A DNA stretch of 32,000 nucleotides, from contig NZ_CP195536.1 in NCBI RefSeq assembly GCF_051307035.1, positions 390,001 to 422,000 on the forward strand. Direction: 5' to 3'. Position 1 is the first letter of the stretch. Every line of letters starts with the position of its first letter. Below are positions 1 through 32,000 of the stretch, piece by piece. The position numbers and the translations under genes were made by a program. This DNA is from Psychrobacter sp. DM4 (GTDB lineage Bacteria > Pseudomonadota > Gammaproteobacteria > Pseudomonadales > Moraxellaceae). Below the pieces are notes generated by a model. That model was not told the origin of the DNA. It made no database searches and saw nothing but the letters and a program-made list of their open reading frames with translations.

Positions 1-219
1 GTCTTTTGCGCCTTTGGCATAGTCAAACAATCTGTCAGGAGTACGGTGCGCAGAGACCACTTCGCATTCAAAAGCAATACCAAAATCCGCTAACAACTGC
101 GCCGCCGCGCTCATTGTTGCCCAATCTGATTGTGAACCCATGATAATGCCTACTTTAGGCTGACCTGCTGGGGAGACGATAGCGTTATTTTGGTCAGTAG
201 CGTGATCAGGGGTGCTCAT
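1..219 (-). CDS. purE: N5-carboxyaminoimidazole ribonucleotide mutase PurE, N-terminal 73 codons (gene runs off the window start)
   Basis: Reverse-complement translation from the ATG at 217-219 gives [73 protein letters not shown]. The GIIMGSxSDW and VVSAHRTPD motifs are PurE hallmarks. It is absent from the ORF track because the window edge truncates it. Confidence 0.85.
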
Positions 220-338
220 AGGGCAATGTCCTCAAAAAGACCATCATACAAAATTTTTGCTCGTGCCGTAAAGACAAGATTGCCTTTGTCCGCCAAATTT
301 AACATATGACTTCGTTTCGGTGATGGGTTATAGGTATT

Positions 339-1283
339 CTATGTATGGCGGTATTGTACAAAGTTATTTGGGCTAAGGGGCAGTGGGCACTCAGTATCAA
401 GCTGATAACAAGTCAAATAACCACTGTCAACCGCCGCTGAATAATCGGTACAGACCACCTGCGTACTGAGCGGCGTAGGTGTCCCTGTCAGCCAGTAGTG
501 ACCGACAAATATAGGTTTGTCCGTCTTGAGAGTAAAATCAATAGGCTCAGCCTTGGTATCGAGAGGAATCTGCGCTATCGCTGAATGAGGCGCACGCGCA
601 ATCTCACGAATCGGACGATTATCAAGATCATCTAGCCACCACCGTACTCGTACTCGCGAACGTGTGGTACCTTCTTTATCTACCATCACGATACCTTTAG
701 GTAACGGCGTCTCCACACCTTTTAATACACGCTCTAGTGCATCAAACATTGGTGTATGCTTTTTTGAGGTGAGCGTTAAGGCTTGAGGGGTTAGACAGTT
801 ATCTCGAGTTAATAGCGGTTTGAGTATGGCCATGCTATCGACATCCCAGCAGGCATGAACGAAACAAGCCGAGTCAGTCTCAAGCCACAATGGAATCTCA
901 CAAAAGCGTTTAAGCCAATAATGATGTCGCTCTGAGCCAAAAGGTACCTCAGCTAAAAACGCTTCGTGCTGGCGTGTATGTGTCTCATTATGCTCACGTA
1001 AATAGTTCTCAGCATGTTCAGGGTCTAGAGTGGCGAATGCCAACGCATTATATTCATGATTGCCCATCACCGCGTCAGCGACATCAGCATCGAGCATCGC
1101 AAAGACGATGTCGAGCGTCTTGATTTGCTGAGGACCACGATCAATCAAGTCGCCTATAAATAAAGCGCGGTGACCTTTGGGCGGCATAAAACACTGACCG
1201 TTATGCTGATAACCGAGCTGAGTGAGCAGTCCTATAAGCTTGTCCGCATAACCGTGAATATCGCCAATAATATCTATAATCAT
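339..1283 (-). CDS. Calcineurin-like metallophosphoesterase (PPP-family Ser/Thr phosphatase / ApaH-PrpE-like)
   Basis: The 314 aa ORF carries the ordered phosphoesterase motifs GDIHG, GDLIDRG and GNHE near the N-terminus. Confidence 0.8.
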   Translation of the reverse strand: MIIDIIGDIHGYADKLIGLLTQLGYQHNGQCFMPPKGHRALFIGDLIDRGPQQIKTLDIVFAMLDADVADAVMGNHEYNALAFATLDPEHAENYLREHNETHTRQHEAFLAEVPFGSERHHYWLKRFCEIPLWLETDSACFVHACWDVDSMAILKPLLTRDNCLTPQALTLTSKKHTPMFDALERVLKGVETPLPKGIVMVDKEGTTRSRVRVRWWLDDLDNRPIREIARAPHSAIAQIPLDTKAEPIDFTLKTDKPIFVGHYWLTGTPTPLSTQVVCTDYSAAVDSGYLTCYQLDTECPLPLSPNNFVQYRHT

Positions 1284-1319
1284 AAAGTATGATAGAACCT
1301 AAAAGTTTAAAGAAAAAGT

Positions 1320-1964
1320 TTAAAGAATAGGAGAGAGTAACTCACTGATAAAGTGCGGAATAACTTGTGGCTCTAGAATTATTGTCGCTATAACACCAAA
1401 GGCGCCGCCCCACAAATGAGCCATATGGTTGATATTGGAGCCGCCGCGTCTATCGGCATAAATGCTATAAGCTACATAGGCTACAGCAAATAGTATCGCT
1501 GGGATAGGCACGATAGCAAATAGATATAGAGTATCCCATGGCGCAAGCAATATAAAAGCGAACAGAACCGCTGATACACCGCCTGAGGCACCGAGACTAA
1601 GATAACTGGCATTGTTTCTGTTTTTGATATAACTTGGAATCATTGCCACAATGATAGCAAGCACATAAAATACAACAAAGCCATAACCCCAGAGATAAGG
1701 TTGATATAGTCCTTCAATAGCGCGGCCAAAAAAGTATAAAGTAAACATATTAAAGAGCAGATGCATACTATCGGCGTGAATAAAACCATGAGTAACAAAT
1801 CGATCCCATTGTCCCTGCTCTACCGCTGGCGGGTAAAAAATCAGTCGATTAAATAGCGCTTTGTTTTGCCAAGCAAGCAGACTGATAATGACCGTCACAA
1901 TAATAATAAGTGTAGTATGATTAAGCAAAAAAGTAATCCTTAGGCCAAGCCTATTATATGACAC
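1320..1964 (-). CDS. Rhomboid family intramembrane serine protease
   Basis: The 214 aa ORF is polytopic and hydrophobic. It has the HxxxN motif (HLLFNM), the catalytic GASGG serine motif and a downstream His (HMAHLWG). Confidence 0.85.
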   Translation of the reverse strand: MSYNRLGLRITFLLNHTTLIIIVTVIISLLAWQNKALFNRLIFYPPAVEQGQWDRFVTHGFIHADSMHLLFNMFTLYFFGRAIEGLYQPYLWGYGFVVFYVLAIIVAMIPSYIKNRNNASYLSLGASGGVSAVLFAFILLAPWDTLYLFAIVPIPAILFAVAYVAYSIYADRRGGSNINHMAHLWGGAFGVIATIILEPQVIPHFISELLSPIL

Positions 1965-2213
1965 GCTCTAAGTTTCAAGCCTTTTGATCAAAATAAAACT
2001 ACGAATATTTGATCTAGGATGACGATGAGTAGAACAGACTAGAGATCTAGTAGCTTACATCAATATAAAGCAATCAAGATGATATCGAGTGATGATGAGT
2101 AAGGCTTCGTATTACGAGCGTAACGATGCTTGCAAGAGAGGATACTCAACGCACAAACCTTGTAAATGAATAGACCTTGTGATTGACGGATAAGTTGAGG
2201 AAAGCGGTATATT

Positions 2214-3845
2214 ATGAACATCATTGAACATCTAGAACAGACGGTCAGCACTGTCGTCTTAGGCAATAGCATGGATGCTGCGCAGCTTAGTCTACTTGAG
2301 CAGTTTTACGCGATTTTGGCAACGCGTCTGTCCATGCCAAAAGTCTACTCAATGCTACTTCGCAGTGACCAAATTAATGTACCTGTTCATGAGGCTATTC
2401 ATGACTCTTTGTTTGAGCAGGTATGGCAAGACCCTCATGCCCGTCAAATTATTATCAAAGAATTGTCAGCCGCGCATCATATCAATGAGATAGTCACCAC
2501 GCAACTGCTGATCAACGCGGCACCTATCGCTTATCAAGCGCTTAATGATCATGCTAGTGGTCAGTTTTTGCCCGCCTATTTGCAAACGCAACAACCAGTG
2601 TTACGCCAATATCTACCAGTATGGTCAGCACCAGTTATCGCTGATCATCTTATAGGTGCGACTCCTGAGATTATAGTCTTACCCTCTTCGTCAGAGGTCT
2701 TAAATCCTGATACATCCTCAGTAGTTGGCCAATCAACAGTAGCTGACCAATCAGATTTTGATAATACAAAGAAAGATAAGAGCGTATTGCCTTTAGCAAC
2801 CGGTGTTGAGCAAGAGGCGTTCGTTGATACGGACGCCATCCATGCCAATCCCTCCAAGCATCATTATTCTGAGTATTGTGATTCTGAGCAAAATAAATCT
2901 GATTCTGTTCGTATAGCAAACAACCCTGAGCTCTTGACTACTCGACCCTTTAGAAAGGTACGCGCTCACAATATAAGCGTTCGAAAAATATCTTGGCTTA
3001 TATTTGCCTTAGCGGTATTAGCAGGAATAGGACTGACTTGGGCGCTAGTTATTAAGCCCAAGCAAGTCGTAGTAGATACTCCTGCGCCGCCCACTATGGT
3101 CACACCGACAGAAGAACCAGCGGCGATACCCTTAACGCCTATATCGATGATCGTAGGTGTTGATGATAGCGGTCAGCTATACACGTGTAACGCAACTGTA
3201 GGCAACATCACTATGCAAAATGCACTCATACAGGCGTTTAATGTTAGCTTCGGTGAGCAAGCTAGCACTTGTGAGGTTACCATTGCCGAGGGAGTCGCCA
3301 CTGGTTTATCTAATATGACGGTACAAAGGTTACCGGATATGTTGACTTTGCTTAGAGCAGTACCGTTTGCACGTTTACAATTACAGGATGAGCGCATTAT
3401 ATTAGAAGCGCCTGATGATATGCTGCTCCAGCAGCTCCTCGGTGATATGCGAATTATTGTCCCGACTATGCAGATCAATAGCGCCGTTCCCATACCTTTA
3501 CCTGACAGCACCGCTATAAATAATGAGAACACTATTATTGGTGTGGATAATGCTACTGGTATGAATAATTCGCTTGAAAATGAAGCTTTGACTAATCAGA
3601 GCAATAATGAGACGTCTAGTATAAATAATTATCAGCCTAATGATGATACTGGAGATAGAATTATCTCTGATCCATTGGGCAACAATATAGGTAATGATAT
3701 AGGAAGCAGTGCACAAAACCGTTCTCAAAATACCAATCGAGGCATAAGTCCTCTACCTACTGTACCAGCAGGTCCGATATCTGTGTCTGAAGTAGATGAG
3801 ATGGCAAGTAGAGAGATTAGAGTCGATCCGGTGAGAGCCAACTAG
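2214..3845 (+). CDS. Single-pass membrane protein, paralog of the downstream OmpA-family protein but lacking the OmpA domain; Asn/Ser-rich low-complexity C-terminus
   Basis: The N-terminus MNIIEHLEQTVSTVVLG...LLEQFYAILATRL aligns with MDIISHLTRTVSPAVLG...LLEQFYAIFAARL of the ORF at 4384. One TM helix is present (WLIFALAVLAGIGLTWALVI). A shared Cys-pair middle domain aligns too (LYTCNATVG...STCEV vs LFACRMNVG...DKCRA). GAGGA lies upstream of the ATG. Confidence 0.6.
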   Translation: MNIIEHLEQTVSTVVLGNSMDAAQLSLLEQFYAILATRLSMPKVYSMLLRSDQINVPVHEAIHDSLFEQVWQDPHARQIIIKELSAAHHINEIVTTQLLINAAPIAYQALNDHASGQFLPAYLQTQQPVLRQYLPVWSAPVIADHLIGATPEIIVLPSSSEVLNPDTSSVVGQSTVADQSDFDNTKKDKSVLPLATGVEQEAFVDTDAIHANPSKHHYSEYCDSEQNKSDSVRIANNPELLTTRPFRKVRAHNISVRKISWLIFALAVLAGIGLTWALVIKPKQVVVDTPAPPTMVTPTEEPAAIPLTPISMIVGVDDSGQLYTCNATVGNITMQNALIQAFNVSFGEQASTCEVTIAEGVATGLSNMTVQRLPDMLTLLRAVPFARLQLQDERIILEAPDDMLLQQLLGDMRIIVPTMQINSAVPIPLPDSTAINNENTIIGVDNATGMNNSLENEALTNQSNNETSSINNYQPNDDTGDRIISDPLGNNIGNDIGSSAQNRSQNTNRGISPLPTVPAGPISVSEVDEMASREIRVDPVRAN

Positions 3846-4142
3846 ATATAAGCAACTGTTAAAAATACTGACTATTGACAGCTCATCATATACAAGATAA
3901 ACCGCATATAAGATAAGTACAGCAACTGAGACTAATAGAGCGCACTTTTGTAAGAGAAGACACCTATCAAGCTCAGACGTCTTTATGATAAACGTAATGT
4001 TAATATGTTAACAGATATTACATTTAGTTATTCTTAGTTACGTGTAACATCTTTAATATTACCTAAAGTAGCATTTGTACAACATCACATTAGTTGTGAG
4101 TGACGGGTTAATGATTATACTAAGACAATAGTGAAGTAAATC

Positions 4143-4231
4143 AATAAGTAATACAAAATGACGACGACAATTATGAAGAATTAAACGTAAAATCTTGTTT
4201 TTTTACTCCATTTGTCGTCTATTTACTTATT
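4143..4231. repeat. Long imperfect inverted repeat in the spacer upstream of the OmpA-family gene
   Basis: aataagtaa (4143-4151) pairs with ttacttatt (4223-4231), and gacgacaa (4163-4170) pairs with ttgtcgtc (4212-4219). An inner AT hairpin joins gtaaaa (4187-4192) and ttttac (4201-4206). Confidence 0.5.
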
Positions 4232-4383
4232 ACACGTAGTAAAGCTATTTGACACGTACGACAAGATACACCTGCTAACTTCCCAAGTGGCGGTTCGTAA
4301 GAGTACAAGTTTTGGTGCAACTTTTAAATGTTTGCGATTCTAAAAACCATTATATAAACATTAATTATTAGAGGATATGAGAT

Positions 4384-6051
4384 ATGGATATTATCAGTCA
4401 TTTGACACGAACGGTCAGCCCAGCTGTATTAGGCGATGACCATAGCCCAGCTAAAAAGAGTTTGCTTGAGCAGTTCTACGCGATATTCGCAGCGCGTTTA
4501 GCTGACAATGAGACTTATGGACGTTTCTCTAACGAAAACATCGCCCGTGATGATCAAGGCTTTTATGATCGAGTATGGACAGATGGCGCACATCGTGATC
4601 GCATATCACGTGAGCTTGCAGGCGCACACAACGTCGATGCCACAGCTTCTCGTGGGTTGATTGCTATGGCAGCACCACTTGCTTACCATGAAATAAAGAG
4701 CTTGGCAGGTACGACGCCAGTGCCACAGTTTTTGAATGATAATTTATCCAGCTATCAGCAACATATTCCAGCATGGGCGAGTGCGGTTATTCCTGCGGGC
4801 ATGCTAGCTGCAGCTCCTGTTGTAGGTCACCGTATCTCGGATACGACAAGCACAGCGCCGCTAGTACGTGAAGAGGAGAAAGACGGTAGCTTTATGAAAG
4901 CGCTGTTACCTATTATTGGTTTAATTATTTTAGGTGCACTTGCTTGGGCACTCCTAAGAGGTTGCCAAGATGATCCAACACCTGTTGCCACGCCTGTAGT
5001 CGCTGAAGAAGTTGTGGAAGATGAGCAGACTATGGTTGCCTCTGCCATTGAACCTGCTTCATTAGCGCTTGCTACTGGCGAAGGAAATACTTTGTTTGCT
5101 TGCCGTATGAATGTTGGTGATGAGGCATTACAAACGACCCTTATGAATGCATTATCAACTACTTTCGGTGGAGAATCGGATAAGTGCCGTGCCGATGTCG
5201 ATGATAGCTTCGCAGCCGACATGCCAGCGAGTGCTGTCCTAGCCGCTATTTTACCTATTTTTCAAAGCTCTCCAAACGCTACTATGATCATTAAAGGTGA
5301 TCGTATTCTGGTTAATTCACCAGATGCTGCTGGACTTGAGCAGCTAGTTGCTGACATTCAAGCTGCTGCTCCAGGATTTATGGTATCAGCAGAAGGGCCG
5401 CTTGATATTCAAGGTGAGATCGATAACAGTCTAGTTGCTGCTGATACTGCCTTAAATAACATTGGTGAAAACCCAGATCCACGTGATGTCGCTCGCGCAT
5501 TGAGCCTACAAGTCATCAACTTCACTCTCGATGATGCCTTTATTCCAGATGCTAACAAGCCTTTCTTAGATCGTGCTGCCAAAATTATTACAGAAGTGCC
5601 TAATATGGAACTGGTCATTATTGGTCATACGGATGCACAAGCTTCGAATGCATATAATATGGAATTATCACAAGAGCGTGCTGATTCAGTGAGAGACTAT
5701 TTAGTATCGCAGGGTGTTGATGCTAGTAAATTGACCACTAAAGGTATGGGTGAAACAGATCCAATTGCTACTAATGCGACTGAACAAGGTCGTTTCCGTA
5801 ACCGTCGTATTGAGTTTACTTTGTACGATAGTAGTATGGTAGATGGTAATGGTATTGCTATTACTGCTGGTGACGGTGGTGATATGGGTACCAATATAAC
5901 GCCTGATAATAATATGTCAGATCCAGATTTGAATCCTTTGGATGGAACGATGCCAGACCCAGATTTAAACCCTCTCGATAGCAATAATGATGATTTGCTA
6001 CCAGATGGTGATGATCCAACTCAAGGCACAGTAGTGGACCCAACTAACTAA
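4384..6051 (+). CDS. OmpA-family peptidoglycan-binding membrane protein (N-terminal conserved domain, one TM helix, C-terminal OmpA_C-like domain)
   Basis: The 555 aa ORF has GAGGA 8 nt upstream of the ATG and a TM helix ALLPIIGLIILGALAWALL. The C-terminal OmpA-like domain reads NFTLDDAFIP...VIIGHTDAQASNAYNMELSQERADSVRDYLVSQGV...GMGETDPIA...NRRIEFTL. Confidence 0.85.
   Translation: MDIISHLTRTVSPAVLGDDHSPAKKSLLEQFYAIFAARLADNETYGRFSNENIARDDQGFYDRVWTDGAHRDRISRELAGAHNVDATASRGLIAMAAPLAYHEIKSLAGTTPVPQFLNDNLSSYQQHIPAWASAVIPAGMLAAAPVVGHRISDTTSTAPLVREEEKDGSFMKALLPIIGLIILGALAWALLRGCQDDPTPVATPVVAEEVVEDEQTMVASAIEPASLALATGEGNTLFACRMNVGDEALQTTLMNALSTTFGGESDKCRADVDDSFAADMPASAVLAAILPIFQSSPNATMIIKGDRILVNSPDAAGLEQLVADIQAAAPGFMVSAEGPLDIQGEIDNSLVAADTALNNIGENPDPRDVARALSLQVINFTLDDAFIPDANKPFLDRAAKIITEVPNMELVIIGHTDAQASNAYNMELSQERADSVRDYLVSQGVDASKLTTKGMGETDPIATNATEQGRFRNRRIEFTLYDSSMVDGNGIAITAGDGGDMGTNITPDNNMSDPDLNPLDGTMPDPDLNPLDSNNDDLLPDGDDPTQGTVVDPTN
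5920..5979 (+). repeat. In-frame tandem repeat encoding DPDLNPLD twice (36-nt period) in the acidic tail of the OmpA-family protein
   Basis: gatccagatttgaatcctttggat (5920-5943) and gacccagatttaaaccctctcgat (5956-5979) both translate to DPDLNPLD. Confidence 0.8.
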
Positions 6052-6097
6052 TCTATAGAATTAGATAGTTAATACTATATAACTAATAATTTTTACC

Positions 6098-6129
6098 AAA
6101 ACTGCATCTTTCAAGGATGCAGTTTTTTT
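6098..6129. terminator. Bidirectional intrinsic terminator between the convergent OmpA-family gene and nagZ
   Basis: The perfect stem aaaactgcatc (6098-6108) / gatgcagtttt (6116-6126) has a 7-nt loop. It is flanked by an A-run and a T-run. Confidence 0.75.
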
Positions 6130-6138
6130 ATGTCTAAA

Positions 6139-7242
6139 TTATTTATAATTGGTCGGATCTATTGAATCATTCAGACTTTCACTGGGCTTAAAGTAGCTGT
6201 TATTGGCTAAGTTAGTTTTTGAATCGAAAAAAGTTCGTATGACGTTTTGTTTGGCTTGATGCCAGTGCTCAAATTGTCTACAAGTAGACTCCAGATCCTC
6301 TTGCCATACTGGAATTTGTCCGCGCATAGTTTTGATACGACTTTGATTGGGATAAGGCAGCTCTTGTGCAGTCTTTGCAGCATCGTGGGCGGCTATCCTA
6401 TCGTTACAGACCAAGGCGACATCACAGCCCGCTTTTATCGCTGATTTGACGCGAGTGCTGACATCGCCAACAGAATTAGCCCCCGCCATTGACAAATCAT
6501 CAGAGAATATCACACCGTCATACTTGAGCTGACCGCGCAAAATATCTTTTAACCAAATTTTTGAAAATCCTGCAGGCTTGTCGTCCACTTGAGAGAATAT
6601 AACGTGAGCGGGCATGACCGCATCTAGCCAAGGTAGTGTCTGAGTAAAGGGTTGCATATCACTTGCCATAATTTCATCTAAGCTGCGCGTATCAACAGCT
6701 TGTACAACATGTGAGTCAGGGGCAATGGCGCCATGACCTGGGAAATGTTTGCCCGTGGTAGCCATACCAGCGTCTTTCATCCCGCGCATGAACTGTGTTG
6801 ACAAGGCGATGATCGCTTGCGGCTCTTGATGAAAGCTACGATCACCGATAACTTGACTGATACCGCCTCTATCGAGTACAGGCGCAAAACTCAGATCGAT
6901 ACCTACCGCTAGTACCTCTGCTGCCATCAGGTAGCCGCAGTCATAAGCACAGCTTAGCGCCGAAGTCGGATCTTTATCGAACAAATCACCTAGTTTGCCC
7001 ATAGCCGGCAGTGGGGTAAAGCCCTCACGTAATCGTGCCACGCGTCCGCCTTCTTGATCCACACCGATCAAAATATCAGCGTTATGGTAGCGAATGTCAT
7101 CACACAAAGCTCGCACTTGAGGTGCATCAATGACGTTGCGCGCAAACAGTATAATACCGCCAACCTGAGCTTGCTTGATTAAGCTGACGTCTTCTGCGGT
7201 CAATGCGGTATTGTCTATATCTATCATTAGTACGCCGTACAT
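6139..7242 (-). CDS. nagZ: Beta-N-acetylhexosaminidase NagZ (peptidoglycan recycling)
   Basis: The 367 aa ORF has the glycoside hydrolase family 3 N-terminal pattern: VGGIILFARN, GVDQEGGRV, KHFPGHG, and IFSDDLSMAGA with the catalytic Asp region. Confidence 0.9.
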   Translation of the reverse strand: MYGVLMIDIDNTALTAEDVSLIKQAQVGGIILFARNVIDAPQVRALCDDIRYHNADILIGVDQEGGRVARLREGFTPLPAMGKLGDLFDKDPTSALSCAYDCGYLMAAEVLAVGIDLSFAPVLDRGGISQVIGDRSFHQEPQAIIALSTQFMRGMKDAGMATTGKHFPGHGAIAPDSHVVQAVDTRSLDEIMASDMQPFTQTLPWLDAVMPAHVIFSQVDDKPAGFSKIWLKDILRGQLKYDGVIFSDDLSMAGANSVGDVSTRVKSAIKAGCDVALVCNDRIAAHDAAKTAQELPYPNQSRIKTMRGQIPVWQEDLESTCRQFEHWHQAKQNVIRTFFDSKTNLANNSYFKPSESLNDSIDPTNYK

Positions 7243-7845
7243 GGCAGCATCCTTTTTGGGTTTCTTTTGTATTATTTATTAGTGCTAATCTCAATCATTA
7301 GCGCTAAGTATTAAGCGCTCTTATATTATCGGATTTTGCGTTTGTCATCTGTCTATTATGTCAGTCATTATATAGACGGATAGTAACTTATTAACCTATC
7401 AAACGTGAAGCGTAAATGCTTGGCGTTTAAAGATTAGGAAAAGGTAACAGATGAGATGAGGTGTAAGATTATTTATACAGTTTGAGACAGTCAGCAAGTA
7501 TAGTGCATGCTAGTATTTATTGTATTTTGGCTATACAGTGTCCGTATTAGATGCTATTTTTGTTAAGGTTTTTGCTTTAAGTTGTCACCTTTATACCGTT
7601 TAAGATAAGCCTTGGACTACCAGCTGATAATAGATAAATTGTCAAAGTTGCAAGCGAACTGACATCACATCTTAGAGTCATACGTAAAATATAGCTGTAC
7701 TCTTAACCGCACTCTGTTAATCGCTATCATTGTAAAGTTAGCACTGTAGTCATTCATACTATGAGTCACAGTTGCCAGCATTAGAATAAAAAAGACTATT
7801 TTCTTTAGAGCATGATATTCAATTTAAAATAACTAGGTAGAAAAA

Positions 7846-10074
7846 ATGAAAAAACAACCCGCACAGTGGTTACTCAGTGCAGCCTCAGTAGGTATTGCAG
7901 GTATTATTCTAACTCAAAGCTACGGCACCGCAGTCGCTAATACTGAGACTGACGGGTTTGAGCCAACACCTGAACAAAAGATTACAACACGTCAAGTTGC
8001 CGCTTTGCTTGACCGCAGTCACTATCTAAATCAGCCCCTTGATGCCGGGATGGGTAGTGAAATACTCGCCATGTACATTGACAGTTTAGATCCGAACCAT
8101 ACTCTGTTTTTGCAGTCTGATGTTGATGAGTTCACCAAAAAATACGCTGACGATTTTGGTGATCGTCTTAAGCGTGGTGATTTGTCAGCAGGCGTCGATG
8201 TCTTTGAGCGCTACCGCAAGCGCTCAGATGAGTACTTTGAGATGGCTACCAAAATGCTCAAAAGTGATATCAAATTAACAGGTGATGAGACAATTGTACT
8301 GGATCGAGAAAAGCTGGGTCATTTTAAGACCAAAAAAGAGCAGCGTGATTATTGGACGCGCCAGTTAAAGTTTCAACTGTTAAGTATCACTTTGGGTCAA
8401 GAGGACGAAAAAGCCAAGGAAAAGGTATTCTTAGATAATCCTGATATCACTCGTGGACAAGATCTGGTGCGTGACGATCAGCGTACGCCCAATGAGATAC
8501 TACTCAACCGCTTGACGCGTCAGCAAGGACAGTTCGGCCGTCTCAAAAACGATGAGGTGATGGAGACTGTCCTTAATACGGCTATGCTGACCTATGACCC
8601 GCACAGTAACTATTATGCACCGATACAAGCGACCGAGTTACAGATTCAGTCAAGCTTGCAACTAGAGGGTATCGGCGTCTCCATCCGTCCTGATCGCAAA
8701 AACCCAGACTATACTCGAATTGTCACTTTAGTTGATGGTGGTCCTGCGGAAAAAACAGGCCAAATAAAACCGAATGATCTTATCGTCGGCATCGCAAAAG
8801 ACGGCAAAACGATGACGGATGTGGTCGGCTGGTCGACGCGAGAAGTCGTGGGTCTTATCCGCGGCAAACGCGGCACTTCGGTGACCCTTAAGCTGCGTCA
8901 ACCGAACACGCCAGATGCTAGCGCGCGTACCGTTACAGTAGTGCGCGATATTATTCAACAAGAAGAATCAGGCGTGCGTCAGCGCGTGGTAGAAGTCAAA
9001 TCACCCACTGACCAATCCCTAAAACGTATTGGTGTGCTTGAGATTCCAAGCTTTTATTTGAACTATCGCGCGCGCCGTAATGGTGAAGATTATCGCAGCG
9101 TCAGCATAGATACCGAGCGTGCGCTAAAAGAGCTAAACGAAGAAAATATCGATGGCCTCGTGGTAGATCTACGCAACAATCCAGGAGGCTCATTGGATGA
9201 AGTAGCCAAAATGCTTGGATTGTTCATTAAAGGTGGCCCTCTAGTACAAATTCGTGATAATCGTGGCAACATTCAGGTGTACCGTGATGACGACGGCGGC
9301 GAGCAGCTCTATAATGGCAAAATGGCTGTTATTACTAACTTAGCTTCAGCTTCAGCCAGTGAGATATTTGCAGCTGCCATTCAAGACTATGGTCGCGGCT
9401 TGGTGGTCGGTAGCACCACAACGGGCAAAGGCTCTGCACAGATTCAGCTGGACAATATAGCACTAGGATCAGCGACCCTTACCCAGCGTAAGTTCTATCG
9501 TATTACGGGAGGTAGTACACAAAACAAAGGCGTAGTACCAGATGTAGATTTAGTCGATATCTATGATGATGCAACCTTTGGCGAGCGCGCTCAGAAAAAA
9601 GCGCTACCTTGGGATACCATAAAGACAGCGGCATACAAGCCTGAGGGTAAGTTTACCTCTAATACGCTTGCCACGCTCAATCAGCAGTCAAAGATTCGTC
9701 AAGAGCAAAATCCGCAGTTTGTTTATCTATCGACGCTCAATGATATCCGTAATATGGAGGATGAGAAAAAACCTATCGAGATCGATATCAATAAGCGCCG
9801 CGCTAAGATGCAATTAATAGAGAAGCGCTCATTGGAGGCTGAGAATAAGCGTCTGATAGCAACTGGTGAAAAACCTTATGCCAACTGGAACGTTTATCAA
9901 GCGGCTATGGATGCCAAGTTTGAAGAGCGCAGTCAAATGAAGGCAGACGTACGTCCAGAGCTACCAGAAAGCGAAGCTTACATTAACGAAGCCGCTTATC
10001 TATTGTTGAGCGCAGAGCCGCAAATGCTTAGTAGTCCTAGTGAAAAACTATCCGCCGAAAAAAGAGGCATGTAA
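7846..10074 (+). CDS. prc: Tail-specific (C-terminal processing) protease Prc, S41 family with PDZ domain
   Basis: The 742 aa ORF has a signal peptide, an N-terminal Prc-type domain (DPNHTLFLQSDVDEF), a PDZ segment (LVDGGPAEKTG...NDLIVGI) and the S41 catalytic region (DLRNNPGGSL, ASASASEIFAAAIQDY). Confidence 0.9.
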   Translation: MKKQPAQWLLSAASVGIAGIILTQSYGTAVANTETDGFEPTPEQKITTRQVAALLDRSHYLNQPLDAGMGSEILAMYIDSLDPNHTLFLQSDVDEFTKKYADDFGDRLKRGDLSAGVDVFERYRKRSDEYFEMATKMLKSDIKLTGDETIVLDREKLGHFKTKKEQRDYWTRQLKFQLLSITLGQEDEKAKEKVFLDNPDITRGQDLVRDDQRTPNEILLNRLTRQQGQFGRLKNDEVMETVLNTAMLTYDPHSNYYAPIQATELQIQSSLQLEGIGVSIRPDRKNPDYTRIVTLVDGGPAEKTGQIKPNDLIVGIAKDGKTMTDVVGWSTREVVGLIRGKRGTSVTLKLRQPNTPDASARTVTVVRDIIQQEESGVRQRVVEVKSPTDQSLKRIGVLEIPSFYLNYRARRNGEDYRSVSIDTERALKELNEENIDGLVVDLRNNPGGSLDEVAKMLGLFIKGGPLVQIRDNRGNIQVYRDDDGGEQLYNGKMAVITNLASASASEIFAAAIQDYGRGLVVGSTTTGKGSAQIQLDNIALGSATLTQRKFYRITGGSTQNKGVVPDVDLVDIYDDATFGERAQKKALPWDTIKTAAYKPEGKFTSNTLATLNQQSKIRQEQNPQFVYLSTLNDIRNMEDEKKPIEIDINKRRAKMQLIEKRSLEAENKRLIATGEKPYANWNVYQAAMDAKFEERSQMKADVRPELPESEAYINEAAYLLLSAEPQMLSSPSEKLSAEKRGM

Positions 10075-10087
10075 GCATATACTTACA
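10070..10087 (+). promoter_or_regulatory. GacA/UvrY-type upstream activating box TGTAAG-N6-CTTACA (extended 9-bp arms span 10067-10090)
   Basis: tgtaag catata cttaca matches the published Gac box consensus TGTAAGN6CTTACA exactly. The arms gcatgtaag / cttacatgc are perfect inverted repeats. The prc stop codon TAA (10072-10074) lies inside the box. Confidence 0.55.
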
Positions 10088-10133
10088 TGCAATGAGTCTT
10101 TAGCGTCTTACTATCCATGGGCAGTTCTGCGAT

Positions 10134-10139
10134 TATAGT
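10134..10139 (+). promoter_or_regulatory. Candidate -10 hexamer (TATAGT) for the putative small RNA; no good -35, as expected for an activator-dependent promoter
   Basis: tatagt lies at 10134-10139, about 55 bp downstream of the box centre. The hexamer 17 bp upstream (ctatcc) is a poor -35. Confidence 0.35.
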
Positions 10140-10145
10140 CCTACA

Positions 10146-10328
10146 GCACAATTAAGTAATACTAGGGATTGGTATTCAAAGATTGTATCAGGGATGGTTT
10201 GCTGGTTAGGGATGGCAGGGCTAGATGCCCGATAACTACAGATAACCTCGGGATTAGGTTATCTGTAGTGTCAACAAGGATGGTTAGTAATAAAAACCGT
10301 GTAACGCTAGTCGTTATACGGTTTTGTT
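10146..10328 (+). ncRNA. Candidate Csr/Rsm-family (CsrA/RsmA-titrating) small RNA; the 5' end is only estimated
   Basis: Five GGA motifs fall within about 115 nt (10166-10168, 10192-10194, 10210-10212, 10251-10253, 10278-10280), in the recurring context (t/c)aGGGAt(t/g)g. Motif 1 sits in the GGGAU loop of a 7-bp stem (10158-10176). Motif 4 sits in the 9-nt loop of a perfect 12-bp stem (10236-10247 / 10257-10268). An intrinsic terminator follows at 10295-10328, and no ORF is present. Confidence 0.5.
10295..10328 (+). terminator. Intrinsic terminator closing the putative sRNA (and any prc read-through)
   Basis: The 12-bp stem aaccgtgtaacg (10295-10306) / cgttatacggtt (10312-10323) includes one G-U pair. 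The loop is ctagt, followed by ttttgtt. Confidence 0.7.
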
Positions 10329-10410
10329 ACGTTTGGTGAGCTGGTTTTGTTACAAAATCTTCTGCTGTTCATATTTTCTTACTAGTATTGAATTTATTTG
10401 TGTTCGTACA

Positions 10411-10450
10411 CAAAGAAGCCAGTCGCTTATTTGAGCGACTGGCTTCTTTG
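10411..10450. terminator. Strong hairpin downstream of slyD (probable slyD terminator)
   Basis: A perfect 17-bp stem joins caaagaagccagtcgct and agcgactggcttctttg, with loop tatttg. The U-tract is short on either strand, hence moderate confidence. Confidence 0.55.
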
Positions 10451-10508
10451 TATTACTTATAGTGCTAAATTAGCTTACTGTTTGCATGGATCTATTGTAA
10501 CGCAAGGA

Positions 10509-10994
10509 TCAATGCTCAACGCCACCAGCACCGTGGACATGGCCATGGCTTAGCTCATCTTCAGTTGCTGCGCGTACTTCTTGAATCTCAACGTCAAAGG
10601 TCAAACGCTTACCTGCCAAAGGATGGTTTGCATCAACAGTGACTTCTTCATCAGTCACATCAGTGACAGTTACGAGCATAACTTGCTCGCCTGCTTGTGA
10701 TTGGAACTGCATGCCTGGTTGAATATCTTCAACGCCTTGAAAATTGTCACGAGGCACTTTTTGTACCGCTTGGTCTTGATATTCGCCATAGCCATCAGCA
10801 GGCTCTACGACAGCGTTTACTTTTTCGCCAGCAGATTTGCCTTCTAGTTGTTTCTCTAGGCCTGGAATGATGTTTTGATGACCATGCAAATAAGCTAGTG
10901 GCTGACCGTCTTGAGACTGGTCTAAAACGTTGCCTTCGTCATCTTTTAGCGTGTAGTTAAATTTTACGGCAGTATCTTTTGTAATAGTCGTCAT
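10509..10994 (-). CDS. slyD: FKBP-type peptidyl-prolyl cis-trans isomerase SlyD
   Basis: The 161 aa ORF is collinear with E. coli SlyD (YLHGHxxxIxGLExxLEG, VPxDxF, DxNHxLAG). It has a short His-rich tail, HGHVHGAGGVEH. Confidence 0.88.
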   Translation of the reverse strand: MTTITKDTAVKFNYTLKDDEGNVLDQSQDGQPLAYLHGHQNIIPGLEKQLEGKSAGEKVNAVVEPADGYGEYQDQAVQKVPRDNFQGVEDIQPGMQFQSQAGEQVMLVTVTDVTDEEVTVDANHPLAGKRLTFDVEIQEVRAATEDELSHGHVHGAGGVEH

Positions 10995-11317
10995 AAATTA
11001 TCCTCGTCTTTAACACAAATTAAATATAGTAGTAATGAACCTATAAAAGCCAATCAGCCAAATGTAGAGCTAAACTATCAGTTCATTACCTCAGTTTATT
11101 AGGGCAACTGTAGCAGTTAGAGTCTTTAATTGAGATGGTTATAATAACTTTCAAGGTGAAATAATAAAAAAGGTACTCAATCGAGTAAATCTATAGTTTC
11201 AAGCAGATTTATAGTTGACGATTTAACAGTATCGGACCACAACCTATACTTTTTGCCAGTTGCGTTTTTGTACAATGACTTTTACCATAAAGGTATCCTT
11301 TGTAATAAGAACAGACT

Positions 11318-13273
11318 ATGACGACTCTTCAAACCTTTCCTGTGCACTACAAATTTGACTTTGTCCGCTTTCATGAGCACCTCGTAGATGTGAGCTTGAC
11401 CTTTGAGAGCGATAGCGATGCGCCAAGCTTGTGGATGCCGGCTTGGATTCCGGGTAGTTATTTGATTCGTGAATTTGCTCGCCATATTACCGCCGTTCAT
11501 TATCAGGTAATAGATAGTCAAGACGGCGAAACCTCTAGCCTTATTCGCGCAAAAAAGACAGACAAACATACTTGGCAGCTGCTTAAAGTAAGGGCTACCC
11601 AAACTGTGAGCGTCCACTATGAGGTGTACTGCTACGATCTATCGGTGCGGACTGCTTACGTCGACAATCAACGTCTATATGGTAATTTTACCTCGTTAGC
11701 ACTAGCGATTGAAGGGCAGGAGACATCAGCAATACAAGTAAGCTTAGTGGTACCCGAAGCATTTTTGGCAGATAAGCAATCGGATAAAGTAGTTATTGCT
11801 TGCGGGCTTGACGCCACCTTACTAGTAAGTAGTAGTCAGTCTGCTGGCGATTCGCTGAATACCGACTTGCTAGGTACTAGCCATGTTTATGGGTTACAAG
11901 CGGATAGCTACCATCACTTGATAGATTATCCTTTTGAGATTGCTGAACAGGACAAGTTTGATTTTATAATTCAAGACCAGAATCATGAGGCTCTGGCCCA
12001 TCAGTTTTACTTATCAGGCAGACACAGTGCAAACTTGGGTCGACTTCAGCAGGATCTCACTCAAATTTGTCAGAGCTATGTGAACTGGTTGGGGGATGCG
12101 CCCTTTAGCGCTTACACCTTTATGACTTACGCTAGCGGTCAGGATTACGGTGGTCTTGAACACATCAGTTCGACCAGTCTCATTACGCCGCGTCGTGATT
12201 TGCCAAACGATGATGAGTTGACGTTACCTAGTGCGGACTATCAACGGTTTTTGGGATTGTGTAGTCATGAGTATTTTCATGCCTGGTGGGTCAAGACGGT
12301 GCAGCCTGATGTTATGTTCGATGTTGACTTGCGTCATGAGGCTTTTACACCGCTGCTTTGGGTATTTGAGGGCTTTACCTCTTATGTCGATGATTTTATG
12401 CTACAAGCATCAGGCGTTATTGATAGAGCCAGCTACCTCAAACTATTAGCCGAGCAAATTAATCGCTATTATCAAACCTATGGCCGGGCTAATCAAAGCG
12501 TGGCTGAGTCAAGTTATGATGCGTGGATTAAGCTTTATCGTAGCGATGAGAATACGGGCAACGCGGGCATTAGCTATTACAATAAAGGCGCGCTGGTAGC
12601 CTTGTGTTTGGATTTGACTTTACTCAAGCAAAGCGATGGTCGTTATCGCTTGTTCGATGTGATCAAAGCCTTTTACGAGCAGGCAAAAATGTCTGATAAA
12701 CAAAGAATTGGTATCACTAGTGCCGATATGAGCCGCGTTATTAGTCAGTTCATGCCAGTAGTAGAGTGGCAGATATTCGAGCAACGATACATCGATGGTG
12801 TCGATGAGCTACCGCTGGATGAGCTGCTCGCAGTGCACGGTATTAGCATAAACCCTGACAGTAAAGACACTGCGGACAAGCAAGTGCCTTGGGGTATGCG
12901 CTGCACGGACACGCCAGCAGGTCTAAAAGTTAATCGCGTGCAGCGTGGTAGCCGTGCGGCCATTGCTGGGATATCCGCACATGATGTGATTATCGCTATT
13001 GAGGATATTAAAGCGGATAGTAAACAGCTAGCTACAGTCAAGAATGCTCAGCATAAGGTTGACTGTCATCTGTTTCGCCGTGACGAGCTCAGGCGTATCA
13101 CTGTATTACCTAATGTAGCTCAAAGTGAGAATGATATGAGCGAGCAAAGCGTGTTCCCTCATAAAGTACATTTACAGATCTCGAGTACAGAGGCGTTAAC
13201 CAAAGGTCACAAGCCATCTAAACCAGATGAACAACCTGCATGGCAGGAATGGTTAGAAGTAATGAACAAGTAG
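11318..13273 (+). CDS. M61 family metallopeptidase (glycyl aminopeptidase-like) with C-terminal PDZ domain
   Basis: The 651 aa ORF has the zinc motif HEYFHAWW and a C-terminal PDZ-like segment (GLKVNRVQRGSRAAIAGISAHDVIIAI). Confidence 0.82.
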   Translation: MTTLQTFPVHYKFDFVRFHEHLVDVSLTFESDSDAPSLWMPAWIPGSYLIREFARHITAVHYQVIDSQDGETSSLIRAKKTDKHTWQLLKVRATQTVSVHYEVYCYDLSVRTAYVDNQRLYGNFTSLALAIEGQETSAIQVSLVVPEAFLADKQSDKVVIACGLDATLLVSSSQSAGDSLNTDLLGTSHVYGLQADSYHHLIDYPFEIAEQDKFDFIIQDQNHEALAHQFYLSGRHSANLGRLQQDLTQICQSYVNWLGDAPFSAYTFMTYASGQDYGGLEHISSTSLITPRRDLPNDDELTLPSADYQRFLGLCSHEYFHAWWVKTVQPDVMFDVDLRHEAFTPLLWVFEGFTSYVDDFMLQASGVIDRASYLKLLAEQINRYYQTYGRANQSVAESSYDAWIKLYRSDENTGNAGISYYNKGALVALCLDLTLLKQSDGRYRLFDVIKAFYEQAKMSDKQRIGITSADMSRVISQFMPVVEWQIFEQRYIDGVDELPLDELLAVHGISINPDSKDTADKQVPWGMRCTDTPAGLKVNRVQRGSRAAIAGISAHDVIIAIEDIKADSKQLATVKNAQHKVDCHLFRRDELRRITVLPNVAQSENDMSEQSVFPHKVHLQISSTEALTKGHKPSKPDEQPAWQEWLEVMNK

Positions 13274-13306
13274 AGTAAAGCTTTACCGAAGTATCTTTTT
13301 ATTGAG

Positions 13307-13349
13307 AAAAATAAACCCCGTATTGAATGTTACCAATATGGGGTTTTTA
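13307..13349. terminator. Bidirectional intrinsic terminator between the convergent M61 peptidase and DUF305 genes
   Basis: The stem aaaccccgtattg (13313-13325) / caatatggggttt (13334-13346) includes one G-U pair. An A-run lies upstream and a T-run downstream. Confidence 0.75.
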
Positions 13350-13372
13350 TGGCTTTAAGTATACTCTACTGT

Positions 13373-14221
13373 TTAGGTCATAGACTCGTTAGTAAGTTCT
13401 TCAGTAGATTCAATATTTTTGTCAGGGTCTTCAACTTTTTTTTGTGTCTCTATCCAATCTTGCATCAGCTCAACCTCCACTTGCTGAGCGCTAATGATAT
13501 TTCTAGCCAGCAAACGCATCTCTTCCTCCTCGCCGTATTTTAGCTGTGTTCTTGCCATCTTTACTGCGCCGATATGGTGGGCGAGCATAGCGCGGGCAAA
13601 GGCCATATCGGCTACTGGATCTGCGATACCAGCTGACATATCATTATGCATACTCTTTGCACTACTCTTGTAAGCGCGTTGCATAGCGCTAGTGACCAGT
13701 TCTGGCTCAGGAATATCAGGATGGCTGGCGAGCCATTTTCTTAAAATATCAACCTCACCTTGCTGCACCTCGATGACTTCTTGTGCCAGCTTACGCATAT
13801 AAGGGTCGCTACCATACTTCAGCTCAATGGTAGCCATATCGATCGCGCCGCGATGATGACCGAGCATACCCTTTGCAAAGGCGGTGTCAGGATCGTTGTA
13901 ACCCATACCGATCATCATCTCATCATGCATAGCCGTCATGGATTTCGCATAGTCTTGATACCTAGCGCTCATTCTGACTTCATTTGATACTACCGTGTCA
14001 TCTACCATACCGTGCTCACTATGCGCGCTCATGTCCTCTGTCATCTTAGTGCTACTGGCATCAGACGGCAGGTCAACTACTAAACTGTCATCGTTGTCAC
14101 CAGTCATTGTCTCCTCTGGCACTGCAATACTTGTATCTTGCGGCGCAGGTTGGCAAGCACTCAACATGAAAGTCATCAGTACACTGGCAAAGAGGGGCAT
14201 AAAAAGACGAGCATTGATCAT
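13373..14221 (-). CDS. DUF305 family lipoprotein (two DUF305 half-repeats; Met/His-rich N-terminal region)
   Basis: A lipobox is present (MLSAC). There is an internal duplication: FAKGMLGHHRGAIDMATIELKYGSDPYMRKLAQEVIEVQQGEVDILRKWL and FARAMLAHHIGAVKMARTQLKYGEEEEMRLLARNIISAQQVEVELMQDWI. Confidence 0.8.
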   Translation of the reverse strand: MINARLFMPLFASVLMTFMLSACQPAPQDTSIAVPEETMTGDNDDSLVVDLPSDASSTKMTEDMSAHSEHGMVDDTVVSNEVRMSARYQDYAKSMTAMHDEMMIGMGYNDPDTAFAKGMLGHHRGAIDMATIELKYGSDPYMRKLAQEVIEVQQGEVDILRKWLASHPDIPEPELVTSAMQRAYKSSAKSMHNDMSAGIADPVADMAFARAMLAHHIGAVKMARTQLKYGEEEEMRLLARNIISAQQVEVELMQDWIETQKKVEDPDKNIESTEELTNESMT

Positions 14222-14356
14222 GACGAGTCCTTGTCAAAGGCAGGTAGACGGTAAGTAATAACAGACTTATAAATAACCCTTAGAATAGTAGCAGACAAAC
14301 CTTACCCTTTCGAGTCACTAAGTTAAAAATGTAGGCATTTTTTTGTCTACAAAGCC

Positions 14357-14959
14357 TTAAATTCCTAACCGTTGGCGTTGCTCACCATCGAGAGAAACCT
14401 GAACAAACTCTCCAACTGCCAAATCTCCAAGCTCAAATCCAGCAACCGACCAGCGAATTAGGCGCAAGCAAGGCAGGCCCACATGCGCGGTCATACGCCG
14501 CACTTGACGGTTTTTACCCTCAAAGATAGTTAGTATTAGCCATGAGTCAGGGATGTTTTTGCGCTCGCGAATAGGCGGATTGCGTGGCCATAGAGTTATA
14601 GGTAGATCCTCTGTGCTCGCTAGCTGAACCTGAGCAGGTAAAGTTTTACCGTCTTTTAGCATGACGCCATGACTCAATTGTTTTAATTGCTGAAGAGTAG
14701 GGATACCTTCTACCTGCACCAAATATGTCTTGCCTTGTTTGCGCCCGTTATTGGCTTTTGGCGGATGAGTGATGGTTTTGTTGAGTTTGCCATCAGCGGT
14801 CAATAACAGCAGTCCTTCGCTAGTAGCATCCAAGCGTCCTGCAACGCGCAAGGATTTGTCATCAAAAAACTCTGCAAGCGATGCAAATTTATTATTGTCG
14901 TCATTACTGAACTGGCTTTGTACGCCGTAGGGCTTGTTAAATAAAATAAGTGAGGTCAT
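14357..14959 (-). CDS. rluE: 23S rRNA pseudouridine synthase RluE
   Basis: The 200 aa ORF is collinear with E. coli RluE: ILFNKPY, GRLDxxSEGLLLLT, YLVQVEGIPT, LWPRNPPIRERKxIPxSWL, GxNRQVRRMTAHVG, LRLIR. It has no S4 domain. Confidence 0.88.
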   Translation of the reverse strand: MTSLILFNKPYGVQSQFSNDDNNKFASLAEFFDDKSLRVAGRLDATSEGLLLLTADGKLNKTITHPPKANNGRKQGKTYLVQVEGIPTLQQLKQLSHGVMLKDGKTLPAQVQLASTEDLPITLWPRNPPIRERKNIPDSWLILTIFEGKNRQVRRMTAHVGLPCLRLIRWSVAGFELGDLAVGEFVQVSLDGEQRQRLGI

Positions 14960-15021
14960 AAGGGGTATCGTATATAAAAGTTATCTCTGATTTTATCATG
15001 ACGCGGCGCAAAGATTTATAG

Positions 15022-15062
15022 CCAATAAAAAACACCTCAAAAAATGAATATCTTTGAGGTGT
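15022..15062 (-). terminator. Intrinsic terminator of icd
   Basis: The stem acacctcaaa (15032-15041) / tttgaggtgt (15053-15062) is followed on the minus strand by tttttatt. Confidence 0.75.
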
Positions 15063-15101
15063 CCGTGTCTAACGTGAGCCTGTCAAAAAAGAATCCTTAC
15101 A

Positions 15102-17321
15102 TTATAACGAGGCTATAGCATCGTTAAAGGTATGGCTTGGGCGCATAATTTGTTCGGCAAGCGCTTCATCTGCCAAATAATACCCATCAATATCGACAGA
15201 TTTACCTTGAGCGTCATTGAGCTCTTTAATGATAGTCTCTTCGCTATTCTCAAGCGTCTTAGCAAGCTCAGAAAATTGCGCTCTAAGATCACAGTCTTTA
15301 TCTTGAGCGGCAAGCTCTTCGGCCCAGTACATCGCCAAGTAAAAATGACTACCGCGATTATCAAGCTCGCCGGTTTTGCGTGACGGTGATTTATCATTTA
15401 AGAGTAGTTTTTCAGTCGCCTTATCGAGCGTATCTGCCAATATCTGTGCTTTGGTATTGTCATCATTTTTGGCGAGATGCTCTAAAGACTCAGTCAAGGC
15501 CAAAAACTCACCTAATGAATCCCAACGTAGATGATTCTCCTCGACAAGCTGCTGAACATGCTTGGGCGCAGAACCGCCAGCACCCGTCTCGAATAAACCA
15601 CCACCTTTCATGAGCGGCACAACCGACAGCATTTTGGCACTGGTGCCAAGCTCTAAGATAGGGAACAGGTCAGTCAGATAATCTCTCAAAATATTACCAG
15701 TAGCCGAGATAGTATCCAGACCACGAGCAACACGCTCTAGGGTATAACGCATCGCACGAACTTGTGACATAATCTCGATGTGCAGTCCATCAGTATCATG
15801 ATCTTTTAGATACATATTGACTTTTTTGATGAGCTCATTCTCATGCGGACGATAAGGGTCCAACCAAAAAATAACGGGTGTATCTGATTCGCGCGCGCGG
15901 CGTACAGCAAGCTTGACCCAATCTTGGATAGGCTCATCCTTTACCTGACACATGCGCCAAATATCACCTTTTTCGACGCGCTGTTCCATTAACACCTCAT
16001 CGGTTTCTTCATCGACAATACGCGCTATACCCGAGTCGCTGGCCTCAAAAGTCTTGTCATGTGAGCCATACTCTTCGGCTTTTTGTGCCATAAGACCGAC
16101 GTTTGGCACGGTACCCATAGTCGTCGGATCAAAGTTGCCATGCCACTTACAGAAGTTAATCATCTCTTGGTAGATACGCGCAAAGGTAGACTCAGGCATA
16201 ACCGCTTTACAGTCATACATTTTGCCATCAGCGCCCCACATTTTGCCCCCTGAGCGGATCATCGCAGGCATTGAAGCATCGACGATAACATCACTTGGTG
16301 AGTGAAAGTTGGTAATGCCTTTGGCAGAGTCGACCATCGCTAAGCGGGGACGATGCACTTGGCAGGCGTGTAAGTCGCGCTCAATCTCTTCACGCATTGA
16401 GGCGGGCAGTTCCTCGATTTTATCATATAGCGAGGCCATACCATTATTGACATTGACACCCAACTCTTCAAAGAGTGCACCATGCTTTTGAAAAGCATCT
16501 TTATAATAAGTTCTGACAGCATGACCAAAGACGATAGGGTGTGAGACTTTCATCATCGTCGCTTTTACATGCAGTGAAAACAAGATACCTGCTTCGCGGC
16601 AGTCCTCCATCTCATTTTCATAGAACTCAAGTAGTGCCTCTTTACTCATGAACATCAAATCGATGACTTCTTTGTCCTGCAATGCGATACCTGTTTTGAA
16701 GATATTAACAGTGCCATCATCCGTGATGCGCTCCATACGGACACTACGCGCTTTATCTAGCGTCATAGACTGCTCACCAGCATAAAAATCACCGCTATGC
16801 ATGTGCGAGACGTGCGTTTGTGACCATTGCTTCCACTCGCCCATAGAATGCGGATGCTTGCGGGCGTAGTTCTTGACCGCTTTTGGTGCACGGCGATCAG
16901 AGTTACCTTCACGTAGTACTGGGTTGACCGAACTCCCTAAACTCTTGCCATAGCGTTTACGCAGCGCTTCTTCTTCCTCTGTTTGCGGATCGTCAGGGAA
17001 ATCAGGTATCGCGTAGCCTTTACCTTGTAGCTCTTTGATGGCCGCTTTTAGCTGTTGCACAGAGGCGCTAATATTGGGCAGTTTAATGATATTGGCATTG
17101 GGGTCTTGAGTCAGACGACCTAGCTCGGCTAAATTATTAGGAACGCGCTGCGTCTCCTCAAGATATTCAGGGAACTCGGCTAGTATTCGTGCTGCTACAG
17201 AGATATCGCTAGTCTCAACATCGATGCCAGCGGTTTTGGTAAAAGCCTCGACAATAGGCAAAAAAGATAAGGTGGCAAGCGCTGGGGCTTCGTCGGTTTT
17301 TGTATATATAATTTTTGACAT
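15102..17321 (-). CDS. icd: Monomeric NADP-dependent isocitrate dehydrogenase
   Basis: The 739 aa length is typical of the monomeric IDH class. The N-terminus [24 protein letters not shown] is characteristic of that class. Confidence 0.93.
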
Positions 17322-17917
17322 TTTAGTATGCTATTCCTTTAGGTTATAGTTGCATTTAAGGGTTATAACGATTATTAATATTTGTGATAGCGGTTCAATC
17401 AAATCCGACATAGAAGTGAGTATAAAAGGTAAAAGGGTATTATTGCATTCAATAGAATGATGGTTTAACTATATCATCTAACGGCCCAAAAAGTGAACTG
17501 ATGACAGCAATTTGTAAGAAAATCACCGTAAATTCGATACGATGTCAACCTTGGATGATGAACTCAACATACTATTTCATCAATAGTGACGATATGCTTA
17601 TTATCTAAGGGTGATAGTGACGGTATTTTACCAGCGATTAAAACGAATATCACCCACGTTAAAGGGTAGTGAGCCATTGTGAGGCATTAGCAGAGACTAA
17701 GTTTAGCGCAACATTGATGTAAAAGTAGCCTTAAACATATTGGGTGACCGACAGGATTCTTTATTACAGATTTAGTAGCTACATTTGCAAATTGTGACAG
17801 CAAACCGATATAAATTTGCTAGGCTAGTGGCTGGACTTATCGCATGATGTCTAAGCGATTCATAATGATTGAATCAAACCGTAAATTGAGCCAATAATAA
17901 CAGCGATTGTGAGACTT

Positions 17918-19267
17918 ATGAATCTAGAGTACGCGCTACTAAACGATACCGACTGGCAAGATGATACCAAGTGGCAAACGCCCGATACCCCTTTTATGTC
18001 CTTTGCGTTTTGGCAAGCCTTAACGGAGACGGGCGCTATTGGTGAGCAAGCAGGGTGGCTGCCGATATTTATTGTGGTGCACCAAGTAGCAGATCAGCCG
18101 ATAGATCCCGATGTAGAAGCGCTGATAACGCAGCCTGTGGCGGTGCTCCCTGTATTTATAAAAGGTCATCATCGCGGTGAGTTCGTCTTTGATTATGCGT
18201 GGGCAGAGGCTTATGCGCGCTACGGTGTCGATTATTATCCACGTCTTGTCACTAGTGTGCCGTATACCCCTATTACCGGTCAGCGTCTGTGGTTAGCAGA
18301 GGGCGAAACGTTGACCGATGATATTATAAAAACCGCTATCGCAGGCGTTGATGACATTGCCCAGCAAGTAGGCGCGTCGAGCTGGCATGGTCTATTTGTG
18401 ACGCCTGAGCTGGCAGATGTTGCCACTACTGCTATGCCTAGCGATGTCGATGTAGAGTTTGCACTAGCAGCGCAAGAGATGGGCGCTGAGCCGACGATTA
18501 TAGAGATGCCAATCCTTGAGCGTCAAGGCTGTCAGTTCTTGTGGCAAAATAAAGATCTGCTTAAAGATGAGCAGCCTTTTGCTAATTTTGAAGGATTTTT
18601 GGCAACGCTTAGAGCCAAAAAGCGCAAGACCATTCGCGCTGAGCGCCGTAAAGTCGCCGCTCAAGATATCAAATGTGCACGTAAATGCGGCGATGACATT
18701 ACCGATAGTGACTGGAAAGCCTTTTATCATTGTTATGTGATGACCTACGCGGTGCGCGGGCAACAGCCCTATCTCACGCTAGACTTTTTTATGCGTCTTG
18801 CCAAAACCATGTCTGAGCATCTAATGCTAGCGCTCGCTTACGATAGCGCCAACGATAACGATAGTGAGATTATCGCTTGTAGTCTATTCTTATATGACAA
18901 ACCTGACAGCGAGAACGCCACGTTGTACGGTCGCTATTGGGGCGCGCTTGCCGATTATGATAGCTTGCATTTTGAGCTGTGCTATTACCAAGGGCTTGAA
19001 TTTGCGATTGAGCAAGGTCTGATGTATTTCGATCCTGGTACGCAAGGCGAGCACAAGCTTATCCGCGGCTTTATCCCAACCAAGACTCACTCTATACATC
19101 GTATCTATGATCCGCGTTTTGTCCCTGCAATTAGCAATTTTTGTACTGAGGATCGTATGAGAATGGCGCAGTATCGACAGCAAGCGTTTGAGTCCTTGCC
19201 ATTCAATGAAGACAATATGCCCAAATTTAATGATGAATCTGAAATAGACAGTGATAGCGACGTGTAA
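17918..19267 (+). CDS. DUF482 / COG3146 family protein (FemAB-like GNAT-fold acyltransferase superfamily)
   Basis: The ORF track starts at GTG 17909; I prefer the in-frame ATG at 17918 (MNLEYALL...). The N-terminal FMSFAFWQALTETGAIGEQAGW and the C-terminal half resemble the DUF482 family as I recall it. The family call was not verified by a search. Confidence 0.7.
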   Translation: MNLEYALLNDTDWQDDTKWQTPDTPFMSFAFWQALTETGAIGEQAGWLPIFIVVHQVADQPIDPDVEALITQPVAVLPVFIKGHHRGEFVFDYAWAEAYARYGVDYYPRLVTSVPYTPITGQRLWLAEGETLTDDIIKTAIAGVDDIAQQVGASSWHGLFVTPELADVATTAMPSDVDVEFALAAQEMGAEPTIIEMPILERQGCQFLWQNKDLLKDEQPFANFEGFLATLRAKKRKTIRAERRKVAAQDIKCARKCGDDITDSDWKAFYHCYVMTYAVRGQQPYLTLDFFMRLAKTMSEHLMLALAYDSANDNDSEIIACSLFLYDKPDSENATLYGRYWGALADYDSLHFELCYYQGLEFAIEQGLMYFDPGTQGEHKLIRGFIPTKTHSIHRIYDPRFVPAISNFCTEDRMRMAQYRQQAFESLPFNEDNMPKFNDESEIDSDSDV

Positions 19268-19283
19268 GGATTATGCTGTAGCA

Positions 19284-19775
19284 ATGTCAAACACTCAATT
19301 ATCTCATGCATCCAAATCACCGCCGTTCGAGCTTATCCCGTGGCTTGATGCCAAAGGCTCTCTGACCGCAATGCTAGAGACTAAAGCGGGTCAGCCCCTG
19401 CGTGTAGAGCGCCACTTTGAAGGATACAAGCTATTATCGTTAGCGCAAAAAACTCATCTAGGCGTTACAGGCACAGCGCTCAATCGACCACTGCTGGCAT
19501 GGGTACGTGAAGTGCACCTATACGGTAACGATGAGCGACCTTGGGTATGGGCGCAAAGCCTCTTTCCGCTACCAAGTCTGAAAGGTAACGCACGACGCTT
19601 GCAACATCTAAAGGGCATCCCAATCGGTTATGTACTGTTCAAACGCCGCCGTACATTGCCAAGTCAGCGTTTTATCTCTTGTACGCCTAAAGGCTGGCAA
19701 CGGCAAACGCGCTATGACTGGTATGGGCGCAAACTATTGATTAGTGAAACATTCTTATCTAATTTCGGGTATTAG
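19284..19775 (+). CDS. ubiC: Chorismate pyruvate-lyase UbiC
   Basis: The ORF is collinear with E. coli UbiC (WxRExxLxxxxxPWxxAxxxxP...L...PIGxxLF...LLxSExFL). I chose the start at ATG 19284 (MSNTQLSH...). The track start at 19251 would overlap the preceding gene. Confidence 0.75.
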   Translation: MSNTQLSHASKSPPFELIPWLDAKGSLTAMLETKAGQPLRVERHFEGYKLLSLAQKTHLGVTGTALNRPLLAWVREVHLYGNDERPWVWAQSLFPLPSLKGNARRLQHLKGIPIGYVLFKRRRTLPSQRFISCTPKGWQRQTRYDWYGRKLLISETFLSNFGY

Positions 19776-19868
19776 AAAATACTTGTCTAGTAAGTAGATA
19801 CTATGTTAATATTCTGTAACCAAAATTTAGTTCATTCTTTCACTATCATTGATATATGAGATTTGATC

Positions 19869-20327
19869 ATGAATTCATCTAGTCCCTCAACATTCTTACC
19901 CAAACTATTGAGCATCATTGGCTTATTTGCCAGTACCGCTGTTCTATCCCAAGCGGCCAACGCAGGATTCTTTGATAGCATTTACGATGTGCAAAAAGCG
20001 GTGAGCTCTATTGGACAAACTGCTGATACGTTCCGTGGTAGTAAACAGGCGGTGACGAATTTGGGTGAAGAGGTTGGTCTAGTATCGCCAAATGATATGA
20101 ACAATCAAGCAGACGGCGTCAAAATTATTGAAGGAACTCTGTTAGAGGGCAAGCTTAAGAATACCTCACTGTACACGCAAGCAGACAAGAACTCGATGCA
20201 GGTCAATAGCTTGTCTCAGCAAGATACCATTATCTATATGGGTCGCGAGCAAAACGGTTATTATTACGTCCAAACTGATAAAGGGGAGGGCTGGGTATCT
20301 AAGCCACTAGTCGCACTAAGATACTAG
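19869..20327 (+). CDS. Secreted small protein with C-terminal SH3b-like domain
   Basis: A signal peptide is present (LLSIIGLFASTAVLSQAANA). The C-terminal YYYVQTDKGEGWVSKPLV pattern is typical of bacterial SH3 domains. ATG 19869 is preferred over TTG 19863. Confidence 0.55.
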   Translation: MNSSSPSTFLPKLLSIIGLFASTAVLSQAANAGFFDSIYDVQKAVSSIGQTADTFRGSKQAVTNLGEEVGLVSPNDMNNQADGVKIIEGTLLEGKLKNTSLYTQADKNSMQVNSLSQQDTIIYMGREQNGYYYVQTDKGEGWVSKPLVALRY

Positions 20328-20353
20328 TCCATATCTTTACTAAATAGTTTTAC

Positions 20354-20387
20354 CAAAAAAACAGTCTCTTCAAGTGGCTGTTTTTTT
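20354..20387 (+). terminator. Probable intrinsic terminator after the SH3b gene
   Basis: aaaaaaacagtc ... ggctgttttttt forms a short GC core of 5 bp including one G-U. It is extended by A/T-run pairing and followed by a T-run. Confidence 0.5.
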
Positions 20388-20635
20388 GTTTTAGCGTAAG
20401 GCGTTCTCGGCCGCGTTATTCTCTAAACCATTCAGCCTAAGCTGAGGTTTTTTGCGCTCATAAAGTCATATTTCATGTTAGACTCAGCTTATGGCAGAAT
20501 TTAAGCGGGAGTAGACCCTTAATATTCTTGCTGAGTATTACCTATCCATGAGTTCGCTCATAAGAATTATTCTTAGTGCATTACCCTGTTTCTAATAACG
20601 CTAGTTTTACAAAACCAATAATATAGGACGCCCTT

Positions 20636-21889
20636 ATGTTTAAAGACATCTCTATCAAAGACTTCGATCCAAAACTTGCCGATGCTATGGCATCTGAAAG
20701 CAAGCGCCAAGAAAGCCATATCGAGCTTATCGCCTCAGAGAATTACTGCTCGCAAGCGGTGATGGAGGCGCAAGGCTCAGACCTCACTAACAAATACGCG
20801 GAAGGCTATCCAGGTAAGCGCTACTACGGCGGCTGTGAGTATGTCGATATCATCGAGCAGCTCGCTATCGACCGCGCCAAAGAGCTATTTGGCGCAGAAT
20901 ACGTCAACGTTCAGCCGCATTCGGGTAGTCAAGCCAACTCGGCTGTCTTTTTGGCGCTGTTAGAAGCCAATGATACGGTACTTGGTATGAGTCTTGATGC
21001 CGGTGGTCACTTGACGCATGGCGCGCATATCAACTTCTCAGGCATTAACTACAATGCGGTGCAATACGGCCTCAACGAAGCAGGCGAGATCGATTACGAT
21101 CAAGTCGACAGCCTAGCGCGCGAGCACAAGCCCAAAATGATTATTGCTGGTTTCTCAGCGTATTCGCAAGTGGTCGATTGGCAGCGTTTTCGCGATATCG
21201 CAGACGAAGTAGGCGCCTACTTTTTAGTTGATATGGCGCATATCGCAGGTCTCGCTGCTGCTGGCTCGTATCCAAGCCCCGTACCGTTCGCTGATGTCGT
21301 GACCAGCACCACGCACAAAACCCTACGTGGTCCGCGCTCAGGCATTATCTTATCTCGTGATGATAAGCTTGCCAAAAAACTCAATTCGGCTGTCTTCCCA
21401 GGCAACCAAGGTGGTCCACTCATGCATGCCATCGCGGGTAAAGCGGTGTGCTTTAAAGAAGCATTAGAGGACAACTTCAAAACGTATCAAGAGCAAGTGG
21501 TCAAAAATGCCAAAGCAATGGCGAAAGTCATCATCGATCGCGGTTATGAAATCATCTCAGGCGGTACTGAAAACCATCTGATGCTTATCAGCCTCGTCAA
21601 GCAAGAAATGACGGGTAAAGAAGCCGATGCATGGCTTGGCGATGCTTTTATCACCGTCAACAAAAACGCGGTGCCAAATGATCCAAAATCACCGTTTGTG
21701 ACTTCAGGTATTCGTATCGGTACGCCCGCCGTAACCACGCGCGGTTTTGATGAAGCGGACGTCAAAGAGCTAGCCGGCTGGATGTGCGACGTACTCGATA
21801 GCCGTGGCGACAAAAAAGTGATCGCTGATACCCGTGAAAAGGTCAAAGCTATCTGCGCGAAAAAGCCTGTTTATGCGAAAAACCAGTAA
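20636..21889 (+). CDS. glyA: Serine hydroxymethyltransferase GlyA
   Basis: The 417 aa ORF has canonical SHMT motifs: [25 protein letters not shown], and the PLP-lysine region [14 protein letters not shown]. Confidence 0.95.
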
Positions 21890-21904
21890 GTCTTTTGAAT
21901 GTGT

Positions 21905-21943
21905 AAAAAAGAACCGCTTAGCTTTGGCTTAGCGGTTTTTTTG
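21905..21943 (+). terminator. Intrinsic terminator of glyA
   Basis: The stem aaccgcttagc (21912-21922) / gcttagcggtt (21927-21937) has one internal mismatch. An A-run precedes it and a T-run follows. Confidence 0.75.
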
Positions 21944-22298
21944 TTATTACTGTTTATGTATATTAGAGTAGTAAAAGTCAACTTATAATAATTCTATAAC
22001 TATATTATCGAGATATATCTAGATCTTTAGTCCATATTATGAATATTTATCAACATTATTTTATAGTAACTATAGGATTACTTAGTTCCTAGCAACAATT
22101 TTAAGAAGCTAAGCTAATATTTAACTCGTCGAAATATATGAAATTTTTGTTTATTCGACTGTATTAGTATATAGTCAGCAGTGATAATTCAGTAATAATA
22201 ATAGTACAAAGTGTAGTATATTCTTACCTATTTAGTGTTGATATCGCTAAAATGGTTCAAATATTTACTAGGAAGTTACTTTCTTTAAGGGGATCTTT

Positions 22299-23855
22299 AT
22301 GAGAAAACAATCATTAGTCGCAATGGTGCTATTACTCAGCGCCAGTCTTGCCCAAGCAGCTGAGCAGTCAGCTTTAGAGGCTGAACAATCAGGTTTAGCG
22401 GCGTTTGGCGCAGGTCTTGATGGGTTTATGGGCAGTGCATTTGGCTGGTTTGTAGATCTTATCTTCTATTCAGTGCCACTTGGCGATGTCAGCTTTCCAC
22501 TCATTGTCGGTTGGTTGTTAGTTGCAGCACTCATATTTACTTTCTACTTTGGATTTATTCAGTTTCGTCTTATAGGGTTATCTCTGGATATTGTCAGAGG
22601 TAAATATACCAATCCCAATCCCGCTGTCAAAGAAGAAGGTGAAGTTAGCCATTTCCAAGCTTTAGCCACGGCTCTATCAGGTACGGTTGGTCTTGGTAAT
22701 ATTGCAGGTGTGGGTGCAGCACTCGCTATTGGTGGACCTGGTGCTACCTTTTGGATGATTATGGTTGGCCTGTTCGGCATGGCATCCAAGTTTGTAGAGT
22801 GTACGTTAGGTGTCAAATATCGTACGATACTGCCCTCTGGTGCCGTATCAGGTGGACCTATGTACTACTTGAGCCGCGGTATGGCTGAACGTGGTATGGG
22901 CGGATTTGGTAAGGTTTTAGCCGTTGGTTTTGCCCTCATGACTATATTAGCGACTTTTGGTGCTGGTAACATGTTTCAGGGTAACCAAGCCTTTGCAGTA
23001 ATGAGCTCTACTTTTTCTATTCCTACTGATTACAGTATATTCTTTGGTATTATCTTAGCGTTGTTAGTCGGCTCGGTCATCATCGGTGGTATGCCGCGCA
23101 TCGCAACCGTTACCGAAAAAGTCGTACCTTTTATGGCATTATTATATATCACTATGGCTGTAATCGTACTGGTTGCAAACTATAACCTTATTGGCGCGGC
23201 ATTTACAGAGATCTTCGTTGGTGCTTTCACTGGTGCTGGTGTTGCTGGTGGATTTATTGGTGCATTAATTCAAGGTTTAAAACGTGCGACTTTCTCTAAT
23301 GAAGCTGGTGTTGGTTCAGCGGCTATCGCTCACTCAGCGGTAAAAACAAATGAGCCTGCTACTGAAGGTTTAGTAGCCTTGCTAGAGCCGTTCATTGATA
23401 CGGTTATCATCTGTACTATGACAGCGCTCGTTATTACTATATCTGGGGTGAACACGGCCGCAAACTTGCAAACTCAAGCGATCACTGGTGTAGAGCTAAC
23501 CCGTGCCGCCTTTATGCAAACAGCGCCAATCTTCCAGTACTTCTTAGCAGTAGCTGTAATAATGTTCGCCTTTTCAACGATGATTTCATGGTCATATTAT
23601 GGTCTAAAAGCTTGGACTTACCTTTTCGGTGAAGGTAAAGCTGGCGAGATGATATACAAACTTATCTTTTTGGTCTTTGTTGTTATCGGTACTATCGTAC
23701 AGTTTAGCTTCGTTATCGACTTCTCAGATGCGGCTCTGTTCGCTATGGCTATCTTCAACATCATCGGTCTATACTTCTTAATGCCCGTTGTGAAAAAAGA
23801 GGTTCAATCTTTCGTTGCACGTGTGAAGAGTGGTGAAATTAAAAAGTACAAATAA
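22299..23855 (+). CDS. Alanine/glycine:cation symporter (AGCS family, sodium:alanine symporter)
   Basis: The 518 aa ORF is polytopic and carries the family motif GLGNIAGVGAALAIGGPGATFWM. Confidence 0.88.
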   Translation: MRKQSLVAMVLLLSASLAQAAEQSALEAEQSGLAAFGAGLDGFMGSAFGWFVDLIFYSVPLGDVSFPLIVGWLLVAALIFTFYFGFIQFRLIGLSLDIVRGKYTNPNPAVKEEGEVSHFQALATALSGTVGLGNIAGVGAALAIGGPGATFWMIMVGLFGMASKFVECTLGVKYRTILPSGAVSGGPMYYLSRGMAERGMGGFGKVLAVGFALMTILATFGAGNMFQGNQAFAVMSSTFSIPTDYSIFFGIILALLVGSVIIGGMPRIATVTEKVVPFMALLYITMAVIVLVANYNLIGAAFTEIFVGAFTGAGVAGGFIGALIQGLKRATFSNEAGVGSAAIAHSAVKTNEPATEGLVALLEPFIDTVIICTMTALVITISGVNTAANLQTQAITGVELTRAAFMQTAPIFQYFLAVAVIMFAFSTMISWSYYGLKAWTYLFGEGKAGEMIYKLIFLVFVVIGTIVQFSFVIDFSDAALFAMAIFNIIGLYFLMPVVKKEVQSFVARVKSGEIKKYK

Positions 23856-23892
23856 CGAGTTTGAATAATCTGTTATAACTTTATGATATAGA

Positions 23893-23926
23893 AAAGCCCA
23901 TCAAGAGTAGTCTTGGCGGGCTTTTT
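23893..23926. terminator. Bidirectional intrinsic terminator between the convergent symporter and barstar genes
   Basis: The stem aaagcccatcaaga (23893-23906) / tcttggcgggcttt (23911-23924) has a 2-nt internal bubble. T-runs are present on both strands. Confidence 0.7.
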
Positions 23927-24065
23927 GATGTTGATTACTTACTAGATATTTATTAAGCAGAGGCGTTATAGTTTGTGGGACGTAGAGATCAATAGAATGT
24001 TGTGACTTTAAAAACCACATTCAGTTTAATTGGATTAAACGGACTAAAAGCGATGACTACCTGTC

Positions 24066-24389
24066 CTATACTATTACCCACAACTGCGGCTTGCCAAAAT
24101 CTCTAAAAGCGTCCTCAATCATACTTTTAAAGCCGTTGAAATCTTCGGTATTAATCTTCTCTACCTCTGTCAAATCTAGCTTTAAATATTTGGCATCACT
24201 ATCCGTCAAGCAATCCCATGCGCTGTCCCAATTATGGGCAAAGTAATCAGGGAAGCTGAGCGCGATGCCTAACGCTGTTAATAATGCCTTTTTATCGAGC
24301 ACTTCCCCCATGATAATAGCGATAGCTTGCTTAGGTATAGAGCCATACTGAGCGTCGCTGTTGTCAATATAATAAATAGCCTGACTCAT
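24066..24389 (-). CDS. Barstar-family ribonuclease inhibitor
   Basis: The 107 aa ORF has the barstar signature FPDYFAHNWDSAWDCLTD. Its ATG lies 1 nt after the stop of the upstream ribonuclease gene (...AGATAAAATGAGT...). Confidence 0.85.
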   Translation of the reverse strand: MSQAIYYIDNSDAQYGSIPKQAIAIIMGEVLDKKALLTALGIALSFPDYFAHNWDSAWDCLTDSDAKYLKLDLTEVEKINTEDFNGFKSMIEDAFRDFGKPQLWVIV

Positions 24390-24390
24390 T

Positions 24391-25143
24391 TTATCTCACC
24401 TGTAATTGGCTAAAGCTGTCGTAGTGATCGACGGTTAAATAATAGACTGCTGGCGGATTGCCGCCAGTGACGATACGCCGCGCGCCGCGATGTGACACAC
24501 TAGGCGTGGGTACCGTATACTCGCGGTAGTAGCCACTGGGCTGCGCAGGTAAACGACCTTCACGATTATAAAACGTCGTGCCGTCTTTGGCAGGATGGGG
24601 GTAGGGGCCGCCACGCTTGATAAGTGCAATAGTATGATCAATTTGTACGTCACCAGTGATAACGTTTTGAGTGGCTGATTCTGATGACTGTGATGATTGC
24701 GATATTGTATTCGATTGAGCATCATCACCAAGAAACGTGGATGATAGGTCGCCAAAGAAATAAACCGCTAAGGCGATAATAGCGATGAGACTAAATAGAC
24801 GAGAGATAGGGCTGCTCTTTTTTTGGTTAATACGCCGCTGATTGTTATGGCTATTGCTGTTGTTGATATGGTTGTGACGGTTCTGATGAGGTGCGTTTTT
24901 AGCTAGTTGTGGTTGCAGCGTCTCTTGTAGGCTCAGTGAAGTAGAGGTTACCTCTGTGGCACGTAACTGGTTTTCGTCATTGCGCTCGCTATTGAAGTAG
25001 ACGCGCTGACCAATGCTGACAGGTTGAGACAAACGTACTCTAGTAATATGAAAAAACACATCCTCGCTTTGATCGTCTACATCGATAAAACCATAACCTT
25101 TATCCTCGTTCCAGTGCTTGATTTTACCACTTTGCATGAGCAC
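24391..25143 (-). CDS. Fusion protein: N-terminal cold-shock domain, one TM helix, C-terminal guanyl-specific ribonuclease (barnase / RNase Sa, N1/T1 superfamily)
   Basis: The CSD reads GKIKHWNEDKGYGFIDVDDQSEDVFFHITRV. The TM helix is LFSLIAIIALAVYFFG, preceded by RRINQKK. The C-terminus GGPYPHPAKDGTTFYNREGRLPAQPSGYYREYTVPTPSVSHRGARRIVTGG...VDHYDSF aligns with RNase Sa DGPFPYSQDGVVFQNRESVLPTQSYGYYHEYTVITPGARTRGTRRIICG...GDHYATF, including the catalytic Glu, Arg and His. Confidence 0.85.
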   Translation of the reverse strand: MLMQSGKIKHWNEDKGYGFIDVDDQSEDVFFHITRVRLSQPVSIGQRVYFNSERNDENQLRATEVTSTSLSLQETLQPQLAKNAPHQNRHNHINNSNSHNNQRRINQKKSSPISRLFSLIAIIALAVYFFGDLSSTFLGDDAQSNTISQSSQSSESATQNVITGDVQIDHTIALIKRGGPYPHPAKDGTTFYNREGRLPAQPSGYYREYTVPTPSVSHRGARRIVTGGNPPAVYYLTVDHYDSFSQLQVR

Positions 25144-25170
25144 GCTGTCCTATGGTTTTATGTTAAAGAT

Positions 25171-25199
25171 AGTATATACAATAGAATGGCATCGCACAA
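25171..25199 (-). promoter_or_regulatory. Candidate sigma70 promoter for the ribonuclease-barstar pair
   Basis: On the minus strand, TTGTGC (25199-25194) is followed by a 17-nt spacer and TATACT (25176-25171), about 28 nt upstream of the ATG. AGGA lies in the leader. Confidence 0.4.
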
Positions 25200-25226
25200 A
25201 AACGCCAGCGACTAGGCTGGCGTTTT
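25198..25226 (-). terminator. Intrinsic terminator of proA
   Basis: The stem cgccagc (25203-25209) / gctggcg (25216-25222) has loop gactag. A/T-runs flank it, and the minus strand reads tttttg after the stem. Confidence 0.75.
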
Positions 25227-25254
25227 GCATGTACATCGAATGACGAGGAATAAG

Positions 25255-26556
25255 TTACGCGCGGGTTTCGCCATGACCGTAGACAATCCATTTTTGTGAG
25301 GTCAGACCCTCGAGTCCAACAGGACCACGAGCATGAATCTTGTCCGTTGAGATACCAATCTCAGCCCCAAGTCCGTATTCAAAGCCATCAGCGAAGCGGC
25401 TAGAGGCATTAATCATGACACTGGCTGAGTCGACTTCACGGATGAAACGCTGCGACTTGGTATAGTTGTCAGTGATGATGACATCAGTGTGCTGACTACC
25501 GTGAGTATTGATATGTTCGATCGCCTCATCGATACCGTTCACGACTTTAATTGCTAAGATAGGCGCAAGGTATTCGGTGTCCCAGTCCTCGTCAGTCGCC
25601 GCAGAGAGATGACCATCAAGCTTCGAATTGGCGTTCAATATAGCTTGTGATTTATCGTCGAGACGTAGTTGCATGGCATCATCGGCTTGTACGATAGCTT
25701 CAGCTATTTGTGGCAGCAAATCATCAGCAACAGCCTCATCGACCAATAGCGTCTCCATCGTGTTGCACGTGCCATAGCGATGGGTTTTGGCATTGACACT
25801 AACGTCAATCGCAATCTTGGGATCAGCGTCACTATCGATAAAGGTATGACAGTTGCCATCCAGATGCTTGATAACGGGTACTTTTGCGTCCGCACTGATA
25901 CGCTCGATCAGACCTTTACCGCCGCGCGGTACGATAACATCGACATAGTCTGTCATAGTAATCAGCTCACCGACAGCAGCGCGATCAGTTGTTTGTAGCA
26001 CTTGTACGCTGTGCTCAGACAAGTCTGCATTGCTCAGACCTTGATGAATGCATTTGGCTATGGCTTGATTGGACTCAAAAGCTTCAGAGCCGCCGCGCAA
26101 GATAATAGCGTTGCCTGATTTGAGCGCTAATGATGCTGCCTCTAACGTGACATTAGGACGTGACTCATAGATCATACCGACGACACCGAGTGGTACGCGC
26201 ATTTTACCCAAATGGATACCCGATGGACGATAAGTCATGTCGGTGACTTCGCCAATAGGGTCAGGTAGGGCAGCGACGTCTTTTAGACCTTGTAGCATAC
26301 CATCAAAACGCGCGTCATTTAACTCTAAGCGATCAAGCAAAGCGGCATCCAAATCGTTCTTTTGACCTTTATCCATATCGATTTTATTAGCAGACAAGAT
26401 GTCTGTTTTGGCATCGACGAGGACGTCATGAATAGCGATGAGTGCAGCGTTTTTATTGCCGGTATTGGCAGCAGCGAGTGCGCGAGATGCGCCGCGAGCT
26501 TGCTGACCGACAGTTTGCATATAAGTATGAATGTCTGTAGTCGTTGATTGAGTCAT
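25255..26556 (-). CDS. proA: Gamma-glutamyl phosphate reductase ProA
   Basis: The 433 aa ORF is a ProA-type aldehyde dehydrogenase fold: [22 protein letters not shown], and the catalytic Cys region [12 protein letters not shown]. Confidence 0.93.
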
Positions 26557-26983
26557 AAATGAGTATCCTTATGTGATGAGTATAAATAGCAGTAGGCAGC
26601 TAATATTAGTGATAAAAAAGGACGAATAGAGAGATATTATATTGAGCGTCAGACACGCCTAAAAGCAGAATTACCTGCTTTATTCTACTAAAAGTCCCTT
26701 TTCTTCTTGGTATGGTTATAATTAGCGGTTTTATGAGTGCTCTAGCATTATACTGTTTAACATAGAGCAGATTGAGTCGTTAGTAAAGATGAATTTGTGA
26801 ACAGCATCCGTTTGCAATCAGCCAATATCGACTATTGGCGCTTGATACTCTCGTATACAAAGTGGCTATAGTTACGCAGTTTTAACAGAAGTCGGCATTA
26901 AATACTAAGGTCACGCGCTACTAATAACACTACACTATCTATCAAGAGGTGATTTTCGTTTCCACTATATAAAAGGAGCATGT

Positions 26984-27274
26984 ATGACTGCTACAGAGAA
27001 AAAAGCAAAACCTATCATATCCAAAAAATGGTTGTACGGCTCCCTAGTCGCATTGGCGCTAATTTGGGGTGTCTATACCAATAGTGAAGCTGCTAATACG
27101 AACTCAGCACTTGGTTCAGTAGAACAAGTGGAGATTGAAAATGACAATGATGATATAGATATCGTTACTGACATAGAAAATGATGCCTACAATAGCGATG
27201 ATGATACTGATGACGGTAATGATGAAGACTGGGGTTATGATTCCTTAGAAGATGATATGGACGATGAAGAGTAA
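26984..27274 (+). CDS. Small exported/anchored protein with extremely acidic Asp/Glu-rich C-terminus (hypothetical)
   Basis: AGGAG lies 7 nt upstream of the ATG. The ORF has an N-terminal basic stretch, a hydrophobic segment (WLYGSLVALALIWGVY), then DNDDIDIVTDIENDAYNSDDDTDDGNDEDWGYDSLEDDMDDEE. Confidence 0.5.
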   Translation: MTATEKKAKPIISKKWLYGSLVALALIWGVYTNSEAANTNSALGSVEQVEIENDNDDIDIVTDIENDAYNSDDDTDDGNDEDWGYDSLEDDMDDEE

Positions 27275-27299
27275 ATACTATTACTTTCAATAAACAATA

Positions 27300-27626
27300 A
27301 TGAGTGATGACCTTATGCAGAAATCTATCTATAAAAACTTACTACTAGTGACCTTAGCCACTTCGGTATTGGCCTTGAGTGCTTGTGAAGACAAGGGTGC
27401 TAAAACCAGCGAAGAGGATCCAACCTATGATTCACAAACCCAGATTGAACAAGCTGCTACTGGCGTGGACAATGACATGCCAGCGAACGATGTCGCTATT
27501 GCCAGCGCCAATGATGGTGTCGCAATGGATAACGAAACCATAAATGACGATGTCGCTATCGCTACAGCGGATGACTCAGAGGTTCTCGATGGTAGCGAGT
27601 CATCAGAGCACGTCTCAACCTATTAA
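27300..27626 (+). CDS. Small acidic lipoprotein with internal NDVAIA-type repeats (hypothetical)
   Basis: A lipobox is present (VLALSAC). The repeated segments are NDVAIASANDG and DDVAIATADD. An alternative start is the ATG at 27315. Confidence 0.5.
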   Translation: MSDDLMQKSIYKNLLLVTLATSVLALSACEDKGAKTSEEDPTYDSQTQIEQAATGVDNDMPANDVAIASANDGVAMDNETINDDVAIATADDSEVLDGSESSEHVSTY

Positions 27627-27860
27627 ATCAATAGATAAAAAGACGGTAAGTAGACTAAGATGCTAAAATACAGCTCAAATATGCGATGGCAGGTTTGGGC
27701 TTTTTTATACCTTGAATAAAATAGTCAAGAGTACGTTTGCCTTTTGCTTCTATTTTAAGCGACAATATGCTGCGTTTTAGAGCAGCTGACTTGGTAATGA
27801 CCACTGAGTGATCGCTCCTAAACATTCGCCTTTTTATCCTTACTGGAAACCCGCTAAATC

Positions 27861-28655
27861 ATGCTTGATACTGCAAAAAACACGACTCGTCCTATCGCTC
27901 TAGATTTAGAAGATATTCACAAGAGCTATGGCTCACTAGAGGTGCTCAAAGGCGTATCTTTGACTGCCTATGACGGTGATGTGATCTCTATATTAGGATC
28001 GTCAGGTTCTGGCAAGTCGACCTTGCTTCGCTGCATCAATATGTTAGAGAAGCCCAATAAAGGTCGCATTACTATCGGCAACGACGAGTTGATGCTAAAA
28101 CCCAGTAAGTCAGGTGAGTTGCAAGCGACCAATGTCAAAGAGCTAGAGCGTCTGCGCGCGCGCGTAGGGTTTGTGTTCCAAAACTTTAATCTATGGCCAC
28201 ATAAAACGATTTTGCAAAATATCATTGAGGGACCGACGCAGGTCCTAAAAATCAAAAAAGCCCAAGCGATTAGCGATGCAGAAAAACTACTGGACAAAGT
28301 AGGTCTGCTGGATAAAAAAGACGCTTATCCCGCCAACTTATCGGGTGGTCAGCGTCAGCGCGTCGCTATCGCACGAGCTTTGGCAATGCAGCCACAAGTC
28401 CTGCTCTTTGATGAGCCGACCTCAGCACTTGATCCTGAACTGGTCAATGAGGTGCTCGTTGTCATGCGAGAGCTGGCAGAGGAGGGGCGAACTATGCTTA
28501 TCGTCACCCATGAGATGCGCTTTGCTCGTGAAGTCTCAAGCCAGGTGGTGTTTTTGCATCAAGGCATTATAGAGGAGATGGGCACGCCTGAGCAGATATT
28601 TGATCATCCTAAATCTGAGCGCGTCAAAGATTTTATGGCCTCACATCGTCAGTAG
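27861..28655 (+). CDS. Polar (basic) amino acid ABC transporter ATP-binding protein, HisP/ArtP/AotP-like
   Basis: Walker A is GSSGSGKST, the signature is [15 protein letters not shown], and Walker B is [11 protein letters not shown]. The H-loop VTHEM and overall length are typical of HisP-type ATPases. Confidence 0.9.
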
Positions 28656-28932
28656 TTGGCATTACCAGAAAATTTGCACTTTAAGTTTATACCGTTGATG
28701 AGTCACTACTTAATGGCCATATCCTACCTAAATTAATTATTACTCGATAATGTCAGCTCAGTTGCAAAATGTTTGTTTTTGGTATTTGAGTCAGGTATCA
28801 TCGAAGTGCTTATACCGCTTACGGTAGCTCTCCTTCATTTATGCTAATAAATATATTAGTCCGGCATGGATGTCGGACGATGACTCTCGTCACTCGTATT
28901 AGAATCCCCTATTCAAAACTAAGGAATGTAAG

Positions 28933-29724
28933 ATGTCGAATTCTCGTCTATTATGGTCATCGATGACCGTTGCTACTGCTATGCTGCTTGGTGCTTGTAG
29001 CCCAGCTGCTGATGAGGCCGCTGATACCAATGTAGAGGCAGCTGACACTGCAACTAAGACCATACGTATCGCTACCGAAGGCGCTTACCCTCCTTTTAAT
29101 ATGACCAATGCTGACGGTAGTCTGTCAGGTTTTGATGTCGATGTTGCCAACGCATTGTGCGCGCAAATGCAAGCGAACTGCGAAGTAGTCGCTCAAGATT
29201 GGGACGGTATCATTCCAGGTCTACTGGCACAAAAGTACGATGCAGTCGTCGCTGGTATGTCAATCACCCCTGAGCGTCAAGAAAAAGTCGATTTTACCGA
29301 ACCTTACTTTGCTAATACTATGGTCTGGCTGACAGACACGAGTAGCGGTTTTGATCCTATGGCGATAAAAGATTTGACCTTGGGCGGTCAGCGTTCAACG
29401 ACGCCTGGCGCCTACTTGCAGGACAACTATGAAGGCAAAGATGGCAATACCGTTCAGTTGTATGACAATTACGATAATGCCTATTTAGATCTAAAATCTG
29501 GTCGTAGCAATGCAGTACTGGCCGAAAAAGTCTCTGCCAAATCATGGTTAGCTGACAATACCGAAGGCTTTGGTATTGTAGGCGATGAGATCGATAACAA
29601 TGACAATATCGCTATCGCGGTTCGTAAAGATGATCCGTTAAGAGACGAGTTTAATAAGGCCCTTAGTGAAATCCGTAGTAATGGTGAGCTGGCACGTCTT
29701 GAGCAAGAGAATTTTGGCCAGTAG
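28933..29724 (+). CDS. Basic amino acid (Lys/Arg/Orn/His-type) ABC substrate-binding lipoprotein, paralog 1
   Basis: A lipobox is present (LLGAC). Family-3 SBP motifs include IRIATEGAYPPFN, GFDVDVANALCAQMQANC (Cys pair as in HisJ/ArgT/AotJ) and QDWDGIIPGLLAQKYDAVVAGMSITPER. Confidence 0.85.
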   Translation: MSNSRLLWSSMTVATAMLLGACSPAADEAADTNVEAADTATKTIRIATEGAYPPFNMTNADGSLSGFDVDVANALCAQMQANCEVVAQDWDGIIPGLLAQKYDAVVAGMSITPERQEKVDFTEPYFANTMVWLTDTSSGFDPMAIKDLTLGGQRSTTPGAYLQDNYEGKDGNTVQLYDNYDNAYLDLKSGRSNAVLAEKVSAKSWLADNTEGFGIVGDEIDNNDNIAIAVRKDDPLRDEFNKALSEIRSNGELARLEQENFGQ

Positions 29725-29823
29725 CTTAGACCATAACGCTTGTCGACACGGATTAAGCGGTAAGTGCAAGCTCACTGCTATCGCCCAAACCTACTATTTG
29801 ACTAAATATACCAAGGACTTATT

Positions 29824-30765
29824 ATGATGAAAAAATCAACCACACTGACTACCAAAGCTAAGTGGCTTGCACCTGTCAGTATCGCGATGCTTATGCTCGC
29901 AGGCTGTAGCAACAATAATACGACTACCGATGAGACTGTAGTAGTCAATACAGCAACTGACGATGCACCAATGAGTATCAAAATTGCGACTGAATCAAGC
30001 TATAAGCCGTTTAGCTATACGGATGCTGATGGTAAATTGATCGGCTATGAGATCGAACTGATAGATGCTCTATGCGCGCAAATGAAAGCGGACTGTGACG
30101 TGATCTCACAAGACTGGGATGGCCTAATTCCTGGTCTCAATGCACAAAAATTCGATGCCATTATTGCTGGTATGTCGATTACCCCTGAGCGTCAAGAAGT
30201 CATTCAATTCTCTGATCCTTACTTTTATAGCAGCATTGTCTTAATCGGTAAAAAGGGCGATGACATTACTATTGACGCGCTTAGCGGTCAACCTATTGGC
30301 TCTCAGCGTGCGACGGTATCATCACAGTACTTGCAAGACGAGCACGCCGATGCTGATATCAAGCTTTATGATACGCAAGACAACGCCTATTTAGATCTAA
30401 CCTCAGGTCGCACGCGCGCAATGATGTCAGACAAGGTCACCGGTCTTGATTGGTTAAAGACTGAAGCAGGTCAGAACTACGAAATCAAAGGTGCTGAGAT
30501 TAGCACTGATGAAGACGCCATGGGTATTGGTTTTCGTAAAGACGATGCCTTGGTTGCTAAATTCAACAAAGCACTTAGTGAGCTTAAAGCCAATGGCACT
30601 TACGAGCAAATCACAGGAAGCTATTTTGGTACTAGCTCAACTGCCGTAGCTCAGCAAGCGACTGCTAATAACAGTGTAGAAAAAGTGGTCGTCATTGATG
30701 ATGGCAGCGTAGATGGTAATGCACTAATCGCTGAAGAAGAGCAAGCAGAAGCGATGGCTAACTAA
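29824..30765 (+). CDS. Basic amino acid ABC substrate-binding lipoprotein, paralog 2 (with about 45 aa C-terminal extension)
   Basis: A lipobox is present (MLAGC). It has the same motif set (IKIATESSYKPFS, LCAQMKADC, QDWDGLIPGLNAQKFDAIIAGMSITPER). An extra tail, STAVAQQATANNSVEKVVVIDDGSVDGNALIAEEEQAEAMAN, is absent from paralogs 1 and 3. Confidence 0.85.
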   Translation: MMKKSTTLTTKAKWLAPVSIAMLMLAGCSNNNTTTDETVVVNTATDDAPMSIKIATESSYKPFSYTDADGKLIGYEIELIDALCAQMKADCDVISQDWDGLIPGLNAQKFDAIIAGMSITPERQEVIQFSDPYFYSSIVLIGKKGDDITIDALSGQPIGSQRATVSSQYLQDEHADADIKLYDTQDNAYLDLTSGRTRAMMSDKVTGLDWLKTEAGQNYEIKGAEISTDEDAMGIGFRKDDALVAKFNKALSELKANGTYEQITGSYFGTSSTAVAQQATANNSVEKVVVIDDGSVDGNALIAEEEQAEAMAN

Positions 30766-30786
30766 ATTTTGGATTGAATATCAAGG

Positions 30787-31593
30787 ATGATCATGACAAA
30801 GACTTTTGCATCACTGATAGCGATGACAGCTTTGGCTTTGGTAGGTTGTAGTAACAGTCAAGACAACGCAGGTACCAATACTGAATCAATAGACACCGCT
30901 GCCAACAAGGACGATGTCTTACGCGTGGCAACAGAAGGTGCTTATGCGCCTTTTAACTATACCAATGCTGATGGCTCTTTGGGCGGCTTTGATGTCGATA
31001 TGGCAAACGCTATTTGTGAGGAGATGAAAGTTACTTGTGAGATTGTGGCACAAGATTGGGACGGGATTATTCCAGGTCTCAAGGCGGGCAAATATGACGC
31101 TATTGTCGCCGCAATGTCAGTGACACCAGAGCGCGCACAACAAGTGAGCTTCACCGATCCCTATTTTAGCAATACTCTAGTGTTTTTGGCCAAAAAAGAC
31201 AGCAGCTTCGATCCTAGCAATCCTGATGATATCAATACTAATGCTATTGCCGCTCAGCGCTCAACGATCTCATCACAGTGGTTAGAGGGTGAGTATCCTC
31301 AAGCTAATATACGGTTGTATGACACGCTGAGTAACGCATTTTTGGATTTAGGGTCAGGACGTGTCGATGCGATGGTCTCTGACAAACTGCCTGCTATCGA
31401 ATGGCTAAGCTCAGAATCTGGTAGCAGTTATGTGCTAAAAGGCGATGAGATCGACATCAAAGATAACTTTGCGATAGCGGTGCGCCCAGGGGATGAGCTA
31501 GAAGGTAAGATTAATCAGGCGTTAGCAAACATAAAAGCAGACGGTACTTATGATGCGCTAAACGATAAATATTTTTCAGTAGGTATGCAGTAG
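30787..31593 (+). CDS. Basic amino acid ABC substrate-binding lipoprotein, paralog 3
   Basis: A lipobox is present (LVGC). Motifs include LRVATEGAYAPFN, ICEEMKVTC and QDWDGIIPGLKAGKYDAIVAAMSVTPER. Confidence 0.85.
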   Translation: MIMTKTFASLIAMTALALVGCSNSQDNAGTNTESIDTAANKDDVLRVATEGAYAPFNYTNADGSLGGFDVDMANAICEEMKVTCEIVAQDWDGIIPGLKAGKYDAIVAAMSVTPERAQQVSFTDPYFSNTLVFLAKKDSSFDPSNPDDINTNAIAAQRSTISSQWLEGEYPQANIRLYDTLSNAFLDLGSGRVDAMVSDKLPAIEWLSSESGSSYVLKGDEIDIKDNFAIAVRPGDELEGKINQALANIKADGTYDALNDKYFSVGMQ

Positions 31594-31640
31594 CTTACTA
31601 TAAAAAGTAGTTACTAATTTACAGCTTGCTGAGCGACCAT

Positions 31641-31676
31641 AAAAAAGACATTGCCATTTTGGTGATGTCTTTTTTG
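31641..31676 (+). terminator. Intrinsic terminator/attenuator between the binding-protein genes and the permease gene
   Basis: aaaaaagacattgcc atttt ggtgatgtctttttt forms about 15 bp including two G-U pairs. A T-run follows. Confidence 0.65.
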
Positions 31677-31892
31677 TATGGAGACGATAACATAGCGTCA
31701 CTGGTATATGATAAAATCAGCGCTCAGTTTATTATGCAAGTCGTTAGGGTTTAAGCGCGCTTTTATTAAGCGGTCATTTAGCGTGTTATAAACGCGTTTC
31801 TAGGGACTGTATTAAGATTAAGCAAAATCAAGATGAAGCGAATATTTCCTTTAATATCTTATTGATAACATAACGAGAATAAGTGAATAATT

Positions 31893-32000
31893 GTGTTTGA
31901 CTTACAAGGATTTGGCGCGCTACTACTGAGCGGTGCCACCGTTACTATCAAGCTTGCGGTAACCAGCCTTATTATCGGTATGGTTCTAGGATTGATGGGT
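31893..32000 (+). CDS. ABC transporter permease, HisQ/ArtQ-like, first 36 codons (continues beyond window end)
   Basis: A GTG start at 31893 gives VFDLQGFGALLLSGATVTIKLAVTSLIIGMVLGLMG. This resembles the N-termini of HisQ-type permeases (GALVTLELAISSVVLAVIIGLIG in E. coli HisQ). The competing TTG frame at 31891 hits a stop quickly. Confidence 0.6.
   Translation, partial: MFDLQGFGALLLSGATVTIKLAVTSLIIGMVLGLMG

Follow-up and report, generated by a model that had tools for sequence, protein, structure and literature searches.

The stretch of DNA that was analysed (32,000 nucleotides of Psychrobacter sp. DM4, hereafter the window) contains a predicted small RNA (sRNA) gene in the spacer between prc and a convergent slyD-type gene. 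The product of prc carries the Pfam domains TSP_NTD, PDZ, Peptidase_S41 and DUF3340 and matches the NCBIfam family prc; the Prc of Psychrobacter sp. DM8 (NZ_CP195538.1) is 95% identical to it. The sRNA gene is intergenic and reads in the same direction as prc, while slyD points towards it. A separate hairpin between the sRNA and slyD is most likely the terminator of that gene and lies outside the sRNA, as the conservation of the sRNA unit stops before it. The features of the locus are listed in Table 1.

Table 1. Features of the prc-slyD region, in window coordinates
Feature	Position	Strand	Basis
prc, tail-specific protease, 742 aa, upstream neighbour	7846-10074	+	ORF list, Pfam, NCBIfam
Extended palindrome with 18-bp Gac/UvrY-type box TGTAAG-N6-CTTACA	10067-10090 (box 10070-10087)		Sequence, conservation
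TCTTAC block in the linker from box to -10	10106-10111	+	Columns at least 90% conserved in the ortholog alignment
Promoter-proximal block TCTGCGATTATAGT with -10-like TATAGT (10134-10139)	10126-10139	+	Sequence, conservation
Predicted sRNA, about 185-190 nt	10146-10334	+	Model R1, conservation, covariation
SL1, 7-bp stem (10158-10164/10170-10176), GGGAU loop with GGA1 (10166-10168)	10158-10176	+	MFE fold, covariation
GGA motif 2 (cAGGGAUGG), linker or weak hairpin	10189-10197	+	Fold, conservation
GGA motif 3 (uAGGGAUGG), single-stranded or tetraloop	10207-10215	+	Fold, conservation
SL3, GGGC/GCCC stem, loop UAGAU	10218-10230	+	Fold, covariation
SL4, long hairpin, 13-bp perfect core (10236-10248/10256-10268)	10231-10272	+	Fold, covariation
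GGA motif 5 (ACAAGGAUGG), unpaired, directly before the terminator	10274-10283	+	Fold, conservation
Intrinsic terminator, core hairpin 10293-10325, U-rich tail UUUUGUUACGUUU	10287-10334	+	Terminator search, covariation
Separate 19-bp hairpin	10410-10451		Terminator search
slyD-type FKBP peptidyl-prolyl isomerase, convergent downstream neighbour	10509-10994	-	Pfam FKBP_C; NCBIfam PRK10737

The palindrome can be read directly in the sequence, as an earlier sequence-only reading of this DNA had described it. Its perfect 9-bp arms, GCATGTAAG (10067-10075) and CTTACATGC (10082-10090), surround the 18-bp site TGTAAGCATATACTTACA, i.e. TGTAAG-catata-CTTACA, and the prc stop codon TAA (10072-10074) falls within the box. 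This is the sole match in the 32 kb when up to one mismatch is allowed, with 0.11 expected. We also examined a near-box with two mismatches at 7462 (TGTAAGATTATTTATACA), located in the 600-bp nagZ-prc spacer. It was taken as a chance occurrence because GGA is not enriched there, a terminator does not adjoin it and it is not matched by R1, the covariance model that we built for the Psychrobacter RNA.

Downstream of the box, the TATAGT hexamer had been described as lacking a credible -35, and this agrees with our search for a sigma-70 -35/-10 pair across 9900-10600, which found none and no usable -35. The surrounding block is kept as AATCTGCGATTATAAC in the Psychrobacter orthologs, where it is among the best-conserved parts of the alignment, and as ATTTGCGATTATAG in sRNA genes elsewhere. 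The TCTTAC block in the linker resembles a third half-site, and box-driven sRNA genes elsewhere have GACTTAC or GACTTAA in the equivalent position. Judging from the spacing to the -10, the 5ʹ end of the sRNA would lie at about 10145-10146; its 3ʹ end was placed in the U-rich tail. The match of model R1 in the window extends over 10132-10334 and scores 192 bits. No second copy of the sRNA was detected with this model in the window, as all other matches covered a terminator only.

The minimum free energy (MFE) fold of 10146-10332 has -63.9 kcal/mol (z = -5.2), a value equalled by none of 200 shuffled sequences. The five GGA motifs counted in the sequence-only reading are present (10166, 10192, 10210, 10251 and 10278), and, as it had also noted, none occurs between the box and the -10. 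Five GGA per 183 nt, compared with a mean of 1.2 in the window, places the region in the top 0.6% of plus-strand segments; for GGAT, also five per 183 nt, it is in the top 0.2% on the plus strand and minus-strand segments never attain this number. Four of the five motifs fit AGGA/ARGGA, with a density below that of canonical Csr/Rsm members, and four of the five read GGGAU, unlike the classic A(N)GGA context.

Folding placed the GGA motifs in loops or single strands, as had been proposed, with GGA2 as the ambiguous one. The predicted 7-bp stem with motif 1 in its GGGAU loop was recovered in the MFE fold. Motif 4 (10251-10253) is displayed as CGGGAUU in the 7-nt loop of SL4, whose perfect stem turned out to be one base pair longer than the 12 bp first reported. 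The proposal that motifs 2 and 3 both form GGGA tetraloops stood only in part: GGA3 can adopt such a tetraloop, whereas in the MFE fold part of GGA2 is paired, and its predicted 3-bp helix showed no covariation in the alignment of 67 orthologs, in all of which this GGA is invariant. Motif 5 is unpaired immediately before the terminator hairpin, in agreement with the earlier description, and is close to the CsrA consensus RUACARGGAUGU, which was reportedly obtained by SELEX. The loop of SL3 reads UGGAU in most relatives and thus provides a sixth GGA site there. Taken by position, GGA1, GGA4 and, in relatives, the SL3 loop are in hairpin loops, and GGA3 and GGA5 are unpaired.

To examine conservation, we used 80 Psychrobacter loci from species-level genomes, 78 of which extend past prc. 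The unit composed of box, -10, RNA of about 190 nt and terminator was found downstream of prc in 76 of these 78 genomes. Model R1 detected the RNA in 76 of all 80 loci, and two of the remaining four end too early. The sRNA gene is absent altogether from two related species, which indicates that it is dispensable there. In the same number of loci (76 of 80) the box lies upstream of the promoter just after prc; it is exact in 66, and ten more have one or two mismatches at the outermost positions. The conserved segment starts with the box and breaks off directly behind the terminator.

Covariation was assessed in 67 distinct orthologs, with slid alignments and 500 shuffles as controls. Compensatory (double) changes were found in 27 of 44 base pairs. 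Paired cells amounted to 98.4%, as compared with 29-50% in the slid controls, and none of the 500 shuffles matched this value; RNAalifold reported compensatory changes in 28 of 48 pairs. By element, the changes comprise two of six stem pairs in SL1 (99% paired), an exchange between AU and GC in 11 sequences in the SL3 helix, 11 of 12 consensus pairs in SL4 and 12 of 19 pairs in the terminator. While the stems vary, the GGA motifs in loops and linkers change hardly or not at all; the SL1 loop ACUAGGGAUUGGU and the GGGAUU of the SL4 loop are invariant. The orthologs contain five to nine GGA motifs, usually six. G-U pairs are frequent and fit the plus strand only, which argues that the RNA is encoded on that strand. 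The expectation that the prc-slyD spacer would keep box and GGA motifs together with compensatory stem changes was thus borne out, and the elements of the sRNA gene are conserved as one unit, with a structure supported by covariation, a defined strand and a non-coding nature.

The non-coding nature bears on a reading in which the region would encode a small protein, since a mechanical list of open reading frames includes one of 56 aa with a TTG start at 10169-10339. The longest plus-strand frame is not conserved, with 18 to 68 aa in the orthologs, the ortholog lengths differ by 1, 2, 4 and 5 nt, which are not multiples of three, and the substitutions are pairwise compensatory and follow no codon pattern. 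On these grounds the coding reading was ruled out and we give it practically no credence.

Another explanation is that the RNA represents the 3ʹ UTR of prc or a product processed from the prc transcript, with the palindrome acting as an RNA hairpin and not as a protein site. The lack of a canonical terminator between prc and the RNA would be consistent with this, as would the absence of a called sigma-70 promoter and the fact that the three base pairs flanking the box covary, as they would in an RNA or DNA hairpin. However, the sequence of the 18-bp core itself is invariant, beyond what mere pairing would require, and is identical to the known Gac/UvrY box. The same succession of box, linker and -10 block also precedes related sRNA genes at loci without prc. 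Moreover, the -10 block is highly conserved and the orthologs align from box to sRNA with conserved sequence and hardly any gaps, whereas the distance from prc to the box varies. We therefore consider a prc-derived RNA quite improbable.

Only in the copy next to prc do the three flanking base pairs covary. As the flanks covary and prc has no other hairpin after it, the 24-nt palindrome may have a dual use, serving in addition as the hairpin or terminator at the 3ʹ end of the prc mRNA; we put this forward as a tentative and rather doubtful idea. If it were true, read-through from prc and GacA-dependent transcription of the sRNA would interfere with each other.

Next, we compared the locus with curated RNA families. 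At the gathering threshold, no CsrB, CsrC, RsmX, RsmY or PrrB_RsmZ match was obtained from Rfam in the whole window, and the Csr/Rsm models gave no match to 9950-10550 even at E<=10, in line with the impression from the primary sequence that the RNA is unlike the enterobacterial and pseudomonad members. The Rfam matches that did appear at E<=10 were regarded as noise: a trpB motif (36 bits, against 59) and Thr_leader were terminator-like, and matches to miRNA models were located on the slyD terminator. Homologs of csrA and gacA/uvrY were sought in the 32-kb window and the 80 Psychrobacter loci, with none found in these regions; a tblastn search of the window and 200 loci with E. coli CsrA and UvrY (approximate query sequences) gave as its sole match a CsrA-like ORF on an unrelated metagenome contig (L111).

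In the literature, the locus is already predicted. Kulkarni et al. (Nucleic Acids Res 34:3361, 2006; PMC1488887, Table 2) list for Psychrobacter arcticum "rsmX, prc/slyD, -> -> <-" and note "a strong rsmY upstream site" as well as the location of GGA in loops. For that species they further predict rsmY at Psyc_1521/1522 and rsmZ within "Psyc_0155". P. arcticum was among the 60 species with CsrA homologs, the only ones analysed in that study. Genus, flanking genes, orientation, rsmY-type upstream site, low AGGA density and GGA in loops are the same as in our case. As 76 of the 78 Psychrobacter genomes reaching past prc carry the unit there, the P. arcticum rsmX is almost certainly the ortholog of the window sRNA, an assignment made by position. 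The 2006 entry was a computational prediction in one genome, of lower confidence and without covariation, genus-wide conservation or experiment. Our literature search found no experimental transcript, GacA or CsrA data for any Psychrobacter.

Membership in the Csr/Rsm class was evaluated by criteria i-v of the same study (PMC1488887): the gene is intergenic, shows the GGA density and a rho-independent terminator, presents GGA in loops or single strands and has an 18-bp upstream site. Together with the conserved box, -10, GGA motifs and terminator, the covariation, the related sRNAs described below and the 2006 prediction, this supports the original proposal of a Csr/Rsm-type sponge. We regard an independently transcribed sRNA gene of this functional class, about 190 nt long and on the plus strand, acting as a CsrA sponge, as the probable explanation.

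Alternatively, the RNA could be a genuine box-controlled sRNA with a main job other than CsrA titration, for instance regulation by base pairing or the capture of another RNA-binding protein, in which case the conserved (A/C)GGGAU motifs would serve the other partner. The prevalence of GGGAU over the classic A(N)GGA and the lack of a match to any curated Csr/Rsm model agree with this, and Kulkarni et al. placed P. arcticum rsmX among their "additional predictions" because of its low AGGA/ARGGA density (PMC1488887). On the other hand, ARGGA is the form used for CsrA sites in that work, and AGGGA fits it; motif 5 is itself a near-consensus site. Loop GGA, Gac-type box and terminator form the signature that defines the class (PMC1488887). 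The canonical loops and weak RsmY and CsrB matches in a more distant relative, presented below, also speak for CsrA, and we judge a different main function to be unlikely.

Other loci carry sRNA genes that share this promoter layout, are box-driven and GGA-rich, end in a terminator and match R1 with 27-52 bits. In a more distant relative (L157), three tandem copies are located downstream of a 67%-identical prc, at the syntenic locus. They have the SL3-SL4-GGA-terminator module in common and bear canonical AAGGAU/CAGGAU loops. One copy matches RsmY with 29.6 bits (E = 1e-4; sub-threshold against 57), a second matches RsmY with 18 bits (E = 0.16; sub-threshold), and the third matches CsrB with 24.7 bits (sub-threshold against 71). 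The Psychrobacter RNA and these related box-driven sRNAs appear to form a Csr/Rsm family outside all Rfam models. The number of sRNA copies at the prc locus ranges from zero to three.

Among the closest parallels are Pseudomonas RsmX, RsmY and RsmZ (RF02144, RF00195, RF00166; clan CL00106), which titrate RsmA/CsrA. As in the window, they have the GacA box TGTAAG-N6-CTTACA, a promoter without a good -35, a length of 110-190 nt, GGA in hairpin loops and linkers, and a rho-independent terminator. The window RNA differs in that it is unmatched by their models, with sub-threshold scores only in the syntenic homologs of the more distant relative, and in its motif context, mostly (A/C)GGGAU. The GGA count of the window RNA (five) is low as compared with CsrB-type RNAs; E. 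coli CsrB and CsrC have many more GGA sites. These two RNAs (RF00018, RF00084) are activated by BarA-UvrY via an 18-bp upstream site and sequester CsrA through multiple GGA loops, but they are much longer (about 360 nt for CsrB; PMC1488887) than the window RNA, with which they share no sequence or model match. Within the same family, Moraxellaceae, PMC13643297 and PMC13516227 cite Singh et al. (2025, mBio 16:e0405824) for CsrB, CsrC and CsrD of Acinetobacter baumannii, sponge sRNAs to which CsrA binds and by which it is inhibited, with CsrB enriched in CsrA RIP-qPCR; we liken them to the window RNA by description. Both GacS/GacA and CsrA are known from Acinetobacter, for whose Gac system a 2022 review lists no sRNA.

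In the sponge model, a dimer of a GacA/UvrY-family regulator would bind the palindromic box, whose centre is located some 67 bp upstream from the predicted start, and would activate a promoter with a conserved -10 and no usable -35. Transcription would presumably begin at that start in a GacA-dependent manner. The transcript, which folds into a series of hairpins closed by the intrinsic terminator, exposes its GGA motifs, five here and six in most relatives, in loops and unpaired linkers. By mimicking ribosome-binding sites, they would capture CsrA dimers, so that target mRNAs are released from CsrA control.

In gammaproteobacteria, the Gac-Csr cascade acts as a master switch for metabolism and mode of life, and homology searches have difficulty in detecting its sRNAs. 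Our analysis reveals no new kind of regulation. It turns a single-genome prediction from 2006 into an RNA family supported by covariation, with a structure, promoter elements and a phylogenetic spread, and the family so defined is sufficient to serve as the seed of a curated RNA family.

Direct reading recovered each element named by the sequence-only reading at the position assigned to it: a palindromic box of the type bound by GacA/UvrY-family response regulators, a -10-like hexamer and five GGA motifs (GGA1 to GGA5, 5ʹ to 3ʹ), none of them between the box and the -10 (table below). No sigma-70 -35/-10 pair was called in the region by promoter prediction. With one mismatch allowed, the 32 kb contained the box and no further match (0.11 expected). 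Among windows, five GGA per 183 nt fell in the top 0.6%; on the plus strand five GGAU fell in the top 0.2%, a count never attained on the minus strand. Box, GGA and GGAU counts were thus beyond chance. The folding energy of the predicted RNA was -63.9 kcal/mol, with z = -5.2 relative to dinucleotide shuffles. In this predicted fold GGA1 and GGA4 lay within hairpin loops and GGA5 was unpaired, as had been proposed; of the tetraloops claimed for motifs 2 and 3, that of GGA3 formed, whereas GGA2 was partly paired.

Coordinates of the element, its surroundings and related loci
Feature	Position	Remark
OmpA-related paralogs, adjacent	2214-3845; 4384-6051	upstream
nagZ-prc spacer	7243-7845	600 bp, unusually long
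Near-box TGTAAGATTATTTATACA	7462	2 mismatches
Box with covarying flanks	10064-10093	
Arms GCATGTAAG / CTTACATGC	10067-10075 / 10082-10090	perfectly complementary, enclosing the box
Box TGTAAG-catata-CTTACA	10070-10087	18 bp
prc stop TAA	10072-10074	within box; prc ORF of 742 aa
TCTTAC block	10106-10111	about 19 nt 3ʹ of box
TATAGT (-10)	10134-10139	
Place of 5ʹ hairpin	10140-10160	hairpin absent in window
Putative start, placed from the -10	~10145	
Predicted RNA, as folded	10146-10332	plus strand
GGA1 to GGA5	10166, 10192, 10210, 10251, 10278	
ORF in spacer	10169-10339	
SL3	10218-10230	loop UAGAU
Terminator-like hairpin	10293-10325	T-rich tail
ABC substrate-binding protein genes	28933-31593	three, tandem, far end
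P. aestuarii spacer	L075:5150-5450	
Psychrobacter sp. bablab_jr014 spacer	L073:5150-5450	
Tandem sRNA genes, metagenome contig	L157:3034-5166	
Box, RNA and CsrA-like ORF	L111:151-577	

The TCTTAC block in the linker, which is kept in the orthologs and has a counterpart (GACTTAC/GACTTAA) in box-driven sRNA genes elsewhere, resembles a third half-site. The near-box in the nagZ-prc spacer also occurs upstream of prc in two other loci (L059 and L079); in the window it was accompanied by no GGA enrichment, adjacent terminator or match to our covariance model. The OmpA-related pair (the first paralog showed a 41% match to the homolog of the second in locus L127) and the trio of amino-acid ABC substrate-binding protein genes are ordinary gene duplications.

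Of the 80 loci that a scan with the Prc protein gave (Prc identities of 82-95%, Psychrobacter sp. DM8 nearest), 78 bore the title Psychrobacter; the other two were unclassified MAGs with the labels Gammaproteobacteria and Pseudomonadales. The box lay directly 3ʹ of prc in 76 of the 80, 66 times exact and 10 times with one or two changes at the outermost positions. In the MAFFT alignment the region upstream of the box was unalignable; conservation began with the box, continued through the linker and a strongly conserved AATCTGCGATTATAAC block into the RNA, and ended abruptly past the terminator tail UUUGUUACGU. The relatives kept the box and the GGA motifs, and their stems carried compensatory changes, which bears out the proposed element. 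With 67 distinct orthologs as input we built a covariance model, R1, which detected the RNA in 76/80 loci (103-258 bits). Two of the four missed loci were cut off immediately after prc; the other two, from P. aestuarii and a relative, Psychrobacter sp. bablab_jr014, had a short prc-slyD spacer in which prc was followed by an ordinary hairpin plus T-run, and which held neither box nor RNA. The unit is thus a discrete gene, present or absent as a whole, and a presence/absence polymorphism within the genus.

RNAalifold predicted 48 pairs over 67 sequences, with compensatory changes in 28. In five local helices standard pairs filled 98.4% of cells, as compared to 29-50% with the 3ʹ partners slid by 1-3 columns; changes on both sides were seen in 27 of 44 pairs, and none of 500 shuffles matched any of the five measures. 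Pairs covaried in 11 of 12 positions of the long hairpin SL4 and in 12 of 19 of the terminator. In contrast, little or no variation was seen in ACUAGGGAUUGGU of the SL1 loop, in motifs 2 and 3 (GGA) and 5 (GGAU), or in GGGAUU of the SL4 loop. Stems that vary around constant loops are what one expects where a protein reads the loops. That the structured sRNA serves a partner other than CsrA is a less likely reading. Since the abundant G-U pairs (one SL1 pair was U-G in 66/67 sequences) are compatible with the plus strand alone, this is the strand of the RNA. Most Psychrobacter orthologs had an SL3 loop UGGAU and an extra 5ʹ hairpin (UUGAACGAAACGGUUCAUU); the window, with UAGAU and no such hairpin, has five GGA sites instead of six, a variant common to Psychrobacter sp. 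DM8 (L001). The spacer could also encode a small protein, given its ORF; however, this ORF was unconserved and ortholog lengths differed by non-multiples of three, so the coding reading, less likely than a non-coding RNA, was rejected.

A further alternative, that the element belongs to the prc 3ʹ-UTR, is also less likely, and the box flanks bear on it. In an alignment of 48 Psychrobacter loci (A2), the three base pairs flanking the box varied with complementarity kept (CCA/TGG, GCG/CGC, CTA/TAG, TGA/TCA; GCA/TGC in the window). Both-side changes occurred in 31 cells, and neither this count nor the covariation score was matched by any shuffle, but the number of pair positions with both-side changes was not above shuffles and 7-14 of the 48 sequences were unpaired at each position. 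The extension was confined to the prc-proximal copy, none being found in box-driven genes at other loci. No second hairpin was found after prc in sRNA-bearing genomes, and the two genomes without the sRNA have a normal terminator there. Given the covarying flanks and no other hairpin, the palindrome may double as a prc 3ʹ hairpin or terminator, although, since no U-run follows it, this is only a lead.

Across the whole window no Rfam family scored at gathering level, and the spacer matched no Csr/Rsm family even at E<=10, in line with the remark that it does not visibly resemble enterobacterial or pseudomonad members in primary sequence. A metagenome scan with TGTAAGCANNTGCTTACA gave 120 loci, many with 7-14 GGA to one side of the box, in a stretch of about 330 nt. 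Among these R1 recognised four additional orthologs and, with weaker yet significant scores (27-52 bits), a set of RNAs at prc-less loci that are box-driven, GGA-rich and terminated. The box-driven genes have a common promoter layout: box, TGACG, GACTTAC/GACTTAA, ATTTGCGATTATAG, and ACGGCA at the RNA start. On one contig (L157), nagZ and prc (67% identical to that of the window) precede a tandem array of three GGA-rich sRNA genes, each with a box, and a CpxA-like kinase takes the place of slyD. The 3ʹ halves of these sRNA genes align with the Psychrobacter RNA by module (GGA-loop hairpin, long GGA-loop hairpin, GGA site, terminator), and their Rfam scores, all sub-gathering, are to families in the right clan: RsmY at 29.6 bits (E = 1e-4) for one copy and 18 bits (E = 0.16) for another, and CsrB at 24.7 bits for the remaining one. 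R1 scores, common layout and these modules place the window RNA in a broader Gac-box sRNA group outside the curated models. At another locus (L111), a Gac-type box and a short GGA-rich terminated RNA precede a CsrA-like ORF of 53 aa that is 39% identical to E. coli CsrA; together these may form an sRNA-csrA cassette.

The survey of Kulkarni et al. (2006; PMC1488887) covered 60 species with CsrA homologs. For Psychrobacter arcticum they listed rsmY at Psyc_1521/1522 and, as 'additional predictions', 'rsmX, prc/slyD, -> -> <-' and rsmZ inside Psyc_0155. By flanking genes and orientation, this 'rsmX' is almost certainly the locus of the window in a congener. In our literature search, none of the papers reported experimental work on a Csr/Rsm RNA of Psychrobacter. 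In A. baumannii, of the same family, GacS/GacA and CsrA are present, and there have been reports since 2025 of the sponges CsrB, CsrC and CsrD, with CsrB enriched in CsrA pull-downs (as cited in PMC13643297 and PMC13516227). Neither csrA nor gacA was found in the window or the examined Psychrobacter loci; judging from the inclusion criterion of the 2006 survey and knowledge of the family, the DM4 genome probably carries both.

As far as computation reaches, the Csr/Rsm-type sponge of the sequence-only reading is the best-supported explanation: a promoter activated by a GacA/UvrY-type regulator, which we infer to bind the box, would yield an RNA of about 190 nt that would bind and titrate CsrA via five or six GGA sites. 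As the class is well known and the locus was already predicted, novelty is low; added here are a structure backed by covariation, the distribution across the genus and a connection with Gac-box sRNAs that form an uncurated group.

Follow-up and report, generated by a model that had tools for sequence, protein, structure and literature searches.

In textbooks, barnase-barstar and RNase Sa serve as models of how proteins fold and how they recognise one another. RNase Sa enzymes are secreted as soluble proteins of only about 96 aa, with an N-terminal signal peptide that is cleaved off, and barnase and barstar are transcribed from separate units. To our knowledge, all characterised relatives of the RNase domain studied here are secreted soluble enzymes, and what the RNase Sa/barnase family does in Gram-negative bacteria has hardly been explored. 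Several other nucleases, such as B. subtilis NucA-Nin, E. coli RNase I and Shewanella ExeM, are membrane-anchored or periplasmic and are either paired with an inhibitor or used for scavenging; in NucA-Nin, the inhibitor gene lies immediately downstream of the nuclease gene. Cold-shock domains (CSDs) can also be found at the membrane. The CSD-DUF1294 proteins of Proteobacteria are membrane proteins with an N-terminal cytoplasmic CSD fused to a membrane-embedded C-terminal part, and DUF1294 is a small multi-helix membrane domain without an extracytoplasmic enzyme. Such a layout shows that membrane-tethered CSDs recur. This architecture (cold-shock protein with DUF1294) has been mentioned in passing (PMC7404187).

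Here we analysed a stretch of 32,000 nucleotides of Psychrobacter sp. DM4 DNA (the window), in which one gene joins a CSD, a single hydrophobic helix (TM) and an RNase Sa-type domain and is followed by a barstar gene. Like CSD-DUF1294, the protein has an N-terminal CSD joined to a membrane part, with no DUF1294 match by Pfam. It would share with NucA-Nin, RNase I and ExeM the logic of a nuclease placed at or outside the cytoplasmic membrane, although these three belong, as far as we know, to protein families unrelated to RNase Sa and none of them has a cytoplasmic CSD.

Layout of the RNase-barstar locus

The initial annotation, made from the sequence of the window, had placed a 250 aa open reading frame (24391..25143, minus strand) next to one of 107 aa. 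Both frames were found, but the start of the first one was moved. The GTG at 25143 was rejected because it is not conserved among Psychrobacter orthologues, while the ATG at 25137 is the start kept among them, and the resulting 248 aa product showed 100% identity to NCBI protein P0001 of Psychrobacter sp. DM4. The close spacing of the two genes was also verified, as the junction reads TAA-A-ATG with a gap of 1 nt. The Shine-Dalgarno sequence of the barstar gene, AGGTGA at 24396-24401, lies within the 3' end of the RNase gene, and this ribosome-binding site is better than that of the RNase gene itself, TAGGA, 10 nt 5' of the ATG.

As shown in Table 1, the pair is flanked on both sides by strong terminator hairpins. 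The hairpin 3' of proA, whose existence had been proposed earlier, is real (-22.6 kcal/mol, z -5.1) and is kept across Psychrobacter species. The second one folded at -17.3 kcal/mol (z -6.6) on the minus strand and at -23.2 kcal/mol (z -5.6) on the plus strand. The claim of a promoter directly after this terminator turned out to be weak, and no sigma-70 site was found in 25144-25254 by consensus scan. The -10-like TATATACT was seen by eye, accompanied by a poor -35; among Psychrobacter the TAGGA element was conserved and the AT-rich -10-like element was variable. A search of Rfam for a cspA-like 5'UTR or other RNA element 5' of the RNase gene returned nothing meaningful. The locus is best explained as a two-gene chromosomal operon.

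Table 1 Features of the RNase-barstar locus and its flanks (positions in the window; residues in 248 aa numbering).
Feature	Position	Strand	Details
Terminator-like hairpin, bidirectional	23892..23925	both	between convergent Na+/alanine symporter gene (+) and barstar gene (-)
Barstar-type inhibitor gene	24066..24389	-	107 aa; ATG 24389-24387; PF01337
CSD-TM-RNase gene	24391..25137	-	248 aa; ATG 25137-25135, stop TAA 24393-24391
RNase Sa/barnase-family (N1/T1 microbial RNase) domain	24394..24657	-	residues 161-248; PF00545
Linker 2	24658..24741	-	residues 133-160; disordered, Ser/Thr/Gln-rich, acidic; predicted periplasmic tether
Single transmembrane helix	24742..24807	-	residues 111-132, ISRLFSLIAIIALAVYFFGDLS; predicted signal-anchor, N-in/C-out
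Linker 1	24808..24939	-	residues 67-110; disordered, basic, His/Asn/Gln-rich; predicted cytoplasmic face
Cold-shock domain	24940..25137	-	residues 1-66; predicted cytoplasmic
Region 5' of RNase gene	25148..25178	-	-10-like TATATACT 25171-25178; weak Shine-Dalgarno TAGGA 25148-25152; candidate promoter only
Intrinsic terminator hairpin 3' of proA	25198..25226	-	AAAACGCCAGC-ctagtc-GCTGGCGTTTTT; divides proA from RNase-barstar unit

Domains of the RNase-family protein and the barstar homologue

Pfam, the PDB sequence search, the AlphaFold2 (AF2) model and Foldseek all agreed with the three domain assignments of the initial annotation, and every motif it had quoted was found (KGYGFI, VFFH, RRINQKK, LFSLIAIIALAVYFFG, REYTV, HRGARR, VDHY and FPDYFAHNWDSAWDCLTD). 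The catalytic and inhibitor-interface residues were likewise retained, examined by alignments to RNase Sa/Sa2/Sa3 and to barstar and across 294 unique family members. The family was collected with a motif filter that demanded F17 and I18 of RNP1, the β1 Trp, and either Glu or Gln where the catalytic Glu lies, and its members are mostly Psychrobacter sequences, hence the counts given below are non-independent.

The CSD matched Pfam PF00313 (E 3.6e-12, 46.4 bits, cut-off 27) over residues 5-67, with both RNP1 (KGYGFI) and RNP2 (VFFH) present. It was modelled by AF2 as a five-stranded OB barrel (pLDDT about 96), the PDB sequence search returned Csp matches with E values of 2e-7 to 1e-5, and Foldseek returned CspB/CspE with a TM-score of about 0.83. 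None of the named Csp orthologue groups (CspA, C, D, E, G; NCBIfam equivalogs) was matched above its cut-off; the best equivalog was CspD, at 37.3 bits vs a cut-off of 115.4. By these profile scores the CSD is diverged and is not an orthologue of a stand-alone Csp. The RNP residues F28 and H30 were invariant in all 294 members; strong purifying selection evidently acts on the RNA-binding face, suggesting that the CSD does more than anchor the protein.

The C-terminal part matched PF00545 (E 1.2e-20, 74.3 bits, cut-off 24) over residues 166-247, and its AF2 model had the alpha+beta RNase Sa fold with a pLDDT of about 95. Foldseek returned RNase Sa2/Sa3, with E 7e-9, TM 0.83 and rmsd 2.1 for 1pyl_A. 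The last 85 residues showed about 45-51% identity to RNase Sa/Sa2/Sa3 of Streptomyces aureofaciens (E 1e-19 to 1e-16; about 50% to RNase Sa3), with a fold similarity of TM 0.72-0.85, while the match to barnase/binase was weak (E about 1e-3). The domain shares with the RNase Sa enzymes the guanine loop N-R-E, the catalytic Glu (YREYTV), the two Arg (HRGARR) and the His, the latter within a His-Tyr pair (VDHY). No change was seen in the guanine loop or at the R, R, H and Y positions among the 294 members, N191, R217, R221 and H238 being unchanged in 294/294. We infer that the domain is probably a catalytically competent, guanyl-specific RNase of the RNase Sa type. It has no Cys, so the disulfide of RNase Sa is absent. 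Canonical PF00545 enzymes are small and soluble and start with a signal peptide that is cleaved off, whereas here the N-terminus is a CSD and the only hydrophobic segment is internal, so that, unlike in RNase Sa, the RNase domain sits behind a CSD, a basic linker and a membrane helix. The departure is one of architecture and not of the catalytic domain.

The 107 aa protein matched PF01337 (E 2.1e-12, 47.3 bits, cut-off 23.4). The comparison with B. amyloliquefaciens barstar gave E 2e-4, the window protein being about 20 aa longer at its N-terminus and having equivalents of Y29, D35, W38 and D39, and the alignment to 1a19 and 1ay7_B showed PDYF..NWDSAWDCLT in the window barstar. This interface motif was at least 90% conserved across 74 Psychrobacter orthologues. 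The protein lacks a hydrophobic N-terminus, consistent with the absence of a signal peptide noted earlier, and it is predicted to be the cytoplasmic inhibitor of its cognate RNase. The arrangement resembles barnase-barstar of Bacillus amyloliquefaciens in combining an exported RNase with a cytoplasmic inhibitor, both predicted here; it differs in that the Psychrobacter genes are adjacent, and in that the Psychrobacter RNase is predicted to be tethered while barnase is released.

Distribution and genomic context

The survey of homologues and their neighbouring barstar genes showed that the RNase-barstar pair follows proA in 80/80 Psychrobacter species loci, with barstar directly 3' of the RNase gene in every one of them. 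Outside Psychrobacter, barstar adjoined the RNase gene in five of seven contexts, where the two genes overlapped or lay no more than 14 nt apart; no barstar was found within 3-4 kb in Cardiobacteriaceae L081 and the Pseudomonas-like genome L085, and besides barstar no conserved neighbour was seen in the contexts examined there. The CSD-TM-RNase belongs to the core genes of the entire genus Psychrobacter, and elsewhere in the Gammaproteobacteria its occurrence is patchy (Geopseudomonas, Pseudomonas stutzeri, Cardiobacteriaceae). It accounted for about 15 of 1310 RNase-family clusters (50% identity, E<=1e-10), or about 1%. The layout is real, conserved and rare for its enzyme family, and the initial view that it is unusual was correct. 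As for its novelty, full-text literature searches found no published description of the architecture, but its occurrence across the genus and beyond means that it is not unique to this genome.

No full-length CSD-TM-RNase was found on plasmids or phages; phages gave no match and plasmids gave matches to the RNase domain only. Among the PADLOC defence models, the RNase protein had only a generic CSD_V match and barstar had none. A defence system or mobile toxin was rejected on these results and on the fixed position after proA, and horizontal acquisition was rejected on the neighbour-like GC content and the synteny in all 80 species. The normal GC, the synteny and the lack of mobile copies or a defence match speak for a housekeeping nature of the pair.

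Membrane topology and proposed role

The RNase protein has one hydrophobic peak (Kyte-Doolittle 2.1 over 19 residues), in agreement with the single helix described at the outset, and AF2 also placed a helix at residues 111-132, where identity within Psychrobacter was 75%. The linkers on its two sides carry opposite charges. Linker 1 has a net charge of +5 in the window protein, RRINQKK included, and was positive in 286 of the 294 members (mean +4.0), vs -4 in the window protein and a family mean of -2.25 for linker 2. Both had AF2 pLDDT below 50 and were poorly conserved among Psychrobacter orthologues (25% identity for linker 1, 37% for linker 2), and linker 2 consists to 71% of S/T/Q/N/P/A/G. 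K/R residues averaged 4.78 on the N-terminal flank of the helix vs 0.55 on the C-terminal flank, and the N-flank had the higher count in 295/300 members; one subclade (P0150, P0323, P0325) breaks the charge rule, its N-flank being acidic. The closest RNase relatives without a CSD are proteins of 130-165 aa, which carry a basic and hydrophobic N-terminal signal/anchor at the position of the helix. In the whole-protein AF2 model, two confident folds and the helix were joined by disordered linkers, and the pTM of 0.42 indicated no inter-domain packing in the model.

The RNase protein thus shows both the single hydrophobic helix of ~20 residues and the positive-inside bias expected of a type II signal-anchor. 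Judged by hydropathy, charge bias and homology of position, the RNase protein is most likely a single-pass inner-membrane protein with N-in/C-out orientation, as the positive-inside rule had led the initial annotation to predict. Tat export was rejected, since the RR of RRINQKK lies 12 residues ahead of the helix and is not kept in orthologues such as P0121.

Considering all these results, we think it reasonably probable that the locus encodes a guanyl-specific RNase which is anchored in the inner membrane, acts in the periplasm and has an RNA-binding domain in the cytoplasm, where barstar is its safeguard. Remaining in the cytoplasm, the CSD and the basic linker would bind RNA or DNA in single-stranded form, the helix would serve as an uncleaved signal-anchor, and a flexible Ser/Thr/Gln-rich tether of ~30 residues would keep the RNase domain in the periplasm. 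The anchor is synthesised ahead of the RNase domain, which suggests co-translational targeting and export, so that the RNase would normally never fold in the cytoplasm. Barstar, without an export signal, would neutralise those RNase molecules that fail export, as in barnase-barstar.

We also considered that the helix might be cut by signal peptidase or another protease, which would deliver a soluble RNase to the periplasm or medium and leave a CSD-TM stub. This would suit the secreted, soluble nature of characterised relatives such as barnase and RNase Sa as well as the N-terminal hydrophobic signal region of the CSD-less relatives, and the long flexible linker 2 could hold a processing site. 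However, no Ala-X-Ala-type site was seen by eye after the helix (GDLSSTFLGDD) in the window protein and none was conserved, linker 2 itself being poorly conserved. In addition, the helix is more conserved in the genus than a disposable signal needs, and a discarded stub gives no role to a CSD whose RNA-binding residues are invariant. Release by cleavage was judged unlikely on these grounds.

If the hydrophobic segment were peripheral or uninserted, both the CSD and the RNase domain would be cytoplasmic and the pair would resemble a toxin-antitoxin system, in which the CSD melts RNA, or recruits it, to be cut after G and loss of the antitoxin, barstar, leads to growth arrest or abortive infection. 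Domain fusion normally means that both domains work on one substrate, which favours this arrangement, and so do the lack of an N-terminal signal peptide on the RNase protein, the adjacent, tightly juxtaposed and predicted cytoplasmic barstar, and the weak likeness of the CSD to retron/defence CSD effectors (NCBIfam retron Se72, 26.6 bits; PADLOC CSD_V). But the retron score is far under its cut-off of 82, and about 20 uncharged helical residues of this hydropathy are a typical membrane span. The strong charge asymmetry across the helix, the export signal carried at the same position by CSD-less relatives, and a core, syntenic gene that is missing from phages and plasmids and from defence-system matches all argue against it too, and we regard a cytoplasmic pair as quite doubtful. 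Least probable of these, and in our view very unlikely, is trans-membrane signalling. Here, RNA outside the cytoplasm would be sensed or processed by the RNase domain in the periplasm, and regulated proteolysis would free the CSD, which would then work in the cytoplasm like a Csp, as RNA chaperone or antiterminator, in the manner of anti-sigma factor cascades: single-pass signal transducers likewise have a nucleic-acid-binding domain in the cytoplasm, a single span and a domain in the periplasm, with the CSD binding residues invariant and the helix conserved, but no protease or regulator gene was found in any context examined, barstar being the only conserved neighbour, the invariant catalytic residues argue for an enzyme over a sensor, and the literature searched held no precedent.

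For the membrane-anchored periplasmic RNase, the likeliest physiological role, by analogy with other periplasmic or extracellular RNases, would be scavenging of periplasmic RNA, that is, a retained, non-diffusible breakdown of RNA reaching the periplasm for nutrients; no gene supporting such a role was found among the neighbours examined. The most plausible task of the CSD would be to hold the protein on membrane-associated RNA, perhaps on its own mRNA. Against this reading, fused domains are expected to share a substrate, yet the single span would put them in different compartments.

There is a small chance that the protein physically couples RNA across the inner membrane, in one of two ways. 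Through its invariant RNA-binding face, the CSD may hold at the membrane the bicistronic mRNA that encodes it, or mRNAs of other membrane proteins, so that a dangerous RNase would have to be exported co-translationally and barstar would be made locally and in stoichiometric amounts. Alternatively, regulated proteolysis may free the CSD as a Csp-type regulator once the periplasmic RNase meets its substrate. In either version a CSD would be used in a new way, and the logic by which an exported toxin-like enzyme is kept safe or used for sensing would be new as well.

The locus represents a conserved deployment of an RNase with a predicted inner-membrane tether, a cytoplasmic RNA-binding domain and an attached inhibitor gene. 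If the topology holds, it would offer a defined system for the safe export of a cytotoxic RNase and for asking what a membrane-tethered CSD binds and whether periplasmic RNA turnover is a core trait of Psychrobacter, since none of the species loci examined lacked the pair. In practice, the gain is modest and lies in improved annotation, as 'membrane-anchored CSD-RNase Sa-type ribonuclease with barstar', of some thousands of database entries. Annotation pipelines already use the label 'guanyl-specific ribonuclease Sa/cold shock CspA family protein'.

The gene pair and its domains

The initial annotation had described a three-part fusion of a cold-shock domain (CSD), a hydrophobic helix and an RNase, followed by a barstar gene. 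Both adjacent minus-strand ORFs were found in place, and all of the sequence motifs quoted for them were present. The start codon common to orthologues was the ATG at 25137, giving a 248 aa product identical (100%) to the NCBI protein P0001 of Psychrobacter sp. DM4; conservation of the GTG six bases upstream was not found among the orthologues. Pfam searches matched residues 5-67 to the CSD (PF00313, 46.4 bits, cut-off 27), residues 166-247 to the microbial RNase domain (PF00545, Ribonuclease, 74.3 bits, cut-off 24) and the second ORF to Barstar (PF01337, 47.3 bits, cut-off 23.4). The barstar gene starts 1 nt past the RNase stop (CAG GTG AGA TAA A ATG), and the sole hydrophobic peak lies at ISRLFSLIAIIALAVYFFG (Kyte-Doolittle 2.1 over 19 residues), both as annotated. 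These domains, the junction and the hydrophobic peak are not chance features.

Features of the window, and segments of the 248 aa product with AlphaFold2 pLDDT and identity to the window protein within Psychrobacter
Feature	Position	Strand	Length	pLDDT	Identity	Remarks
RNase ORF	24391..25143	-	250 aa			counted from GTG
Barstar ORF	24066..24389	-	107 aa
CSD	residues 1-66			~96	0.82	five-stranded barrel
Linker 1	residues 67-110			<50	0.25	disordered
Helix	residues 111-132; 24742-24807	-		~77	0.75	single helix
Linker 2	residues 133-160				0.37	disordered
RNase domain	residues 161-248			~95	0.81	compact alpha+beta domain
proA-like terminator hairpin	25198-25226					with T-run; -22.6 kcal/mol, z -5.1
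Hairpin downstream of barstar	23892-23925	both				z -6.6 and -5.6
rli38 match (rejected)	23888-23961	-
Small ORF	26984-27274	+	96 aa			no Pfam match; hydrophobic N-terminal segment, then extremely Asp/Glu-rich tail
Small ORF	27300-27626	+				no Pfam match
ORF	2214-3845	+	543 aa			no Pfam family at E<=0.001; between rhomboid protease and OmpA-domain protein genes

The AlphaFold2 model, built from a family alignment of 31 sequences, had a pTM of 0.42, so its domains have no fixed mutual packing. In Foldseek searches, the C-terminal domain matched RNase Sa2 and Sa3 (E ~1e-8, TM up to 0.85) and the N-terminal domain matched CspB, CspE and CspA (TM ~0.8). Sequence alignment of the RNase domain with RNase Sa3, Sa2 and Sa gave ~45-51% identity (E 1e-19 to 1e-16), with matching positions for the N-R-E guanine loop and for the motifs YREYTV (catalytic Glu), HRGARR (Arg pair) and VDHY (His-Tyr). 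The barstar product aligned with B. amyloliquefaciens barstar (E 2e-4) and kept the equivalents of Y29, D35, W38 and D39 within PDYFAHNWDSAWDCLT; its N-terminus is not hydrophobic, in keeping with the claimed lack of a signal peptide. All sequence and fold comparisons place the predicted catalytic domain in the RNase Sa/barnase family and the putative inhibitor in the barstar family. The CSD has diverged, falling below every NCBIfam Csp equivalog cut-off (best CspD, 37 vs 115 bits), with RNP1 and RNP2 kept.

Across 294 unique family members, the N, R, R, H and Y of the RNase guanine loop and catalytic site and the RNP residues F28 and H30 of the CSD were unchanged, suggesting that the predicted RNase and nucleic-acid-binding activities both appear to be under selection. 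Because the collection filter demanded the β1 Trp, part of the RNP1 motif and Glu or Gln at the catalytic-Glu position, these positions do not count as independent evidence. The segment identities thus describe three constrained modules joined by fast-evolving spacers. The helix, at 75%, stands almost level with the folded domains, with the linkers at 25-37%; such conservation may reflect specific helix-helix contacts, for example in oligomerisation or with a partner.

Transcription unit and expression signals

The upstream neighbour encodes a gamma-glutamyl phosphate reductase (proA-like, Aldedh family) and ends in a strong terminator hairpin, which is kept across Psychrobacter species. A second hairpin, folding well on both strands, lies between barstar and a convergent Na+/alanine symporter gene. 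With hairpins on both sides, the RNase-barstar pair appears to form a separate transcription unit of ~1.1 kb. The promoter proposed for it is a weak candidate: the -10-like TATATACT is present, but the -35 is poor, and a consensus scan of the intergenic region gave no match. The Shine-Dalgarno sequence of the RNase gene is weak (TAGGA, 10 nt spacing) and that of barstar strong (AGGTGA, 6 nt upstream of the ATG), which would fit an inhibitor made in excess over the enzyme. The GC content of the pair is the same as that of its neighbours. No RNA element was found at the locus with Rfam; a match to the Listeria sRNA rli38 over the downstream terminator hairpin (25.9 bits vs gathering score 49, E 0.69) is almost certainly chance.

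Predicted topology and mechanism

The positive-inside bias noted in the initial annotation held across the family, with a mean of 4.78 Lys/Arg in the 15 residues before the helix and 0.55 after it, and a higher N-terminal count in 295 of 300 members, most of them Psychrobacter and hence not independent. Linker 1 has a mean net charge of +4.0 (positive in 286/294 members), and linker 2 one of -2.25, with 71% small or polar residues. The nearest RNase relatives lacking a CSD, proteins of 130-165 aa, have at their N-terminus a short basic stretch and a hydrophobic signal/anchor, which a low-complexity spacer links to the RNase domain. The window protein therefore has its internal helix at the position of their export signal. 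These three independent lines (flank charge, linker charge, position by homology) point to a predicted N-in/C-out topology. In the simplest history, a CSD and basic linker were added ahead of an exported RNase, and the former signal sequence became an internal signal-anchor. One subclade (P0150, P0323 and P0325) has an acidic segment before the helix, e.g. DADFDDESVERNGSD, so the positive-inside rule gives no topology prediction there.

We propose that the CSD and basic linker would remain cytoplasmic, and that the helix would be recognised as a signal-anchor once it has emerged. Because it is translated after the helix, the RNase domain would be threaded across the membrane co-translationally and would fold on the periplasmic side, held by a flexible tether of ~30 residues; there the predicted enzyme could cut RNA after G without diffusing away. 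Cytoplasmic barstar from the same mRNA would inactivate RNase molecules that miss export, and such inactivation by a cytoplasmic inhibitor is established for barnase-barstar. The basic linker may strengthen binding to nucleic acid or to acidic lipids. The most ordinary purpose of the enzyme would be nutrient scavenging, and no neighbouring gene favoured it. Architecture, topology and safeguard are jointly a reasonably probable model; confidence in any specific physiological role is much lower.

The helix could instead be cleaved to release a soluble RNase from a secreted precursor. This is unlikely, since a conserved Ala-X-Ala site after the helix is absent, the helix itself is conserved, and the invariant CSD would end as a discarded stub. 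A toxin-antitoxin pair, with CSD and RNase acting together in the cytoplasm, would account for the fusion of an RNA binder to an RNase. It is distinctly improbable, given that the helix resembles a membrane span, that the charges around it are asymmetric, that relatives have export signals and that the context is that of a non-mobile core gene. Proteolytic freeing of the CSD as a Csp regulator is attractive but very improbable, with no gene context in its favour.

Distribution and relation to known systems

A word-indexed search gave 1530 relatives; the best 120 of these were all CSD+Ribonuclease proteins, and the organisms named among them were Psychrobacter only. A survey that took a single genome from each species gave 80 loci, every one from Psychrobacter, and proA lay upstream and barstar downstream in 80/80. 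Identity to the window proteins was 87-93% for ProA, 58-74% for the RNase protein and 54-77% for barstar. When 1.84 billion cluster representatives were searched exhaustively (E<=1e-10), 1310 matches were returned, of which ~15 (197-278 aa) had the CSD-helix-RNase layout, ~1% of the RNase-family clusters, so the architecture is indeed as unusual as had been supposed. The organisms named for these clusters were Cardiobacteriaceae, Geopseudomonas guangdongensis, Geopseudomonas aromaticivorans, Pseudomonas stutzeri and Pseudomonas sp. The architecture is rare and patchy in Gammaproteobacteria, and old enough for core-gene status in one genus, Psychrobacter. No full-length copies were found in plasmid or phage collections, and defence-system models (PADLOC) gave a generic CSD match only.

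RNase Sa and barnase carry a cleavable N-terminal signal peptide, whereas the window protein has a predicted internal signal-anchor behind a cytoplasmic CSD; its inhibitor gene, unlike the barnase-barstar organisation, is tightly attached to the RNase gene. Membrane-tethered CSDs exist elsewhere in CSD-DUF1294 proteins, a type mentioned in PMC7404187. These proteins are not known to carry an extracytoplasmic enzyme. No description of a CSD-RNase fusion was found in the literature. Other genomes share the architecture, and its domains are already picked up by automatic annotation ('ribonuclease domain-containing protein', 'guanyl-specific ribonuclease Sa/cold shock CspA family protein'). The locus carries a textbook enzyme-inhibitor pair in a variant architecture that is real, conserved and unstudied. 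This variant should be moderately surprising to specialists, and would bear on a long-standing open question only if the CSD has a regulatory or mRNA-tethering role.

Barstar lay immediately downstream in five of seven non-Psychrobacter contexts, which had no other conserved neighbours. It was absent within 3-4 kb either side of the CSD-TM-RNase genes at L081 4001-4678 (Cardiobacteriaceae, GCA_019218315.1) and L085 3001-3639 (GCA_965111655.1), both with intact catalytic residues. At locus L087, grouped with the subclade that has the acidic segment, the gene pair adjoins a ParE/RHH toxin-antitoxin pair. A further representative from the exhaustive search, the metagenomic protein P0123 (locus L086 3001-4158; 385 aa), has two RNase copies behind its CSD and helix, with a single barstar gene overlapping its stop. 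Many distant RNase Sa-family homologues (P0124, P0132, P0135, P0137, P0138, P0141, P0144, P0146, P0148, P0155 and P0177) also have a signal/anchor followed by two or three RNase domains in tandem. In several of them the catalytic His is missing from one copy (DHY to DRF or DRY), which suggests pseudo-enzyme or RNA-binding copies beside an active one.
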